Below, in pieces: positions 1 through 64,000 of a DNA stretch of 64,000 bases (position 1 is its first letter; each line of letters starts with the position of its first letter). The stretch covers positions 8,813 through 72,812 of the forward strand of contig JBJMKQ010000069.1 in assembly GCA_045805725.1 (NCBI GenBank), in the 5' to 3' direction. Under the pieces are notes generated by a model, which was given only the letters and a program-made list of their open reading frames with translations, was not told the origin of the DNA and made no database searches. This DNA comes from Solirubrobacterales bacterium (GTDB taxonomy: Bacteria > Actinomycetota > Thermoleophilia > Solirubrobacterales > 70-9). Position numbers and translations under genes: made by a program.

Positions 1-284
1 GCCATCCCCGCCTCGGCCTCGGGGTGCGCCATCCGCTGGTAGGCGACCGGGGCCACCAGCACCGGCATCGACACCGGCTTCCCCAGCACCTCCACCGCCG
101 TCGAGACCTCGCGCACGTCGTTCAGCACCCGTGGCCGCAACCGCCACCGCTCCCACCCCTCGACGTTCTCCCGCAGCGTCACCTCGTCCCCCGCCCCGCC
201 GGCGAAGTAATCCCGCGGCCCCTGCTCGAGCTTCTCGGCGGCGAGCCGCGCGAAATCGGCGACGTTGATCGGCCCGCTCTCCAC
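1..284 (-). CDS. FMN-dependent alpha-hydroxy-acid dehydrogenase/oxidase (LldD / glycolate oxidase family), 5' part only; gene runs off the window start
   Basis: Own minus-strand translation from GTG at 282-284: VESGPINVADFARLAAEKLEQGPRDYFAGGAGDEVTLRENVEGWERWRLRPRVLNDV...PVLVAPVAYQRMAHPEAE, the conserved N-terminus of the FMN_dh family. Not in the ORF track because it has no stop inside the window. Confidence 0.6.
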   Translation of the reverse strand, partial: MESGPINVADFARLAAEKLEQGPRDYFAGGAGDEVTLRENVEGWERWRLRPRVLNDVREVSTAVEVLGKPVSMPVLVAPVAYQRMAHPEAEAGM

Positions 285-301
285 GGGCGCGACCCTAGCG
301 C

Positions 302-1576
302 TCAGCGACGGTGCCGGTGCGACTTCGGGATCTTGAAACGGGCGACGGCCGGCGTGCGGTCGGCATTGCCGGCGATGTCCACTGCCGCGACCCGGACCGT
401 GTGCCCGCCCGGCTTCAAGCGCCTGTAGCTCCTGGGCGACCCGCAGGGTTTGAAATCCCCCTTGTCCAACTGACAGAGGAACCCCTGCGCCGGCTCGGAG
501 GCGGAGAACCAGAACTTCGCCGTGCGGGTGGCGGCGCGGAGCGTGCTGTGGTCGATCGTCGTCTGAGGGGCGGTCGTGTCGGGCCCCCGCGGCGTCGGTT
601 CGAAGGGATTGGGGGTTTCCGTGTCCTTTCGCGGCAGGGTTGCGGAGATCAAGAGGTCGAATGCGCCCATCCGGGGTTCGGTCATCCCGCTTTCAAGTTG
701 GCCGTAGACGTCGATCCAATACTCGGTGCCCCCGACCAGGCTGGCTTCCGCGGACCCGTTCGCCGCCAACATCTCATGTTCGATGCCGAAGGACCCGCCG
801 ACGAAGAGGGCCCAATTGAGCCCACTGCCGCAGCAGGGCCCGGTTAGGCGGTAGGTCCCCGTCTGGGGTGCCGTCCATCGGTACCACACGGAGCTGGCGG
901 GGCCGGCGCCGAAGGTGAACTCGTCGGGCTCCGTCGTCGCGTTCCAGTTGTAGCCCTGCGTGAAGAGCCCGTAGAAGCGATCTCCGCCGGGTTCTTCGGT
1001 TACCGGCGCTGCCAAGATCGTCGCGTTCGCGAAGTTGTCGTTGGGAGGCGGTGGGGTTTTCTCGATCGCCAGGGTGAAGCTGCCGATGACCGGAGGTGGC
1101 GGACCTTCGGGAGTCGGAATCGATTGGCCGTCGACCCGGATCACATAGTTCGTCGGACCGCTCGCATGGAAGGTGTACTGACGCTGATTGCGGCAGTCGG
1201 GCCCTTCCGCCGCCATGCCGTTGACGACGCGAGTCAGATTGCCGACTTCGGTGCCGGTGAAGACCCCGGCAATCGCGGCGAAATCGCTGTCGCAGACCCC
1301 GACGGTGAACCAGCCGCTGCTCGTCGCTTCCCATTCAAACCAAACCGAATGTCCTGCTTCCAACCCAGAGACCGTCTCTCCAGGCTCGGTTCCGGCTTCG
1401 ATGTTCGATCCCGACTGCAGTATCGGTAGCAGCCCGCTGAGTTCCTGCGCATTCGCAAAGTCGTCATTCGACGGCGCCGCCGCGAACGCGTTTGCCGGGA
1501 TCGCGCAAAGCGCGACCATCAGCGCCAAGACGACCTTTGTCCCCCCCTTCATGCGCATCAGCCTACTTTCCATCAC
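302..1576 (-). CDS. secreted protein of unknown function: signal peptide, two tandem beta-rich domains each opening with P-x-ND-x-FANA, C-terminal Ig-like segment with basic tail
   Basis: 424-aa ORF with signal-like KGGTKVVLALMVALCAIPANAFA. Internal duplication (APSNDDFANAQEL... and PPPNDNFANATIL...). Start ambiguous (GTG 1576, ATG 1573, 1558 or 1552). Confidence 0.65.
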   Translation of the reverse strand: MMESRLMRMKGGTKVVLALMVALCAIPANAFAAAPSNDDFANAQELSGLLPILQSGSNIEAGTEPGETVSGLEAGHSVWFEWEATSSGWFTVGVCDSDFAAIAGVFTGTEVGNLTRVVNGMAAEGPDCRNQRQYTFHASGPTNYVIRVDGQSIPTPEGPPPPVIGSFTLAIEKTPPPPNDNFANATILAAPVTEEPGGDRFYGLFTQGYNWNATTEPDEFTFGAGPASSVWYRWTAPQTGTYRLTGPCCGSGLNWALFVGGSFGIEHEMLAANGSAEASLVGGTEYWIDVYGQLESGMTEPRMGAFDLLISATLPRKDTETPNPFEPTPRGPDTTAPQTTIDHSTLRAATRTAKFWFSASEPAQGFLCQLDKGDFKPCGSPRSYRRLKPGGHTVRVAAVDIAGNADRTPAVARFKIPKSHRHRR

Positions 1577-1584
1577 ACAAGATC

Positions 1585-1667
1585 CCAGTGTCCGCTTTTT
1601 TCGCTATGGGCAACAAAAGCGACACTGGAATGTTGCGCAATGGGAGAGGGCCCAGACGCCCCCTCCC
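1585..1667 (-). terminator. two GC-rich stem-loops between the hppA stop and the next gene start (candidate hppA terminator / 5' UTR structure)
   Basis: GGGAGAGGG (1642-1650) pairs with CCCCCTCCC (1659-1667, one mismatch) about 11 nt after the hppA stop. CCAGTGTCCGCTTTT (1585-1599) pairs with AAAAGCGACACTGG (1615-1628), 14 bp with one bulge. No clear U tract. Confidence 0.3.
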
Positions 1668-1678
1668 ACAACCGAATC

Positions 1679-3760
1679 TCAGAACTTGACGATCGGGATG
1701 ATCAGGATGGCGACGATGTTGGCTACCTTGATCATCGGGTTGATCGCCGGGCCGGCGGTGTCCTTGTAGGGATCGCCGACGGTGTCCCCGGTCACCGAGG
1801 CGGCGTGGGCCTCGGAGCCCTTGCCGCCGTGGGCGCCGTCCTCGATCAGCTTCTTCGCGTTGTCCCAGGCGCCACCGCCGGCGGTCATCGAGATCGCCAT
1901 GAAGAGGCCGACGACGATCACGCCGATCAGCAGGCCGCCAAGCGCGTCGACGCTGAGCAGGCCGACGATCACCGGTACCACGATCGGGATCAGCGCCGGC
2001 AGGATCATCTCTTTCTGGGCGGCGGCCGTGACGATGCTGACCGTTTCCCCGTACTCGGGTTTTTCCGTCCCCTCCATGATCCCGGGGTGCTCGCGGAACT
2101 GTTTGCGCACCTGCTCGACGACCTGGCCGCCGGCCCGGCCGACCGCCTCGATCGCGAAGGCCGAGAACAGGTAGACCATCATCCCGCCGATGATCAGCCC
2201 GATCAGCACGTCGGGGCTGGTCAGGTGGAAGAGGCCGTTGAGGTCGAACCCCGCCGGGGCCTCGTCGGCCAATTCGCTGCGGAAGGCGGCGAACAGGACC
2301 AGCGCCGCGAGGGCGGCGGAGCCGATCGCGTAGCCCTTGGTCACCGCCTTGGTCGTGTTGCCGACCGCGTCGAGCGGGTCGGTGACGTTTCGGACCTCCT
2401 CCGGCAGCTCCGCCATCTCGGCGATGCCGCCGGCGTTGTCGGTGATCGGCCCGAAGGCGTCGAGGGCGACGATCAGGCCGCAGAGCGAGAGCTGGGCGAC
2501 GACGGCGATGCCGATCCCGTAGATCCCCGCCAGCTCGTTGGCGCCGAGGATCGCGAAGGCGATCACGAGCGCCGGCAGGGCGGTCGACTGGTAGCCCTGG
2601 GAGAGCCCCTGGATGATGTTCGTCGCGTGCCCCGTCTCCGAGGCGTCGGCAATCGACTTCACCGGTCGGAATCGGGTCGACGTATAAAATTCGGTGATCC
2701 CGAACAGCAGCGCGGTGACGGCAACCCCGATCACGGCGCAAAGCCAGAGGTCGCTGACGCTGACCGCCTGGGCCGCGGTGTCGGCGAAGCCGAGTCGCAC
2801 CGGTTCGCTCATCAGCCAGTCGGTGATCGGGTAGAACGCCGCGATCGAGAGGACGCCGGAGATCAGCAGCCCGATGTACAGCGCGCCCTCGACCCGGTCG
2901 GTCTTCGTCCGTACGCAGAGCGCCCCGATGATCGAGGCGATGATCGCGATGCCGCCGAGCACCAGCGGGTAGATCGCCACCTCGCGCGCGTATTCGCCGG
3001 TGAAGGTGAGGACGCCGAGCAGCATCACCGCCACCGTGGTGACCGCATAGGTCTCGAACAAGTCGGCTGCCATGCCGGCGCAGTCCCCGACGTTGTCGCC
3101 GACGTTGTCGGCGATCACGGCCGGGTTGCGGGGATCGTCCTCGGGAATCCCCGCCTCGACCTTGCCGACCAGGTCGGCGCCGACGTCGGCGGCCTTGGTG
3201 AAGATGCCGCCGCCGAGACGGGCGAAGACCGAGATCAGCGAGCCGCCGAAGCCGAGGCCGATCAGCGCGTCGACGGCCTCCTTGTCGCTGCTGCCGGTGA
3301 TGACCAGGATCCCGTAGTAGCCGGCGACGCCGAGTAGCGCCAGCCCGACCACGAGCAGGCCGGTGACAGAGCCGCCTTTGAAGGCGACGTCGAGCGCCGG
3401 CGGGACGCCGCCGCGGGCGGCCTCGGCGACGCGGGCGTTGGCCCGCACCGAGACGTTCATCCCGATGAAGCCGGTCGCGCCCGAGAGGGTGGCGCCGATG
3501 ATGAACCCGATCGCGGTCTTGTAGTCCTGCAGGACCAGCAGCAGCACCGCGATCGGCACCGCGACCGCGGCGATAATCGCGTACTGGCGATTGAGGTAGG
3601 CCTGGGCCCCTTCCTGCACAGCGCCAGAGATTTCGCGCATCCGCTCGTTGCCCGGCGACTTCGCGAGCAGGCGCTGGGTGACGATGAGTCCGTAGACAAC
3701 GGCGGCGCCCGCGCAGACGAGCGCGACGACCACACCGTATTCGGTCAAAAAGTCGGTCAA
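1679..3760 (-). CDS. hppA: membrane-bound ion-translocating pyrophosphatase
   Basis: 693-aa polytopic ORF carrying the H+-PPase signature [45 protein letters not shown]. Confidence 0.95.
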
Positions 3761-3869
3761 GTTCGTATTCCTCCGGTGGTTTTCGGCGGCGCGGGAGTCT
3801 ATAGACGAAGCCGGCGACGAGCGCCCAGGCCCGCTCTGGATGCTCGATTACCCGCCTCTTGGCACTTGG

Positions 3870-5039
3870 TTACGCCGACTGCCGGGCGTGCTCGGCCCCG
3901 GAGTAGGTGCGCCGCGTCTCCGCAACCGCGTCGCGGTAGACGTCCTCGATCGAGATGCCGGAGTCGAGCGCCTCCCGGGCCCGCTGGGCTCCGTTGCGCT
4001 CGGGCAGCGCCACGTCGATCCCGAGCCGCGCCCGCGCCGGCTCGCTCCAGACCAGCACCTGCTCGAGGAGGGAGCGGGTCGGGACCTCCTCGCCGCCGCG
4101 CCGGAAGTCGATCATCCGCCCGCCCGCGCCGTGGCGGATCGCCCGCCAGAGGTTCTCCTCGATCTCGCGGTCCGCCAGCGGCGGCCCCTTGCCCTCGTAG
4201 CCGTGCTCGTCGTAGTCAAGCGCGGCCTGGGCAACGCAGGCCGCGATCAGCCCCGCCAGGGCAAACGACTCGTCCCCCCGCGTCTGCGCGTCGCAGATCC
4301 GCACCTCGACCGTCCCGAAGCTGTGGTGCGGCCGCACGCTCCACCACAGCTGCGTCGATTCGACCACCGAGCCGGCCCGCTGCAGCGTCTCCACGAAACT
4401 GGCGTAGCTGGCCCAGTCGAGGAACGGCGAGGGGACGCCGCAGCGTGGGAAGGTGCGGGTGAAGATCTCGCTGCGGACACTGTGCAGGCCGGTGTCGCGG
4501 CGGTCGAGGAAGGGCGAGTTGGCCGAGACCGCGAGCAGCAGCGGCAGCAGCTCCCGCAGACGGTCGCAGACGGCGATCGCCCGGTCGGCGCCGCGGACGC
4601 CCATGTGCAGGTGCAGGCTCCAGGTGTTGTTGCGCTGCGCGACCCAGCCCAGTTCCTGCCGCAGCCGGCTGTAGTGCGGGGTGTCGATGATCCGCTGGTC
4701 GAGGTAGTCGGCCCAGGGGTGCGTCCCCATCGCCCCCAACGTCAACCCCAGCCCGCCGACCACCTCGAACAGCCGCGACCGTCGCTGGCGCTGGCTCTCG
4801 ACCGCCTCGGCGAAGGTCTCGGCGCGTCCGGAGCGGATCTCGACCTCGGCCGCGATCAGCTCCCCCGCCGCCGCCTCCGCCAACACCTCGTCCCGCCGGC
4901 AGGCGGCGATCACGTCCTCGAAGCGGTGCTCCAGCTCCAGCGTCCGCGGGTCGAGGATCGCGAACTCCTCCTCGAGGCCGATCGTGAAGTCCTGCGAGGA
5001 CTCGAACTTCTCGCGGGCGAGATCGAGGTCGATGGCCAT
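3870..5039 (-). CDS. carboxylate-amine ligase, glutamate-cysteine ligase family 2 (YbdK-like)
   Basis: 389-aa ORF. N-terminus FTIGLEEEFAILDP and overall length are typical of the GCS2 family. Confidence 0.85.
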   Translation of the reverse strand: MAIDLDLAREKFESSQDFTIGLEEEFAILDPRTLELEHRFEDVIAACRRDEVLAEAAAGELIAAEVEIRSGRAETFAEAVESQRQRRSRLFEVVGGLGLTLGAMGTHPWADYLDQRIIDTPHYSRLRQELGWVAQRNNTWSLHLHMGVRGADRAIAVCDRLRELLPLLLAVSANSPFLDRRDTGLHSVRSEIFTRTFPRCGVPSPFLDWASYASFVETLQRAGSVVESTQLWWSVRPHHSFGTVEVRICDAQTRGDESFALAGLIAACVAQAALDYDEHGYEGKGPPLADREIEENLWRAIRHGAGGRMIDFRRGGEEVPTRSLLEQVLVWSEPARARLGIDVALPERNGAQRAREALDSGISIEDVYRDAVAETRRTYSGAEHARQSA

Positions 5040-5048
5040 CGGGCGACG

Positions 5049-5717
5049 CTAGGCGAGATAGAAGTAGAGCGCGTAGAGCAGGTCGACCGCGGGGCTCGAG
5101 GTGTGCACGGTCACCTCCGGCGGCACCTGCAGCAGCTGCTCGGAGTAGTTGAAGATGATCTTGACCCCCGCCTTGACGAGCCGGTCGGCGACGTCCTGGG
5201 CCGCGTCCGCGGGCACCGCCAGCACCCCGACGACGATCTCCTCGTCGGCGACCGCCGCCGGCAGGTCGCCGATGTCGCGGACGGCCAGCTCGCCGATCTG
5301 GTTGCCGACGACGGTCGGGTCGGTGTCGAAGATCGCGACGACCTGGAAGCCGTGGTCGGCGAAGATCGGCGAGCGGGCAATCGCCTGGCCGAGGTTGCCC
5401 GCGCCGAAGAGGGCGATGTTGTGCTGGCCGGAGGTGCGGAGGATCTTGCGGATCTCCGACACCAGCGAGTCGACGTTGTATCCGACCCCCCGCTTGCCGA
5501 ACTTGCCGAAGCCGGAGAGATCGCGGCGGATCTGGGTCGGGTTGATGTGGGTGTACTCGGAGAGCTCCTGCGAGGAAATCGTCTCGCGGCCCATCTTCCG
5601 CGCCTGCGTCAGCACCTGCAGATAGCGGGAGAGCCGGGCCGCGACCCCCAGCGAGAGGCGCTCGCCTTCGACCGGGAAAGCCCCGGCGGCGCCGATCTCC
5701 TCGATCACCTCGACCAT
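5049..5717 (-). CDS. rex: redox-sensing transcriptional repressor Rex
   Basis: Track ORF 5049..6200 is an Arg-rich over-extension. From ATG 5717 the product has the Rex winged helix (RLSRYLQVLT...ISSQELSEYTHINPTQIRRDLSGFGKFGKRGVGY) and a Rossmann GAGNLGQA motif. Confidence 0.9.
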   Translation of the reverse strand: MVEVIEEIGAAGAFPVEGERLSLGVAARLSRYLQVLTQARKMGRETISSQELSEYTHINPTQIRRDLSGFGKFGKRGVGYNVDSLVSEIRKILRTSGQHNIALFGAGNLGQAIARSPIFADHGFQVVAIFDTDPTVVGNQIGELAVRDIGDLPAAVADEEIVVGVLAVPADAAQDVADRLVKAGVKIIFNYSEQLLQVPPEVTVHTSSPAVDLLYALYFYLA

Positions 5718-5962
5718 GCCCCCACAGTATCGAGCCTTGCTTTCACCGCGGCGCGGTCGAGGATCAGCTCCGAGACCTCGATCCCGTCGACCTCGACCAC
5801 CGGAATCCGCTCCAGGTAGCGCCGCAGCAGCAGCTCGTGGCTCTCGATGTCGACCTCGTGCAGGTCGAACCGGTAGCCCTCCTCGCGCATCGCGACCAAC
5901 TGTTCGAGCGCCTCCTCGCAGAGGTGACAGCCCGGCCGGCTGTAGAGGACGACGGCGGCCAC
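5705..5962 (-). CDS. glutaredoxin-like small redox protein (CxxC)
   Basis: 85-aa ORF, VVLYSRPGCHLCEEA motif, GTG start; its 3' end overlaps the rex start by 13 nt. Confidence 0.7.
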   Translation of the reverse strand: MAAVVLYSRPGCHLCEEALEQLVAMREEGYRFDLHEVDIESHELLLRRYLERIPVVEVDGIEVSELILDRAAVKARLDTVGAWSR

Positions 5963-5965
5963 GGC

Positions 5966-6976
5966 TCAATGCGCGACGGCGGTCTTCTGGCCGCTGGCGA
6001 AGGCGTCGTAGCCGAGGTAGTCGGGGTACCCGATTGCGGTCGCGTAACGGGCGGCGGAGCCGATCATCGCCGCATTGTCGGTACAGAGGGCGATCGGGAC
6101 CAGCTTCAGCCGTACCCCCATCTCCTCGCAGAGCGCCGCCACCGCTTCGCGCAAGGGGCCGTTGGCGGCGACGCCGCCGCCGAGGGCGACGGCATCCCAC
6201 CCGCCCTTCTTCAGCGCCCGTTTCAGCTTCGTCCGCAGCTGCTCGACCACGGCCGCCTGGAAGGAGGCGGCGAGGTCGGCGCGCCGCTCGGCCACCCCCT
6301 CGGGGCCGAGATCGCGACAGCGGTAGAGCACCGCCGTCTTCAGGCCGCTGAAGCTGAGGTCGAGCCCGGGGTCGCGGGTCATCGCCACCGGCATCTCGAA
6401 CGCCTCCGGGTCGCCCCTCTCCGCCTCGCGCTGGACCGCGGGACCACCCGGGTAGCCGAGGCCCAGCAGGCGCGCCGACTTGTCGAACGCCTCCCCGGCG
6501 GCGTCGTCGAGCGTCTGACCGAGCAGCTCGTAGCCGTGGTGGTCGCGGACGCCGGCCACGAGGGTGTGGCCGCCGCTGGCGATCAGGCAGAGAAACGGCG
6601 GCTCCAGCGGCTCGGGCTCGAGGAAGTTGGCGGCGACGTGGCCCTGCAGGTGGTCGACCGGGATCAGCGGAAGGCGGCGCCCCGCGGCGATCCCCTTGGC
6701 AGCGCTGATCCCGACCAGCAGAGCCCCGATCAGACCGGGACCGGCCGTCGCGGCGACCGCCTCGACGTCGTCCAGCGTGACTCCCGCCTCCCGCAGGGCC
6801 GCCTCGACCACCGGCTCGACTAGCTCGAGGTGGTGGCGCGCAGCCACCTCCGGCACGACGCCGCCGAAGCCCTCGTGGGCGGCGGCCTGCGAGGAGATCA
6901 CGTTGCTGAGGACGCGCGGTCCGTCGAGCACCGCGGCGCAGGTGTCGTCGCAGCTGGTCTCTATCGCGAGCAGCAC
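5966..6976 (-). CDS. tsaD: tRNA N6-adenosine threonylcarbamoyltransferase
   Basis: 336 aa. MLLAIETSCDDTCAAVL N-terminus and overall Kae1/TsaD pattern. Confidence 0.95.
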   Translation of the reverse strand: MLLAIETSCDDTCAAVLDGPRVLSNVISSQAAAHEGFGGVVPEVAARHHLELVEPVVEAALREAGVTLDDVEAVAATAGPGLIGALLVGISAAKGIAAGRRLPLIPVDHLQGHVAANFLEPEPLEPPFLCLIASGGHTLVAGVRDHHGYELLGQTLDDAAGEAFDKSARLLGLGYPGGPAVQREAERGDPEAFEMPVAMTRDPGLDLSFSGLKTAVLYRCRDLGPEGVAERRADLAASFQAAVVEQLRTKLKRALKKGGWDAVALGGGVAANGPLREAVAALCEEMGVRLKLVPIALCTDNAAMIGSAARYATAIGYPDYLGYDAFASGQKTAVAH

Positions 6977-6983
6977 GGGGGCC

Positions 6984-7454
6984 TCAGTCGAGCCACATGA
7001 TCAGCGCGTCCTCGCCGTTGTCGTGGTAATAGCGAGGACGCACCCCGGCGGAGCGGAACCCGAAGCGTTCGTACATGCCGATCGCGCGGTGGTTGGAGAC
7101 CCGCACCTCGAGGGTGAACGGCAGCTTCCCCTGCGACTCCTCGAGCAGGCGGCGCATCAGCTGGCCGGCGACGCCGCTCTCCCTGTGCTCGGGCGCGACG
7201 GCGATGTTCATCAGGTGCCAGACCTGGTCATAGCGGGAGCAGACGACATAGCCCAGCAGCTCCCCGCCGGTACCGGCGGCCAGACAGATCCCCGAGGGCT
7301 TGGAGAGCTCGAGCACGAACATCGCCAGCGACCATGGGGTCGGGAACGAGCGGCGCTCGATCGAGATCACCGCCGGCAGGTCGCTGTAGGCGAGCCGGCG
7401 GACCTCGACCTCCTGGTTCAGCTCATCCGGCCTTTTGGAAAGCGTCTCGCTCAC
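6984..7454 (-). CDS. rimI: ribosomal-protein-alanine N-acetyltransferase (GNAT)
   Basis: Track ORF trimmed to GTG 7454. RRLAYSDLPAVISIERRSFPTPWS and GNAT core QLMRRLLEE; located between tsaB and tsaD as usual. Confidence 0.8.
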   Translation of the reverse strand: MSETLSKRPDELNQEVEVRRLAYSDLPAVISIERRSFPTPWSLAMFVLELSKPSGICLAAGTGGELLGYVVCSRYDQVWHLMNIAVAPEHRESGVAGQLMRRLLEESQGKLPFTLEVRVSNHRAIGMYERFGFRSAGVRPRYYHDNGEDALIMWLD

Positions 7455-8163
7455 GCCACCGCTCCGCGTCTGGGGGTCTGAGGTAGATCGGGGCGAGCCC
7501 GCCGTTATCCGCCTCCGCCGCCGTCGTCGCCGCGAGGGCACAGACGTGCCGCGCGGCGATCCGGTGCACGGGGTCGGAATCGTCCGCTATGCGAACGCCG
7601 TCTCGGACCAGCTCCTGGCGAAATCGTACCGCGCCGGAGCCGGCAACCGACGGCGTTTCCTCCAGCGCGGCAACCCGCCCGGCCAGCTCCTCCGGCCGGT
7701 AGACGGCCGGCTCCCACAGCCGCTCCCCGTCAGGCGCATAGAGCGCGGCGAAGACCTCCCCGTGCCAGCCGTCGAGCACCGCCAGCGCCGGGCTGTTCCC
7801 TTTGGCCGCTCTGCCGCCATGAGGAACAGCGGAGCGGGCCTCGAGGATCCCGCGCGCGAGAGCGTCGAGGGTGCAGACACCGCGGGCGGGCAGCCCGAGG
7901 CCGACGCCGAGGCCATGTGCCGTGGCGATCCCGATCCGCAGCCCGGTGAAGGTGCCGGGACCCAGTCCGACCCCGAGCAGGTCGACCGCCGCCCAGCCGC
8001 CGGCGGCTTCGGCCGCCCGCTCGACCTCGGTGAGCAGGCCGGTCGCGTGCCGGGGCCTGCCCTGCGCGGATAGCCCCAGCTGCGACTCGTGCAGAACCTC
8101 CCCGTCGCGCCAGGCGCAGGCGACGGTGTCGACGGTTGCGGTATCGAAGCCGACGACGATCAG
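7423..8163 (-). CDS. tsaB: tRNA threonylcarbamoyladenosine biosynthesis protein TsaB
   Basis: The track shows only the C-terminal 118 aa from an internal ATG. My translation of the same frame upstream gives LIVVGFDTATVDTVACAWRDGEVL...GVGLGPGTFTGLRIGIATAHGL, the TsaB N-terminal domain. The frame is closed by TGA at 8179-8181 and has no ATG/GTG/TTG before the domain, so CTG 8163 or ATC 8160 is assumed as the start. Confidence 0.75.
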   Translation of the reverse strand: MIVVGFDTATVDTVACAWRDGEVLHESQLGLSAQGRPRHATGLLTEVERAAEAAGGWAAVDLLGVGLGPGTFTGLRIGIATAHGLGVGLGLPARGVCTLDALARGILEARSAVPHGGRAAKGNSPALAVLDGWHGEVFAALYAPDGERLWEPAVYRPEELAGRVAALEETPSVAGSGAVRFRQELVRDGVRIADDSDPVHRIAARHVCALAATTAAEADNGGLAPIYLRPPDAERWRERDAFQKAG

Positions 8164-8170
8164 GGACGCG

Positions 8171-8545
8171 CTACCCCGTCACCCGGAACGCCCAGGAGCC
8201 GACCTTCTTGCCCCTGACGAACCAGCTGACCACGTGCCTTCCCGGGATCGTCGAGGTGACCTTGTTCACGTAGAGCGTCCCCTGTTCGGCTTCCTGCGCC
8301 TGGGCACAGAGATTTTTGCCGCTCGGGAACCTGACGCAGACGGTGTAGACGACGTCGCCGTTGAGGCTTTTGAAGAAGGCGCCCTTCTTCGCCTTTCTCG
8401 GGCAGGAATGGGCCGGATTCGCGTTGCGGGAGACCCCGCAACCCACATAGTGCTTGTACGCGGCCGCTCCGGCCGTGGCGGGCACCGTGGTTGCCAGCAA
8501 TCCGCTCACCAGCATCAGGGCCGCGAGCGCCTTCAGTCCCTTCAT
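8171..8545 (-). CDS. small secreted protein, unknown function
   Basis: 124-aa ORF with signal peptide MKGLKALAALMLVSGLLATTVPATAGA and four Cys in the mature part. It sits inside the tsaE-tsaB cluster. Confidence 0.6.
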   Translation of the reverse strand: MKGLKALAALMLVSGLLATTVPATAGAAAYKHYVGCGVSRNANPAHSCPRKAKKGAFFKSLNGDVVYTVCVRFPSGKNLCAQAQEAEQGTLYVNKVTSTIPGRHVVSWFVRGKKVGSWAFRVTG

Positions 8546-8653
8546 CCGTCCTTGCCTTTCTGATTCGAAATTCCGAGCGTCGATGCTACAAGTTGGCAGC
8601 GCTCTCCCCGGAACACCCTCCGCAGCGGTTCGCTTCGCTTCTCACCGGCGCTC

Positions 8654-9085
8654 CTACCCCTGCCACTCCACTTCTATCCGCCGCCGCTCCTCGCTCAGGT
8701 GGGCGAGACGAACGACCGTCGCCGGGCGCCCGAGCCGCCCCGATCCGGCCTCTGGCCACTCGACGAAGGCGACTCCGTCAGGATCGAGGTAGTCGTCGAG
8801 CAGCGCCGGATCCTCGCCCTCGAGATCGCCGAGCCGGTAGAGGTCGAGGTGGGAGATCGGCACGCGGCCGCCTCCGTAGCGCTGGCCGATCGTGAAGGTG
8901 GGCGAGGTGACCGGGCCGCTGACGCCGAGGGCGCGGCAGGCGCCGCGGATCAGCGTCGTCTTGCCGGCGCCGAGCTCGCCGGAGAGGATGACGACGTCGC
9001 CGGGCCGCAGGCGCTCGGCGAGGCGCGCGCCGAGCGCTTCGGTCTCGGCGGGACCCTCGGACTCGACGACCTCGGCCGCGCTCAT
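8654..9085 (-). CDS. tsaE: tRNA threonylcarbamoyladenosine biosynthesis ATPase TsaE
   Basis: 143 aa, Walker A GELGAGKTTLIRG followed by SPTFTIGQRY. Confidence 0.9.
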   Translation of the reverse strand: MSAAEVVESEGPAETEALGARLAERLRPGDVVILSGELGAGKTTLIRGACRALGVSGPVTSPTFTIGQRYGGGRVPISHLDLYRLGDLEGEDPALLDDYLDPDGVAFVEWPEAGSGRLGRPATVVRLAHLSEERRRIEVEWQG

Positions 9086-9768
9086 CCGAAGAAGCCGAGC
9101 TGGTCGCTGGGCGGCGGCGGCCCGGCGCCCTCGTCCGCGTCAGCCTCCGCCAGTTCCTCGGCGCTCGGCGCCGGGGACGGCAGCGGCCGTCGCAGCAGCT
9201 CGGGGAGCGTCTCGAAATCGCCCCGCAGCGTCTCCTTGACGGCGGGCGTCCGCAGCGCCGCGGCGGGATGGAAGAGCGGCAGCAGGTAGACCGCGCGGCC
9301 ACCGAGCTCGTGCACCTGGGGGGTGCCGCGGACCCTGGTGATCCCGGTCGGGCTGCCGCTCAACAGCTTGGTGGCGAAGTTGCCGAGGGTGCAGACGACC
9401 CGCGGCTCGATCAGCTGCACCTGCTGCCAGAGCCACGGCTCGCATGCCTCGATCTCCAGCGGCAGCGGGTCGCGGTTGCCGGGCGGCCGCGACTTCAGCA
9501 CGTTGGCGATGAAGACGTCCTCGCGGGAGAGGCCGATCCCTTCCAGCATCTGGTTCAGCAGCTGGCCGGCGCGGCCAACGAACGGCAGCCCCTGGCGGTC
9601 CTCTTCGGCCCCCGGCGCCTCACCGACGAACATCAGGTCGGCATCGGCGTTGCCGGCGCCGAAGACCGCCCTGGCGCGGGTCTCGTGCAGGGGGCATCTC
9701 TCGCACCGCTGCACCTCCTTGTACAGCTCGACCAGCCGCTCCCGCCGCTCCTCCGCGCTCGCGCTCAC
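9082..9768 (-). CDS. uracil-DNA glycosylase, family 4
   Basis: Trimmed to GTG 9768 (GTGA overlap with the upstream stop). [30 protein letters not shown] and HPAAALR motifs. ATGA overlap with tsaE. Confidence 0.85.
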
Positions 9769-10022
9769 GGCTTCTCCCCCGCGCTCCGCCGCTTCCGCGA
9801 CTCGCCGAGACGATCCTGCCGCGCCGCCTCGCGCTCGCGGCGGCGCGATTCGTCCGAGCGCACCCTCGCCCCCCGCGGCTGCCGCCCCGGCGGCGCCACC
9901 GTCGAGTAGAGCCGCCGCGCCTCCGCGGCGCCGCAGTCGGGGCAGGCGACCGCGGCCTCGGCCTCGGTCAACTCTTCGAACCGAGCCGCGCACTTCTCGC
10001 ACTCGAACTCGTAGATCGGCAT
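9765..10022 (-). CDS. FmdB-family zinc-ribbon protein
   Basis: Trimmed to ATG 10022. [18 protein letters not shown]...CPDCG is the typical CxxC...CxxC zinc ribbon, followed by a basic tail. Confidence 0.75.
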
Positions 10023-10115
10023 TTTCAGTGGTGAGTTCTTTTCACGGTTTTCTTGACACACCCCGCTCGGCGATGACAGCCTCTGACGGTCCATTCACCC
10101 AAAGGGGAGTCTCTC

Positions 10116-10454
10116 TTGAAGATTAAGTCTCTCGTCAGCGTGGTCTTCGCCGTGCTGGCACTCACCTGGGCGCTGGCGGTGCCGGCGATCGCGGCCGTCA
10201 AGCTTCCGGTCCAGACGGCGGCGAACAAGTCGTTCATCTTCGCCAAGCACACCTGCGCCCACGACAGCAGCTGCGTTCGCTACGGGGTAACCAACTGTCA
10301 CCGGCAGAGCCTCCACGTCGTGATCTGCCGGATCTTCGACGAACGCAGCACCGAAGCCCAGGGGCGCTACGACTGCAGCCGGGTGATCCGGGTCGCCCTG
10401 GACCCGGCCACCTACCGGATAGTGGTCACCGGCCAGGGCGACTGGCAGTGTTGA
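10116..10454 (+). CDS. small secreted Cys-rich protein, unknown function
   Basis: 112-aa ORF with TTG start preceded by AAAGGGGAG. Signal peptide [19 protein letters not shown]; 7 Cys. A TTGACA hexamer lies at 10053-10058. Confidence 0.55.
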
Positions 10455-10481
10455 GCCGGTAGCGCCGATTCCGAGGAGATA

Positions 10482-10507
10482 GGGAGCCGCTCAAGGCAGC
10501 GGCTCCC
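10482..10507. terminator. bidirectional stem-loop between convergent genes (overlaps the panB stop)
   Basis: GGGAGCCGCT (10482-10491) - CAAGGC - AGCGGCTCCC (10498-10507), a perfect 10-bp stem. Confidence 0.45.
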
Positions 10508-11429
10508 ACTCCCAGCCCTTGGCGCTGGCCAGGCTCTCCTCGCTGAGGTAGCGGCGGAACTCGTCCAGCTCGGCGGGCTCGACGCTGTAGACGTGGTCTG
10601 GTTCGGGGAAGTGGCGGCTGCGGACCTCGTCCCGGTAACGCTCGACCGCGGCGACCATCGTCTCGTGGACGTCGGCGTAGCGCTTGACGAACTTCGCCAT
10701 GTGGCCGGTGGTGATCCCCAGCAGGTCATGGAAGACGAGGACCTGGCCGGAGGTTCCGGGGCCGGCGCCGATCCCGATCGTCGGCACCTCGAGGCGCCCT
10801 GCGATCTCGTCGGTGATCGCCGAGGGGACGGCCTCGATCACGATCGCGAAGCAGCCGACCGACTGCAGCGCCAGCGAGTCCTCGAGCAGCTTGATCGCGC
10901 TCTTGGCGTTCTTGCCCTGGGCCTTATAGCCGCCGAGGGCGGTCGCCGTCTGCGGGGTGAGGCCGACGTGACCCATCACCGGGATGCCGGAGTTGACGAT
11001 TGCCCGCGCTCGCTCGGCGATGACGCCGCCTGCCTCGAGCTTGACCGCTTGGCAGCCGGTCTCCTTGATCAGGCGCTGGGCACTGCGGATCGCCTCCTCG
11101 TTGCTCGCCTCGTAGCTGCCCATCGGCATGTCGCCGACCATCAGCGGCGTCTTCAAGCCGCGGCGGACGGCTTTGCCGAGCATCACCATCTCGTCCATCG
11201 AGACCAGCTCGGTGCCGGAGTAGCCGAGGACGACGTTGGCCGCCGAGTCGCCGACGAGGACGACGTCGACGCCGGCGGCCTCGGCGACGGTCGCCGAGGG
11301 GTAGTCGTAGGCGGTGACCATCACGATCGGCTCGCCGTTGGCCTTCATCTCGGTGAGGCGGGGCAGGCTGACCGGCCGCCGCTCGCCGGCAGTATGCGGG
11401 GCGGTGTGGGAACGTCCTCCAGAGCTCAT
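10491..11429 (-). CDS. panB: 3-methyl-2-oxobutanoate hydroxymethyltransferase
   Basis: 312 aa. PIVMVTAYDYPSA...VLVGDS motifs; ATGA overlap with panD. Confidence 0.95.
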   Translation of the reverse strand: MSSGGRSHTAPHTAGERRPVSLPRLTEMKANGEPIVMVTAYDYPSATVAEAAGVDVVLVGDSAANVVLGYSGTELVSMDEMVMLGKAVRRGLKTPLMVGDMPMGSYEASNEEAIRSAQRLIKETGCQAVKLEAGGVIAERARAIVNSGIPVMGHVGLTPQTATALGGYKAQGKNAKSAIKLLEDSLALQSVGCFAIVIEAVPSAITDEIAGRLEVPTIGIGAGPGTSGQVLVFHDLLGITTGHMAKFVKRYADVHETMVAAVERYRDEVRSRHFPEPDHVYSVEPAELDEFRRYLSEESLASAKGWEWEPLP

Positions 11430-11806
11430 TTGAGAAGCACCTCCGGGTGGCTGTCGACGGCTATCGCTTTGTTGTCATCGTCGACGTGGACGACAACCGG
11501 GTCGTAGCGCTCCAAATCCGCCTCGTCGTAGGCGCCGAACGAGGCGACGATGATCTTGTCTCCGGGCTCAACCAGGTGGGCGGCGGCGCCGTTGACCTGC
11601 ATCGTCCCCGAGCCCGGCTCGCCGTCGATCACGTAGGTGACGAAGCGGGAGCCGTTGTCGACGTCCCAGACGTGGACCTGCTCGTTGGTGATCAGATCGG
11701 CGCCGGCCATCAGCTCGGTGTCGATGGTGATGCTGCCGATGTAGTCGACGTCGCAGTCGGTAACCGTCGCCCGGTGGATCTTCGACTTCAGCATCTGTCT
11801 CTGCAC
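11426..11806 (-). CDS. panD: aspartate 1-decarboxylase
   Basis: 126 aa, MLKSKIHRATVTDCDVDYIGSITID. Confidence 0.95.
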   Translation of the reverse strand: MQRQMLKSKIHRATVTDCDVDYIGSITIDTELMAGADLITNEQVHVWDVDNGSRFVTYVIDGEPGSGTMQVNGAAAHLVEPGDKIIVASFGAYDEADLERYDPVVVHVDDDNKAIAVDSHPEVLLK

Positions 11807-11824
11807 GGTCTCCCCTTTCGCGGG

Positions 11825-12748
11825 CTAGGTGTCGCTACCGGGATGCGGATGGATCAGGACGTTGTCGATCAGGCGAGCCGAGCCGACGCGGGCGGCGAGG
11901 GCGACTAGGACCGGCCGATCCTCGAGTACGCGCGCGCTCTCGAGCGTCTCCCCGTCGCGGGCCTCCAGGTACTCGGGCTCGATCCCGGCAGCCGCGAGCT
12001 CGCGCCGGGCGGCCTTGAGACCCACCTCCAGCGAGCCGGCGCGGGCGCCCCGCTCGGCGGCGGCGAGGGCGCGAGAGAGCGCCGTCGCCTGTTCGCGCTC
12101 CTCCGGCCCGAGGTAGGCGTTGCGGCTGCTCATCGCCAGGCCGTCTGCCTCGCGGATGGTCGGCAGCACCTCGATCCGCAGCGGGAAATCGAGGTCGCGG
12201 ACCATGCGGCGGATCACCAGCGCCTGCTGGGCGTCCTTCTGCCCGAAGTAGGCGACGTCGGGGCCGACGATGTTGAAGAGCTTGGCGACCACCGTGGCGA
12301 CGCCGCGAAAATGCTCGGGGCCGCGCCGCTGGGGGTCGCCGTCGAGAACGCTGGTGAGGGGACCGATGACCTCGACCTCGGTGGTGGGACCGCCCAGGCC
12401 GCCGGGGTAGACCTCCTCGACCGCGGGGGCGAAAACGAGGCCGGCGCCGGCCTCGCCGGCGAGGCGCAGGTCTCGCTCCTCGTCACGCGGATAGCGGTCG
12501 AGGTCCTCTCCCGCGCCGAACTGTGTCGGGTTGACGAAGAGGCTCAACACCACCAGGCCGCACTCGGCGCGGGCGGCCCGGATCAGCGAGAGGTGACCCT
12601 CGTGCAGGTAGCCCATCGTCGGCACCAGCCCGATCGTCTGGCCCCCGCGGCGGGCATCGGCAAGGGCGGCGCGAAGATCGGCCTTCGCGCGCAGGGCGGG
12701 GGCGGCCACGTTGGGACGAGGAGTATCAGCGAGGAGGTTCGAGTTCAT
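11825..12748 (-). CDS. panC: pantoate--beta-alanine ligase
   Basis: 307 aa, GLVPTMGYLHEGHLSLIRAA. Confidence 0.95.
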   Translation of the reverse strand: MNSNLLADTPRPNVAAPALRAKADLRAALADARRGGQTIGLVPTMGYLHEGHLSLIRAARAECGLVVLSLFVNPTQFGAGEDLDRYPRDEERDLRLAGEAGAGLVFAPAVEEVYPGGLGGPTTEVEVIGPLTSVLDGDPQRRGPEHFRGVATVVAKLFNIVGPDVAYFGQKDAQQALVIRRMVRDLDFPLRIEVLPTIREADGLAMSSRNAYLGPEEREQATALSRALAAAERGARAGSLEVGLKAARRELAAAGIEPEYLEARDGETLESARVLEDRPVLVALAARVGSARLIDNVLIHPHPGSDT

Positions 12749-12786
12749 GGGTCCATGCCCTGGGGGTCACGGCCGTGCAAGACAAA

Positions 12787-12792
12787 ATTATA
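12787..12792 (-). promoter_or_regulatory. possible -10 box for panCDB
   Basis: Perfect TATAAT on the minus strand 39 nt upstream of the panC ATG, in an otherwise GC-rich spacer. No well-spaced -35 (TTGTCA lies 22 nt away). Confidence 0.25.
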
Positions 12793-12837
12793 GGCACCCT
12801 TCGCAGCGCCTCTGTGACAAGCGCAACGGAAGGTCGC

Positions 12838-13431
12838 TCAGCCATCGGCAGGAGGCGCCTTCCGCTCGATCTTTCGGATCGCCCTTGCCGGCGCTCCCGC
12901 GGCGATCGTGCCGGCCTCCACATCGCGGTTGACCACCGAGTTGGCGCCGATCACGCAGCGCTCGCCGACCGCGACGCCGCTGGTCACCACGCAGTTGACG
13001 CCGAACCAGCAATTGGAGCCGATCTCCACCGGCCCCTTGGAGGTGAAGCCCTGCCAGGTGATCGGCTTGCTCGGGTCGTCGTAGCGGTGCTCGGCATCAC
13101 CGACGAAGCAGCCGTTGGCGAGCATCGTGTGGTCGCCGATCGCCACGCTCTCCTGGGCGGCGATCATCACGTTGCGGTTGAGGAAGCAGCCGGCACCGAT
13201 CTCGATCCGCGCCCCCGGCGCCAGCGTCAACCAGCAACCGGGCTCCAGCAGCGTCCCCTCGCCGATCTTGAGGCGGCCCTCGTCGAGCGCCTCCAGCACC
13301 TCGCCCTCAACCGGGTGGCGGACGAAGAAACCGCCGCATGCCGCGTGGCGGTCGATCCGCCACCGCCGCAGCAGCCGGTGGTTGCGCTCGTACCAGCGCC
13401 GCTTCGCCCACCACAGCCGCCATCCCCTCAT
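12838..13431 (-). CDS. hexapeptide-repeat (LbH) acetyltransferase, maltose/galactoside O-acetyltransferase-like
   Basis: Trimmed to ATG 13431. Left-handed beta-helix repeats: IGAGCFLNRNVMIAAQESVAIGDHTMLANGCFVGD...IGSNCWFGVNCVVTSGVAVGERCVIGANSVV. Confidence 0.8.
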   Translation of the reverse strand: MRGWRLWWAKRRWYERNHRLLRRWRIDRHAACGGFFVRHPVEGEVLEALDEGRLKIGEGTLLEPGCWLTLAPGARIEIGAGCFLNRNVMIAAQESVAIGDHTMLANGCFVGDAEHRYDDPSKPITWQGFTSKGPVEIGSNCWFGVNCVVTSGVAVGERCVIGANSVVNRDVEAGTIAAGAPARAIRKIERKAPPADG

Positions 13432-13504
13432 CTCGGCCACGTTTCTAGCTTTCCAGAGCGCGCGGGCATAGGGTCGGCCGGTAACCGGCCGAGGGAGACG
13501 AGCG

Positions 13505-13996
13505 ATGAGCAGATTCGAGATGAGCGACGAGCAGGCCGCCGAGTGGCGGCAGCAGCTGCGCGACCTGGTCGCCGCCGACGTCAACGGCGAAGAGCTGTTG
13601 AGCGCGGCCGCTTTCCGCCGCGGCGGGGCAACGGCGAGCATGGTTGCTTCGAAGGCGCAGCTCGGCGGGATCGTCTACGCGGGCATCAAGATGCTCAACA
13701 AGAAGAAAGCCGGCGGCCTGCCGGAGCGGGTGGTGCTGGCGGTAACCGCGGAGAAGCTCTACGCCTTCAAGCTCGGCTTCAAGGGCCGCTCCTACAAGAA
13801 CAGCGGCGAGGTCGGCGTCTGGGACCGCGCCGGCCTCAAGGTCTCGACCGCGCCGGCCTCCGGAATGACCGCGCTGACGATCGAGTCTCCCGCCGAGGGC
13901 GAGAAGGCAACCCTGGTCGGGATCGGCGTCAAGGACGACCCCGTCAGCCAGGAGTTGATGGGGGTGCTGCAGGGCTCGGCCCCCGCCGCCGGCTGA
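13505..13996 (+). CDS. hypothetical protein
   Basis: 163-aa ORF with normal composition, divergent from the acetyltransferase gene. No family recognised. Confidence 0.6.
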   Translation: MSRFEMSDEQAAEWRQQLRDLVAADVNGEELLSAAAFRRGGATASMVASKAQLGGIVYAGIKMLNKKKAGGLPERVVLAVTAEKLYAFKLGFKGRSYKNSGEVGVWDRAGLKVSTAPASGMTALTIESPAEGEKATLVGIGVKDDPVSQELMGVLQGSAPAAG

Positions 13997-13998
13997 AG

Positions 13999-14115
13999 AT
14001 GGCGATCCACAAGCAGCGCGGCGGTCGCTACTGGTACTACTGGCTGATCATCGTCGGAGGGAGCATTTTCGTGATTGCGTTTTACGCCAGCGACGGATTC
14101 GGCCTCTCCAGATGA
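13999..14115 (+). CDS. 38-aa single-pass membrane micro-protein (candidate)
   Basis: ATG 13999 lies 2 nt after the upstream TGA, and its stop overlaps the ROK kinase start (ATGA at 14112). Product is MAIHKQRGGRYWYYWLIIVGGSIFVIAFYASDGFGLSR, a basic N-terminus plus one hydrophobic helix. Confidence 0.4.
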   Translation: MAIHKQRGGRYWYYWLIIVGGSIFVIAFYASDGFGLSR

Positions 14116-15077
14116 GCGGTGACAGCCTGCGCGGCGGCATCGACCTCGGCGGGACGAAGATCCAGGCGGCGATCGTCGATGCCGGCGGCAAGGTCGCCGG
14201 CGAAGCGCGGCACCCGACTCCCACCGAGGGGGGCCCCGAGGACGTCGCCGCGGCGATGGCGGCGGCGCTGCGGGAGGCGGCTGAAGGCGCCGGGGTCGAG
14301 GCGAAACACCTGGCCGGGGTCGGGGTCGGGTCGCCCGGCGACGCGAACGAGCAAACCGGCGTGGTCTCCGCCGCTCGCAACCTGCCTGGCTGGCAGGGCA
14401 ACTTTCCGCTCGGCGAAAAGCTGAGCCAGGCGCTCGGCACGGAGGTCAGGGTCGGCAACGACGTTCAGGTCGCGACCGAAGCCGAGTTCCAGCTCGGCGC
14501 CGGCAAAGAGTTCGAGAGCCTGGTCGGGGTCTTCTGGGGCACCGGCGTCGGCGGCGGCCTCGTCCTCGACGGCAAGCCGTGGCTGGGACGCGGCGCCGCC
14601 GGGGAGATCGGCCACATGGTCATCAAGCGCGGCGGGGCCGAGTGCCCCTGCGGGCGCCGCGGCTGCATCGAGGCCTACGCGGGCCGCAAAGCGATGGAAG
14701 CCGAGGCCCGTCGCCGCCATGACGACGGCGAGAGGACCGACCTCTTCAAGCTGATGGAGAAGCACGACAAACCGCGGCTGACCAGCGGCATCTGGGAGCG
14801 CGCCCTCGACCACGAGGACAAGCTCGCCGAGGAGCTGGTCGAACGCGCGGTCAAGGCCCTCGGCACCGGGATTGCCTCGGCGATCAACCTGATCGACGTC
14901 GAGGCGGTGATCCTCGGCGGCGGGCTCGGCATCCGCTTCGGCGAACGCCTGATGGACCCCCTCATGGAGGAGATGGACAGGCACCTCTTCGTCAACGAAC
15001 GGCCGCCGGCGCTGCGTGTCGCCTCGCTCGGCGACCTCGGTGGCGCGATCGGCGCCAGCCTCCTCGTCTCCCGCTGA
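14112..15077 (+). CDS. ROK-family sugar kinase (glucokinase-like)
   Basis: 321 aa. GIDLGGTKIQAAIVD ATP-binding N-terminus and ROK zinc motif CPCGRRGCIEAYAG. Confidence 0.85.
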   Translation: MSGDSLRGGIDLGGTKIQAAIVDAGGKVAGEARHPTPTEGGPEDVAAAMAAALREAAEGAGVEAKHLAGVGVGSPGDANEQTGVVSAARNLPGWQGNFPLGEKLSQALGTEVRVGNDVQVATEAEFQLGAGKEFESLVGVFWGTGVGGGLVLDGKPWLGRGAAGEIGHMVIKRGGAECPCGRRGCIEAYAGRKAMEAEARRRHDDGERTDLFKLMEKHDKPRLTSGIWERALDHEDKLAEELVERAVKALGTGIASAINLIDVEAVILGGGLGIRFGERLMDPLMEEMDRHLFVNERPPALRVASLGDLGGAIGASLLVSR

Positions 15078-15084
15078 GGCGCTT

Positions 15085-16299
15085 CTAGACGCGGCCTGAA
15101 GTTTGGCGCTGCTGGCGGGCGATCGCGTCGACGAGGACGGCGAGCAGCAGCACGCCGCCCGTCACCATCAATTTCACCGCGGAGGAGAGCGAGAGCAGGT
15201 CCATCCCGTTGGAGATCGAGCCGATCACGAGGGCGCCGAGCAAGGCCGTCCAGACCGAGCCGCGACCGCCGAAGAGGCTGGTACCGGCTATCACCGGGCC
15301 GGCGATCGCGAGCAGCAGGAGTTCGTTGCCGCCGGAGTTCTGGTTGACCGCGAAGAGGCGCGAGGCGGCCATCACGCCGCCGATCGCGGCCATCGTGCCC
15401 GAGATCGTGAAGACCGCGACCCTGACCCCGTTGACGCGGATGCCAGCTCGCCGTGCCGCCTCGGCACTGCCGCCAACGGCGAAGACGTGGCGGCCGAAGG
15501 TGGTCTGCTTGGCGACGTACTCCATGCCGACCACGAAGGCGAGCAGGATCATCACCGCCAGCGGCACGCCGCGGTCGGAGTTGAGGATCGCGACGGCGGC
15601 GATCACGATCGCGGCGAGGAAGACGAAGCGGACGATCAACGGCAGCGCACCCCCCTCGCCGAGGCCGGCGGCCACCCGTTTCCGGTAGCTGATTGCGAGG
15701 GCCGCGCCATAAGCGGCGACGATCGCCACCGCGAAGATCCAGCCGACCGTGTCCGAGTAGAAGGTGTTGGCGAGGCCGGTGATCTTCGGGTCGTTGATGT
15801 TGAGCGATCCGGTCTTGCCGAGAACCTGCAGGAGCGCCCCTTCCCAGGCCAGCAGGCCGGCCAGGGTGACCACGAAGGAGGGCACGACGAAGCGGCTGAA
15901 GAGCGAGCCCTGCAGGCAGCCGATAGCCGCCCCGGTGGCGATCGCGGCGGCTATCGCCAGGTAGGCGTTCCAGCCGTGGTTGACGCTCAGCACCGCCATC
16001 ACCGCCGCCGAAAGACCGCTGACCGCACCAACCGAGAGGTCGATCTCGCCGAGCAGCAGGACGAAGACGATCCCGACCGAGATCAACCCGATCGTGGTGA
16101 TCTGCAGCATCAGGTTGGTCAGGTTCTGGGCCGAGAGGAAGCGGTCTTCCTGGACCTGGAAGATGATCGCGATCACGACCAGGCCGAGCACGACCCGCAC
16201 CGAAGAGAGGTCGCCCTGGGCGATGCGGCGCAGGGTCTGCCCGGTGGTCGGGCTGCGCTCGGCCGTCTCGTCGACGGTCGCTGCCTCGGCTGCGCTCAT
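15085..16299 (-). CDS. sugar ABC transporter permease (CUT2, XylH/FrcC-like)
   Basis: 404-aa polytopic ORF with the pattern typical of ribose/xylose-type permeases. Confidence 0.9.
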   Translation of the reverse strand: MSAAEAATVDETAERSPTTGQTLRRIAQGDLSSVRVVLGLVVIAIIFQVQEDRFLSAQNLTNLMLQITTIGLISVGIVFVLLLGEIDLSVGAVSGLSAAVMAVLSVNHGWNAYLAIAAAIATGAAIGCLQGSLFSRFVVPSFVVTLAGLLAWEGALLQVLGKTGSLNINDPKITGLANTFYSDTVGWIFAVAIVAAYGAALAISYRKRVAAGLGEGGALPLIVRFVFLAAIVIAAVAILNSDRGVPLAVMILLAFVVGMEYVAKQTTFGRHVFAVGGSAEAARRAGIRVNGVRVAVFTISGTMAAIGGVMAASRLFAVNQNSGGNELLLLAIAGPVIAGTSLFGGRGSVWTALLGALVIGSISNGMDLLSLSSAVKLMVTGGVLLLAVLVDAIARQQRQTSGRV

Positions 16300-17096
16300 G
16301 ACCTCTCCCCCCCCTCCGCCTGCTGATTGCCCTCGCGCCCCTCGCCGACGCCGGTGATCGCGCCGACCACGTGCTCCTCGGTGGCTTCGTCGGCTTTGAA
16401 CTCCCCGGCGGCGCGGCCGAGGCGGAGCACGAAGACCCGGTCGGCGACCGCGAAGACGTCGACCAGGTTGTGGCTGATCATCACGACCCCGAGGTTGCGC
16501 TCGCGCAGGCGCCGGATCAGCTCCAGCACCTGTTTGGTCTGCGGCACGCCGAGCGCCGCGGTCGGCTCGTCAAGCAGCACGACCTTCGGCTCGCCCAGCA
16601 GCGAGCGGGCGACTGCGACCTGCTGGCGCTGGCCGCCGGAGAGCGTCCCGACCTCGCTGCGCAGGCTCGGGATGGTCACCGCCAGGTTCGAGAGCAGGTC
16701 ACCGGTCTCGTGCTCCATCTTCACCTCGTTGAGCTGGCGCGAAACCTGCCCCGGTCCGGGCGAGACCTGCTCGCGGCCGAGGAAGAGGTTGGCGACGACG
16801 TCGAGGTTGTCGCAGAGCGCGAGGTCCTGGTAGACGGTCGCGATCCCCAGCGCCGTCGCGTCCTGCGGCCGGGAGATCCGCACCTCCCGGCCCTCGAAGC
16901 GGACGCTGCCGCTGTCGGGCGGGTTGATGCCGGCGATCGCCTTGACCAGCGTCGACTTGCCGGCGCCGTTGTCGCCGACCAACCCGACCACCTCGCCGGC
17001 GCTGACCGCGAAGTCGACCCGGTCCAGAGCCTGGACCGGGCCGAATCGCTTGCTTACTCCCTCCAGCTCGAGGAGCGGAGTGCCGGCCGCGGTCAT
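16296..17096 (-). CDS. sugar ABC transporter ATP-binding protein (single NBD)
   Basis: 266 aa. Walker A GDNGAGKST, signature LSGGQRQ, Walker B VVLLDEP. Confidence 0.9.
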   Translation of the reverse strand: MTAAGTPLLELEGVSKRFGPVQALDRVDFAVSAGEVVGLVGDNGAGKSTLVKAIAGINPPDSGSVRFEGREVRISRPQDATALGIATVYQDLALCDNLDVVANLFLGREQVSPGPGQVSRQLNEVKMEHETGDLLSNLAVTIPSLRSEVGTLSGGQRQQVAVARSLLGEPKVVLLDEPTAALGVPQTKQVLELIRRLRERNLGVVMISHNLVDVFAVADRVFVLRLGRAAGEFKADEATEEHVVGAITGVGEGREGNQQAEGGERS

Positions 17097-17097
17097 C

Positions 17098-18261
17098 TCA
17101 GCCTGAGATTCCCGCTTCTTTGCAGGCGGTCGCGTAGGGGCCGGTGCAGAGTTCGGAGGCGGAGACGAACCCGTCTTTGATCACGGTGTCCTTGATGTTG
17201 TCTTTCACCACCGCGACCGGTTCCAGAATCGCCGACGGAACTTCCGCCTTGCCGTTGTTGATTTCTTCGCTGACTTTCTGCTGCGGCAATTCTTCGCCGC
17301 TGGCGAGAGCGATCGCGAATTCGGCGGCGATTTCGGCCTGCGGCGGAATCGACTTGTAGATCGTCATGTACTGCTGGCCGGCGAGGATCCGCTGCAGGCC
17401 GGCGACGGTCGAGTCCTGACCGGTGACGGGGCGTTCTTCGGGGTTGATCCCGGCGCCTTTCAGCGCCGCGATCGCGCCGCCGCCGGTGTCGTCGTTGGCG
17501 GCATAGATGCCCCAGAAGCCGTCGTTGCCGAGGGCGGTGATCGCCTGCTGCGCCTCGCGCTGGGCGTTTTCGGCGCTCCAGCCCGGCGTGTCGTACTCCT
17601 TGGCGATTTCGACGCCGGCCTTTTCGAACCCTTTGTGCGCGCCTTTTTTGAATCCGGCGGCGTTGGGGTCGGCTGGGTCGCCGTTGATCATGATGATCGG
17701 GCCTTTGGCTTTGCCGTCTTCTTTCAGTTTTTTCGCCAGCGTTTCAGCCTGCAGTTCGCCGACCCGTTCGTTGTCGAAGGAGACGTAGGCGTCGACTTCG
17801 CTGTTTTCGATCAGGCGGTCGTAGCTGACCACAGGGACCCCCTGGGCGGCCGCCCGTTCGGCGATCGAGGCGGCAGATTTGGAATCCATCGGATCGAGGA
17901 CGAGGACTTCGGCGCCTTTGGTCAGCGCGGCTTCGCCCTGAGCCTGCTGCTTTTCGGCGTCGCCGCCGGCGTTGAAGTAGATGACTTCGCAGCCGGAGCA
18001 CTGTTCTTCGACCGATTTTTCGAAGTCGGGCTTGTCGTTGGTTTCGTAGCGGGGCGTTTCGTTTTCCGGGAGCAGGAGGGCGATCGTCGCGCTACCGCCG
18101 CCTCCGCCTCCACCACTGCCGCCGCCGGTGGTTTCGTCGCTACCGCCGCAGCCGGCTACCAAGAGACCGACCGCCAGCAGCGCGGAGCCGACCACTGCCA
18201 GCCGTCGCAACAACGCTGAATCAGACATGACCCTCCTCCTCGGGATTGGCACTTCCGCCAC
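17098..18261 (-). CDS. sugar ABC transporter substrate-binding lipoprotein (XylF-like)
   Basis: 387 aa. Lipobox LLVAGCGGS, Gly-rich linker and a periplasmic-binding-protein type I pattern. Confidence 0.85.
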   Translation of the reverse strand: MAEVPIPRRRVMSDSALLRRLAVVGSALLAVGLLVAGCGGSDETTGGGSGGGGGGGSATIALLLPENETPRYETNDKPDFEKSVEEQCSGCEVIYFNAGGDAEKQQAQGEAALTKGAEVLVLDPMDSKSAASIAERAAAQGVPVVSYDRLIENSEVDAYVSFDNERVGELQAETLAKKLKEDGKAKGPIIMINGDPADPNAAGFKKGAHKGFEKAGVEIAKEYDTPGWSAENAQREAQQAITALGNDGFWGIYAANDDTGGGAIAALKGAGINPEERPVTGQDSTVAGLQRILAGQQYMTIYKSIPPQAEIAAEFAIALASGEELPQQKVSEEINNGKAEVPSAILEPVAVVKDNIKDTVIKDGFVSASELCTGPYATACKEAGISG

Positions 18262-18356
18262 TACCCCCTCCCCCGGTTTTCATTCCCTTTCTTTTTCCCC
18301 GAGGTGCAGGGAAGACCCGAGCCGGGTCACCCGCGGCGCGGTGAAGCGGAGTGGTG

Positions 18357-21308
<2,952 letters not shown>

Positions 21309-21328
21309 TCACGTCGATTCTACGCAGA

Positions 21329-21342
21329 CGAACAGATGTTCC
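21329..21342. promoter_or_regulatory. LexA (SOS / Cheo-type) box upstream of uvrA
   Basis: CGAACAGATGTTCC, i.e. GAAC-N4-GTTC, 21 nt upstream of the uvrA GTG. Confidence 0.55.
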
Positions 21343-21393
21343 CCGGGCGCGCCGGCCCTTTTCACCGCTATGCGGGACAAAGGACCGGCGCGC

Positions 21394-22200
21394 TCAGCTG
21401 AGCGCGGCCGAGAGCCTGCGGCGGTAGGTGCGGCCGGTGGGGTCGGCGGGGTCGAGGTCGCTGAGGATGCCGACGACGGCGCGGCGAACGAGGTCGCGGA
21501 GCTCGTCTGGCTCGAGCCCCGGACCGGCTCCGTTGCCTCCCGCGGCCGCGTCGCCGGCTTCCCGTTCCCTTCCCGGCAGCTCGTCCAGCGCCTCGATCAG
21601 GCCGTCGAGCGCGGCCGCGAGGTCTCCGCGGTCAAGGGCGGCGAAGGCCTCGACGCCGAAGCCCGCCGCCGTCAGGCGGATGCGGGCGTCGATTCCGGCG
21701 GCGCCGAAATTCGAATGGTGCCCAGCGACCGCCGCGAGTGCCTGTCGCGGCGCCCCACGCGCCAGCTGCGTCTTGGCGAGGGCGACGGCGATGTCGGCCC
21801 GCTGCGGCTCCAGTTCCGCCGCCTCGCGCAGCGAGAGCTCGTCGCCGGCCTCGAGCAGCTCCTCCGCGCGCGAAGTCACGAACTTGTCGAAGAAGGCTTC
21901 GACCTGAGCCGACGGCAGCGCGCCGGTGAACTCGTCGACGACCTTGCCGTCGCGGAACGCCTTCACGGCCGGTATCCCCTGCACCTGGAAGAGGGCCGCC
22001 AGCCGTTGGTTGGCGTCGACGTCGACCGTGACCAGCTCGAGCTTCCCCGCTCGCGCCGCAGCCGCCGCCTCCAGGGCCGGGCTCAGCGCCTTGCACGGCC
22101 CACACCACTCAGCCCAGAAGTCGACCACCACCGGTAGCTCGCGAGAACGCTCCAGCACTAATCGATCAAAAGTTTCCTCACTGACAGACTCGGACACCAT
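21394..22200 (-). CDS. thioredoxin-domain co-chaperone (YbbN/CnoX-like)
   Basis: 268 aa. N-terminal thioredoxin fold with WAEWCGPCK, plus a helical TPR-like C-terminal half. Confidence 0.85.
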
Positions 22201-22283
22201 CCGAGCTTAGGTCGGCGGGAGTTTCGCGGTCAGCTTCGCGGACTCCCCGGGGGTGACAACTTCCGCAACTCCAACGCTCAGGA

Positions 22284-24281
22284 TCAGGTCCCAGCGGTCA
22301 TCCCCTCGAGGTCGCGCCGCAGCTCGCGCAGCTCGTCGCGGATCCTCCCCGCCTCCTCGAACCGAAGGTCGTCGGCGGCCGCCAGCATCTCCTCCTCCAG
22401 CGCCACGATCGTCTTTTCGAGCTCCTCCGCCGAGGCGAACTCCTCCGCCCGCTTGCGTCGCCGTTTCCGCGGCGCCCGGTCCTCCATCGCCAGGAACTCG
22501 GCCATCTCCGAGATCCCTTTGCGCACCGTCTCCGGCGTGATCCCATGCTCCTCGTTGTAAGCGACCTGGATCGCGCGGCGGCGGTCGGTCTCGCGCATCG
22601 CCGCCCGCATCGCGTCGGTCTCCTTGTCGGCGTACATCAGCACCCGCCCGTTGACGTTCCGCGCCGCCCGCCCGATCGTCTGCACGAGGCTCGTCTCACC
22701 CCGCAGGAAGCCCTCCTTGTCAGCGTCGAGGATCGCCACCAGCGAGACCTCGGGCAGGTCGAGCCCCTCGCGCAGAAGGTTGACGCCGACCAGGACGTCG
22801 TACTCGCCGAGCCGCAGGTCGCGGACGATCTGGATCCGCTCCAGCGTGTCGACCTCGGAGTGCAGGTATCGAACCTTGACTCCGTACTCGAGCAGGTAGG
22901 CGGTCAGGTCCTCGGCCATCTTCTTGGTCAGCGTCGTCACCAAGGTGCGGTCCCCGTCGGCGGCCACCTGCTTGACCTCGTTCATCAGGTCGTCGATCTG
23001 GTTCCTGGTCGCCCTCAGCTCGATCGCGGGGTCGACGATCCCGGTCGGGCGGACGATCTGCTCGACAGTGCGGCTCGATTCCGCCTTCTCGAACGGCCCG
23101 GGGGTCGCCGAGACCATCACCAGCCGCGGCACCCGGTCGAGGAACTCCTGGAACCTCAGCGGCCGGTTGTCGATCGCCGAGGGCAGCCGGAAGCCGAAGT
23201 CGATCAGCGTGCTCTTGCGCGAGCGGTCCCCCTCGTACATGCCGCCGATCTGCGGGATCGTCTGGTGGGACTCGTCGACGAAGACGACGAAGTCGTCGGG
23301 GAAGTAGTCGATCAGCGTGTGCGGCGGGCTGCCGGGCGGGCGACCGTCGAGGATCCGCGAGTAGTTCTCGATCCCGGAGGTGAAACCGAGCTCCTTGATC
23401 ATCTCCAGGTCGTACATCGTCCGCTGCCGCAGCCGGTGCGCCTCCAGCTGCTTGCCCTCAGTTTCGAGTTCGGCCGCGCGGCTTTCCAGTTCGGCGCGGA
23501 TCTCGTCCACGGCGCGGTCGACAGTCTCGTCCTTGGTCACGTAGTGCGAGGCCGGCCAGACGGAGACGTGGTCGATCACGTCGAGCACCTCTCCCGTCAG
23601 CGGGTCGAAGTGCTGGATCCCCTCGATCTCGTCGCCGAAGAGGGCGATCCGGTAGGCCGACTCGGCGTAGGAGGGCATGATCTCCAGCACCTCGCCGCGG
23701 ACCCGGAAGGCGCCGCGGCCGAGCACCTGGTCGTTGCGCTGGTACTGCATCTTCACCAGCTTGCGCAGCACTTCGTCGCGGTCGATCTCCTCTCCGACCT
23801 TGAACAGCTGCATTTTTTCGTTGTAGACCTGGGGCGAGCCGATCCCGTAGATGCAGGAGACCGAGGCGACGATGATCACGTCGCGGCGGGCGAACAGCGC
23901 CGCGGTGGCGGCGTGGCGGAGGCGGTCGATCTCGTCGTTGATCGAGGAGTCCTTCTCGATGTAGAGGTCCTGCGCCGGAACGTAGGCCTCTGGCTGGTAG
24001 TAGTCGTAGTAGGAGACGAAGTACTCGACCGAGTTCTCTGGGAAGAACTCGCGGAACTCGTTGCAGAGCTGCGCGGCAAGCGTCTTGTTGTGGGCGATCA
24101 CCAGCGAGGGCCGCTGCGCTTCGGCGATCGTCGCCGCCATCGTGAAGGTCTTGCCGGTGCCGGTGGCGCCCAGCAAGGTCTGGAAGCGTTCCCCCTCGCG
24201 CAGCCCCTCGGCCAGCCCGGCGATCGCCTTCGGCTGGTCCGCGGTCGGCGTGTAGGCCGGGTTCAGCTTGAAATCGGGCAC
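22284..24281 (-). CDS. uvrB: excinuclease ABC subunit B
   Basis: 665 aa, GTG start. Helicase motifs GATGTGKT and DESH, and a C-terminal UVR domain. Confidence 0.97.
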
Positions 24282-24312
24282 GAAGCTTGAAAATAGCGAG
24301 GAGCCCCGCTGC

Positions 24313-24351
24313 GCTGTTCCTTATGGCTGCGTGACAACCACAAGGAACAGC
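24313..24351. promoter_or_regulatory. 10-bp inverted repeat in the uvrB / doxX-like divergent intergenic region
   Basis: GCTGTTCCTT (24313-24322) - 19 nt - AAGGAACAGC (24342-24351), perfect complement. It contains GTTC...GAAC half-sites in the inverted order relative to a Cheo box. Confidence 0.3.
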
Positions 24352-24370
24352 GGATTGGGAGACTCCGCGG

Positions 24371-24742
24371 ATGAAGCTCTCGCGCCTGGGCGTCGCCGCC
24401 CTCTTTGCCTTCACGGGGACGATGCACTTCCTGCGGCCCCGGTTCTTCGAAGCGATCGTGCCGCCGGCGATCGAGGCGCGGAAGAGGGAGGTCGTCGCGG
24501 TCAGCGGCGCCGCCGAGCTCGCCGGGGCGGCGATGGTCCTTCATCCGGCCCTGAGACCGCTGGGGCGCTGGTGGCTGCTGGCGCTTCTGATCGCCGTCTT
24601 CCCGGCCAACATCCACATGGCGGTCAACCCCGAGCAGATCCGCGGCCTCGACATGCGCAGGTTCCCGCGCTGGGCGCTCTGGGCGCGGCTGCCGCTGCAG
24701 CCGGTGGCGATGCTCTGGGTCTGGCGGGCAACCCGCCGCTAG
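24371..24742 (+). CDS. DoxX-like small membrane protein
   Basis: 123 aa with 4 predicted helices. The pattern resembles the DoxX_2 family. Confidence 0.6.
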   Translation: MKLSRLGVAALFAFTGTMHFLRPRFFEAIVPPAIEARKREVVAVSGAAELAGAAMVLHPALRPLGRWWLLALLIAVFPANIHMAVNPEQIRGLDMRRFPRWALWARLPLQPVAMLWVWRATRR

Positions 24743-24795
24743 GCCGGATCGGCGAAAGCCCCGGCGCCCCCTTCGCTGCGAATAGAGTGCAGGGC

Positions 24796-25050
24796 ATGGA
24801 CAAACGCGACCGCTTTGCAATCAACCTGCGACGCGCCCGCGATGCGGCGGGGATCTCCCAGGAAGAGCTGGCCCGCCGCTGCGAGGTTCACCGCACCGAG
24901 ATCTCGCTGCTCGAGCGCGGCGGCCGCGAACCCCGCCTCGGCACCATGGTCAAGCTCGCCACCGCTCTCGGCACCACCCCGCAAGCGCTCTGCAGCGGCA
25001 TCAGCTGGGACCCAAAGGCGCGCGACTACAGGATCGATAGGCCTAGCTGA
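24796..25050 (+). CDS. XRE-family helix-turn-helix transcriptional regulator
   Basis: Trimmed to ATG 24796. LRRARDAAGISQEELARRCEVHRTEISLLERGGREPRLGTMVKLATALG is a canonical Cro/C1 HTH. Confidence 0.75.
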   Translation: MDKRDRFAINLRRARDAAGISQEELARRCEVHRTEISLLERGGREPRLGTMVKLATALGTTPQALCSGISWDPKARDYRIDRPS

Positions 25051-25062
25051 TCCAGTGGCTGG

Positions 25063-25141
25063 GCGGGCGAGGGTGCCCCTCTCCAGACACTCAACATCGA
25101 GCCATAGCGAGATGTGTCTGGAGAGGGGCACCCTCGCCCGC
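25063..25141. repeat. long perfect hairpin, copy A of a 3-member palindromic repeat family
   Basis: 28-bp perfect stem (25063-25090 / 25114-25141) with the 23-nt loop TCAACATCGAGCCATAGCGAGAT. It lies between convergent stops (25050 and 25151). Confidence 0.85.
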
Positions 25142-25150
25142 GGCCAACCT

Positions 25151-25696
25151 TCAGGGCAGGAACTGTTCGATGATGCTGCCGGCGGGGCCGAGGAAGCCTT
25201 CGACGTTGCCGAGGAGCGATTTGGCGTTCTGGACCAGTTCGATCGCTTCTTCTAGCGGGATGCGCTGGAGCGTCTCCCGCAGGGGGACCGCCAGCAGGGG
25301 GCTGAGGGCGCCCGCTTCTTCGGCGTCGTCGACCGCCCGCACGAGGCCGGCGCGGATCGCCTTGGCCAGCTTTTCGTCGTCGATCCCGTACTTCTCGGTG
25401 AAGCGCCTGCGGTTCGCCGGCGTCGCCAGCGCCCGCGCCAGCGTCTCCCGCGAGACTCCGAGCTGGCAGGCAGCGCCGTCGAGGGCCGAGATCGAGAACT
25501 GGTTGGCGATTTCTCCCAGGCTCTGGGGGTTGCTCCAGGGCCGCGGCTTGCAGGGGTCCTGAACCTTCTCCGGCGTGTAGCTGGAACCCCCCGCCGCCAG
25601 ATAGGCGCCGACCAGCAGCAGGGAGGCGACGATTGAACCGATTACCAGCAGCGGACCGCGGCTGCGGGTGGCCGCGGTGGGCGTCACCTCGTTCAC
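25151..25696 (-). CDS. membrane-anchored hypothetical protein
   Basis: 181 aa. N-terminal TM segment PLLVIGSIVASLLLVGAYLAAGG, then a helical soluble domain. 4-nt overlap with the MFS gene stop. Confidence 0.55.
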   Translation of the reverse strand: MNEVTPTAATRSRGPLLVIGSIVASLLLVGAYLAAGGSSYTPEKVQDPCKPRPWSNPQSLGEIANQFSISALDGAACQLGVSRETLARALATPANRRRFTEKYGIDDEKLAKAIRAGLVRAVDDAEEAGALSPLLAVPLRETLQRIPLEEAIELVQNAKSLLGNVEGFLGPAGSIIEQFLP

Positions 25697-27081
25697 AGCT
25701 CCACCTCCCGCGAGAGGGCGATCGGGAACAGCGCGATCAGGCCCAGCAGCGCCGCCAGGATGAAGGAGGTGCTGAAGGCGTGGGTGGCGCCGCGGTCGAG
25801 CTGGTCCTGCAGTTCGCCCTGCAGCTGCCGCGCTTCAGCCCGTTCGCCCGCATCGTCGGGCAGCGGTTCGAAGGCCGGGCCGATCGTCGGCACCTTCCCC
25901 TTCTCTTCTTCGAGCCGCTTGCTGACCCTCTGCGCCAGGTCGATCTTCAGCAGCGGGTTGACCGGCGAGTCGAGGATCACCGCGGTGCCGGCGTCGATCG
26001 CGTCGTGGCGCTGCTGGTCGATTTCGGCGGTGAAGATCGGGGTCAGCACCAGCAGCCCGATCACCACCCCGGCGTGGCGGGCGGAGATCGTCCAGCCGCC
26101 GTGGATCGCCTGCGGCGCCCGGCCGCCGAGCGCGGTCTCGGTCAGCGCCGAGAGCACAAGCGCCAGGCCGACCCCGACGAGGACCTGCGGCGGGATCGTC
26201 AGCGCGATCGTCGCCTTCGGCAGGAAGGCGAGGCCGGCGAGGCCGCCGGAGACGAGGATCGCCCCGGCCGCCGCCCGCGAGCGGGCGTCGGCGACGAGCT
26301 CGGTCAGCCTGCCGCCGGCGATCGCCGCCAGCGGCATCGTCGAGACAACGAGCGCGGCCACGATCGGGCTCAGCCGCCAGCCTTCGATCAGCAGCAGGAC
26401 GAGCAGGAAGAGCGCCGCCGCGATCGCCGCCGAGACCATCGCCAGGGCCAGGTTCGCCCAGAGGTGCGGGCGGCCGGTGCGGCGCAGCTCCGGTTCGATC
26501 ACGCCGGTCGCCGCCTCGTGGCGGGCCACCGCCAGGATCGGCGCCGCCGCCACCAGCGCGACCGGCACCTGCAGCAGGAAGATCGACTGCCAGGAGATCA
26601 GCTCGGTGAGGATCCCGCCCAGCGCCGGCCCGAGCGCGGCGCCGGTAGCCCCCGCCGCCGCCCAGACCGTCGCCGCCCGCTGCTCGGAACCAACCGTCGC
26701 CGGCAGCAGCTCCAGCGCCGCGGTCACCGCGGCGGCGCCCCCGAGCGCCTGCACGCAGCGGGCCACGATTAGAGCCGAGAGGCTGTCGGCGAGGCCGCAG
26801 GCGAGGCCGGCGCCGGCGAAGACCGCGAGGCCGACCGCGGCGGCGCGTCCCGGCCCCACCCGCCGCGCCAGCAGTGCCGCCGGCACCGCCGCCAGCGCCA
26901 TCACCAGGTTGAAGGAAACCAGCACCCAGGTGACGCCGGCGACGCTGGTGTCCAGTTCCCGGTAGATGTCCGGCAGGGCGAGGACGACAATCGAGGAGTC
27001 GGCCAGCACCACCCCGACGGCAAGGGCGAGGGCGGCGACGCGGGGTCGGGGCACGGCGTTAATAGCCCAGCTCCCTGCCAT
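25693..27081 (-). CDS. MFS transporter (DHA2/EmrB-like, about 14 TM)
   Basis: Polytopic ORF. Start is either ATG 27081 (23-nt overlap with the upstream gene) or GTG 27054 (no overlap). Confidence 0.85.
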   Translation of the reverse strand: MAGSWAINAVPRPRVAALALAVGVVLADSSIVVLALPDIYRELDTSVAGVTWVLVSFNLVMALAAVPAALLARRVGPGRAAAVGLAVFAGAGLACGLADSLSALIVARCVQALGGAAAVTAALELLPATVGSEQRAATVWAAAGATGAALGPALGGILTELISWQSIFLLQVPVALVAAAPILAVARHEAATGVIEPELRRTGRPHLWANLALAMVSAAIAAALFLLVLLLIEGWRLSPIVAALVVSTMPLAAIAGGRLTELVADARSRAAAGAILVSGGLAGLAFLPKATIALTIPPQVLVGVGLALVLSALTETALGGRAPQAIHGGWTISARHAGVVIGLLVLTPIFTAEIDQQRHDAIDAGTAVILDSPVNPLLKIDLAQRVSKRLEEEKGKVPTIGPAFEPLPDDAGERAEARQLQGELQDQLDRGATHAFSTSFILAALLGLIALFPIALSREVEL

Positions 27082-27640
27082 ACTTCCGCCGGTACTCCTG
27101 CTGCTTCTCCAGCACCTCTTCGACATAGGCGCGCGTTTCCGGGAAGGGGATTTCCTCGACGTTCAGGTCCGCCCCGCCCCACCTGTCGGCGTTGCCGGGA
27201 CCGGCGTTGTAAGCGGCGAGCGCCGCGGCCTCGTCGCCGTCGTAGCGGTCGAGCAGTTCGCGGAGAAGAAAGGTCCCGTAGCGGATGTTGATTTCCGGAT
27301 CCCCCAGATCCTTCAGTTCGAAGCTGGTGGCATCGCTGTTCCTGGCGATCGTCGCGGCGGCTTCCGGCGTGATCTGCATCAGTCCCCGCGCCCCCGCGCT
27401 CGATTCCTGATCGCTGAACTTCGACTCCGAGTAGATCACGGCGGCGATCAGCGCCGCGTCGACGCCCTTTTCGTCGGCCTGCTGGCGGATCACGTCCTCG
27501 TGGCGCAGCGGCAGGGTCAGCTCCCTGATCGCATGGTTGAAGGCGCCGCTGGCGACGAGATAGGCCGCGCCAAGCCCCGCGAGCACCGCGATCCCGCCCC
27601 AGGTCGCGCGCCGGCGACGGGCTCGCACCTTCCGTCTCAT
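27059..27640 (-). CDS. lytic transglycosylase (SLT domain), membrane-anchored
   Basis: Trimmed to ATG 27640 (ATGA overlap with coaE). YSESKFSDQESSAGARGLMQITP catalytic motif and AYNAGPGN. Confidence 0.85.
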   Translation of the reverse strand: MRRKVRARRRRATWGGIAVLAGLGAAYLVASGAFNHAIRELTLPLRHEDVIRQQADEKGVDAALIAAVIYSESKFSDQESSAGARGLMQITPEAAATIARNSDATSFELKDLGDPEINIRYGTFLLRELLDRYDGDEAAALAAYNAGPGNADRWGGADLNVEEIPFPETRAYVEEVLEKQQEYRRKYGRELGY

Positions 27641-28218
27641 CGCCTCAGCTTCGCGAGCAGGGCGGACAGCTCCCGCTCGAGGTCGACGATCGAGCCGTCG
27701 TTCGGCACGACGTGCTCGGCCCGCTCGGCCTTCTCCGGCTGGGTCAGCTGCCGCGCCTCGCGCTCGTCTACCAGCGCATGGCCGCGGGCCGCCGCGCGCT
27801 CCCGCCGCACCTCGTCGACCGTCACCACGGCAACGGTCGTGTCGAAGACCTCGTCGCTGCCCGCCTCGAACAGCAGCGGCACCTCGACGACCGCGACCTC
27901 GGCCTCCTCGGGCAGGGAGGCGAGCCAGGCCGCGGTGCGCTCCCTCACCAACGGGTGGATCTGCTCCTCCAGCCAGCCCAGCTGCTCGGGGTCGGCGAAG
28001 ACGATCTCGCCGATCTTCGCGCGGTCGAGCGCTCCATCGGGGACCACCTCCGGCCCCCACCGCGCAACCAGACGGTCGCGCAGCGCCGGGCTTTCGAGCA
28101 ACTCGTGGACGACCGCGTCGCTGGAGAGCGTCGCCGCCCCCAGGCGCGCGAAAGCCTTCAGCGCCTCCGACTTCCCGGCCGCGATGCCGCCGGTGAGGCC
28201 GATCTTCAGGGGCGCCAC
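27637..28218 (-). CDS. coaE: dephospho-CoA kinase
   Basis: 193 aa, IGLTGGIAAGKS P-loop. Confidence 0.9.
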   Translation of the reverse strand: MAPLKIGLTGGIAAGKSEALKAFARLGAATLSSDAVVHELLESPALRDRLVARWGPEVVPDGALDRAKIGEIVFADPEQLGWLEEQIHPLVRERTAAWLASLPEEAEVAVVEVPLLFEAGSDEVFDTTVAVVTVDEVRRERAAARGHALVDEREARQLTQPEKAERAEHVVPNDGSIVDLERELSALLAKLRR

Positions 28219-28227
28219 GGGCGCCGC

Positions 28228-29718
28228 TCAGCTCTGGTCGGACTCGCTCGTCTGCGCGTCGTCGCCCGAGGATTCCTCGCCAGCGGCCTCGTCGACGTCA
28301 TCAGGGGAATCCGGCCGCTCCTGCGCCGATTCCCCCTCTTGGTGCTCCCCGGGGTCCTCCTCGGAAGTACCGTTCGCCTCGGCGACCGGAGCGGGATCTG
28401 CCTCGTCGGAGGCCTCTACCTCCTGCGGCGCCTCGCCCGGCGCCTCTTCGGAAGACTGCTCCTCGGCAGGGACATCAGCAGCCGGGGCCGCATCCGCAAA
28501 CGCGTCTGCCATAAGACCTGAAGGCGGATCCGCCTGAACCTCGGTTGCCTCTTCCTGGCTGTCTTCAGCCTGCGCGATCTGCTCGCCGAGCCCCGCCATC
28601 GCCATGTTCTGCCCCTCGACCCGCTTGATGCTGAGCGAGAGGCGCCGCCGCTCTTCGTCGATCTCGAGGATCTTTACGTTCAGCTTCGAGCCGGGCTCGA
28701 CCACTTCGCTCGGGTTCTCGACGTGATGGTCGGCAAGCTCGGAGATGTGGACGAGCCCCTCGACCCCCGGAAGGATTTCTACGAAGGCGCCGAAGGCGAC
28801 CACCTTGGTCACCGTCCCCTCCAGCACGTCGCCGCCGCGGTGGGTGCTTACGACCCGCTGCCAGGGGTCCTCCTGGGTCTGCTTGAGACCGAGGGAGATG
28901 CGCTGGCGGTCGCGGTCGATGTCGAGCACTTTGATCCGCACGTCGTCGCCGATGGAGACGACTTCGGAGGGGTGGTTGACGTGGCTCCAGGAAAGCTCGG
29001 AGATGTGGATCAGGCCGTCGATGCCGTCGAGGTCGACGAAGGCGCCGAAGTCGACGATGTTGGAGATCTTGCCCTCGACGACCTGGCCGGGCTCGAGGCG
29101 GCCGAGGATCTGCTCACGGACCTCTTTGCGCTCCTCCTCGAGGACGGCGCGCCGCGAGAGGACCACGTTGTTGCGGCTGCGGTTGAGCTCGATCACTTTG
29201 CATTCGAGCGTCTGGCCCATGAACTCGTCGAGGTTGTGGACGCGGCGAATGTCGACCAGCGAGGCGGGCAGGAAGCCGCGCACCCCGAGGTCGAGGATGA
29301 GGCCGCCCTTGACGACCTCGATGACGCCGCCTTCGACCGGTTCGCCCGAGTCGGCGGCGACCTCGATCCGGCGCCACGCCTTCTCGAAGCGGGCTCGCTT
29401 CTTGGAGAGGATCAGCCGTCCCTCGGCGTCCTCCTTGGTGAGCACGAGGGCGTCGATCTCCTCGCCCAGCTCGACCTCTTCGTGCGGATCGACGGACTTG
29501 CGAATCGAAAGCTCGTTCGACGGGATGACGCCCTCGGCCTTGTAGCCGATATCGACCAGCACCTCGTCTTTGTCGATGCGGACGACCTTGCCTTTGACGA
29601 CGTCGCCCTCCTCGAAGGAGACCATCGTCGCCGCGTAATTGGGGACGATCCTGCCGTCGATGTTGAGAAGCAGCCCGCCCGAACCCTCGACGGGGGTGGC
29701 GCTGGGCGCAGGCGTCAT
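28228..29718 (-). CDS. rpsA: 30S ribosomal protein S1 with long acidic C-terminal tail
   Basis: Four S1 repeats (GDVVKGKVVRIDKDEVLVDIGYKAEGVIPSNELS etc.). The track start 29745 is a TTG; ATG 29718 is preferred. Confidence 0.95.
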   Translation of the reverse strand: MTPAPSATPVEGSGGLLLNIDGRIVPNYAATMVSFEEGDVVKGKVVRIDKDEVLVDIGYKAEGVIPSNELSIRKSVDPHEEVELGEEIDALVLTKEDAEGRLILSKKRARFEKAWRRIEVAADSGEPVEGGVIEVVKGGLILDLGVRGFLPASLVDIRRVHNLDEFMGQTLECKVIELNRSRNNVVLSRRAVLEEERKEVREQILGRLEPGQVVEGKISNIVDFGAFVDLDGIDGLIHISELSWSHVNHPSEVVSIGDDVRIKVLDIDRDRQRISLGLKQTQEDPWQRVVSTHRGGDVLEGTVTKVVAFGAFVEILPGVEGLVHISELADHHVENPSEVVEPGSKLNVKILEIDEERRRLSLSIKRVEGQNMAMAGLGEQIAQAEDSQEEATEVQADPPSGLMADAFADAAPAADVPAEEQSSEEAPGEAPQEVEASDEADPAPVAEANGTSEEDPGEHQEGESAQERPDSPDDVDEAAGEESSGDDAQTSESDQS

Positions 29719-29765
29719 GGTCTCGGTCGCGGACACGGGCGGCAATGATGGCAGAATCCGCGTCG

Positions 29766-31019
29766 ATGCCGGTCCGAGCCACCAAGCGCGGCGACGAGCG
29801 CACGCCGCTCGACGGCGAGCACGACGTTCTGATTTGCGGCGCCAGCTTCGCCGGGCTCGCGGTCGCCCGTGAGCTGGCGGGTTCCGGGGCCGACGTCCTG
29901 ATCCTCGACCGCTACGAGATCGGGGAGCGGCAGACCTCGGCCTGCGGGATCCCGACCGAGTGGCTGCGGCGGCTGGGGCTGATGGACGCCGAGCGCCAGC
30001 GCTTCGACACGCTGGTCATGCACACCCCCCACGGCGACGCCCGCTACCGGCTCCCTTGGACCTTCTCCACCTTCGACTACCGCGAGCTCTGCCGACTTCT
30101 CTGGCGCGACTGCGACGCCCGCTTCGAGACCGCCAAGGTGAACGGGCGCGCGGTCGATGTCGATTTCTTCTCGGATAGCGAGAGGAAATCGACACTGCGC
30201 GAGGGCGCGATCGCGATCGACACGGACCGCGGCATCGTCTCCGCCCCGCTCGTCGTCGACGCCCTCGGCTGGCGGCGGATGCTGGCGCCCGGCGACGGCT
30301 ACCAGCCGCCCGACGCGCCGCTCTCGCGCGGGCTCGAGGTGCATCCCGGCGGCGAGTCCGAGGACCTCGCGATCTGGATCGACCGCAGGTACGTCCCCGC
30401 CGGCTACGGATGGTCCTTCCCGGCCCGCGACGAGCTGCGGATCGGGATCGGGTCCTTCGATCCCCGCTTCCACGTCAAGGAGACGACCGTGGAGCTGACC
30501 CGGGACCTCGGCAAGGAGCCGAACGAGTACCAGGGCAACTGGATCCCCCACAAGCTGCGCCGCGGCACCGAGGGCGGCGTCTTCTTCGTCGGCGACTCGG
30601 CCGGCCACTGCCTGCCGCTCAGCGCCGAGGGGATCAGGACCGCCCTCTACTTCGGGATAGCGCTGGGCCGCGAGCTGCGCGGCGTCCTCGCCGGGACCCG
30701 GAGCCGGGCCGAGGCCGAATCGAGCTACGCCTCCTTCCACGACTCGCACGAGTGGAAGTTCAGGTGGATGCTGCGCGCGCAGAAGCTGGTGCCGCGAGTG
30801 CCGCCGCGGATCCTCGGCCCGCTGATCCGGCTGCTGGGGTCGAAGCGCTTCGTCGACTGGTCCTTCAACCACTACCTGGCGATCGCGCCACCTGAGTTCG
30901 CGGGGTCGGATCTGGCCACCGGATCAGCGGACGACCAGCACCGTCCCGGCCAGCAGCAGGGCGACGCCGAGGAGGCGCTGCGGCGAGAGCGCGACCTGGT
31001 CGAGGCCGAAAAGGCCTAG
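29766..31019 (+). CDS. FAD-dependent oxidoreductase, geranylgeranyl reductase family
   Basis: DVLICGASFAGLAVARELAGSGADVLILDR dinucleotide-binding fold. Start at ATG 29766 (29745 also possible). The last 96 nt overlap the convergent gene. Confidence 0.8.
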   Translation: MPVRATKRGDERTPLDGEHDVLICGASFAGLAVARELAGSGADVLILDRYEIGERQTSACGIPTEWLRRLGLMDAERQRFDTLVMHTPHGDARYRLPWTFSTFDYRELCRLLWRDCDARFETAKVNGRAVDVDFFSDSERKSTLREGAIAIDTDRGIVSAPLVVDALGWRRMLAPGDGYQPPDAPLSRGLEVHPGGESEDLAIWIDRRYVPAGYGWSFPARDELRIGIGSFDPRFHVKETTVELTRDLGKEPNEYQGNWIPHKLRRGTEGGVFFVGDSAGHCLPLSAEGIRTALYFGIALGRELRGVLAGTRSRAEAESSYASFHDSHEWKFRWMLRAQKLVPRVPPRILGPLIRLLGSKRFVDWSFNHYLAIAPPEFAGSDLATGSADDQHRPGQQQGDAEEALRRERDLVEAEKA

Positions 31020-31361
31020 CCGGTCGATCACCACCGAGGCGGTCAGCTGGCCGAACACGGTGGCCGCGGCGACGCCTCCGGCGCCGATCGCGGAGACGGC
31101 GATCAGCGCGTTCAGCACGTAGAGGGCACCGAGGAAGCCGCCGAGCAGGTAGTACCAGCTGACGTCGAAGGTCGAAGAGAGGCCGCCGGCCTTGCCGCTG
31201 AGGACGACGACCGCAGCCAGGGCAAGGGTGCCGACCGAGAAGGAGACAAGGGCGGCCGGCATGCTCCCGGTCGCCTTGCCGAGTCCGGCGTTGATCGGCG
31301 CCTGGGCGGCGATCAGGCCCCCCGCGGCGGCGGTGAGGAGAACGGCGAGCCCCCTATCCAC
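30924..31361 (-). CDS. DMT-superfamily small membrane protein (DUF606/YdcZ-like)
   Basis: 145 aa, 4-5 TM helices, GTG start. Confidence 0.75.
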   Translation of the reverse strand: MDRGLAVLLTAAAGGLIAAQAPINAGLGKATGSMPAALVSFSVGTLALAAVVVLSGKAGGLSSTFDVSWYYLLGGFLGALYVLNALIAVSAIGAGGVAAATVFGQLTASVVIDRLGLFGLDQVALSPQRLLGVALLLAGTVLVVR

Positions 31362-31489
31362 GGGTCTTGCCGTCTCTTCGCGTGATCTTCGGGCTGGACA
31401 TGTGTTGGGTCGGTTGAGGCGGGATTGAACCCCGCTCCCCTCATATCAGTAACGCAATAGGACGATCCGGTCGATCCAGGCAACCAGTT

Positions 31490-32965
31490 ATGTCTCCACC
31501 GCCAGCCGAGCAGTTCGCCGCCCGCATCTTCATGGGTCCGGCGCTGCGGGCGCAGCCGGACCGCCGCCTCGTCGACCTCGTCCGTGACGGCTACGACGCC
31601 GCCTTCGAAGAGATCGTCCGCCGCTACCGGCGGCCGCTGGACCGCTTCGCCGCGGGGATCGTCGGCGGCCGCTCCGAGGACGTCACCCAGGACGCCTTCT
31701 CGAAGGCGCTGCTGGCGCTGCGCGGCACCGAGGCGGAGATCGAACTGCGCCCCTGGCTCTACCGGATCGTCCGCAACACGGCGCTGAACGATCTGCGCGA
31801 CCGGGCGCCGGCGACCGACGAGCTCTCCGATCTGCTGCCGGGCGGGCGCAGCGCCGCCGCCGAAGCCGAGGCGCGGGAGGAGCTGCGCGACCTGATGGAG
31901 CGCCTGCAGGCGCTGCCCGAGCCGCAACGGGCGGCGCTGGTGATGCGCGAGCTGGAGGGGCTGAGCCACGAGGAGATCGCCGCGGCGCTCGGCGTCAGCG
32001 GCGGCGCCGCGCGGCAGGCGATCTACCGCGCCAGGGCGGCGCTGCGCGACGGCCTCGGGCTGCTGATGCCGTTGCCGCTGCTGCGGGCGCTGGCCGAGCA
32101 CGGTGGCGACGCCGGCCGCGCCGGCGGAGCGCTCGCCGGCGCCGGGGCTTCCTCGGCCGGCGGCGCCGCCCTCGGTGGCCTCGGCGGTGCGGCCTTGAAA
32201 GTCGGGATGGCGACGGTGCTGATCGCGGGGACGGTCGGCGCCGGGGTCGCGATCCAGCACGACCACGGCGAAAACGGTCCGGATGCGGCCGAGGCGGCGG
32301 CGCGGACCCCGGGATCGCCCAATGCCGGTGCCGCGGGTGAAGCTTCGACTCGAACCATCGACAACGGCGTAGCGAACGGTCGCGGTCGCGACGACAGCGC
32401 CGCCGGCAACCGCGACTCCCGCGGGCACGGCAGCGCCGGAGGCAACGACGGCGGGCAACTCGCAGCCGGTACCCGCAGCGGTTCGAGCGGCGGCCCCGGC
32501 TCCTCCGGCGGCTCCCATTCGGAACCGGGCGGCGCGGGAGACGGGTCGCACTCGGGGTCCGGTGGCTCCAGCCCGAGCTCGGGCTCCGAGGACCACTCCG
32601 GCTCGGGGTCGGGTTCCGACGATCGTCACAGCGGCAGCGACGGCGGCGGCGACGGCAGTGGTGGCGGCGGCGAGGGTGGCTCCAGCTCGGGCAGCGGCTC
32701 CAGCGGGGACGGAGGCGGCGGGTCAGACGATTCGGGCGGCGGCGGCGACGTCAGCGGCGGCGATGGCGGCAGTTCAGGCCCGGGCAGCGGCGAGGTCGAG
32801 CCGGAGCCGACCCCCAGCGAACCGACGCTGAGCGGCGACAGCGGCAGCTCCAGCGGCTCAGGGTCCAGCGGCTCCGGCGGTGAGAGCTCCTCCGGCGGGA
32901 CCGGCTCCGACGACGGCCTCGACACGACCGGCACGACCACCAGCGGATCGAACGGAAGTCCATAG
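31490..32965 (+). CDS. ECF-type sigma-70 family factor fused to a transmembrane segment and a ~235-aa Gly/Ser/Asp-rich C-terminal tail
   Basis: aa 30-105 are region 2 (FEEIVRRYRRPL...DVTQDAF...RPWLYRIVRNTALN). aa 140-188 are region 4 (LPEPQRAALVMRELEGLSHEEIAAALGVSGGAARQAIYRAR). A hydrophobic stretch LKVGMATVLIAGTVGAGVAI sits at about aa 236-255, followed by a low-complexity tail. Confidence 0.8.
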   Translation: MSPPPAEQFAARIFMGPALRAQPDRRLVDLVRDGYDAAFEEIVRRYRRPLDRFAAGIVGGRSEDVTQDAFSKALLALRGTEAEIELRPWLYRIVRNTALNDLRDRAPATDELSDLLPGGRSAAAEAEAREELRDLMERLQALPEPQRAALVMRELEGLSHEEIAAALGVSGGAARQAIYRARAALRDGLGLLMPLPLLRALAEHGGDAGRAGGALAGAGASSAGGAALGGLGGAALKVGMATVLIAGTVGAGVAIQHDHGENGPDAAEAAARTPGSPNAGAAGEASTRTIDNGVANGRGRDDSAAGNRDSRGHGSAGGNDGGQLAAGTRSGSSGGPGSSGGSHSEPGGAGDGSHSGSGGSSPSSGSEDHSGSGSGSDDRHSGSDGGGDGSGGGGEGGSSSGSGSSGDGGGGSDDSGGGGDVSGGDGGSSGPGSGEVEPEPTPSEPTLSGDSGSSSGSGSSGSGGESSSGGTGSDDGLDTTGTTTSGSNGSP

Positions 32966-33048
32966 GCGCGTGATGGCGCGTGATCTTCGCGCCGCCCTCG
33001 GGTTTCAGCGGCAACCAGTTGTTCAACTTCGAACTAGGAGGAATTGGC

Positions 33049-33801
33049 ATGACCCACGACAGAGGACGGCGAGCTCGCCGCGGCATGACCTGGCTCGCGC
33101 TGGCGCTCGGAGCGCTCGCGCTCCTGGCCATGCCCGGCCTGGCGGCCGCGAAGGACCGCAACCACGACCACATCCCGGACAAGTGGGAGAAGCGGCACAA
33201 GCTCTCCCTGAAGGTCAACCAGGCGCGCCGCGACCAGGACCGGGACCAGCTGCGCAACCGGGCCGAGTTCCTCGCCGGCGACAACCCGCGCGACGAGGAC
33301 TCGAACGACGACGGGGTGACGGACGGCGAGGAGAACGCCGGCACGGTCGCCTCCTTCGACACCGAAAGCGGCAAGCTCACGATCAACCTCTTCGGCGGTG
33401 AAACGATTTCCGGCCTCCTCACCGACGGCACCGAGATCGAGTGCGAGGACCACTCGACCGCTTCGATCAGCAGCGAGGGCCAGGGGTCCGGCGAGGTCGA
33501 GCCGGGCGACGACAACGGCGGCGAAAACGAGGTCGGTGACGACAACGGCGGCCAGGGCGAGGAAGAGCCCGGCGATGACCAGGGCGAGGAAGAGGTCGGT
33601 GACGACAACGGCGTCGACAACTCCGGTCCGGGCAGTCAAAACTCCGGTCCCGGCAACGCTGGTGACGACGAGCAGGAGAACGAGGGCAACTGCACCACCG
33701 GCGATCTCGTCCCCGGCGCCGTCGTGCAGGAGGCAGAGCTGAAGGTGGCCAACGGCCAGGCTACCTTCGAGGAGGTCGAGCTGTCGGGCAAAGACGCCTA
33801 G
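33049..33801 (+). CDS. secreted, highly acidic protein with thrombospondin-type-3-like Asp-rich repeat
   Basis: Trimmed to ATG 33049, preceded by AGGAGG. Signal peptide RRARRGMTWLALALGALALLAMPGLAAA. Asp-rich stretch DQDRDQLRNRAEFLAGDNPRDEDSNDDGVTDGEEN, then repeated GDDNGG/EVGDDNG acidic units. Confidence 0.65.
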   Translation: MTHDRGRRARRGMTWLALALGALALLAMPGLAAAKDRNHDHIPDKWEKRHKLSLKVNQARRDQDRDQLRNRAEFLAGDNPRDEDSNDDGVTDGEENAGTVASFDTESGKLTINLFGGETISGLLTDGTEIECEDHSTASISSEGQGSGEVEPGDDNGGENEVGDDNGGQGEEEPGDDQGEEEVGDDNGVDNSGPGSQNSGPGNAGDDEQENEGNCTTGDLVPGAVVQEAELKVANGQATFEEVELSGKDA

Positions 33802-33831
33802 GCAGGGACGGCGAGTCGGCGTCGGAGGCCG

Positions 33832-36459
33832 TTACTTGGCGTTGAGCCAGTCGGTCCCGACGCCGACGTCGACCTCGAGCGGCGGTTCGAGCGGGTAGGC
33901 GGCGCACATCTCGCGCCGCACCAGCTCGGCCGCCGTCTCCATCTCCCCCGGCGGACCCTCGAAGAGGAGCTCGTCGTGGATCTGCAGGACCAGGCGGGTC
34001 TCCCCCCCAGCCTCCCGCAGCGCCCTCTGACAGCGCACCATCGCCACCTTGATGATGTCGGCGGCGGTGCCCTGAATCACGGTGTTGACAGCGAGGCGCT
34101 CGCCGAGGCGGCGGGTGTTCGGGTTGGCGGAGCGCAGCTCGGGGATCGCCCGGCGACGCCCCATCAGCGTCGTCACGAATCCCTCCTCCTGGGCGCGCTC
34201 GATCACCTGCTCGCGGAAGGCGCGCACCGCGGGGAAGCGCTCCAGGTAGCGGGCGACGAATTCCTCGCCCTCCTTCCGCGGGATGTTGAGCCGGTCGGCG
34301 AGGCCGAACCCGGTCAGCCCGTAGACGATCCCGAAGTTGACCATCTTCGCCTTCGAGCGCTGGCCGACGTCGACCTCGTCGCGCTCGATCTCGAAGACCT
34401 CGGCGGCGGTGGCGGCGTGCACGTCTTCGCCCTTGCGGAAGACCTCTTTCAGCACCTCCTCGTCGGCGACGTGGGCAAGAACGCGCAGCTCCACCTGGCT
34501 GTAGTCGGCGGAGAGCAGCCGCGCCCCCTCCTCGGCCACGAAGCAGGCCCGGACCGGGCGGCCGAGGTCGGTACGGATCGGGATGTTCTGCAGGTTCGGG
34601 TTGGTGCTGGAAAGGCGGCCGGTCGTGGTCGAGGCCTGGTTGAAGGTGGTGTGGACGCGGCCGGTCTCGGGGTCGATCAGCTCCGGCAGCGAATCGAGAT
34701 AGGTGTTCTTCAGCTTCGTCAGCTCCCGCCAGGACTCGATCCTGGGGATGATCTCGTGCTCGTCGCGGATCTGCGCGAGGACGCGGGCGTCGGTCGAGAA
34801 GCCGGTCTTGCCGCGGCGCTTGCGGGTCAGCTCGAGCTTCTCGAAGAGGATGCGGCCGACCTGCTGGGGAGAACCGATCGTGAACTCCTCTTCGGCCAAG
34901 TCGAAGATCTCCTTCTCCAGCGTGGCGATGCGCTCGCCGAAGCCGGCGCCGACCTCGGCCAGCCGCTCCGCGTCCAGCTTCAGTCCCTCGCGCTCCATCG
35001 CCGCCAGCACGCCGACCAGCGGCAGCTCGATCTCGCTCAGCAGCCGCTCCAGCCCCAGCTCCTGGATGCGCGGCACCTGCACCGCCGCCAGGGCGGCAAC
35101 GAGGCGTGCTTCCTCGGCCGGCTCGAGACCGGGCTCGAGCTCTTCGCCCAGCGCCATTTGGCCGCCGTCCTCCTCGGCCTCCGCGGCGGCGGCGCCCTCG
35201 GCGAGGCCGATCCCGGCGTCGGCGGCAAGCTCGACGAGGTCGTAGGTGCGCCGCTGCGGCTCCAACAGGTAGGCGGCGACCATCGTGTCGTGCTCTAGAT
35301 GCGGCTCGACCCCCGCGCGTGCCGCGGCGGCGAGCAACCCGTGGCGGCCGCCGCCGAGAGACTTGGCGTCGTGGGCGGCGAAGGGCTTGCCGTCGAGGGC
35401 GACCGCGAGCTCGTCGTGCGAGTTCGAGCCGGCGAGGATACGCTCCGCTTCGGCCGCCGCCCAGCGGTCGCCGGCGATCGCCAGGGCGACGGGGCCGTTG
35501 CCGATCTCTCCCGGCTTCCCCGCCACCGCCTCGACCTCCAGCTCGGTCTCGACCCTGCGCCCGGGCACGGCCGCGCCCTCGGGCAGCGCTTCTTCCAGCC
35601 GCTCCATCACCGCCCGCAGCTCGAACTCACGCATGAACTCGCGCAGGGCACCGCGATCGGGCTCGCTCGACATCGCTTCCTCCAAGTCGACGCCGGTCTC
35701 GATCTCGTACTGCAGCGTCGCCAGCTGCTTCGAGAGCCGGGCGTCCTCGGCGTGCTCCACCAGGTTCTGCTTGCGTTTGGCGCCGGAGACCTGGTCGACG
35801 TTCTCCAGCACCGCTTCCAGTGAGCCGAACCGCTGCAGCAGCTGAGTCGCGGTTTTCTCGCCGATCCCGGGGACGCCGGGGATGTTGTCGGAGGTGTCGC
35901 CCCGCAGCCCCATCAGGTCACAGATCAGCTCCGGCGGCACCCCGTAGCGCTCTTCCACCGCGGCCCGGTCGTAGATCTTCGTCTCGGTGATCCCGCGCGA
36001 GGTGCTCATCACCCGCACCCCCTCGTCAACCAGCTGGTAGGCGTCGCGGTCGCCGGTCACGACCATCACCTCGATCCCCTCCTCGCGCGCCTGCCTGACC
36101 AGCGAGGCGATCACGTCGTCTGCCTCGAAGCCTTCGACCCTGACGTTGGTGTAGCCGAAGGCCTCGACCAGCGGCATCAGGTGCGGCCACTGCTCGCGCA
36201 GCAGGTCGGGGCGCGGTTTGCGCTGCGCCTTGTAGAGGTCATACGTTTTCTCGCGGCCGCTGTAGCCGGCGTCCCAGGCAACGACCACGCCCTGCGGATG
36301 GTGTTCGTCGATGATTTTCACCAGCATCGAGGCGAGCCCGTAGATCGCGTTCGTCGGCCGCCCGTCGCTGGTCCCAATCGACTCGGGCAGGGCGAAGAAG
36401 GCGCGGTAGGCGAGGCTGTTGCCGTCGATCAGGAAGAGCTGCGGGGCGTCGGCCGTCAT
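33832..36459 (-). CDS. polA: DNA polymerase I
   Basis: 875 aa. 5'-nuclease N-terminus LFLIDGNSLAYRAFFALP and pol A family motifs (DYSQVELRVLAH, QIHDELLFE). Confidence 0.97.
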   Translation of the reverse strand: MTADAPQLFLIDGNSLAYRAFFALPESIGTSDGRPTNAIYGLASMLVKIIDEHHPQGVVVAWDAGYSGREKTYDLYKAQRKPRPDLLREQWPHLMPLVEAFGYTNVRVEGFEADDVIASLVRQAREEGIEVMVVTGDRDAYQLVDEGVRVMSTSRGITETKIYDRAAVEERYGVPPELICDLMGLRGDTSDNIPGVPGIGEKTATQLLQRFGSLEAVLENVDQVSGAKRKQNLVEHAEDARLSKQLATLQYEIETGVDLEEAMSSEPDRGALREFMREFELRAVMERLEEALPEGAAVPGRRVETELEVEAVAGKPGEIGNGPVALAIAGDRWAAAEAERILAGSNSHDELAVALDGKPFAAHDAKSLGGGRHGLLAAAARAGVEPHLEHDTMVAAYLLEPQRRTYDLVELAADAGIGLAEGAAAAEAEEDGGQMALGEELEPGLEPAEEARLVAALAAVQVPRIQELGLERLLSEIELPLVGVLAAMEREGLKLDAERLAEVGAGFGERIATLEKEIFDLAEEEFTIGSPQQVGRILFEKLELTRKRRGKTGFSTDARVLAQIRDEHEIIPRIESWRELTKLKNTYLDSLPELIDPETGRVHTTFNQASTTTGRLSSTNPNLQNIPIRTDLGRPVRACFVAEEGARLLSADYSQVELRVLAHVADEEVLKEVFRKGEDVHAATAAEVFEIERDEVDVGQRSKAKMVNFGIVYGLTGFGLADRLNIPRKEGEEFVARYLERFPAVRAFREQVIERAQEEGFVTTLMGRRRAIPELRSANPNTRRLGERLAVNTVIQGTAADIIKVAMVRCQRALREAGGETRLVLQIHDELLFEGPPGEMETAAELVRREMCAAYPLEPPLEVDVGVGTDWLNAK
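36334..36440. repeat. proximal copy of a 107-nt direct repeat (polA codons ~7-42)
   Basis: Manual alignment to 39006-39112 gives 102/107 identical in the same orientation. Confidence 0.85.
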
Positions 36460-36509
36460 CGAGCGCCCACTCTACGAGGCGACCCCGCGGATCGCCGCAC
36501 CCGCTCGGG

Positions 36510-37835
36510 TCAGACCTCGCCCGACTCCAGCAGACCGACCAGAGCCGCCACGACCGCAGGGTCGAACTGGGTCCCAACGCAGGCACGCAGCTCGGCGATC
36601 GCCGCATCGACGCTCATCGCCTTGCGGTAGGAGCGAGTCGTGGTCATCGCGCTGAAGGCGTCGCAGCAGGTGACGATGCGAGCCTCGACCGGAATCTCCT
36701 CGCCCACCAAGCCATCGGGATAGCCGGATCCGTCGAAGTCCTCGTGCGAGGCGCGGACGATGCGGCCGACCTCGGCAAGGACGCCGCCGATCCGCTTCAG
36801 CATCCGCTCGCCTTCGATCGTGTGCTGGCGCATGACCTGCCACTCCGCCTCGTCGAGCGGGCCCTTCTTGTTGATGATCTCGTTCGGCACCGAGATCTTG
36901 CCGACGTCGTGGAGGAGGGCGGCGAACTCGACGTTGCGACGCTGCTCGAACTTGAGGCCGAGGCGATCGCTGACGGCCAGCGACAGATCGACGACGCCGC
37001 GGCTGTGGCTGCCGGTATAGGCGTCGTCTGCCTCGACTACGTCCCCCAGCAGCAATGCCGTGCCCTGGTATGCCTCGCTGAGGGTCAATGCCTGGTCGAG
37101 CCGGGTCTGCCGCTCGCGCGAGAGCACGGCGAGGACGGCGGCGAGCGGGATCACCAGCAGGCAGGCCTCCGGTCCTAATTGCAGCGCCACCACCGCCGCG
37201 AGCAGGCCAATCGGCGCCAAGGCGGCGTCGAGGCCGTAGACCGGGGCGATCATCCCCAGCACGGCGGTGGGCGGGGTCCGGTCGATCAGCCGTGCCCGCG
37301 CGGCGGTGGCGGCGAAATCAAAACCGAACTGGGAGAGCAGGGCGAGCACATAGATCGGCCAGGCATCCCAGGAGAAGGTCTGGGCGCTGAAAGCCGCGAT
37401 CACGAAAGCCGGACCGACCGCGTGCCAGCAGTCACCGAAGACATGGAAGGCGCGGTGGATGCTGGTGTGGCCGCTGGCGTAGTCGATCAGGCGTCCCAGC
37501 GTCCAGCTGAGGCTGACCACCAACGGCACCAGCGGCGTCGGCAAGAGAAGGAGCATCGGCACCAGGACCAGCTCGGTGGGCACGGTGTAGCCGTCGGCGA
37601 TGTCGAACCTCGCCTGGCAGGCGATCACGTAAGCGGCCACCAGTGAGACCAGGGGGGCGATTTCGAGCGGGCGCGGGGACTCCATGAACACGGCCATCGC
37701 CGAGGCCATCAGCAGGAAGCCCCCGCCGGCCGCCAGCTCGACCGCGCGCTCACGGCCATGCGCCTTGATCAACGCCCGGGTGCGGCCACGCGCGTACAGC
37801 TGCTCGGGATTGGTTGCCGGAGTCGCGGTCTGCAT
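36510..37835 (-). CDS. HD-GYP domain c-di-GMP phosphodiesterase with N-terminal multi-pass membrane domain
   Basis: 441 aa. About 7 N-terminal TM helices, then LLHDVGKISVP, HTIEGERML and SHEDFDGSGYPDGL (HD...GYP signature). Confidence 0.9.
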   Translation of the reverse strand: MQTATPATNPEQLYARGRTRALIKAHGRERAVELAAGGGFLLMASAMAVFMESPRPLEIAPLVSLVAAYVIACQARFDIADGYTVPTELVLVPMLLLLPTPLVPLVVSLSWTLGRLIDYASGHTSIHRAFHVFGDCWHAVGPAFVIAAFSAQTFSWDAWPIYVLALLSQFGFDFAATAARARLIDRTPPTAVLGMIAPVYGLDAALAPIGLLAAVVALQLGPEACLLVIPLAAVLAVLSRERQTRLDQALTLSEAYQGTALLLGDVVEADDAYTGSHSRGVVDLSLAVSDRLGLKFEQRRNVEFAALLHDVGKISVPNEIINKKGPLDEAEWQVMRQHTIEGERMLKRIGGVLAEVGRIVRASHEDFDGSGYPDGLVGEEIPVEARIVTCCDAFSAMTTTRSYRKAMSVDAAIAELRACVGTQFDPAVVAALVGLLESGEV

Positions 37836-38012
37836 GAGAACAGGGGGTTCTCAACCCCACCTCTGACCCCTACATCGGCCAGCCAAGGCCTGGAAATGAG
37901 CGCTTTCCTATTTTCCCGCTCCACAAGTGCGAAAAGTAGCTAGAGAATCCGTCCAAATGGCTTCAGTCAGGGGGTCCGGCCGCCGATGCACCGGCCACAT
38001 AAGCGCAGATTT

Positions 38013-38116
38013 GAGCTGAATAAGGGCAAACCTGTCGCGAGGCAGGGACGCAAAGTCAGAGGTCTCGTCCTTGACGAGACGGCTCGGCCGCCAGCTTGGT
38101 GAAAACCAGGCTTTTT
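38013..38116 (+). promoter_or_regulatory. candidate c-di-GMP-I (GEMM-I) riboswitch with terminator-type expression platform
   Basis: GGGCAAACC-UGUC-GCGA-GGCA-GGGACGCAAAG (38024-38055) has the two conserved GEMM-I blocks flanking a GNRA-capped 6-bp helix. P1 is GAGCUG (38013-18) / CAGCUU (38092-97). The second hairpin is GUCUCGU (38062-68) / ACGAGAC (38074-80). The terminator AGCUUGG-UGAAAA-CCAGGCU plus a U run (38093-38116) overlaps the P1 3' strand. Confidence 0.7.
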
Positions 38117-38142
38117 CGCCTGCGACCAGGAGGTTTACCCAA

Positions 38143-38748
38143 GTGAAGTCGATCCGAAAGGTCCTTGCCATCGTCGTCGCCGCCGTCGCGGTCAGCGGGC
38201 TCTCCGCGGCTGCAGCTGAGGGCGCCAGCTGCCCCTATGACGGGGCAGAACAGGTCTTCAAGCCATGGGGCGATGCGAAGAGCTACGTCCTGGCTCCCGA
38301 TGGAGGGTTCGAGTCGGGCGGCGTCGGCTGGGCACTCGGCAACGGCGCCGAGACGGTGCCGGGCAACGAGTCCTTCTACCTCGGCGACCCCTCCGACGAA
38401 CGGTCGCTCTCGCTGCCGGCCGGCAGCACCGCCGTCAGCCCGCCGGTCTGCATGTCGCTGGACACGCCCACCTTCCGCCTCCTCGCTCGAAACACGGGCG
38501 ATCCCAACTCGACCCTGCGGGTCGAAGCGATCTACCCGCTGCTGGGCCTGCTCCGCACCAAGACCCTGAGCACGGTCAAGGCGGGCCCGAGCTGGGCGCC
38601 GACCCAGCAGATGTCGACCGTCCTCACCCTCTCGGCGATCGTCGGCACCCTGATCCCCAGCGCGGTCCAGATCCGGATCACGCCGGTGGGCAGCGGTGGC
38701 GGTTGGCAGGTCGACGACCTCTACATCGACCCCTTCGCCCGCCGCTAG
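38143..38748 (+). CDS. secreted protein of unknown function (possible jelly-roll / carbohydrate-binding-like fold)
   Basis: Trimmed to GTG 38143, 9 nt after AGGAGG. Signal peptide KSIRKVLAIVVAAVAVSGLSAAAAEG. The GGFESGGVGWALGNGAE motif is reminiscent of CBM-like beta-sandwich domains (weak inference). Confidence 0.65.
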   Translation: MKSIRKVLAIVVAAVAVSGLSAAAAEGASCPYDGAEQVFKPWGDAKSYVLAPDGGFESGGVGWALGNGAETVPGNESFYLGDPSDERSLSLPAGSTAVSPPVCMSLDTPTFRLLARNTGDPNSTLRVEAIYPLLGLLRTKTLSTVKAGPSWAPTQQMSTVLTLSAIVGTLIPSAVQIRITPVGSGGGWQVDDLYIDPFARR

Positions 38749-39113
38749 CGCTTCACGGACGATCCTCCTGCGTCCAGAGCCCGGGCGACGTCGGCAACGA
38801 CGCGCCCGGGCTCTTCTTCCAGCTGCCGTTCGCTGAAGCGCAGCACCGTGAATCCCCGCTGGCGCAGGTCGAGGTCGCGGGCGCGGTCCTCCTCGAAGGA
38901 GACGGAACCGCGGTGGTGGAGAAGGGAGTCGGTTTGGACGACGAGGCGCTGCTCGCGCCAGAGGAAGTCGACCTACCAGCGGCCGAGCTTGACGTTCGTC
39001 TCGGGGAGCCCGTAGATCGCATTCGTCGGTCGCCGGTCGCCGGTCCCGATCGACTCGGGCAGGGCGAAGAAGGCGCGGTAGGCGAGGCTGTTGCCGTCGA
39101 TCAGGAAGAGCTA
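38745..39113 (-). pseudogene. chimeric pseudogene: duplicated polA 5' fragment (39006-39112) fused in frame to a DUF559 endonuclease-like C-terminal remnant (38745-39005), with two in-frame TAG stops
   Basis: Own translation: *LFLIDGNSLAYRAFFALPESIGTGDRRPTNAIYGLPETNVKLGRW*VDFLWREQRLVVQTDSLLHHRGSVSFEEDRARDLDLRQRGFTVLRFSERQLEEEPGRVVADVARALDAGGSSVKR*. TAG codons lie at 39111-39113 (CAG in polA) and 38973-38975. VDFLW...RD..L...G..VLRF is the DUF559 pattern. Confidence 0.7.
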
Positions 39114-39160
39114 GGGTGCGGAAGCGGCGTCAGGCACGGGCGCGACTCTATCCGCGGCCC

Positions 39161-39218
39161 GGGCTTCGGGCGTGTCGCTTTGGTTACCCATTAGGTAACC
39201 AAAGCGACAGGGCTTCGG
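39161..39218. repeat. small palindromic element flanked by 9-bp direct repeats (MITE-like footprint or terminator)
   Basis: GGGCTTCGG (39161-69) - gcgt - GTCGCTTTGGTTACC (39174-88) - CATTA - GGTAACCAAAGCGAC (39194-39208) - a - GGGCTTCGG (39210-18). Perfect 15-bp stem, noticeably AT-richer than its surroundings. Confidence 0.5.
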
Positions 39219-39258
39219 ACTCGCCCCCTTACGTGCTGCTTTTCTCGGTGCGGTTTCG

Positions 39259-39516
39259 CTACGCCTTCGGCGGCAGCGACATTGCGTAGTCGGCGCCCGC
39301 GTCGACCCACTTCGCAAGGTCCTCGTCGCTCGCAGTGCCTTCGGGATCGACGTAGACCATGTTCTTCATCGGCTTCCCCGTGAAGTCCATCGGCTGCGTG
39401 TGCGCCTCCCGCAGCGCCCGCTCCGCGTCGACGGGATCGAGCCGAACCATCAGGTCATCGCCGATCGCTCCCACGGCCATGTTGCCGGCGAGCATGAAGG
39501 CGATGCCGCCGAACAT
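39259..39516 (-). CDS. TfoX N-terminal-domain protein, apparently 5'-truncated (possible pseudogene)
   Basis: 85-aa ORF MFGGIAFMLAGNMAVGAIGDDLMVRL...PMDFTGKPMKNMVYV matches the TfoX_N core. The same frame stays open 33 codons upstream (to TGA 39616-18) and encodes family-like ...RAAVRSELSERR, but contains no ATG/GTG/TTG. Confidence 0.6.
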   Translation of the reverse strand: MFGGIAFMLAGNMAVGAIGDDLMVRLDPVDAERALREAHTQPMDFTGKPMKNMVYVDPEGTASDEDLAKWVDAGADYAMSLPPKA

Positions 39517-39699
39517 CCTCCGCTCGCTCAGCTCGGACCTAACAGCTGCCCGCGGGGCGCCGGAAATGGGACCGCCACCGCCACCAGCTCCGCGGTCCCC
39601 GGAGTCCCCACCTACTCATCGCTCGACCTTACTTGACGCATCCTGCCAGTTTCCACTCGACCCTTGGCCGATGCAGCGAATCTGATTCGATAGCCGCTC

Positions 39700-41163
39700 A
39701 TGGCTGTCAGCGCCCAGTACAGCGTCACGATCCGCGTCGAGCTCGATGCGCGGCAGGAGCCCCTCGGGCGGCTCACGGCTGCGATCGCCGAGGCGGGCGG
39801 GCAACTGCAGGGGGTCGACCTGGTGCCGGGCGCCGGGCCCGAGGGAAAGCGGGTGCGCGAGTTCACGATCGACGCCGCCGACCGCGAGCATTGGGAGAAG
39901 ATCCTGCGGGCGATCGGCTCGACCCGGGGCGCCCGTGTCCTCGACTACGTCGACCGCACGATGCAGATGCACCGCGGCGGCAAGATCGAGCAGCGCAACA
40001 AGTACCCGCTGAAGACCCGCGACGACCTCTCGATGGCCTACACCCCCGGCGTCGCCCGTGTCTGCATGGACATCCACGCCGACCGCAGCAAGGCCTTCGA
40101 GTACACGATCAAGAAGAACACGGTCGCGGTGGTCTCCGACGGCAGCGCTGTCCTCGGCCTCGGCAACATCGGCCCCGAGGCGGCGATGCCGGTGATGGAG
40201 GGCAAGTGCATGCTGTTCAAGGAGTTCGCCTCCGTCGATGCTTTCCCGATCTGCCTCGACACCCAGGACGCCGACGAGATCGTCCGCGCGGTCGAGTTGA
40301 TGGCCCCCACCTTCGGCGGCGTCAACCTTGAGGACATCTCGGCCCCGCGCTGCTTTGAGATCGAGGAACGGCTCAAGGAGTCGCTGGATATCCCCGTCTT
40401 CCACGACGACCAGCACGGCACCGCGATCGTGACGATGGCGGCCCTCTTCAACGCGCTGAAGATCACCGGGAAGCCGATCGAGCAGCTGCGGGTGCTGGTG
40501 GTGGGCCTCGGCGCCGCCGGGGTGGCGGTGACGAAGATGATGCAGGAAGCCGGCGTCAGCCACATCGTCGGCTGCGACCGCCAGGGCGCGCTTTCGACCG
40601 ATCGCGAGGACTACGCGTCGGGCGAGATGAACGCGACCAAGCGCTGGTTCGCCGAGACCTTCAACCCGGACAAGGTCAGCGGCAGCCCCGATGACGCGGT
40701 CGAGGGGATGGACCTCTTCGTCGGCCTCTCCGGGCCGGGAATCATCCAGGCCGATTCGCTGGCGAAGATGAACGACGACGCGATCGTCTTCGCGATGGCC
40801 AACCCGAACCCCGAGGTGATGCCCGAGGATGCGGCGCCCCACGCGCGGATCATGGCCACCGGCCGCTCCGACTACCCGAACCAGATCAACAACGTGCTCG
40901 CCTTCCCTGGCGTCTTCCGCGGCGCCCTCGACGCCGGCGCCCCCAGCATCACCGAGGAGATGAAGCTCGCCGCCGCCAAGGGGATCGCGATGGCGGTGTC
41001 CGAGGCCGACCTCGCCGAGGACTACATCATCCCCAGCGTCTTCAACCGCGAGGTCGCCCCGAAGGTGGCCGAAGCGGTGGTCGAGGAGGCCAAGCGCGAC
41101 GGCATCGCCCGGCTCAACGAGGAGACCGGGACCTTCGCCGCGGTGGAGAGCCCGGGGTACTAG
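39700..41163 (+). CDS. NAD(P)-dependent malic enzyme with N-terminal ACT-like domain
   Basis: 487 aa. LSMAYTPGVARVC, FHDDQHGTAIV and GLGAAGVA motifs; about 75 aa of ACT-like N-terminal extension. Confidence 0.9.
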   Translation: MAVSAQYSVTIRVELDARQEPLGRLTAAIAEAGGQLQGVDLVPGAGPEGKRVREFTIDAADREHWEKILRAIGSTRGARVLDYVDRTMQMHRGGKIEQRNKYPLKTRDDLSMAYTPGVARVCMDIHADRSKAFEYTIKKNTVAVVSDGSAVLGLGNIGPEAAMPVMEGKCMLFKEFASVDAFPICLDTQDADEIVRAVELMAPTFGGVNLEDISAPRCFEIEERLKESLDIPVFHDDQHGTAIVTMAALFNALKITGKPIEQLRVLVVGLGAAGVAVTKMMQEAGVSHIVGCDRQGALSTDREDYASGEMNATKRWFAETFNPDKVSGSPDDAVEGMDLFVGLSGPGIIQADSLAKMNDDAIVFAMANPNPEVMPEDAAPHARIMATGRSDYPNQINNVLAFPGVFRGALDAGAPSITEEMKLAAAKGIAMAVSEADLAEDYIIPSVFNREVAPKVAEAVVEEAKRDGIARLNEETGTFAAVESPGY

Positions 41164-41165
41164 GG

Positions 41166-42071
41166 GTGCGAGTCCTCGTCACCGGAGCCAGCGGCCTGAT
41201 CGGCGCGGCCCTGGGTGACGCCCTCTTCGCCCGCGGCAACGACGTCGTCGGCCTCAGCCGCGACCCCGGCCGCGCCCGCCAGTCGAACCCCCGCGTCACC
41301 TGGCACCGCTGGGAGCCGACCCTGGAACGGCCCGATCCGGCCGCCTTTGAGGGTGTCGAGAGCGTCGTCAACCTCCTTGGCGAGCGGATCGACCAGCGCT
41401 GGAGCGAGGAGGCGAAGCAGATGATCATGGAGACCCGCCGCCAGGGCACCCACAATCTGGTCCAGGCGATCGAGGCGCTGGAGCGGCGGCCGAAAGTCCT
41501 GGTCAGCCAGTCGGCGGTCGGCTACTACGGCGACCGCGGCGCCGAGGAGGTCGACGAGAGCGCCTCGCCCGGCAGCAGCTTCGACTCCGAGGTGACGCAG
41601 GTCTGGGAGGCCGCCGCGCACGAGCTCGACGGAACCGGGGTGCGCCTGGCCATCGTCCGCACCGGCCAGGTGCTGACGCCGCGGGGCGGGATGCTGAAGG
41701 AGCTGCTGACCCCGTTCAGGCTGGGCGTCGGCGGCCCGCTCGCCGGCGGCCGGCAGTACGTCTCCTGGATCCACCTGGAGGACGAGGTCGGGGTCCTGCT
41801 CTGGGCGCTCGACAACGAGGGAGTCGACGGCGTCGTCAACGCGTCCTCTCCGAACCCCGCGACCAACAGGGACTTCTCGAAGGCGCTCGGCCAGGCGCTC
41901 AACCGCCCCGCGATCACCCCGGTGCCGGGCTTCGTCCTCGACCTCAAATTCGGCAGGGAGTTCGGGCAGGTGCTGCGGGGCGGGCAGCGGGTGATCCCGA
42001 AGCGGACGCGGGAGCTTGGATACGAGTTCAGGCACCCGGACCTAGACGAGGCCCTAGCCGACCTTGTCTAG
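41166..42071 (+). CDS. TIGR01777-type epimerase family protein (YfcH-like, NAD-binding plus DUF1731)
   Basis: 301 aa. MRVLVTGASGLIGAAL Rossmann motif and a C-terminal DUF1731-like end. Confidence 0.85.
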   Translation: MRVLVTGASGLIGAALGDALFARGNDVVGLSRDPGRARQSNPRVTWHRWEPTLERPDPAAFEGVESVVNLLGERIDQRWSEEAKQMIMETRRQGTHNLVQAIEALERRPKVLVSQSAVGYYGDRGAEEVDESASPGSSFDSEVTQVWEAAAHELDGTGVRLAIVRTGQVLTPRGGMLKELLTPFRLGVGGPLAGGRQYVSWIHLEDEVGVLLWALDNEGVDGVVNASSPNPATNRDFSKALGQALNRPAITPVPGFVLDLKFGREFGQVLRGGQRVIPKRTRELGYEFRHPDLDEALADLV

Positions 42072-42527
42072 GACGGCGGCGCGTGGCGAGGAGGAGCCGG
42101 CCTCTTCAAGCGCCCGATCGATGCGGCGCATGACCTTGGCCGCCGAGCTTGCTTGAACCCAGGCGATGTCGGCCGCTGCGACGATCGAGTGGGTGAACCT
42201 GGCGGCGGGTCCCGGTGATTCGAGGTAGGCGACGGCCGTCGAGTCCTCGGTGGCACGGCGGGCATCGGCACCGGCGGCGGCGAGGTCGGCACCGCCGCTC
42301 CCCGCTCCCGGCGCTACCGGCGCAAGGCAGAGGACCCGCACCTCGAGGCCGTCGACTGCCTCGCCTCCACTCCGCAGCTCGCCGCGCGCTTCCTCGCACA
42401 GCGGCGCCGCCGCGTAGATCGTGACGGCGGCGCCCGCGGAGACGCCGCCGCTTCCGCACCCGGCGACGGCGAGCGCCAGCGCGACCAGCGCCGGTGCGAC
42501 GAGCGCCGGCGCCTTCTGCCTAGCCAA
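42054..42527 (-). CDS. hypothetical lipoprotein
   Basis: 157 aa with lipobox LALAVAGCGS. Overlaps both neighbours by a few nt. Faint resemblance to the N-terminal lobe of type-I periplasmic binding proteins. Confidence 0.5.
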   Translation of the reverse strand: MARQKAPALVAPALVALALAVAGCGSGGVSAGAAVTIYAAAPLCEEARGELRSGGEAVDGLEVRVLCLAPVAPGAGSGGADLAAAGADARRATEDSTAVAYLESPGPAARFTHSIVAAADIAWVQASSAAKVMRRIDRALEEAGSSSPRAAVLDKVG

Positions 42528-43548
42528 AGAAGACCTCCGCCTCTTCGTAAAGGCCGGGCGGGACCGTCTTCAGCTCCGCGGTCGCCTCGGACAGCTGCAC
42601 GAGCTGGATCTCGGTTCCCCGCAGGGCGACCATCGTTCCCCAGCGGGCGGCGTCGGCGGCGTCGATCGCGTGCAGGCCGAAACGGGTGGCGAGGACCCGG
42701 TCGAAGGCGGTCGGGGTCCCGCCGCGCTGGACGTGGCCGAGTACGGTCGCCCGCGTCTCTTTGCCGGTGCGCCGCTCGATCTCCCCCTCCAGCCAGTGCC
42801 CGATGCCCCCCAGCCGCGCGTGCCCGAAGGCGTCGACCGCGGCCTCGTCGGCTTCGGGCATGCCCCCGACCGGTTCCGCCCCCTCGGCAACGACGATGAT
42901 CGGCGCAAAGCGGCTGGCGAAGCGGCTGCCAACGATCTCGCAGACCGCCTCGACGTCGAACCTCCGCTCCGGGATGAGGATCGCGTTGGCGCCGCCGGCA
43001 AGCCCGGCGTGGAAGGCGATCCAGCCGGCATGCCGCCCCATCACCTCGACGATCAGAACGCGGTGGTGGCTGTCAGCCGTCGTGTGCAGGCGGTCTTTCG
43101 CCTCCATCGCGATGTTGACAGCGGTGTCGAACCCGAAGGTGTAGTCGGTCGCGCCCAGGTCGTTGTCGATCGTCTTCGGCACCCCGACGACCGCGATCCC
43201 ATGCTCCATGTGCAGGCGCGATGCGGCCCCCAGGGTGTCCTCGCCGCCGATCGCGATCAGCCCGTCGACCCCCGCCGCGGCGAGGTTGGCCGCGATCCGC
43301 CCCGGCCCGCCCTCCGCGGCGAGCGGGTTGGTCCGCGAGGAGCCGAGGATCGTCCCCCCGCGGGGCAGGATCCCCCGCACCTCGGGGACGCCGAGGGTCA
43401 TCGCGTCGCCCTCCAGGGGTCCTCGCCAGCCGTCCCGGTAGCCGACGAACTCATGGCCGTAGCGGCCGGCGCCCTTGCGGACGACGGCGCGGATGACCGC
43501 GTTCAGGCCCGGGCAGTCCCCGCCCCCGGTGAGCACACCGATCCGCAT
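42520..43548 (-). CDS. pfkA: 6-phosphofructokinase (PfkA family; ATP vs PPi dependence not decidable here)
   Basis: 342 aa, MRIGVLTGGGDCPGLNAVIRAVVRKG. Confidence 0.9.
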   Translation of the reverse strand: MRIGVLTGGGDCPGLNAVIRAVVRKGAGRYGHEFVGYRDGWRGPLEGDAMTLGVPEVRGILPRGGTILGSSRTNPLAAEGGPGRIAANLAAAGVDGLIAIGGEDTLGAASRLHMEHGIAVVGVPKTIDNDLGATDYTFGFDTAVNIAMEAKDRLHTTADSHHRVLIVEVMGRHAGWIAFHAGLAGGANAILIPERRFDVEAVCEIVGSRFASRFAPIIVVAEGAEPVGGMPEADEAAVDAFGHARLGGIGHWLEGEIERRTGKETRATVLGHVQRGGTPTAFDRVLATRFGLHAIDAADAARWGTMVALRGTEIQLVQLSEATAELKTVPPGLYEEAEVFFG

Positions 43549-43620
43549 CGCCCCAGCTTAAAGCCGACGATTCGGGATCCACCGAGTAGGTTCGAGGGGA
43601 CCCCGTCCCAAGGAGGAGCG

Positions 43621-44439
43621 ATGACCGAGGCCGCCGACTTCGAGGCAGTCACCAAGACCCAGCAGCAGATCTGGTCCGAAGGCGATTTCGCGATGGTCGC
43701 GGCGATCGTCTCCTTCGTCGCCGACAGGCTGGCGGAATCGCTGCGGATCCTCGCCGGCGAGAAGGTCCTCGACGTCGCCTGCGGCAGCGGCAACGGGGCG
43801 ATCGCCGCCGCCCGCCGCGCCTGGGGGAACACGACCGGCGCCGACTTCGTCCCGGCGCTGCTGGAGCGAGGCCGCCAACGGGCCGCCGCCGAGGGGCTCG
43901 AGATCGAGTTCGTCGAGGCCGACGCCCAGGCGCTCCCCTTCGGCGACGCCGAGTTCGACGTGACGATGTCGATCTTCGGGGTGATGTTCGCCCCCGACCA
44001 GGAGAGGGCCGCGGCGGAGCTGCTGCGGGTGACCAAACCGGGCGGCCGGATCGGCCTCGCCAGCTGGAGCCCGGACGGCGGGCTCGCCGGCCTCTTCCTC
44101 GCCGTGGTCAAACACACCGGCGGTCCCCCGCCGGGGACGATGCCGCCGGTCCTCTGGGGGACCGAGGAGCGGGTCCGCGATCTGCTCGGCGACGGCGTCG
44201 CCGAGATCGAGTTCAGCCGCCGCCCCTCGCGCCAGACCTTCTTCTCGACCGACCACTACATCGACTTCTTCCGCTCCTACTTCGGCCCGGTCAGGTCGGC
44301 GTTCGAGAAAGTCGGCCCCGATGGCGAGGAGGCGCTGAGCGCCGACCTTCGCGCCTGGCTCGAGGAAGCCAATACCGTCGACGACGGCAGGCTGGTCATC
44401 GAACCGGAATACCTGGAGGTTGTCGCGACGAAAGCCTAG
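43621..44439 (+). CDS. class I SAM-dependent methyltransferase
   Basis: Trimmed to ATG 43621. VLDVACGSGNGA motif I and the Methyltransf_11 pattern. Confidence 0.8.
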   Translation: MTEAADFEAVTKTQQQIWSEGDFAMVAAIVSFVADRLAESLRILAGEKVLDVACGSGNGAIAAARRAWGNTTGADFVPALLERGRQRAAAEGLEIEFVEADAQALPFGDAEFDVTMSIFGVMFAPDQERAAAELLRVTKPGGRIGLASWSPDGGLAGLFLAVVKHTGGPPPGTMPPVLWGTEERVRDLLGDGVAEIEFSRRPSRQTFFSTDHYIDFFRSYFGPVRSAFEKVGPDGEEALSADLRAWLEEANTVDDGRLVIEPEYLEVVATKA

Positions 44440-44597
44440 ACGGCGCGCTGCGCCACTCGGACCAAAGCGCCGATCATCAGCACGCCGAAGAAGATCAGCC
44501 CGGCGACACCGCCGCCCTGGCCGAGCCAGCCGTAAGCGGTGGTCATCGCCGCGAGCGCGAGGAAGAGGGTTACGACCATGCCCATATCGCGCGGCAT
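44436..44597 (-). CDS. 53-aa two-helix membrane micro-protein downstream of trpA (candidate)
   Basis: ATG 44597 lies 1 nt after the trpA stop codon. Product is MPRDMGMVVTLFLALAAMTTAYGWLGQGGGVAGLIFFGVLMIGALVRVAQRAV. Confidence 0.4.
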   Translation of the reverse strand: MPRDMGMVVTLFLALAAMTTAYGWLGQGGGVAGLIFFGVLMIGALVRVAQRAV

Positions 44598-44598
44598 C

Positions 44599-45489
44599 CT
44601 ACCCGGCGAGGGCGATGCGCGTCTCGCTGAGGAAGGAGGCGACGGCGTCGGCGGCGCCCTGCGGCGAGCCACCCTCTCCGGCGGCGCGGACCAGGCGGCT
44701 GCCGATGATGACGCCGTCGGCGATTTGTCCCACCTGAGCCGCCTGCTCGGCCGTGCCGATCCCGAAACCCACCGCGACCGGCGTCTGCGCGTCGGCCTTC
44801 GTCGCCTCGACCAGCTCCGCCAGCGCCAGCGGAACCTCGTTCCGCTCGCCGGTGGTGCCGACGGTCGAGACGACGTAGACGAAGCCTCTGGCCGCCTCGC
44901 AGATCCGTCGCCGGCGCTCCGCGGGCGTCGTCGGCGCCAGCAGCGGAACCAGGGCCAGCCCCGCGGCCGCGAACGCCTCCCGCACCTCCCCCGCCTCGTC
45001 GAGCGGCAGGTCCGGGACGATCACCCCGGCGCCACCGGCGGCGGCGGCCATCCGCGCGAACCCGGCGGCGCCGCCGTGGGCGAGCACCATGTTCGTGTAG
45101 GCCATGAAGACGACGGGGACGCGGTCCGAGATCGCCCGGCAGACCTCGAGGGCGGTGGCCAGCGTCGCGCCCGCCCGCATAGCCTTGGTGGCCGCAGCAT
45201 GGATCGCCGGCCCGTCCGCCAGCGGATCGGAAAAGGGAACCCCCAGCTCGACCAGGTCCGCTCCGGCGTCGACGTACGCCTCGGCCACCGCCAGTCCCGT
45301 CTCCCGATCCGGGTACCCGGCCATCATGTACGGCATCAGCGCCGCTCTGCCCTCAGCTTCGGCGCCTTTGAACGCCGCAGCTATGCGCTCGTCGCCGCTG
45401 AGGCCGACTAGGAGAGCCGGGGGAGTCTCGCCGGACCCTCCTCGCTGTTGTCCGCCGAGACTCCCCCGGCTCCCCCCCGCAGCGCTCAC
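44599..45489 (-). CDS. trpA: tryptophan synthase alpha chain
   Basis: [11 protein letters not shown]...[21 protein letters not shown] overlap with the trpB stop; a later start is possible. Confidence 0.9.
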
Positions 45490-46670
45490 GGCAGGACGTC
45501 GCTCGGTGGTTTAAGGCGCGCGGTTGCCTCAGCCATGTCCTTGTCGCCGCGGCCGGAGAGGCAGAGGACGTCGAAGCCACCCGCGGGGGGGTTCTCCAGC
45601 AGCCAGGCGACCGCGTGCGAGGACTCCAGCGCCGGGATGATCCCCTCCAGTCGGGAGAGCTCGGCGAAGGCGGCGAGCGCCTGCTCGTCGGTGACGCCGA
45701 CGTAGGTGGCGCGGCCGCTGTCGCGCAGGTGGGCGTGCTCTGGCCCGACGCCGGGGTAGTCGAGCCCGGCCGAGATCGAGTGGGCCTCGAGGATCTGCCC
45801 CTCCTCGTCGGCGATTATCGAGGAGAGGGAGCCGTGCAGGACGCCGGTCGTCCCCGCCTGCAGCGAGGCGCCGTGGCGGCGGCTGTCGAGGCCCTCCCCC
45901 GCCGCCTCGACACCGACCAGCGCCACCTCGGAGTCGGCGACGAAGGGGGAGAAGATCCCGATCGAGTTGGAGCCGCCGCCGACGCAGGCGATCACCCGGC
46001 CCGGCAGCGAGCCCGCCGCCGCCAGCGCCTGCTCGCGCGCCTCCTCGCCGATCACCCGCTGCAGGTCGCGCACCAGCGCCGGGTAGGGCGCCGGCCCGAC
46101 CGCCGAACCGATCACGTAGTGGGTGGTGGTGACGTTGGCGACCCAGTCGCGGATCGCCGCGCTGACCGCCTCCTTCAGCGTCCGCGCCCCCGCCTCGACC
46201 GGCGCCACCTCCGCCCCGAGCAGCCGCATCCGCTCGACGTTCGGGGCCTGGCGGCGGATGTCCTCGGTGCCCATGTAGACGACGCAGTCGAGCCCGAGCA
46301 GGGCGCAGGCGGTGGCGGTGGCGACGCCGTGCTGTCCGGCCCCGGTCTCGGCGATCACCCGAGGCTTTCCCATCCGGGCGGCGAGCAGCGTCTGCCCGAG
46401 CGCGTTGTTGATCTTGTGCGAGCCGGTGTGGGCGAGGTCCTCGCGCTTCAGGTACACCTGCGAGTCGATCCGCTCGGAGAGGCGCTCGGCCAGGTAGAGC
46501 GGCGTCGGCCGGCCGATGAAGTCGCGGCGCAGCTGCTCGAGCCGGGACGTGAACTCCTGGTCCTCCCGCGCCTCGATCCAAGCCGCGGTCAGCTCGTCGA
46601 GCGCCGGGATCAGCGTCTCCGGCACGTAGCGCCCCCCGTAGGGGCCGAACCTCTGCTCGATCGCGCTCAT
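45486..46670 (-). CDS. trpB: tryptophan synthase beta chain
   Basis: Track ORF trimmed to ATG 46670. [20 protein letters not shown] and the [12 protein letters not shown] motif. ATGA overlap with trpF. Confidence 0.95.
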
Positions 46671-47299
46671 GCCTCGGCGCCGACCGAGTTGGCGGCCTCG
46701 AAGAAGGCGGTCATCGCCGCGTGGTCCTTGCGCCCGGGCTCGAGCTCGACCCCGCTGGCGACGTCGACCGCGTAGGGGTGGGCGATCGAGACGGCGGCGG
46801 CGACGTTCTCCGGCCGCAGTCCCCCGGCGAGGATCGCCGGGACTTCCGAGCGGTGCCCGCGCAGAAGCTCCCAATCGAAGCTCTCCCCGGTCCCGCCCCA
46901 CATCCCCTTGCCGCGGCGGTCGAAGACGTGGAAGTCGGTCCGGAAGGCCTCGGCGGCATGGATGTCGGCGGCGCTGGCGACGTGGACGGCCTTCGCGACC
47001 TTGACCCCCGTCCGCCGCGCCACCTCGCCGCAGAACGAGGACCCCTCGGCCCCGTTCAGCTGCACCATCGTCAATCCCTCGTCCTCGACCGCCCGCGCCA
47101 CCTCGTCCAAGGTCGGATTGACGAACACCCCCACCACCTCGCACTTGCGCCGAAAAGCAGCGGCGATCTCAGCCGCCACGGCTCGGTCCACATTCCTGGG
47201 ACTGCCGTGGAAATGGATCAACCCGACAGCCCACGCACCAAGCCGCGCGGCCTCGGCGGCATCGTCCAAATTCGTTATCCCGCAGAACTTGACTCGCAC
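46667..47299 (-). CDS. trpF: phosphoribosylanthranilate isomerase
   Basis: Trimmed to GTG 47299, preceded by [19 protein letters not shown]-terminus. Confidence 0.85.
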
Positions 47300-47316
47300 T
47301 CTCCCAGCGTACGGGA

Positions 47317-47428
47317 AGGACGAGTCTGACCCCTCCGAACGGCTTGTACTTCTCGGCCATGGCAATCCCGGACGGACGCCCCCGCCCCACCCAAGCAAGT
47401 TGACTGAGGAGGGGGTCAGACTCGTCCT
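47317..47428. repeat. copy C (expanded) of the palindromic repeat family, between the htrA stop and the trpF start
   Basis: AGGACGAGTCTGACCCCTCC (47317-36) pairs with GGAGGGGGTCAGACTCGTCCT (47408-28), 20 bp with one bulged G and a 71-nt spacer. The arm is about 15/20 identical to the copy A arm by eye, and the spacer shares GCCATGGC with the copy B loop. Confidence 0.6.
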
Positions 47429-47440
47429 ACGACGACGCGC

Positions 47441-48646
47441 CTATTCAGAGTTCTTCGGCTGCGTCCCGAGGGTGACGTCCGCGGTCTTTTCCTTGCCGCT
47501 GCGGAGGAGGGTCAGTTCGAGCGTGTCGCCGGGCTTCGATTCCTGGATCGCTTCCACCAGCTCTTCCATCGTCGCGATCTTCTCGCCGTCGGCCTCGGTG
47601 ATGATGTCGCCGCCGAGCCGGACTTCTTCGCCGTTGATCGTCGCCGCGGTGTTGCCGCCTTCGATCCCGGCCTTGTCGGCGGGGCCGCCCTTGACCACGG
47701 TCTGGACGATCACGCCTTCCTCGACCGGCAGGCTGAGGGCCTTGGCGAGTTCGGGGGTGATCGTGCCGCCGCTGATCCCGATGAAGGCGTGTTCTACTTC
47801 GCCGCTGGTCTCGAGCTGCTTGATCTCGGCGCGGACCGTGCCGATCGGGATCGCGAAGCCGATGCCGACATTGCCGTTGCCGCCGCCGCCGGTCGCGATC
47901 TGGGAGTTGATCCCGATCACCTGCCCTGCGGCGTCGATCAGCGGGCCGCCGGAGTTGCCCGGGTTGATCGCGGCGTCGGTCTGGATCACGTGGTTGATCG
48001 AGAATCCGTTCGGCGCCTGGATCTGCCGCTGCAGGGCGGAGACGATGCCGCTGGTGACGGTGCGGTCGAGCCCGAACGGGTTGCCGATCGCGACCACCGG
48101 GTCGCCGACTTCGACCTGGGAGGAGCGGCCGAGGGTGAGCGGGTGCAGTTCCTTGGCCGGCGCTTCGACTTTTAGCAGGGCGATGTCGGTGCCGGGGTCG
48201 GTGCCGACGACTTCGGCGTCGTAGTTCCTTTCCGAGTCGCCGAGTTTGACCCTGACCTTTTCGGCGCCTTCGATCACGTGGTTGTTGGTGAGGATGTGGC
48301 CCTCGCTGTCGATCACGAAGCCCGAGCCGGTGGCGGTGCCGCCCGATTCGGCTTCGGGTTCGCCGAAGGGATTGAAGAATTCGCTTTCCTGCGGTTCGAG
48401 CTGGGATTCGATGAAGGCGACGCCCTGACCGTCCGACTTGTAGATCTGGTTGACGACGTTGGCGTCGGCATTTTCTTCCTTGGCGTCGATCGGGGCGCTC
48501 AGCGGCGCGGCGACGGTCGTCGTGGTGTCGCCGCTGGAGCTGACCAGCCCGGTCGCGATCGCGATCAGGCCGACGACCGCGACAAGGAGGCCGCCGAGGA
48601 GAGCCGAGAAGAACGGGCTGCGGACTTTCGATTTATGTTCGGGCAT
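47441..48646 (-). CDS. HtrA/DegP-family serine protease (trypsin-like plus PDZ), membrane-anchored
   Basis: 401 aa. TM anchor, TNNHV / DIALLK / GNSGGPL catalytic triad contexts, and a C-terminal PDZ domain. Confidence 0.9.
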   Translation of the reverse strand: MPEHKSKVRSPFFSALLGGLLVAVVGLIAIATGLVSSSGDTTTTVAAPLSAPIDAKEENADANVVNQIYKSDGQGVAFIESQLEPQESEFFNPFGEPEAESGGTATGSGFVIDSEGHILTNNHVIEGAEKVRVKLGDSERNYDAEVVGTDPGTDIALLKVEAPAKELHPLTLGRSSQVEVGDPVVAIGNPFGLDRTVTSGIVSALQRQIQAPNGFSINHVIQTDAAINPGNSGGPLIDAAGQVIGINSQIATGGGGNGNVGIGFAIPIGTVRAEIKQLETSGEVEHAFIGISGGTITPELAKALSLPVEEGVIVQTVVKGGPADKAGIEGGNTAATINGEEVRLGGDIITEADGEKIATMEELVEAIQESKPGDTLELTLLRSGKEKTADVTLGTQPKNSE

Positions 48647-48736
48647 GGAGTCCAGGATGGCACCGGGCTGTGACCGGTGCCTAAACGATCTTCAAATTTT
48701 TTCTAAATTAGCCGACGCGCCCGCGGCTGGTTTGCC

Positions 48737-48755
48737 GCCGCGGCCCCGCCGCGGC
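48737..48755 (-). terminator. GC hairpin immediately after the trpC stop
   Basis: GCCGCGGC-CCC-GCCGCGGC, an 8-bp stem adjacent to the stop at 48756. It is followed on the minus strand by an unusually AT-rich stretch (48681-48712) and a second hairpin GGCACCGG/CCGGTGCC (48659-48681) in the htrA leader. Confidence 0.3.
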
Positions 48756-49556
48756 TCAGATCAGGTGCTCACGGGTGCCTTCGTCGGTCCCGGCCAGCTC
48801 GCGCGCCTTGGCCTCGGGATCCTCGGCCGCCATCAGCGCCCCACCGATCAGGACCGCGTCCACCCCGACCCGATCCAGTTCCTCCAGCTCACCTCGACCG
48901 GAGATTCCGCTCTCCGCCACCACGGTCTTGCCCGCGGGCACGTCGGGCATCAGCTCGAAGGTGGTCGCGAGGTCGACGCTCATGTCGTCGAGGTTGCGGT
49001 TGTTGATCCCGATCACCTCGGCTCCCGCCTCCAGCGCCCGTTCCAGCTCCTCGGCGTCGTGGACCTCGATCAGGCAGTCGAGGTCGATTGAGCGGGCCTC
49101 CTCGCGCAGAGCGCGCAGATCCCGGTCGTCGAGGGCGGCGGCGATCAGCAGCACCGCGTCGGCGCCGTTGGTCGCCGCCTCGTAGAGCTGGTAGGGGTCG
49201 ACGATGAAGTCCTTGCGGATGATCGGCATCCCACAGGCGGCGCGGGCGGCGCGCAGATCGGCCAGCGAGCCGCCGAAGTGGGGTTGGTCGGTGAGAATCG
49301 AGAGGGCGGCCGCGCCCCCGCGCTCGTAGGCGGCAACCTGGGCGGCAAGGTCGATTCCCTCCGGGGCGAGGGGCCCGGCGCTTGGCGAGCGGCGCTTGAA
49401 CTCGGCGATCAGCGAGAGGCCCGGCCGGGTCAGCGCCTCGTTGAAGGGGCGATCCTCCCTCGGAGCCGAGAGCCGGACTTCGAGCTCGCCTTGAGCGATC
49501 TCGGCGCGGCGCGCCTCGACCCCTTCCCGGGCCCCCGCGATGAGCTGGTCCATCAT
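48756..49556 (-). CDS. trpC: indole-3-glycerol phosphate synthase
   Basis: Trimmed to ATG 49556. LIAEFKRRSPS and IIRKDFIVDPYQ motifs. Confidence 0.9.
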   Translation of the reverse strand: MMDQLIAGAREGVEARRAEIAQGELEVRLSAPREDRPFNEALTRPGLSLIAEFKRRSPSAGPLAPEGIDLAAQVAAYERGGAAALSILTDQPHFGGSLADLRAARAACGMPIIRKDFIVDPYQLYEAATNGADAVLLIAAALDDRDLRALREEARSIDLDCLIEVHDAEELERALEAGAEVIGINNRNLDDMSVDLATTFELMPDVPAGKTVVAESGISGRGELEELDRVGVDAVLIGGALMAAEDPEAKARELAGTDEGTREHLI

Positions 49557-49596
49557 TCCCACGGTGAAGGCCCAGAGCCTAGACGACCCAACCGTC

Positions 49597-50625
49597 CTAG
49601 ACGCCGGGCGCGGCCGTTGCCGCAACCAGTCGCTCCAGCACGCTGGCCGCCGCACCGGAATCAATCGCCTCCACCGCCCTGGCAACCCCCTCGGCGAGGT
49701 CGGCGGCGAGGCCGCCGACGTAGATCGCCGCGCCGGCGTTGAGCGCGACCAGGTCGCGGCGGGGTCCCGGCTCGCCCGCCAGCACCGCGCGGCTGACCGC
49801 GGCGTTGTCCTCCGGGGTGCCGCCGGCCACGCTCTCGAGGCGGGCTGGAGCGAGGCCGAACCGGCCCGGCTCCACGAACCACTCGGTCGTGCGGCCGTCG
49901 ACCACCTCGATCACCCGGCTGGGCGAGGCCAGCGATAGCTCGTCGAGCCCGTCCTCGGCCGAGACGACCAGGGCGCGGACGCTGCCGAGGCTGACCAGAG
50001 CCTCGGCAATCGTCTCCTGGTAGTGGCGGTCAGCGACGCCCAACAGCTGGCGGTCGGTACCGGCGGGATTCGTGAGCGGCCCGAGGAAGTTGAAGATCGT
50101 CCGCGCGCCGAGAGCTTTGCGCGCCGGCACCACGTGCGCCATCGCCGCGTGGTGCCTGGGCGCGAACATGAAGCCGAAGCCGACCTCGTCGATGCACTGG
50201 CCCACCTGCTCGGGCTCGATCTCGACGTTGACCCCCAGCGCCTCGAGCAGGTCGGCGGAGCCGCTCCTGCTGGTGTTCGAGCGGTTGCCGTGCTTGGCGA
50301 TCGCGCAGCCGGCTCCGGCGGCGACCAGCGCCGCGGTCGTCGAGACGTTGAAGGTCGACGGACCGCCGCCGGTGCCGCAGGTATCGACCAGGTCGTGGCG
50401 CCTGGTGGCGACCGGCGTCGCCAGCGCGCGCATCGTCCGCGCCAGGCCGACCAGCTCCGGCACCGTCTCCCCCTTCGCCCGCAGGGCGATCAGGAAGGCG
50501 CCGGTCTGGATCGGGTCGGCTCGCCCCTCCATGATCTCGCTGAGGACGGCGGAGGCGTGGTCGGCGGTGAGGTGGTCGCCGGCGCAGACGGCGTCGATCG
50601 CGCGGCTGACTACGTCGTTAGGCAT
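49597..50625 (-). CDS. trpD: anthranilate phosphoribosyltransferase
   Basis: 342 aa. DTCGTGGGPSTFNVSTTAA and AKHGNRS motifs. Confidence 0.95.
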   Translation of the reverse strand: MPNDVVSRAIDAVCAGDHLTADHASAVLSEIMEGRADPIQTGAFLIALRAKGETVPELVGLARTMRALATPVATRRHDLVDTCGTGGGPSTFNVSTTAALVAAGAGCAIAKHGNRSNTSRSGSADLLEALGVNVEIEPEQVGQCIDEVGFGFMFAPRHHAAMAHVVPARKALGARTIFNFLGPLTNPAGTDRQLLGVADRHYQETIAEALVSLGSVRALVVSAEDGLDELSLASPSRVIEVVDGRTTEWFVEPGRFGLAPARLESVAGGTPEDNAAVSRAVLAGEPGPRRDLVALNAGAAIYVGGLAADLAEGVARAVEAIDSGAAASVLERLVAATAAPGV

Positions 50626-51238
50626 CGGTCGGGCCTCCCGATGGAAGTTTGTCGTCTGTATCCGGGGACAGATGCGTTCGCTCGCCGATGAAGTTGGCCA
50701 GGAGGTGCTTGCCCTGCGGGGTCAGGACCGACTCCGGGTGGAACTGGACGCCCTCGATCGGCAGCTCCCGGTGCCGAGCGCCCATCACCACGTCGCCAAG
50801 GCTCGCGGTCAGCTCCAGCTCCTCGGGCAGATCGGGATGGGCGATCAGCGAGTGATAGCGGCCGGCGACCATCGGGCTCGGCAGCCCGGCGTAGATCGAC
50901 CTGCCGTCGTGCTCGACCTCCCCCTCCTTGCCGTGGATCGGCTCGCCCTGGACGACGCGGCCACCGAAGGCCTCGACCATCGCCTGGTGGCCGAGGCAGA
51001 CGCCGAGCACCGGCGTCCCCGCTTCGCCGAAGGCGCGGATCGCCGCGCCGGAGATCCCCGCCTCGGCCGGCGTGCAGGGGCCGGGAGAGACGACCAGCCG
51101 GTCGGGCTGACGCGCCAGCAGCTCCTCGACCGTGGCCTTGTCGTTGCGCGCGACCTCCACCTCCGCCCCCAGCTCGCCCAGGTACTGGACGAGGTTGTAG
51201 GTGAAGGAGTCGTAGTTGTCGATCACCAGCACGCGCAT
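50618..51238 (-). CDS. trpG: anthranilate synthase component II (glutamine amidotransferase)
   Basis: 206 aa. MRVLVIDNYDSFTYNLVQYL, GVCLGHQ and FHPES motifs. Confidence 0.95.
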   Translation of the reverse strand: MRVLVIDNYDSFTYNLVQYLGELGAEVEVARNDKATVEELLARQPDRLVVSPGPCTPAEAGISGAAIRAFGEAGTPVLGVCLGHQAMVEAFGGRVVQGEPIHGKEGEVEHDGRSIYAGLPSPMVAGRYHSLIAHPDLPEELELTASLGDVVMGARHRELPIEGVQFHPESVLTPQGKHLLANFIGERTHLSPDTDDKLPSGGPTDA

Positions 51239-51255
51239 CGGTGGAGTCTGCCCGC

Positions 51256-52794
51256 TCAGGCCCAGTCGGGCTGTTCGCAGGCGACCTCGACGGCGCGGAA
51301 GACGGCTCGCGCCTTGTTGACCGACTCCCAGTACTCGGCTTCGGGCTTGGCTTCGGCAACCGTTCCGCCGCCAGCCTGCACATGCAGCCGACCGTCCTTG
51401 ACGACGACGGTGCGGATGTGAACCGCGGTGTCGAGGTCGCCGTTCCAGGAGAGGTAGCCGACCGCGCCCCCGTAACCGCCCCGCTTCACCTTCTCCAGCT
51501 CGTCGATGATTTGCATCGCCCGCACCTTCGGCGCCCCCGAGAGCGTTCCCACGGGCAACACCGAACGCAATACATCCATCGCGGTGACCCCCTCACGCAG
51601 CTGTCCCGAAACCTGGCTGACGATGTGGAGGACGTGCGAGTACGTCTCGACCACCATCAGCTCGTCGACCGCGACGCTGCCGTACTCGCAGACGCGGCCG
51701 AGGTCGTTGCGGCCGAGGTCGACCAGCATCACGTGCTCTGCCCGCTCCTTGGGGTCGTTGATCAGGCGCTCGGCGAGGCGGCGATCGTCCTCCTCATTCT
51801 TCCCACGCGGCGAGGTGCCGGCGATCGGCCGGGCCGAGACGCGATTGCCCTCGACCGTGACCAGCGGCTCGGGCGAGGCGCCGGCGATCTGGAAGTCGCC
51901 GAACTCGAGGAAGTACATGTACGGGGAGGGATTGACCGCGCGCAGCCCGCGGTAGACGGAGAAGGGCTCGACCGTGGCCGGCGCCGAGAACCGCTGCGAG
52001 GGCACGACCTGGAAGGCGTCGCCGGCGTGGACGTATTCGACGATCCGCGCCACCGCGGCTTCGAACTCGCCCCGCTCGACATTCGACGTGAAGCGCGGCG
52101 GCTCGCTCACCGTCGGGCGCGCGGGCACCGGCACCGCCCCCCGCAGGCGCTCCCGCATCTCGGCGATTGTCGCCGCGGCTCGCTCGTAGGCTGCGTCGAT
52201 CCCCTCCCCCTCCCCGACGAAGGCGCAGGCGAGGATCGTCAGCTCGTGGCGGAGGTGGTCGAAGACCACCATCGCGTCGGTCACCATCAGCGCCAGATCC
52301 GGGAGACCGAGCGGGTCCGGATTCGGCTCGCCGAGTGGCTCAACCGCGCGCACCAGGTCGTAGGCGAAGAAGCCGACGGCGCCGCCGGCGAATGGCGGCA
52401 GCCCCTCGACCGGCGCCGGGCGGTACTCGCGCAGCCGCGCCGCCACCGCCGCGTAGGGGTCGGGCGCGGGTTCGGCCCGGGCGGCGGGCTCGGCGGCGGC
52501 GACGGCGTCGCCGCTCCACTCCGAGAGAACCCCGTCGCTCCAGCGCAGCAGCGCCCGCGGCCGCAACCCGACGAAGGAGTAGCGGCCGACCTGGCCCTGC
52601 TCGGCCGACTCGAGCAGGAAGCAGGGCGCCCCCTCCGGCTCGCCGGCTCGCAGCTTGAGGAAGGCCGAGACCGGCGTCTCGCAGTCGTCGACGAGGCGGG
52701 CGCGGACCGGCACCACGTTGCCCTCGCGGGCGAGCTCGCGCGCCTTCTCCAGGCCCGGCTCCAGCTCCACCTCGAAGTCAGCCGCTACGGGCAT
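51256..52794 (-). CDS. trpE: anthranilate synthase component I
   Basis: 512 aa with a chorismate-binding C-terminal domain (GAPKVRAMQIIDELE). Confidence 0.95.
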   Translation of the reverse strand: MPVAADFEVELEPGLEKARELAREGNVVPVRARLVDDCETPVSAFLKLRAGEPEGAPCFLLESAEQGQVGRYSFVGLRPRALLRWSDGVLSEWSGDAVAAAEPAARAEPAPDPYAAVAARLREYRPAPVEGLPPFAGGAVGFFAYDLVRAVEPLGEPNPDPLGLPDLALMVTDAMVVFDHLRHELTILACAFVGEGEGIDAAYERAAATIAEMRERLRGAVPVPARPTVSEPPRFTSNVERGEFEAAVARIVEYVHAGDAFQVVPSQRFSAPATVEPFSVYRGLRAVNPSPYMYFLEFGDFQIAGASPEPLVTVEGNRVSARPIAGTSPRGKNEEDDRRLAERLINDPKERAEHVMLVDLGRNDLGRVCEYGSVAVDELMVVETYSHVLHIVSQVSGQLREGVTAMDVLRSVLPVGTLSGAPKVRAMQIIDELEKVKRGGYGGAVGYLSWNGDLDTAVHIRTVVVKDGRLHVQAGGGTVAEAKPEAEYWESVNKARAVFRAVEVACEQPDWA

Positions 52795-53425
52795 TCAGCA
52801 CCTCCATCACCTTCGCCTGCGAGACCCCGCGGGAGGCCAGCAGGACGCTGAGGTGGTAAAGGACGTCGGCGGCCTCTTCGGCGACCCGCTCCTCGCTCTC
52901 CTCGCGGGCGGCGCGGACCACCTCCTCGGCCTCCTCCTCGACCTTCGCGCCGATCAGCTCGCGGTCGTCGAGGAGCGCCACGGTGTAGCTGCCGTCGGGG
53001 CGCTGCAGGGCGCGGTGGCGGATCGTCCGCTCCAGCGCCGGCAGGGCTTCGTAGGTCACCGGGAACGGCTCCCCCGGCGCCGGCGGCGCGTCCTTGCGCG
53101 GCGAGGCCGAGCCGAGCACCTCGCGGTAGAAGCAGCTGCGCTCGCCGGTATGGCAGGCGGGGCCCGCCGGGTCGACCAGGGCGACCAGTGCGTCGCCGTC
53201 GCAGTCGTAGCGGAGCTGGCGCAGGTGCATGAAGTTCCCGGAGGTTTCGCCCTTCTTCCAGATTTCGTCCCGCGAGCGGCTGTGGAAATGGAGGTCGCCG
53301 GTCTCGAGCGTCATTTCCAGCGATTGCGGGGTCATGTAGGCGAGCATCAGCACCTCGCCGCCGGCGAAGTCCTGGACGATGCAGGGCACCAGGCCCCGCT
53401 GGTCGAATTCGATTTCGGGAAACAT
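52778..53425 (-). CDS. hisIE: bifunctional phosphoribosyl-AMP cyclohydrolase / phosphoribosyl-ATP pyrophosphatase
   Basis: Trimmed to ATG 53425. GLVPCIVQD...LAYM...SRSRDEIWKKGETSGN (HisI) followed by a HisE helical half. Its 3' end overlaps the trpE start by 17 nt. Confidence 0.9.
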   Translation of the reverse strand: MFPEIEFDQRGLVPCIVQDFAGGEVLMLAYMTPQSLEMTLETGDLHFHSRSRDEIWKKGETSGNFMHLRQLRYDCDGDALVALVDPAGPACHTGERSCFYREVLGSASPRKDAPPAPGEPFPVTYEALPALERTIRHRALQRPDGSYTVALLDDRELIGAKVEEEAEEVVRAAREESEERVAEEAADVLYHLSVLLASRGVSQAKVMEVLNARSG

Positions 53426-53462
53426 CCGTGGAATCGTAAACGCCGCCCGCCGGGAGCCTGCT

Positions 53463-54356
53463 CTACTCGATGCCGAGGCGGTCGAGCAGGTCCTCGTCGC
53501 GACGCCAGTGCCTGCGCACCCGGACCTGGAGGTCGAGAAAGACGCGGCGGCCGAGCTCACCCTCCAGTGAGCGGCGCGCGGCGGTGCCGATCTCGCCGAT
53601 CTTCGTGCCGGCCCTGCCGATCAGGATCCGCTTCTGGGACTCGGTCTCGGCCCAGACCTCGGCCCTGACGGCGACGAGATCGTCCTCGCGCGGCTCGACC
53701 TCCAGCACCGAGACCTCGACAGAGTGCGGGATCTCCTGCCGGGTCCGGTTCAGCACCTGCTCGCGGATCAGCTCGGCCAGCAGGAGCTCGCTCGACTGGT
53801 CGCTGCTGTCCTCGGGCGGGTAGAGGTAGGGACCCTCCGGAACCAGCTCGCCGAGCCGCTCGAGCAGAGGCTGGAGGCCCTCGCCGCTGCGGGCGCTGAT
53901 CGGGAAGACCTCGTCCACCCCCTCCAGCTCCGCGGCCGCGGCGAGGACCGGCACCAGCTCGTTGGGGCCGAGGCGGTCGGCCTTGTTGACGGCGCAGATC
54001 ACCGGCAGATCGGTGCCGGCGCCGAGCAGCGCCCTGACGATGAAGCGGTCGCCGGGGCCGACCCCCTCCTCGCCGTTGACGACGAAGAGGACGACGTCGG
54101 AATCGGCCAGCTCGCGCTCGACCCGACCCTGCATCCGCTGGGTGAGGACGTCGCGCGGGCGCTGCACGCCGGGCAGGTCGACGAGGATCAGCTGGCGCTC
54201 CTGCTCGAGATCGGTGGCGACTCCGCGGATCGCCCGGCGGGTCGTCTGCGGCCGGCTGGAGACGATCGCGACGTGGGAGCCGACGATCGCGTTGACCAGC
54301 GTCGACTTGCCGACGTTGGGCCGGCCGGCCAGCCCGACGAAGCCGGAGCGGCTCAT
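53463..54356 (-). CDS. era: GTPase Era
   Basis: Trimmed to ATG 54356 (ATGA overlap with ybeY). GFVGLAGRPNVGKSTL, DLPG, NKAD and a C-terminal KH domain. Confidence 0.95.
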   Translation of the reverse strand: MSRSGFVGLAGRPNVGKSTLVNAIVGSHVAIVSSRPQTTRRAIRGVATDLEQERQLILVDLPGVQRPRDVLTQRMQGRVERELADSDVVLFVVNGEEGVGPGDRFIVRALLGAGTDLPVICAVNKADRLGPNELVPVLAAAAELEGVDEVFPISARSGEGLQPLLERLGELVPEGPYLYPPEDSSDQSSELLLAELIREQVLNRTRQEIPHSVEVSVLEVEPREDDLVAVRAEVWAETESQKRILIGRAGTKIGEIGTAARRSLEGELGRRVFLDLQVRVRRHWRRDEDLLDRLGIE

Positions 54357-54718
54357 CGCAGCCCCGCGAGCACGCGCGCCTGCAGGGCCAGCATCTCGCC
54401 GGCGTCGGTCTCGTGATCGTGGCCGCAGAGGTGCAGGACGCCGTGGACGGCGGCCTCGGTGACGTCCGCGCAACGCGGCGGGCAGATCGCGACGTCGCCG
54501 AGCTCGCGCGGCCCGGCTACCGGGGCGAGTTCGTCGATCGGGAAGGCGAGCACGTCGGTCGGCGCGTCCTTGCCGCGGTGATCCCGGTTGAGCTCGCGGA
54601 TGCGGCCCTCGTCGACGATCTCCACCGCGAGGTGGCCCTCCTCGACGCCGGCGGACTGCAGCGCGAAGGCCACGGCGCTGCGCAGCTCGGCTGGAACGTC
54701 GCTCAGGTCGACCGTCAC
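54353..54718 (-). CDS. ybeY: rRNA maturation endoribonuclease YbeY
   Basis: 121 aa, HGVLHLCGHDH zinc motif. Confidence 0.9.
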   Translation of the reverse strand: MTVDLSDVPAELRSAVAFALQSAGVEEGHLAVEIVDEGRIRELNRDHRGKDAPTDVLAFPIDELAPVAGPRELGDVAICPPRCADVTEAAVHGVLHLCGHDHETDAGEMLALQARVLAGLR

Positions 54719-55704
54719 GAACGCGGCGTGGGTCCGTGTTCGGCCTGGGCACCGCGCTCGCGGGCGCCGGCGTCGTGGGCGTCGTAGGCGGCGACGATTC
54801 GCTGGACGAGCTTGTGGCGGACGACGTCCTCGCCGCCGAAGCGGATGAAGGAGATGTCCTGGACATCGCTGAGGATGTCGCTGACGGCGATCAGCCCGGA
54901 CCGCTGGTCGGTCGGCAGGTCGATCTGGGTGACGTCCCCGGTGACGACCATCCGCGAGTTGAAGCCGAGCCGGGTGAGGAACATCTTCATCTGCTCGGGG
55001 CTGGTGTTCTGCGCCTCGTCCAGAATTACGAAAGAATCGTTAAGTGAACGGCCCCTCATAAAGGCGAGCGGCGCGACCTCGATCACGTTGCGTTCCAGGT
55101 AGCCGTTCACGCGGTCCGGGTCGAGCATGTCGAAGAGCGCGTCGAATAGCGGCCGCAGGTAGGGATCGACCTTGGCCTGAATGTCGCCGGGGAGGAAGCC
55201 GAGCCGCTCGCCCGCCTCGACCGCCGGCCGGGTGAGGATGATCCGCTGCACCTTGCGTTCGGTCAGCGCCGCGGCGGCCATCGCCACCGCGAGGAAGGTC
55301 TTGCCGGTGCCGGCAGGGCCGATCCCGAAGGTGACCGTGTGCCGGCGGATCGAGTCGACATAGCGCTTCTGGTTCAGGGTCTTCGGCGCCACCTTGGTGT
55401 TGCGGTGGCGCCAGACCACGTCATCGAGGATCTCGGCCGGGTCCTCGTCGGCGTCGAGGGCGCCGGTGACCGCTTCGATCGTGCCGGGGACGACCTCGTG
55501 CCCCTGCTCGATCAGCTCGACCATCTCGTCGACCAGGGTCGCCGCGACGGCGACGTCGTTGGCATCGCCCTCGAGGGTCAGCACATTGCCGCGCAGGTGA
55601 ACGTCGGCCTCGAGTCGTCCGCGCAGGGCGTGCAGCACGTTGTCCTCGGAGCCGGCCAGCTCGGCGGCGACGTTGTTGTCGAGGGTCAGCTGCCTGCGGG
55701 CCAA
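54715..55704 (-). CDS. phoH: PhoH-family ATPase (YbeZ-like)
   Basis: 329 aa. [13 protein letters not shown] Walker A and the typical PhoH C-terminus. Confidence 0.9.
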
Positions 55705-55707
55705 GGC

Positions 55708-56139
55708 TCAGGCACCCAGCTTCTCTCGCACCGCGGCGCTGACCCGCTTGCCGTCCGCGCGGCCGCCGACCTTCGGCATCAGCGCCGACATCACCTGGCC
55801 CATCTGCCGCTGCTCGCTGGCGCCGGTCTCCTCGATCGCGGCCTGCACCAGCTCCGCCAGATCCTCGTCGGAGAGCTGCTGCGGCAGGTAGCCCTCGATC
55901 AGCTCCGCCTCGAAACGCTCGCTGGCCGCCTGCTCGGCGCGGCCCGCGCCCTCGTAGGCCTCCGCCGCCTCCACCCGCTTCTTGCGCTCGCGCTGCAGGA
56001 CGGCGATCTCGTCGCCCTTGCCCATCTTCGCATCCTGCTGCAGCACGTCGACGATCATCCGCAGCGCCCCGGCCCGCTCGCGGTCGCGCGCTTTCATCGC
56101 GGTTCTGACGTCGTCCTGCACCTGCTCGAGAACGGTCAT
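55708..56139 (-). CDS. GatB/YqeY domain protein
   Basis: 143 aa. DVRTAMKARD...LSDEDL...MGQVMSALMPKVGGRADGKRV. Confidence 0.85.
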   Translation of the reverse strand: MTVLEQVQDDVRTAMKARDRERAGALRMIVDVLQQDAKMGKGDEIAVLQRERKKRVEAAEAYEGAGRAEQAASERFEAELIEGYLPQQLSDEDLAELVQAAIEETGASEQRQMGQVMSALMPKVGGRADGKRVSAAVREKLGA

Positions 56140-56143
56140 GCGT

Positions 56144-56545
56144 CTAAGGGTAATCGGCGGCGTCGGGGGTTACGGCCAAGCCCTTGGAGACGAGGTGGCG
56201 CACGTCGAGGCTGACCAACTGCCAGCCGTGGCAGCGAGCTGCGGCCACGTAGGCGGCGTCATAAGCCGTGAGGCGGTGCTGGCTCATCAAATCCAGCCCA
56301 TGTTCGAACAGGGTCGCGTCCGCCTGTAGCGGCGGACGGGAAGACCCGCGGAAGAGGCCCTGCACCAGCCTCCGGGCCACATCGAGCTCCCCGTAGTTCC
56401 TGGCAACCACATTTGCCACCTCGTAGAGGGTGAGGTCAAGCACCATCAGCGGCGGCCCCACCCGCAAAAACCGCTCCACTTGCACGTGCTGCGGATGCTG
56501 CGGCATTACGGCGGCCACCCAGACGCTGGAGTCGACGAGGAACAA
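56144..56545 (-). CDS. vapC: type II toxin, PIN-domain ribonuclease VapC
   Basis: 133 aa with acidic residues in PIN spacing (LVDSS, YEVAN, AYDAAY, SLDVRH). Confidence 0.8.
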   Translation of the reverse strand: MFLVDSSVWVAAVMPQHPQHVQVERFLRVGPPLMVLDLTLYEVANVVARNYGELDVARRLVQGLFRGSSRPPLQADATLFEHGLDLMSQHRLTAYDAAYVAAARCHGWQLVSLDVRHLVSKGLAVTPDAADYP

Positions 56546-56546
56546 G

Positions 56547-56795
56547 TCAGTGAGATTCCCGGTCTTCCCGGATCAGCCGGGCCACGTCCATTAGGTCGGG
56601 CCTATCGGCCGGAACCTCGATCCGGACCTCATCCAGGAGCCGGTTGATCTCCTCCCGCCGGCGCTGCTCGCCGGCCTCCACCTCGCGCTCGGCGAGGCGC
56701 TGGAGAAACCCGCTCCGGCTCTCACCGTTCGCCTTCGCGCGGGCATCCAGCCGCTCCAGCAGTTGATCGGGAATGGAGATCATCACCTTGGCCAC
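56547..56795 (-). CDS. vapB: type II antitoxin, ribbon-helix-helix (CopG/VapB-like)
   Basis: (V)AKVMISIPDQLLERLDARAKANGESRSGFLQRLAERE is an RHH fold. Start is GTG 56795 or ATG 56783. Its stop lies 1 nt before the vapC start. Confidence 0.7.
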   Translation of the reverse strand: MAKVMISIPDQLLERLDARAKANGESRSGFLQRLAEREVEAGEQRRREEINRLLDEVRIEVPADRPDLMDVARLIREDRESH

Positions 56796-56918
56796 AGGGT
56801 GAGTATATACGGTATTGCCAAAGGTCGTTATCGTGGGCATGGGAGCAGCGTGAAGGACCAAGGCGCGCGCGCGCTGCGCAGGATGAAAAAATTCCGCGCC
56901 GGGTTTCACGCGGAACTG

Positions 56919-57746
56919 TCAATCCGGATCGATCTCGACCGACTCGACGTCGCCGAGGGGCATCTGCAGAAACCTGGTGCCGACCGCATGGAACGCGTCC
57001 GAGTCGCCGGTGCAGAGGAAGTCGTAGCTGCCCTCGCCCCCTGGCTCACGGCCCAAAACTGACCCCTCCAGCGTCCGCTGAACCGCCGCCGCAACTGCAT
57101 GACCGCCGCTGACCAGCCGCACGTCGCGGCCGAGGATCCGCTGCAGCATCGGCGCCACCAGCGGGTAATGCGTGCAGCCGAGGATCAGGGTGTCGACCTC
57201 GGCCGCCCTCAGTGGCGCGCAGCAGGAGCGGGCCATCGTCATCGTCTCCTCGTCGAAGAGGGCGCCGTCCTGGATGAAGGAGGCGAGCTCCGGCGCCGCC
57301 ACCTCGATCACGTCGAGGCCGCGGCCGATCGCCTCCAGCGCCCGCCGGTAGGCGCCGCTCTCGACGGTGTTGGGCGTCGCCAGGACCCCGACCCGCGCGT
57401 TGGCGGTTATCGCCGCGGCGATCTCGGCCTGCGGCTCGACCACCGGCACCACCTCCACCCCCCGCGCGGCCGCCACCTCCCGCGCCACGTCCTCGCCGAC
57501 CGAGGTGGCGGTGTTGCAGGCGATCACCAGCAGCTTGGCGCCGCGGTCCAGCAGCAGCCCGGCGATCCGGGCGATGCGCTCGCGCAGTTGCGCCGGGTCC
57601 TTGTCCCCGTAGGGGAACATCGCCGTGTCGCCGAGGTAGAGGAAGTCCTCCTGCGGCAGGGAGACCAGGCACTCGTGGAGCACGGTGAGGCCGCCCACGC
57701 CTGAGTCGAACATTCCCACCGGCTGCGCCGGACTCAGCTCTGGCAC
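56919..57746 (-). CDS. murI: glutamate racemase
   Basis: 275 aa. VGMFDSGVGGLTV, IACNTA and GCTHYP motifs. Confidence 0.9.
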   Translation of the reverse strand: MPELSPAQPVGMFDSGVGGLTVLHECLVSLPQEDFLYLGDTAMFPYGDKDPAQLRERIARIAGLLLDRGAKLLVIACNTATSVGEDVAREVAAARGVEVVPVVEPQAEIAAAITANARVGVLATPNTVESGAYRRALEAIGRGLDVIEVAAPELASFIQDGALFDEETMTMARSCCAPLRAAEVDTLILGCTHYPLVAPMLQRILGRDVRLVSGGHAVAAAVQRTLEGSVLGREPGGEGSYDFLCTGDSDAFHAVGTRFLQMPLGDVESVEIDPD

Positions 57747-57761
57747 CGCGGCGGTCAGGGG

Positions 57762-58238
57762 CTACGGCTTGACAGTCATGAAGAAGATCGTGATCACCAC
57801 GATCAGCCCGGCGATCGGGCCGACAATCCCGAGCCGGCGCGAGACCTCTTCGAACTCAGCGCTGAGCGTGTCGCCGTTCTTCAGGTCGCGTTCGGCGAGT
57901 TCCCTGGCCTTGGCCTCCTGCGGACGGAAGAAACCGTGCTGAAACCCAAGCAAAACGACGATTGCGACGAAGCCGACGGCAATGAACGCTTCACTGCTCT
58001 CCCAGGGCCCTTCCACCAGCAGATAGATGCCCGCCAGGAGGATCACCAGCAGTCCGGGCGTGATCAGGTAGCGGTCGATCTTCTGGATCCCTTCGATCAG
58101 CCCCGGCGCCGCCCGCGGGTACTTCGGCATCACGGAGAAGAGGAACCCATACCCGAAGGTGGGTCCGAAGGTCAAGACCACGGCCAGGATGTGGATGAAC
58201 AGCCCAACGCTGTAGTCGGTGATATTGGCCAGGACCAT
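57762..58238 (-). CDS. integral membrane protein (DUF2269-like)
   Basis: 158 aa with 4 TM helices. Confidence 0.6.
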   Translation of the reverse strand: MVLANITDYSVGLFIHILAVVLTFGPTFGYGFLFSVMPKYPRAAPGLIEGIQKIDRYLITPGLLVILLAGIYLLVEGPWESSEAFIAVGFVAIVVLLGFQHGFFRPQEAKARELAERDLKNGDTLSAEFEEVSRRLGIVGPIAGLIVVITIFFMTVKP

Positions 58239-58281
58239 CGGCGAGAACCCTATCTCTCAGACGCGACGGAGCAACCGAGTC

Positions 58282-58614
58282 CTAGCCTGAATCACTCATA
58301 ATCGGCCCTGGGTTGAGCTGATGCAGTACGACTAACTCGCCGTCGATTTTGTGGGTGGTCTCGGTCAAGGACCCCGCCATGAGGTAAGACGTCGCCATTG
58401 CGACGGCGACGGCCGCGCCTTCCGTATTTCCCGTGCCACTTACCGCGACGTTCCGGATCACGGTGATGATCGTTCCTCCGGCAGCAGCACCAGCGCCGGC
58501 TAGCCATGCGACGCGTTTCCGCCGATTCAGCGGCGAGGTATGCCGCAACGTGACCGACTGAAGGAGCGTCTCAGTGGCCGCCGCCTGTTCGTTTCGCTGA
58601 TGGAGGCGCTCCAA
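58282..58614 (-). CDS. orphan hypothetical protein in a lower-GC pocket
   Basis: 110-aa ORF with a TTG start. Two Gly/Ala-rich hydrophobic stretches (VAWLAGAGAAAGGTIITVI and AAVAVAMATSYLMAG). Third-position GC is still biased, so coding is plausible but unproven. Confidence 0.35.
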   Translation of the reverse strand: MERLHQRNEQAAATETLLQSVTLRHTSPLNRRKRVAWLAGAGAAAGGTIITVIRNVAVSGTGNTEGAAVAVAMATSYLMAGSLTETTHKIDGELVVLHQLNPGPIMSDSG

Positions 58615-58702
58615 GACCCGTTCCTGGGTTCGCGCCGAGTTTCCGAGCGCTCGAAAGCGTCTTGAACAGTCATAGGCATTTTAGAATATGGAAAGCACGC
58701 GA

Positions 58703-59518
58703 CTACGTACCGCAAAGTAAAAGGGCGGCCCAATCGTCCCCTTGACGGCGGTCGACCTCGCGCAGGCCGGCAGGTTCGAATGCGCCTGCAACCTCATCGA
58801 GCTCGATCGGGAGGATGCCTGAGCACACAAGCGTTTGTGGTGCCTCCTCAAGTTGCGAGGCGACGGCCTTGAGGACCGGAGAAGTCATGTTGGCTATGAC
58901 GGTCGTGGCCAGGACGGGGAGGCGTTCGCGGAGGTTCATGCGCTCAAGGTCGAGCTGGACGTCGTTGGCGTCAGCATTTTCCTTGGCAGCTTGAAGAGCG
59001 GCCGGCTCGTGGTCGTAGGCGCGGATCGGAGACCAGCCGAGCTTCGCCGCCGCGATTGCCAGCACGCCGGAGCCGGTTCCCAGGTCGACCAGCTCTCCTT
59101 CGGCTTCCCCGCCCGCTTGGAGCTCGCAGAGGAACTCGAGACACAGCCGCGTGGTCGGGTGGGCGCCGGTGCCGAAAGCTTGGCCGGGATCGACGACGAC
59201 ATCGATCGCACCCTCTCGCGGCAACTCCCACGACGGTCGCAGCCAGAGGCGGTCGGCGACCAGGAGCGGCTTGTGGAAGTCGCGCCAGCGGTCGGCCCAG
59301 TCGTCGGGAACCTCGGCCGAGCTGACCTCGACCCGGCCGCCGCCGATCGCCGCGTCGAGGTCGCCCAGCTCGGGCAGCTCACCCGCGCCGCCGTAGATCG
59401 CGTACTCGACGTAGCCGGTACCGCGCTCCTCCTCGACCCCGTTCGGAGCGAGCACCGTCAGCTCGGCGAGGACGAGGTCCGCCTGCTCAGGCGCGCAGCG
59501 GACCGCGAGGCGGATCAA
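58703..59518 (-). CDS. prmA: ribosomal protein L11 methyltransferase
   Basis: 271 aa. [20 protein letters not shown] and [13 protein letters not shown] motifs. 4-nt overlap with dnaJ. Confidence 0.85.
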
Positions 59519-60627
59519 CCGAAGGCCCGCCGCACCCGGCCGAAGAGCCCCTCCCCGTGCTGGGGGGCGAGGTTCTCGTCGCCGAGCGTCCCGTCCAAGC
59601 GGGCGGTCAGCTGGCGCTGCTCGTCGCTGAGATTGGTCGGCACGAAGACCTCGAGGAGCACCCGCTGGTTGCCGCGGCGACGGCCGCTGAGGCGCGGCAG
59701 TCCCAGACCCTTGAGCACGTACTGGTGCCCCGGCTGCGTCCCCGGCACCACCTCGATCTCCTCCTCTCCCTCGAGGGTCGGCACCGTGATCGTCGTCCCC
59801 AGCATCGCCTCGGTGGCGGGGATCGAGACGGTGCTGATCAGGTCGATCCCATCACGCTCGAAACGTTCGTCCTCGGCGATCCGGACCTCGACGTAGAGAT
59901 CCCCCGCGGGGGCCCCGGGCTCTCCCCGGTGGCCGCCGCCGGCGATCCGCATCCGCTGGCCCTCTTCGATCCCGGCGGGCACGTCGATCGCGCTGGTGCG
60001 GCTCTGCCGGGTGCGGCCGCTGCCGCCGCAGGTCTCGCAGGGTGTCTGCGGGATCTTCCCGGCGCCGCCGCAGACGTCGCAGACGGTGCTGCGGACCATC
60101 TGCCCGAAGGGGGTGCGGGTCACCTGGCGCAGCTCGCCGGCGCCGGCGCAGCGCTCGCAGGTGGTGATCGGGGTTCCCGGCTCCGCGCCGTTGCCGTGGC
60201 AGTGCTCGCAGGCATCCACCACCCCGTAGGCGATCTCGCGCCGCGCGCCCGTCGCCACCTCGGCCAGCTCGATCTCCACCTCGACGGCGATGTCCCCGCC
60301 TGCCACCGCCCTGCGGCCGCCGCCGAAGCCGAAGCCCCCGCCGCCGAAGAACGCCTGGAAGATGTCGTCGATCGAGCCGAAGCCGGCGCCCGGGTCATAG
60401 CCGCCGGAGCGCAGCCCCTCGTGCCCGTAGGCGTCGTAGGTGCTGCGGCGCTCGGCGTCGGAGAGGACCTCGTAGGCCTCGGCCGCCTCCTTGAAGCGGT
60501 CCTCGGCGTCGGGCTCCTCGTTGACGTCGGGATGCAGCTCCCGCGCCAGCCGGCGGAACGCCTTCTTGATCTCGGTCTCGCCCGCCTCCCGGGGAACCCC
60601 GAGGACCTCGTAATAGTCCCGCGGCAT
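59515..60627 (-). CDS. dnaJ: molecular chaperone DnaJ
   Basis: 370 aa. J domain (DYYEVLGV...HPD), G/F region and four CxxCxGxG zinc motifs. Confidence 0.95.
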
Positions 60628-60630
60628 CGG

Positions 60631-61659
60631 CTAGCTCGAGTAGACGGACTCGAAGTAGCGGGAGAGCTCGCGGGCCGCGTGGCGGACCGAGACGATCGCC
60701 GTCCCGTAGTCCATCCGCAGCGGCCCGACCACGCCGACCGCGCCGAGGTTGCGATGCGGGAGCCCGTAGTTGGCGCCGATCACGCTGACCGAGCGCAGCT
60801 CCGGCTGCGGGTTCTCGGCGCCAATCCAGAAGAAGACCGAGCGGCGGTCGAGCGAGGAGCGCAGCATCGCCAGCACCTCGGCCCGCCGCTCCAGCGCCGT
60901 CATCAGCTCGTCCGCGCGCGGCAGGTCCGGCCGGTGCGCGTCGGAGAGCAGCCGCGAGGCCCCCTCGACGTAGAGCTCGGTCCCGTCCTCGGCGACGAAG
61001 TCGGTGAAGGTGCTGCCGAGGGTGGCGATGAACTCAGACTCGACCCCGGAGAGGCCGGGATCGGCGAGGCGGGTGGCGATCATCCGCGCTCCCACCCCCA
61101 GGCCGGCGAGAGACTCGTTGAGGTAGCTCGACGCCCACTTGACCAAGCCATTGTCGACCGGGCGGTCGAAGTCAAAGACGCGCCGGGTGACTTCGCCGGT
61201 CGAGGCGATCGCGATCACCACCACCTTGCTGGGCTGCAGGCGCAGAACCTCGACCCGGTGGATCGTCGCCGTCAGGCTCGGCTGCGGCGCCGTCGCCATC
61301 GCCACCAGGTCCGTGACCTGGGCCAGTGCGGTCGTGGTCTCCCGCATCGCCTCATCAACCTCGCGGCGGAGCCGGGAGAGGTGCAGCTCGGTGTTCGGCT
61401 CCGCCGGCATCGAGCCCGACTCGAGCATCACATCGACGTAGTAGCGGTAGCCGGTGTCGGTGGGGACGCGGCCAGCGGAGGTGTGCGGGTGGGTGAGGTA
61501 GCCGGCCGCCTCCAGGGCGGCCAGCTCGGCCCGCACGGTCGAGGGGCCCCATTCCACCTCGGGCCGGTCCGCCACCTCCTTCGAGGGCACGGGTCGGGCG
61601 GAGTCGAGGTAGACCTCGACCACCAAACGAAGGATCAGCTCTTGCCGCTCGGAAAGCAT
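60631..61659 (-). CDS. hrcA: heat-inducible transcription repressor HrcA
   Basis: 342 aa, MLSERQELILRLVVEVYL...GPSTVRAELAALEAAGYLTHPHTSAGRVPT. Confidence 0.95.
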   Translation of the reverse strand: MLSERQELILRLVVEVYLDSARPVPSKEVADRPEVEWGPSTVRAELAALEAAGYLTHPHTSAGRVPTDTGYRYYVDVMLESGSMPAEPNTELHLSRLRREVDEAMRETTTALAQVTDLVAMATAPQPSLTATIHRVEVLRLQPSKVVVIAIASTGEVTRRVFDFDRPVDNGLVKWASSYLNESLAGLGVGARMIATRLADPGLSGVESEFIATLGSTFTDFVAEDGTELYVEGASRLLSDAHRPDLPRADELMTALERRAEVLAMLRSSLDRRSVFFWIGAENPQPELRSVSVIGANYGLPHRNLGAVGVVGPLRMDYGTAIVSVRHAARELSRYFESVYSS

Positions 61660-61692
61660 TAGTACATCTTAGGAATCAGAGGTGCGGGTCGT

Positions 61693-61775
61693 GGAGGGGG
61701 CGAGGTGACCTCCTCCAGACACTCAACATCCAGCCATGGCGAGATGTGTCTGGAGGAGGTCACCTCGCCCCCTCC
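61693..61775. repeat. long perfect hairpin, copy B of the palindromic repeat family
   Basis: 30-bp perfect stem (61693-61722 / 61746-61775) with the 23-nt loop TCAACATCCAGCCATGGCGAGAT (21/23 identical to copy A). It starts 6 nt after the stop at 61782-61784 and lies 33 nt upstream of the hrcA ATG. Confidence 0.85.
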
Positions 61776-61781
61776 CTACCG

Positions 61782-62174
61782 CTACAGCTGAAGTTCGGCC
61801 TCGGCGTTCTTGATCAGCGCGGTCTCGCCCTGACTGGCGACGGTGTCGACGACGACGCGGCCGCCCTCGGCGGATTTGACGCTGCCGGTGACGACGATCT
61901 CCTGCTCAGGGACGCCCATCCCGCGCATCTGCACCGAGAGGCGCCTCAGCGCCCGCGGGTCGCCACCGGCCAGCGCCGCGTTGGCCCTCGCCACCAGCCC
62001 CATCGAGTAGAGGCCGTGGAGGATGTTGCGCGGCAGCCCGACGGCTTTGGCGAACTCGTCGTCGATGTGGATCGGGTTGAAGTCCCCGGAGGCGCCGGCG
62101 TAGCGGTGCGGCAGGTACTTGTCGGGCGTCACCCGCAGCTCCGGGACCTGGTCGCCCACGTTCAATTCGGCCAT
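61782..62174 (-). CDS. MaoC-like (R)-specific dehydratase subunit (HadB-like)
   Basis: 130 aa, hot-dog fold motif SGDFNPIHIDDEFAKAVGLP. Confidence 0.8.
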   Translation of the reverse strand: MAELNVGDQVPELRVTPDKYLPHRYAGASGDFNPIHIDDEFAKAVGLPRNILHGLYSMGLVARANAALAGGDPRALRRLSVQMRGMGVPEQEIVVTGSVKSAEGGRVVVDTVASQGETALIKNAEAELQL

Positions 62175-62175
62175 C

Positions 62176-62616
62176 TCAAACCCCCCTCACGATCAGCGTC
62201 CAGGTGCCACGCGCGACCTGGGCGCCGTCCTGGTTGACCGAGTTCGTCTCGAACACGTAGAAGCCTTTGCCCTCCTTCTCCTCGATCGAGACGCAGCTGG
62301 CGGTGGTCGCAACCTCGTCGCCCGAGCAGGCCGGCTCGTCCCACTCGAACTGCTGGCCGCCGTGGACCATCGCCGCGAAGTTCATCGCCACCTCGGGGTC
62401 GAACATCGCCGGCGCGATAGCCGGGCTGCTGTAGACGACCGCGAACATCGGCGGCGCCACCACGTCGTGGAAGCCGGCCGCGCGCGCCGCCTCGACGTCG
62501 AAGTGGACCGGGTTCTCGATCCCCAGCGCGTTCGCGTACTCCCTGATCTTCTCCCGCCCCACCTGATAGCTGGTGGACGGCCATTCCTTGCCAACTGCAT
62601 CGGTCTTTAGCGCCAT
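62176..62616 (-). CDS. MaoC-N / FAS1-DH-region dehydratase partner subunit (HadA/HadC-like)
   Basis: Trimmed to ATG 62616 (146 aa). Immediately precedes the HadB-like gene with a 1-nt gap, the usual heterodimer arrangement. Confidence 0.75.
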   Translation of the reverse strand: MALKTDAVGKEWPSTSYQVGREKIREYANALGIENPVHFDVEAARAAGFHDVVAPPMFAVVYSSPAIAPAMFDPEVAMNFAAMVHGGQQFEWDEPACSGDEVATTASCVSIEEKEGKGFYVFETNSVNQDGAQVARGTWTLIVRGV

Positions 62617-62782
62617 GGCGGGGCACAATAACTGGCTACGCGGCCAATGGGACTGTTTTGCCGAAACGCAGTCGACCTGGCGGCAATGCGGCCCCTCGCG
62701 CGGGTGGCCACGATTGCGAGGACTCCGCCGGTAGGCGGAGCCCGCAATCGGAGACAGGACCCGCCCGCCCAGCGCCCGCGCC

Positions 62783-64000
62783 TTACTCGTCAATCTCCAA
62801 CACCGCAAGGAAAGCCTCCTGCGGCACTTCGACCCGCCCCACCGCCTTCATCCGCTTCTTCCCCGCTTTCTGCTTCTTCAGCAGCTTGTTCTTGCGGGTG
62901 ACGTCGCCGCCGTAGAGCTTGGCGGTGACGTCCTTGCGCAGCGCCTTGACGGTCTCGCGAGCGAGGATGTTCGAGCCAACGGCGGCCTGCACCGGGACGT
63001 CGAAGAGCTGGCGGGGGATCGTCTTGCGCAGGCGGCCAACCAGGCGCTTGCCCTGGTCGTAGGCGAAGTCGCGGAAGACGATGATCGAGAGCGCGTCGAC
63101 CTTGTCGCCGGCGAGCAGGATGTCGACCTTGACCAGGTCGGAGACGCGGTTGCCGATCGGCTCGTAGTCGAGCGAGGCGTAGCCGCGGGTGGATGACTTC
63201 AGGAGGTCGAAGAAGTCGAGGACGATTTCGGCCAGCGGCAGGTCGTAGCGGATCTGAACCCGCTGCGGGCTGAGGAAATGCATGTCGACGTGAGTGCCGC
63301 GGCGGCCCTGGCAGAGCTCCATCACCGCCCCGACCTGCTCCTTCGGGCAGATGATCGTGGCCCGGATGTAGGGCTCTTCGATCGTCTCAATCGTGCCCGG
63401 GTCGGGCAGCTCGGTCGGGCTGTGGACCTCCTTGTGCTCGCCGTTGGTCAGGTTGACCTCGTAGCGGACGTTCGGCGTCGTCGCCAGCAGGTCGAGGTCG
63501 TACTCGCGCTCCAGCCGCTCGCGCACGATCTCCATGTGGAGCAGACCGAGGAAGCCGCAGCGGAAGCCGAAACCGAGCGCCTCTGAGGTCTCCGGCTCCC
63601 AGGAGAGGGCGGCGTCGTTCAGCGAGAGCTTCTCGAGCGCGTCGCGAAGGTCTTCGTAGCGGTCGGTGTCGATCGGGAAGAGGCCGCAGAAGACCATCGG
63701 CCGCACCTCGCGGTAGCCCTCCAGCGGCTCGGAGGCCGGGTTCCCCTGCGTGGTGAGAGTGTCGCCGACCCGCAGCTTGGTCACGTCCTTGATCCCGGTG
63801 ATCAGGTAGCCGACGTCGCCCGCGTCCATCCCCTCGACGGCGATCATCGTCGGCCGGAAGAAGCCGATGTCGTCGATGTCGGCCTCGGTCCCGTTCTGCA
63901 TCGCCAGGATGCGGTCGCGCTTGCGGAAGGAGCCGTCGACCATCCGCACGTAGGCAATGACGCCGCGGTAGGGGTCGAACTCGGAGTCGAAGATGAGGGC
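62783..64000 (-). CDS. lepA: translation elongation factor 4 (LepA), 3' part; gene continues beyond the window end
   Basis: C-terminal LepA sequence ...[27 protein letters not shown]...[25 protein letters not shown]. The frame remains open to position 64000. Confidence 0.95.

Follow-up and report, generated by a model that had tools for sequence, protein, structure and literature searches.

A displaced start of polA beside a c-di-GMP cassette in a Solirubrobacterales genome, a probable recombinant of two haplotypes

Introduction

Duplications of 109-950 bp of the anchor sequence are reported from Escherichia coli for products of homology-facilitated illegitimate recombination and of single crossovers (PMC3240628), and recombination of this type is also the subject of de Vries & Wackernagel (2002), Prudhomme et al. 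(2002) and Meier & Wackernagel (2003), insofar as these works are cited in PMC5361080. Displacement of modules that leaves orphan fragments behind is known from Rhs, CDI and T6SS effector-immunity arrays (PMC5361080). Integrative islands and prophages, which use att sites in tRNA, tmRNA or protein-coding genes, lie between directly repeated gene ends and have the working end inside.

The locus described here belongs to a 64,000-nt stretch of a Solirubrobacterales metagenome-assembled genome (MAG), hereafter the window, to which all coordinates refer. As in homology-facilitated illegitimate recombination, one end would be anchored in homologous polA while the other is joined without homology, and roughly 100-150 bp of the anchor are duplicated, like the duplications reported in E. 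coli. Unlike the experimental examples, the event is deduced from a natural genome, and unlike those with foreign DNA it would involve another haplotype of this locus, with a second junction (J1) in addition. The displacement of toxin and effector modules is similar in that the incoming module would bring its own conserved part while the resident copy is displaced as a dead fragment, with clean replacement in most relatives and a scar kept in rare ones. However, a housekeeping polymerase gene is affected here, at its 5' end, and not a 3' toxin tip; the relic stands alone instead of in an array, and nothing like retained immunity provides a selective logic. This locus resembles integrative islands and prophages in the gene-end direct repeat around an insert that contains the working end.

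The insert is comparable to other c-di-GMP-I riboswitch and HD-GYP systems, with an aptamer above the Rfam gathering threshold and intact HD and GYP motifs. Riboswitches of the c-di-GMP-I class typically control a secreted or surface protein. Unlike in the usual regulons, a membrane HD-GYP gene is paired here, in a fixed divergent arrangement, with a gene under riboswitch control that encodes a secreted protein similar to carbohydrate-binding modules (CBM). This pairing is conserved in many Solirubrobacterales and includes an unnamed protein family.

Results and discussion

The functional polA gene (33832-36459, minus strand) encodes a protein of 875 aa with the Pfam domains 5_3_exonuc_N, 5_3_exonuc and DNA_pol_A, which shows 81-93% aa identity to the products of 80 Solirubrobacterales polA genes. 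Its codons 7-42 (36334-36440, minus strand) are repeated in the same orientation at 39006-39112. The identity of 102/107 proposed in the initial annotation was confirmed by MAFFT alignment, with exactly five mismatches, and the longest exact run shared by both copies is 64 nt (36377-36440 and 39049-39112). The repeat finder delimited a two-copy direct repeat at 36331-36448 and 39003-39120 (92% identity over 118 nt), and BLAST of each copy against the whole window returned just these two copies (E 1e-45).

The two copies differ in their allele class upstream of codon 7. The working polA has an 'ATG class' start region (CCTCGTAGAGTGG..GATG), with a TAGAGT -10-like box located 9 nt upstream of the ATG. 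This class was found in all 14 related loci that bear the cassette; in the cassette-bearing haplotype polA has a TAGAGTGG..ATG start region. The distal copy belongs to a second class (TAGAGTCGC..GTGCC), which is found only in the cassette-less loci L001, L004, L005, L007, L011 and L056; features of both classes are mixed in L004, so the classes are not perfectly discrete. Polymerase genes of the TAGAGTCGC..GTG type are absent among the 14 cassette-bearing loci. The start codon of the distal copy is a GTG (39137-39135) of this other class, and not a CTG in place of the ATG as had been suggested.

The distal repeat copy is part of a longer relic of a cassette-less haplotype (39006-39156, minus strand), which is 89-92% identical over ~150 nt to the cassette-less loci L056, L007, L011, L001 and L005. 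The relic contains the last ~3 codons of DUF559, a stop/TAGAGT box (39150-39145), the GTG start and the polA codons up to Leu42, and the three DUF559 codons that precede the polA start match those of cassette-less relatives. A Gln codon has been changed to TAG at 39113-39111, and a unique Gly33Arg substitution affects a residue that is Gly in 76/76 relatives. There are just 1-2 unique changes in 105 nt, and the divergence from the nearest relatives at four-fold sites is 0.22-0.28. By these sequence features, the distal copy is a young pseudogene of a polA start. As the initial annotation held, the working start is provided by the DNA between the repeats, and the displaced copy is dead.

A local duplication homogenized by gene conversion had been offered as an alternative. 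In this scheme, a cassette-bearing genome would have undergone an in-situ tandem duplication reaching from the DUF559 3' part into the start of polA, then a deletion and gene conversion. Such a duplication would yield exactly the observed junction between polA codon 42 and DUF559, and the 64-nt exact block is compatible with conversion. It is nevertheless highly improbable. The distal promoter, start, first codons and preceding DUF559 codons are of the class of cassette-less relatives only, and the combination of cassette and TAGAGTCGC..GTG-type polA does not occur in the 14 cassette-bearing loci. Furthermore, the copies match each other at 100/105 positions, compared with up to 104/105 between the working copy and orthologues of other species (up to 101/105 for the distal copy); the repeat copies being less alike than the working copy and its orthologues, there is no conversion signal.

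As first described, an HD-GYP gene, a secreted-protein gene preceded by its riboswitch, and a DUF559 remnant occupy the interval between the repeats. The HD-GYP gene (36510-37835, minus strand) encodes a c-di-GMP phosphodiesterase of 441 aa (Pfam HD_5, 1e-36), whose N-terminal ~250 aa form a hydrophobic domain. Its HD (LLHDVGK) and GYP (HEDFDGSGYPDG) motifs are intact, Ser replaces the first His of the HHE motif, and the NCBIfam match to a c-di-GMP phosphodiesterase family scores under the cut-off. The c-di-GMP-I (GEMM-I) aptamer (38015-38095, plus strand; Rfam RF01051) lies in the leader of the secreted-protein gene, matches the full model (1-87) and scores 56 bits, where the gathering threshold is 35. 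Downstream of it lie a hairpin with a U-run (about 38092-38117) and an AGGAGG Shine-Dalgarno sequence, and the predicted fold of the leader includes the hairpin and U-run with possible pairing of the Shine-Dalgarno. The divergent gene (38143-38748, plus strand; ORF translation) encodes a protein of 201 aa with a signal peptide and without any Pfam or NCBIfam match, which has 1108 homologues, all of them unnamed. Its AlphaFold2 model (pLDDT 68) has a beta-sandwich body, and the Foldseek top matches were CBM22, CBM4, CBM16, CBM61 and MAM domains (E about 1e-5); the modelled body resembles carbohydrate-binding modules.

The three parts behave as a unit, as had been proposed, with the HD-GYP gene, the riboswitch and the secreted-protein gene found together in 6/6 cassette-bearing genome loci; the riboswitch is also present in five more distant modules. 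Most likely, the membrane HD-GYP enzyme degrades c-di-GMP and the divergent riboswitch ties production of the secreted carbohydrate-binding-like protein to the c-di-GMP level, both functions being predicted from sequence.

The window was compared with 160 related loci (80 genome loci and 80 metagenome loci), in which the commonest gene order is malic enzyme, TfoX (in some loci), AbiEi/DUF559 and polA. A minority of these loci carry the cassette between DUF559 and polA. In the cassette-less (empty) sites DUF559 directly adjoins polA, which places the cassette site between both genes and not at polA codon 42. Presence and absence of the cassette differ at the same locus among equally close relatives, and the patchy distribution on polA trees indicates that haplotypes have been exchanged among lineages. 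The malic enzyme gene (39700-41163, plus strand; Pfam) is conserved and delimits the variable locus on the left, with synteny in most of the 80 loci. The TfoX_N-domain gene (39259-39516, minus strand; Pfam TfoX_N, 2e-12), a neighbour in some relatives only, is outside the rearrangement. The region from malic enzyme to polA is variable in these Solirubrobacterales, and at least two haplotypes exist in related lineages. No second polA 5' end was found in the 80 genome loci, in the 80 metagenome loci or in the three closest relatives of the secreted protein.

These comparisons bear on the attL/attR-like interpretation of the repeat, in which a decayed or non-autonomous integrative island inserted at the 5' end of polA and supplied a replacement end. 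Gene-end direct repeats with a 64-nt exact core that bracket a functional cassette, the presence or absence of this cassette among relatives, and the occurrence of the same three-part module in different genomic surroundings among more distant lineages are in agreement with an island. However, all of the 14 other cassette-bearing relatives lack the repeat around the cassette and have a single polA 5' end each. The insertion point in the empty sites is off the repeat. On its left edge the repeat is fused to an internal part of DUF559, a resident sequence of the locus, and upstream of the distal repeat there is another DUF559 remnant that belongs to this locus too. Neither integrase nor recombinase was found in the 2565-nt interval, which is filled by the cassette and the DUF559 remnant, the neighbours being the TfoX_N and malic enzyme genes, and 2.6 kb is too small to accommodate a recombinase. 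The GC content is 0.65-0.70 both within the interval and in the flanks, with no compositional contrast, and the nearest relatives of the cassette are from the same Solirubrobacterales lineages as those of polA. An attL/attR island is largely refuted and retains only the slightest probability. The repeat is the dead leftover of an older polA start, not the boundary of a mobile element.

The DUF559 gene of the relatives encodes about 300 aa, with an N-terminal AbiEi_4 domain and a DUF559 domain. An intact ORF of this kind is absent in the window, where 11 N-terminal and 84 C-terminal codons remain, the latter with a stop. The 3' remnant (38753-39005, minus strand), corresponding to the last ~84 codons (Pfam DUF559, 5e-11, with the internal stop read through), has a TAG at 38975-38973 and a Glu to Gln change in the conserved E-x-D motif. 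Comparison with full-length relatives assigns its C-terminal tail to the cassette-bearing type, and contiguous homology with the cassette-bearing loci begins exactly at this remnant, from 39005 downward. It is ancestral sequence of the locus and not island cargo.

The 5' remnant (39157-39243, minus strand) was recognized by alignment to the DUF559 starts of relatives and by a covariance-model match of 64 bits. It consists of an upstream GGGGGCGAG motif, a hairpin and 11 codons (MGNQSDTPEAR), and positions 39243-39160 match the upstream sequence and first codons of DUF559 in relatives. The rearranged region is therefore larger than was initially proposed, reaching this remnant and its hairpin (~39159-39243). 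The hairpin has 16 bp, its arms being 39173-39188 and 39194-39209, and the ATG (39191-39189) is located in the loop. The structure around the DUF559 start codon is strongly covarying; copies elsewhere flank a DUF559 gene in L073, and another copy is located within an orthologously conserved coding region.

Junction J1 is located at about 39157-39159 (minus strand), according to the alignment to DUF559 starts of relatives. Junction J2 (39005/39006, minus strand) was defined by translation and the alignment of relatives as an illegitimate join of polA codon 42 to DUF559 codon ~225, which fuses polA ..I-Y-G-L to DUF559 P-E-T-N-V. The DUF559 of relatives often reads ..R-Y-G-L-P-R-P-E-V-N-V at this position, so a short TACGGSCTC microhomology is possible; unrelated coding sequences are joined, with imperfect microhomology of at most about 9-11 nt. 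The homology of loci L163, L014 and L018 to the window stops at 39005/39006, and DUF559 is uninterrupted across this position in L161 and L163.

Since the window comes from a MAG and both haplotypes exist in related populations, an assembly chimera of cassette-less and cassette-bearing strains from the same metagenome was considered. The 64-nt exact repeat is longer than some assembler k-mer sizes, and the junction 26-mer was not found in any other metagenome. On the other hand, J2 lies away from the end of the exact repeat and has at most ~11 nt in common with either parent, so k-mer collapse cannot produce it. The nonsense codon and the change of an invariant glycine in the relic are unexpected in the functional gene of a co-occurring strain, the DUF559 remnant has a nonsense codon as well, and J1 is a second independent oddity. 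A chimera is highly unlikely. DUF559 proteins have a Vsr-like endonuclease fold. That AbiEi/DUF559 and its hairpin form an active nuclease and recombination module, with breaks that drive cassette turnover and the polA relic as their footprint, is a very unlikely proposal.

The window is probably a recombinant of two haplotypes that arose through a homologous crossover in polA together with an illegitimate join, with a later deletion in DUF559. The copies of the duplicated anchor come from different parental DNAs, the distal one being of the cassette-less class and the proximal one of the cassette-bearing class. In the cassette-less haplotype AbiEi/DUF559 leads straight into polA, with the TAGAGTCGC..GTG start in the closest relatives of the window, and in the cassette-bearing one the order is DUF559, the secreted-protein gene with its c-di-GMP-I riboswitch, the HD-GYP gene and polA. 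We infer the order of events and the enzymology as follows. DNA of one haplotype would have recombined with a chromosome bearing the other, with a homologous crossover within polA or its 5' end and a second exchange through the illegitimate join J2. Both homology-facilitated illegitimate recombination and, to the same degree, a single crossover with a circularised fragment would be expected to give this outcome, and the product would have the cassette-less polA start displaced upstream of the DUF559 3' part, the cassette and the working polA. A second small event (J1), a deletion from codon 12 to ~3 codons before the stop, would have removed most of the redundant upstream DUF559, and the displaced polA start would later have gained its nonsense codon and damaging substitution.

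PolA is the only candidate homologous anchor. The polA body and both flanks of the window are closest to the cassette-bearing loci L002, L087, L090 and L092, whereas the relic and hairpin region is most similar to the cassette-less loci L001, L056 and L011, so either haplotype may have been the resident one. A crossover search in polA by sliding-window identities and trees gave weak shifts only; the crossover point is undetectable because every sampled relative is ~9% or more divergent.

The two junctions call for two events or for one unusual patch capture. In the latter case, a single patch of 151 bp would have been captured, with J1 and J2 as its ends: in a cassette-bearing host with a break in DUF559, a cassette-less fragment (DUF559 end and polA start) would have replaced DUF559 codons 12-224 by end joining or short-patch illegitimate recombination. 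Both junctions would be accounted for by one event, with short GC-rich microhomologies at both ends, and the clustering of the polA body and flanks with cassette-bearing lineages and the young relic are compatible with it. However, the hairpin with the DUF559 5' part and the relic both resemble L001 most, as expected for one haplotype with an internal deletion. To our knowledge, the capture of exogenous fragments as long as 151 bp is poorly documented in bacteria. This one-step capture is unlikely, and it is a variant of the recombination of two haplotypes rather than its opposite.

Conclusions

The recombination scar belongs to a known kind of event. A single ordinary crossover within an essential gene, together with one illegitimate join that is still readable, would suffice to move the cassette, and a gene-end direct repeat around cargo does not by itself prove att sites. 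Recombination between the repeats would place the TAG of the relic in polA, so that loss of the cassette by this route would damage the gene. A conserved c-di-GMP module of three parts is defined, comprising a membrane HD-GYP protein, a class-I riboswitch and a CBM-like secreted protein, which behaves as a unit. The locus is a clean case from nature in which a functional cassette has probably passed among related, uncultured actinobacteria of the soil with no mobile-element machinery involved.

Structure of the polA repeat

A two-copy direct repeat (36331-36448 and 39003-39120) was found by a repeat finder run over the whole window, with five mismatches in the alignment of 36334-36440 against 39006-39112 and a longest block of exact identity of 64 nt. 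When either copy was used as a BLAST query against the 64-kb window, these two places alone were returned, with no third copy. The proximal (working) copy is located in polA (33832-36459, minus strand), which is followed by an HD_5/HD-GYP gene (36510-37835, minus strand), a c-di-GMP-I riboswitch (38015-38095, plus strand; 56 bits versus a gathering score of 35), an ORF of 201 amino acids with a signal peptide located 3' of the riboswitch (38143-38748) and a DUF559 remnant (39005 down to 38753, minus strand; Pfam 5e-11 with an internal TAG read through). Both the 107-nt direct repeat and the interval contents described in the initial annotation are thus confirmed. Exact-protein look-ups with the TfoX, HD-GYP and polA products of the window gave no match. 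The ORF adjoining polA on its downstream side (32980-33801, no Pfam match) contains imperfect repeats with about 30-nt spacing (GACGACAACGGCG..) at 33477-33613.

Distribution of the cassette among relatives

A scan with one genome per species yielded 80 Solirubrobacterales loci (polA 81-93% identical in amino acids). The commonest order was malic enzyme (opposite strand), sometimes TfoX, a gene of about 300 amino acids encoding AbiEi_4 and DUF559 domains, and polA. As the proposed synteny check revealed, where the cassette is absent the DUF559 gene runs up to polA, from which about 20-40 nt separate it in most relatives. The secreted-protein gene, the riboswitch and the HD-GYP gene lie between DUF559 and polA in L002, L003, L006, L008, L014 and L018, with the riboswitch present in all six, and at least both protein genes occupy the same position in L081, L084, L087, L090, L092, L093 and other metagenome loci. 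The DUF559 gene is full-length in L003 and L008. From this synteny, the locus is variable, with the cassette as an insertion/deletion polymorphism, and the DUF559 remnant is an old part of the locus and not cargo. On polA trees the cassette is patchily distributed, so the haplotypes have been exchanged repeatedly.

In distant lineages the divergent pair of secreted-protein and HD-GYP genes is retained (HD-GYP about 50% identical) with polA not adjacent, and the riboswitch is still detectable in modules at 66-75% identity. In the modules with about 50% identical HD-GYP there is no class-I riboswitch that attains the gathering score, the gene pair being retained, and in a more distant module (L101:5087-5167) the best riboswitch match was to the c-di-GMP-I-GGC variant (RF03167) rather than to standard class I.

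The interval between malic enzyme and polA is a hotspot of structural variation, with TfoX variably present and DUF559 intact, truncated or internally deleted in differing ways (L002, L006, L056, L087, L162). Some loci carry an extra insert of about 1.5 kb 5' of polA, with 1.4-1.8 kb between DUF559 or HD-GYP and polA in L018, L012, L010, L021, L042, L092 and L095. A tandem, diverged second copy of one or both cassette genes is present on some metagenome contigs (structurally variable loci L095, L096 and L085).

A single polA 5' end was found in each of the 80 genome loci and in every metagenome locus reaching polA. The initial annotation had read the interval as resembling an insertion with attL/attR-like ends that displaced the polA start, and as a decayed or non-autonomous island if mobile; displacement of a start and acquisition of the cassette as a unit were retained, and mobility was discarded. 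There is neither a recombinase nor space for one, the repeat is missing from the other cassette carriers, the position of the cassette judged from empty sites is upstream of polA and not at codon 42, one edge of the repeat is a gene fusion, and the composition is like that of the flanks.

Anatomy of the distal copy and its junctions

Read on the minus strand from TfoX towards polA, 39243-39160 matches DUF559 genes in their first 11 codons (MGNQSDTPEAR), a hairpin and the region upstream. At junction J1 (about 39157) the sequence switches to the final three or so DUF559 codons, with the stop inside TAGAGT (39150-39145), and then to the polA start, where a GTG (39137-39135) precedes polA codons through Leu42. 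At junction J2 (39005/39006) it switches to DUF559 codon 225 or thereabouts (PETNV..), beyond which the sequence matches cassette-bearing loci collinearly, across the cassette and on into polA.

The J2 fusion joins polA ..ATC TAC GGG CTC to DUF559 CCC GAG ACG AAC. Since many DUF559 genes read ..TAC GGC CTC CCC (AGG CCG) GAG.. at the corresponding place, a Tyr-Gly-Leu microhomology of up to about 9-11 nt is possible, in which case two codons would be absent as well. J1 lies between DUF559 codon 11 (..GCC CGG) and the ..GCC GCG G directly before the stop; in relatives, GCGCGCG-like strings occur at each of the two positions, which makes a microhomology deletion within one gene plausible. Homology to the window ends at 38996-39005 in the three closest secreted-protein relatives, DUF559 is intact across the J2 position in L161 and L163, and a 26-mer spanning J2 had no match in metagenome contigs. 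An assembly chimera was argued against, because the overlap at J2 with either parent is too short for k-mer collapse and the relic and the DUF559 remnant carry inactivating mutations not expected in a live gene of a co-occurring strain.

A TA(G/A)AGT box located 7-9 nt 5' of the polA start codon (36460-36475 and 39138-39150) is kept in nearly all relatives, and suggests that the polA mRNA has no leader or a very short one; the TAG stop codon of DUF559 belongs to this box where the cassette is absent.

Two allele classes of the polA start

The start region of the distal copy (TAGAGTCGCgCCCGTGCCtGACGCC..) was confined to the cassette-less loci L001, L004, L005, L007, L011 and L056, to which this copy is 89-92% identical over about 150 nt; the cassette-less start class is TAGAGTCGC..GTG. 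The start region of the working copy (CCTCGTAGAGTGG..GATG..GACGC) is shared by every cassette-bearing locus and by many distant relatives. The DUF559 remnant beside the cassette terminates in ..DVARAL..SSVKR*, like cassette-bearing relatives, and the codons preceding the relic are of the ..AARG* type of cassette-less relatives. Judged by these start classes and tail types, the window contains junction sequences of both haplotypes.

The initial annotation had also offered a local duplication homogenized by gene conversion. Over codons 8-42 the working copy and the relic are identical at 100 of 105 nt, whereas the working copy matches L056 at 104 and L005, L036 and L081 at 103 positions, and the relic matches L056 and L011 at 101. 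Orthologues thus match as well as the copies do, so there is no sign of recent duplication or gene conversion and this reading was rejected; the 95% identity is, on these alignments, simply the ordinary cross-species conservation of the exonuclease motif. Three of the five differences are synonymous polymorphisms present in relatives too; the others are Ser31Gly, which is rare, and Gly33Arg, at a position occupied by glycine in 76 of 76 relatives. In the relic a TAG stands in place of the Gln codon immediately before the repeat core. The four-fold-site divergence of polA from its nearest relatives is 0.22-0.28, and a relic as old as those splits would be expected to hold far more neutral changes. 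The separation of the window from every sampled relative therefore predates the event, which also accounts for its uniqueness among them.

Proposed recombination history

The simplest account is recombination between cassette-less and cassette-bearing haplotypes of the same locus. One crossover would have been homologous, within polA, and the second exchange an illegitimate join at J2, both together displacing one start of polA; J1 would have arisen afterwards, by an internal deletion in DUF559. A one-step variant, the capture of a 151-bp fragment into a broken DUF559 gene, is considered rather improbable. Sliding-window identity and segment trees gave no clear breakpoint in polA at this divergence. 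The closest loci for the polA body and for both flanks are the cassette-bearing L002, L087, L090 and L092, followed by the cassette-less L001 and L004, and comparison of the flanks was ambiguous as to the resident haplotype. In E. coli, most selected events of the homology-facilitated illegitimate recombination type were single crossovers of a circularised molecule that duplicated 109-950 bp of the homologous anchor (PMC3240628), and displacement of modules with orphan fragments left behind in T6SS loci has been explained in the same way (PMC5361080). Recombination between the two haplotypes would be a new instance of this known process.

Hairpin at the DUF559 start codon

The start codon of AbiEi/DUF559 lies in the loop of a 16-bp hairpin (39173-39209, minus strand), whose 3' arm encodes residues 2-6. 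Compensatory changes were found in 13 of the 16 pairs across 43 loci, with a covariation score of 0.54 versus 0.14 for shuffles and 0.07-0.11 with the partners slid, and a conserved GGGGGAGA motif is located about 30 nt 5' of the hairpin. No Rfam family was found, a mir-9 match on both strands in a relaxed Rfam scan being spurious. A covariance model detected the hairpin at DUF559 starts clade-wide. Hairpin-only copies of the same palindrome family (TGTCGAnTT..CGCTATCCG..AAnTCGACA) occur elsewhere: 30158-30194 in the window, L001:16167-16205, L011:16115-16158, L018:9676-9738, L073:9938-9979 and L032:2233-2274. The window copy lies within the coding sequence of a 424-amino acid ORF (29745-31019); several relatives have a copy at the orthologous position, with compensatory changes. 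DUF559 of L073 is flanked by copies, the second one after DUF559 and directly 5' of polA. The covariation could fit either an RNA stem or a palindromic operator that evolves together with the AbiEi-type wHTH DNA-binding domain encoded directly behind it.

Products and predicted control of the c-di-GMP cassette

In the HD-GYP protein both the HD and the GYP motif are intact, and some 250 residues at the N-terminus are hydrophobic. In the riboswitch leader a hairpin is followed by a U-run, and in the minimum-energy fold the Shine-Dalgarno segment pairs with aptamer nucleotides, which hints at ligand-dependent control in either direction. A promoter/terminator consensus scan gave nothing useful in this high-GC DNA. 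A 12-bp GC-rich hairpin (38776-38787/38803-38814) lies 28 nt past the secreted-protein stop codon, within the 3' coding end of the convergent DUF559 remnant, and is followed by TCTTCTTCC; together they are a possible terminator of the secreted-protein gene.

No family was assigned to the secreted protein by Pfam or NCBIfam, and its 1108 homologues are all unnamed. Its model, of medium confidence (pLDDT 68), is a beta-sandwich that most resembles CBM22, CBM4, CBM16, CBM61 and MAM domains. The cassette is predicted to couple, as its likely function, a c-di-GMP-degrading membrane enzyme with the c-di-GMP-dependent output of a secreted glycan-binding protein.

Follow-up and report, generated by a model that had tools for sequence, protein, structure and literature searches.

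A conserved GEMM-I riboswitch upstream of a secreted beta-sandwich protein gene in the Solirubrobacterales, with a predicted c-di-GMP ON switch

What controls a gene for a secreted protein with no assigned function, when that gene stands back to back with one for a putative c-di-GMP phosphodiesterase? The question is raised by a locus in a Solirubrobacterales MAG, of which a stretch of 64,000 nucleotides (the window) was analysed. The two divergent genes are separated by a spacer of 307 nt (37836-38142) that has 57.7% GC, compared with 69.5% for the window. A preliminary description, made from the sequence alone, had reported this lower-GC spacer as about 300 nt long, and had placed in it a c-di-GMP-I (GEMM-I) riboswitch followed by a terminator that competes with helix P1. 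The spacer has the length and composition then given, and the identity of the element, its ligand, the direction of the switch and the gene that it serves are taken up here in turn.

The identity of the element is the firmest of these. When the 64-kb window was compared with all 4227 Rfam families by cmscan, the sole match at gathering score was to RF01051 (c-di-GMP-I/GEMM-I), at 38015-38095 of the plus strand; the match spans model positions 1-87 of 87, with E = 2.9e-8 and 56.0 bits against a gathering score of 35. A cmsearch with RF01051 had been proposed as the check on the riboswitch claim, and at 56 bits, well over 35, the claim holds. The reading of 38024-38055 as GGGCAAACCTGTCGCGAGGCAGGGACGCAAAG is exact in the window, and the positions given earlier for P1, the second hairpin, the terminator hairpin, AGGAGG and the GTG are all correct. 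The features of the locus are collected in Table 1.

Table 1. Positions of the aptamer, expression platform and neighbouring features in the window.
Feature	Coordinates	Strand	Description
Divergent HD-GYP gene	36510..37835	-	441-aa polytopic membrane protein, C-terminal HD-GYP; putative c-di-GMP phosphodiesterase
Conserved block AAAA-N5-TAGA(C/G)A-N15-TTNAGT	37932..37967	.	kept across 81 leaders; also in riboswitch-less L082
P1 5' strand GAGCUG	38013..38018	+	pairs with 38092-38097; 90% of cells paired in 81 sequences
Aptamer, c-di-GMP-I (GEMM-I)	38015..38095	+	RF01051, P2/P3 covariation, contact positions
Junction AAUAAGG	38019-25	+	direct reading and cmscan alignment
P2	38026-38051	+	closing pairs G38026-C38051 and C38027-G38050 around hairpin CCUGUC-GCGA-GGCAGG (38031-46)
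P2 loop GCGA	38037-40	+	GNRA tetraloop
AAA linker	38052-54	+	invariant in 81 sequences
P3	38054-38089	+	near-continuous helix
P1 3' strand CAGCUU	38092..38097	+	38093-38097 common to terminator 5' arm
Intrinsic-terminator-like hairpin AGCUUGGU-GAAA-ACCAGGCU	38093-38112	+	U tract 38112-38116; expression platform
Conserved GCCUGC	38118..38123	+	at least 90% conserved; pairs with terminator 3' arm or P2 3' strand
Shine-Dalgarno AGGAGG	38128..38133	+	GGAGG conserved 6-10 nt before aligned ATG/GTG (alignment A2)
Regulated gene	38143..38748	+	201-aa protein, signal peptide, beta-jelly-roll (CBM-like) fold

A GNRA tetraloop on the first of two hairpins joined by AAA is a criterion for GEMM elements (PMC1950547), and both hairpins are present. 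The second is formed by GTCTCGT (38062-68) and ACGAGAC (38074-80), with GAG/CTC added across a GG bulge. A tetraloop receptor is expected with GAAA loops and almost never with GYRA loops (PMC1950547, Weinberg 2007). In the cmscan alignment the 11-nt receptor columns of the model (CUAA / AuG) are deleted in P3, and the loop of the first hairpin is GCGA or GUGA across 81 sequences. The receptor-less element with its GCGA loop is thus of the known GYRA subclass. Everything in RF01051 that lends itself to comparison is found here: the score, the two hairpins with AAA and GNRA, the receptor-less GYRA type, the contact nucleotides and the covariation. The riboswitch class, the receptor-less subclass and the ON design by terminator overlap are already textbook matter, and any Rfam-based annotation pipeline would be expected to label the element automatically.

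Conservation of the element was followed through orthologs of the downstream gene. The scan, which used one genome per GTDB species, gave 80 distinct loci with protein identities of 59-79%, and the same aptamer core lies some 120 nt upstream of the ortholog in 80/80 of these species-level loci. In 66 of the 80 loci a core-motif search located the aptamer at this distance from the gene, and the remaining 14 have RF01051 matches of 49-57 bits in the same place. Among 17 further loci that were sampled, 15 match RF01051 and two (L018 and L026) match RF03167 over its gathering score. Confirmation by Rfam, within the GEMM-I clan, accordingly covers 31 of the 80 loci (29 by RF01051, two by RF03167), the others having been assigned by core motif and alignment. 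The preliminary description had taken GEMM-I to be uncommon in high-GC actinobacteria; its presence in every one of the 80 loci means that in this lineage it is not rare.

The alignment of leaders (A2) comprises 81 sequences. Under the Rfam structure with P1 added, 93.1% of its cells are paired, compensatory change is seen in eight pairs, and 49 cells are altered on both sides. None of 500 column shuffles reached the observed values, and slid controls were 31-42% paired. The covariation is located in P2 and P3, and the three-helix layout, the GNRA loop and the compensatory helix changes claimed at the outset are upheld by the alignment. P1 (AGCUG/CAGCU) is invariant or nearly so in the 81 sequences, and because of this invariance it is neither supported nor contradicted by covariation. 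Over the whole leader the mean column identity is 72%, and the protein is 60-77% identical.

Known c-di-GMP effectors in Actinomycetota are mainly proteins, such as BldD and RsiG. The element in the 80 loci indicates that control by a c-di-GMP riboswitch is a fixed trait of an entire order of soil Actinomycetota, most of which is uncultured. In a literature search of partial coverage no account of GEMM-I from Thermoleophilia or Solirubrobacterales came up, and the groups mentioned in 2007 were delta- and gamma-proteobacteria, Firmicutes and Planctomycetes (PMC1950547).

The choice of ligand turns on a few contact positions. In the complex of Vc2 with c-di-GMP, A47 stacks between both ligand bases. 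G20 pairs with one ligand guanine and C92 with the other (PMC6140456). Vc2 numbering was anchored here on the published contact list G14-C15-A16-C17-A18-G19-G21...C46-A47-A48-A49-G50 (PMC7288161), and the alignment then gives G38025 as the equivalent of G20, A38052 as that of A47 and C38091 as that of C92. The last, placed by its position after P3, is the less certain and would be C92 on that ground. G20 and A47 do not vary among the 81 sequences of A2, and the conservation of CC is at least 90%. An apparent A20 in about a dozen relatives (e.g. L041, L062 and L018) was set aside, as the varying position is 19 once the numbering is anchored on Vc2, and G20 is invariant.

HD-GYP enzymes are known to hydrolyse cGAMP in Vibrio, and this was counted in favour of a different reading, in which the aptamer senses another cyclic dinucleotide: 3'3'-cGAMP, as GEMM-Ib does, or whatever ligand the c-di-GMP-I-GGC variant binds. 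The best clan match of the window in E-value mode is indeed RF03167 (c-di-GMP-I-GGC), at 54.2 bits, and the relatives L018 and L026 lie slightly above the RF03167 gathering score. However, cGAMP sensors have A at the Vc2 G20 equivalent (PMC6140456), and the nucleotide at 38025, which is invariant in the 81 sequences, is G, so that the adenine by which GEMM-Ib is recognised is absent. The GGC variant fares no better: 54.2 bits is under the RF03167 gathering score of 59, whereas the RF01051 score is far over its 35, and the window and its relatives have GCAAAG where the RF03167 consensus has GCGAAg. A comparison of the two Rfam consensus lines suggests that position 47 defines the GGC variant, and here that position is A rather than G. 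Since A47 is found in the window and in both relatives, assignment to the GGC variant was rejected for all three and the RF03167 hits were treated as cross-matches within the clan, which are best explained by a common receptor-less shape. Recognition of another dinucleotide is thus most improbable. The element is almost certainly a class I c-di-GMP aptamer of the canonical type and, judged from its sequence, would bind c-di-GMP.

At the 3' side of the aptamer, and overlapping it, is the feature from which the direction of the switch was predicted. The arms AGCTTGG (38093-99) and CCAGGCT (38106-12) form a hairpin of 8 bp and -11.2 kcal/mol that is followed by TTTTT (38112-16), UUUUU in the transcript, of which the first U is possibly paired. 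The hairpin is present in the MFE fold of 38005-38125. Each of the 81 leaders has it; 97.5% of cells are paired, the free energies run from -9.5 to -17.1 kcal/mol, and in 78 of 80 leaders the 8 nt that follow include 4-6 U. Its inner stem and loop differ in length and sequence among leaders, and the outer stem is nearly invariant, leaving almost no covariation. With 4-5 U, the tract is short, and a few relatives have a degenerate version, e.g. L063, with UCAUCAGC. A generic terminator scan made no call at the 38093-38116 hairpin; in our reading, the scan extended the stem over the first T and counted only four T in the tail.

The hairpin and P1 are alternatives. When the aptamer hairpins are kept fixed, the state with the terminator comes to -37.3 kcal/mol and that with P1 to -31.6 kcal/mol; transcripts that end at 38097-38105 still contain P1 in their MFE fold, and the terminator takes its place after synthesis of 38112. 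The gap of 5.7 kcal/mol is small relative to the binding energy of a pM-nM ligand, and a picomolar Kd is cited for Vc2 (PMC6140456). The nucleotides at 38093-97 serve both the 3' strand of P1 and the 5' arm of the terminator, and an ON switch by antitermination is therefore predicted. The design is a classic kinetic one, in which P1, stabilised by the ligand, would keep back the segment of the 5' arm from which the terminator nucleates. Such ON logic was proposed in 2007 for GEMM terminators that overlap the aptamer 3' side (PMC1950547), and GEMM elements with this architecture, and with genes of this kind under their control, have already been described (Weinberg 2007, PMC1950547).

The events may be pictured as follows. 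The region 38013-38116 would form the mRNA leader of the gene for the secreted beta-sandwich protein (38143-38748). c-di-GMP would bind at the three-helix junction and lock P1 (38013-18 / 38092-97), four to five nucleotides of whose 3' strand double as the start of the terminator 5' arm. If no ligand is bound, the more stable terminator would displace P1 upon transcription of its 3' arm, and transcription would end before the Shine-Dalgarno sequence. If ligand is bound, P1 would hold, the terminator could not nucleate and the gene would be transcribed, such that a high level of c-di-GMP would switch on the secreted CBM-like protein. The arrangement on which the preliminary description had based its ON switch is kept in 81/81 leaders and is energetically coherent. 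The ON logic nonetheless stays a prediction, because the terminator stem is almost invariant and offers almost no covariation. A c-di-GMP ON switch that works by antitermination is the probable mode of action, and the whole is best explained, with good probability, as a canonical c-di-GMP-I leader, turned ON by antitermination, upstream of a gene for a secreted beta-sandwich protein.

Termination, which we infer to be the regulated step, has a competitor in translation. The aptamer could be real and yet exert translational or dual control, with the hairpin and GCCUGC reorganising the Shine-Dalgarno region, or it could have OFF polarity. Actinomycetota riboswitches reportedly favour translational platforms (PMC12452182), a bias that speaks for this reading, as do the shortness of the U tract, the position of the Shine-Dalgarno sequence only about 15 nt past it, and the strong conservation of GCCUGC (38118-23), with alternative pairings possible in about 97% of cells. 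The 81 leaders have, however, no conserved anti-Shine-Dalgarno sequence: the pairing CCUG/CAGG with the Shine-Dalgarno region occurs in only 81% of cells, shows no covariation and has one pair broken in 46 of 81 sequences. Neither GCCUGC pairing shows compensatory change, and the hairpin with its U4-6, kept in 78/80 relatives, is what a terminator requires and not what a translational switch requires. Translational control or reversed polarity is accordingly judged unlikely.

The conserved GCCUGC itself is not accounted for by the antitermination model. Both of its pairings are compatible in about 97% of cells, with compensatory changes numbering 0. The extra pairings considered for it (with the terminator 3' arm, the P2 3' strand and the CAGG near the Shine-Dalgarno sequence) were rejected, there being no compensatory change and the anti-Shine-Dalgarno pairing being poorly kept. 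A long-range GCA/UGC pairing returned by RNAalifold consists of just three invariant base pairs and was disregarded.

Antitermination would act on a gene that begins at GTG 38143; the orthologs have ATG or GTG at the aligned position. Its product, 201 aa long, starts with a signal peptide, contains two cysteines that do not vary (C30 and C103), and shows 100% identity to a hypothetical protein from a Solirubrobacterales MAG. It has no match in Pfam or NCBIfam, 50 diverse relatives have none in Pfam, and a sequence and profile search of the PDB gave no match; a signal peptide and the lack of Pfam, NCBIfam and PDB sequence matches are in keeping with the earlier account of a secreted protein without assigned function. 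At E <= 0.001 there are 1,109 homologs, all unnamed or 'hypothetical', from Solirubrobacterales or Actinomycetota MAGs and soil metagenomes, and at the same threshold the family has 1,898 clusters at 50% identity.

An AF2 (AlphaFold) model built from a diverse alignment is a beta-jelly-roll, with pLDDT 86.6 and pTM 0.81. Its best Foldseek neighbours in the PDB are CBM22, CBM4, CBM16 and CBM61 modules and MAM domains, with E = 5e-7 to 1e-5 and TM about 0.6 when normalised to the module. By sequence the protein falls in no curated CBM family, and the similarity is at the fold level only. The model suggests a secreted beta-sandwich protein with a CBM22/CBM4-like fold, and the most likely outcome of regulation is that a secreted sugar-binding-like protein is turned on at high c-di-GMP. 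This fits the usual link of c-di-GMP to surface, matrix and adhesion, and 'carbohydrate-binding protein', 'chitin/cellulose binding domain' and HD-GYP genes are all on the 2007 list of GEMM-associated genes (PMC1950547). The riboswitch would place the family in c-di-GMP-controlled surface or matrix biology, and it gives a first clue to the function of these small secreted beta-sandwich proteins, which form a large family without annotation.

The product of the divergent gene matches PF13487 (HD_5) with E = 1.2e-36 at residues 265-428 and contains the motifs HDVGK and GSGYP, which substantiates the HD-GYP assignment made at first sight; its role as a c-di-GMP phosphodiesterase is putative. A motif search of the window found no GGDEF genes and no convincing EAL genes. 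An HD-GYP ortholog is divergently upstream in 78 of the 80 loci, and the two exceptions are a contig that ends early and locus L076. PolA, a malic enzyme gene and a TfoX_N ORF have no consistent linkage to the locus; a TfoX link was considered and dropped as coincidental, the TfoX_N ORF (39259-39516) being present in only 4/80 loci.

The history of the locus can be read from more distant relatives. Homologs of the secreted protein with 40-58% identity (L081-L087) have an HD-GYP ortholog (46-72% identity) divergently upstream in five of the six loci with usable upstream sequence, and none of L081-L087 gave a GEMM-I clan match, even at E <= 0.01. Their spacers are about 100 nt shorter, e.g. 205 nt in L082. 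Because these distant relatives keep the pair without the riboswitch, the two genes were presumably paired before the arrival of the riboswitch, which would be a clade-specific acquisition. Genome OY969417.1 carries two paralogs: L082 adjoins HD-GYP and is without the riboswitch, and L076 has the riboswitch and adjoins an acyl-CoA dehydrogenase gene, without HD-GYP. The riboswitch is tied in cis to the secreted-protein gene and not to HD-GYP, because it travels with the L076 paralog. The gene pair with and without a riboswitch provides a natural comparison for the recruitment of a riboswitch into an existing pair.

This cis relationship also bears on the possibility that the terminated leader of about 100 nt is itself functional, as an sRNA or a c-di-GMP sponge, in addition to or in place of cis control. 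A role of this kind would suit the unusual conservation of the whole leader, non-aptamer parts included (72% mean column identity), and a bioRxiv preprint states that the Vc2 riboswitch acts on the stability of RNA and in this way regulates a small RNA upstream of it (10.1101/617340). But the element is always directly 5' of the same gene, with the Shine-Dalgarno sequence and the start codon at a fixed distance, and in L076 it has moved together with the gene. A functional leader RNA is thus very improbable.

The pairing of the two genes invites a further reading, in which HD-GYP and the secreted protein are an old functional pair, between which the clade inserted a GEMM-I ON switch. The result would be c-di-GMP feedback, the secreted protein, made in larger amounts at high c-di-GMP, acting as an extracytoplasmic partner or co-sensor that alters HD-GYP activity. 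This is quite unlikely; if true, it would constitute a new c-di-GMP input/output module and give a function to a family of about 1,900 clusters. The locus is of value mainly because it connects c-di-GMP signalling, in a soil lineage that has received little study, with an unannotated secreted family and the HD-GYP partner conserved beside it.

Two conserved elements upstream of P1 bear on the start of the transcript. The block listed in Table 1 at 37932-37967 may serve the secreted-protein and HD-GYP genes alike, as a promoter or an operator. A sigma-70 scan found no promoter; a standard promoter reading of TAGACA-N15-TTNAGT was rejected for its non-standard spacing, and a BldD box was rejected for the TAGAC palindrome, which does not fit TNAC-N5-GTNA. 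A conserved CACATAAG lies 1-10 nt 5' of P1. Were it a -10 element, transcription in some clades might begin within the 5' strand of P1 and leave a part of that strand out.

The closest known relatives of the element are the GEMM-I riboswitches of the receptor-less subclass with GYRA loops (RF01051; Weinberg et al. 2007; Sudarsan et al. 2008), which it resembles in fold, in contacts, in a terminator that overlaps the 3' side of the aptamer, and in its position, the 5' UTR of a gene that has to do with the environment or the surface. It differs in its host, a member of the Solirubrobacterales (Thermoleophilia, Actinomycetota), and in the unannotated family that it would regulate. The regulated protein shares the beta-jelly-roll with CBM22, CBM4, CBM16, CBM61 and MAM, and is secreted, but the identity to these is only 11-19%, the protein stands alone and is not attached to an enzyme, and no ligand-binding residues are assignable.

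Among individual riboswitches, the biological parallel is Vc1-gbpA of Vibrio cholerae, where GEMM-I likewise precedes a secreted protein of the carbohydrate-binding or adhesion type (CBM-like here by fold). The gbpA product is a chitin-binding colonisation factor; Vc1 is a positive (ON) regulator, and its expression platform is not known to be a simple terminator that overlaps P1. Vc1 and Vc2 have a GAAA loop and a receptor, whereas the loop here is GCGA, without a receptor, and GbpA is a multidomain LPMO adhesin that is unrelated in sequence to the protein described here. Downstream expression is reported to be under the control of Vc1 and to respond to c-di-GMP (PMC4744006). Cd1 of C. difficile has the same aptamer fold but is a transcriptional OFF switch, the polarity opposite to that proposed here. 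The GEMM-Ib element of Geobacter pilM, a transcriptional ON switch, has the same aptamer fold as well, and its ligand binding prevents the terminator, as proposed here (PMC10118264); it senses cGAMP via A20, whereas the present element has G20. By analogy, the mechanism would resemble the ON switch of Geobacter pilM with a different ligand, and the biology would resemble that of Vc1-gbpA.

A conserved non-coding block lies upstream of the riboswitch, together with a second conserved element on its 3' side (see table), and in many relatives TAGAC-N5-GTCTA forms a palindrome. The same block is also carried, at about 1413-1450, by L082, a locus of a more distant homolog of the secreted protein that has no riboswitch. 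The block may be a promoter, or an operator shared with the divergent HD-GYP gene. On the other side of the aptamer, the GCCUGC that follows the terminator can pair with the 3' arm of the terminator and also with the 3' strand of the first aptamer hairpin (P2); no covariation was found for either pairing.

Two paralogs of the secreted protein, at L076 and L082, occur in a single genome (OY969417.1, 2.51 Mb). The L076 paralog has the riboswitch and adjoins an acyl-CoA dehydrogenase gene; the L082 paralog has an HD-GYP neighbour and, directly downstream, a gene for B12-dependent methionine synthase. At L085 (810-2634), another locus of a distant homolog, the beta-sandwich domain is present in three tandem copies, as a 218-aa gene and a 377-aa two-domain fusion, situated between uvrB and uvrA; this stretch contains neither riboswitch nor HD-GYP gene.

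The riboswitches of two orthologous loci, L018 and L026, pass the gathering score of the c-di-GMP-I-GGC variant model (RF03167), despite reading GCAAAG (A47). These matches look like a clan cross-hit, and automated annotation could give both riboswitches the wrong label.

Features at and around the riboswitch locus and its orthologs (leaders: 80 orthologous loci plus the window)
Feature	Location	Strand	Remarks
AAAA-N5-TAGA(C/G)A-N15-TTNAGT	window 37932-37967		kept in 81/81 leaders
CCGAT, then CACATAAG	window 37983-38003		conserved in 81/81 leaders
GCCUGC	window 38118-38123		directly 3' of terminator U tract; >=90% conserved
TfoX N-terminal domain ORF, 85 aa	window 39259-39516	-	PF04993, E = 2e-12; convergent to riboswitch-controlled gene
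Malic enzyme gene	window 39700-41163	+	flanking housekeeping
DNA polymerase I gene (predicted)	window 33832-36459	-	flanking housekeeping; from translation and high conservation
Riboswitch	L018 3857-3939		RF03167 score 61.5 vs gathering score 59
Riboswitch	L026 3787-3870		RF03167 score 59.8 vs gathering score 59
SAM-I riboswitch (RF00162)	L039 496-596	-	above gathering score, near locus
SAM-I riboswitch (RF00162)	L055 3541-3641	+	above gathering score, near locus
SAM-I riboswitch (RF00162)	L080 8332-8432	-	above gathering score, near locus

Because the malic enzyme and putative DNA polymerase I genes are each found at only a subset of related loci (27-32 of 80), neither belongs to the module; the N-terminus of the malic enzyme gives a weak ACT-domain match (E = 1.9e-4), below the Pfam cutoff. 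Linkage of the TfoX ORF extends to just 4 of the 80 related loci; in Vibrio, genes of the tfoX family are classic GEMM targets.
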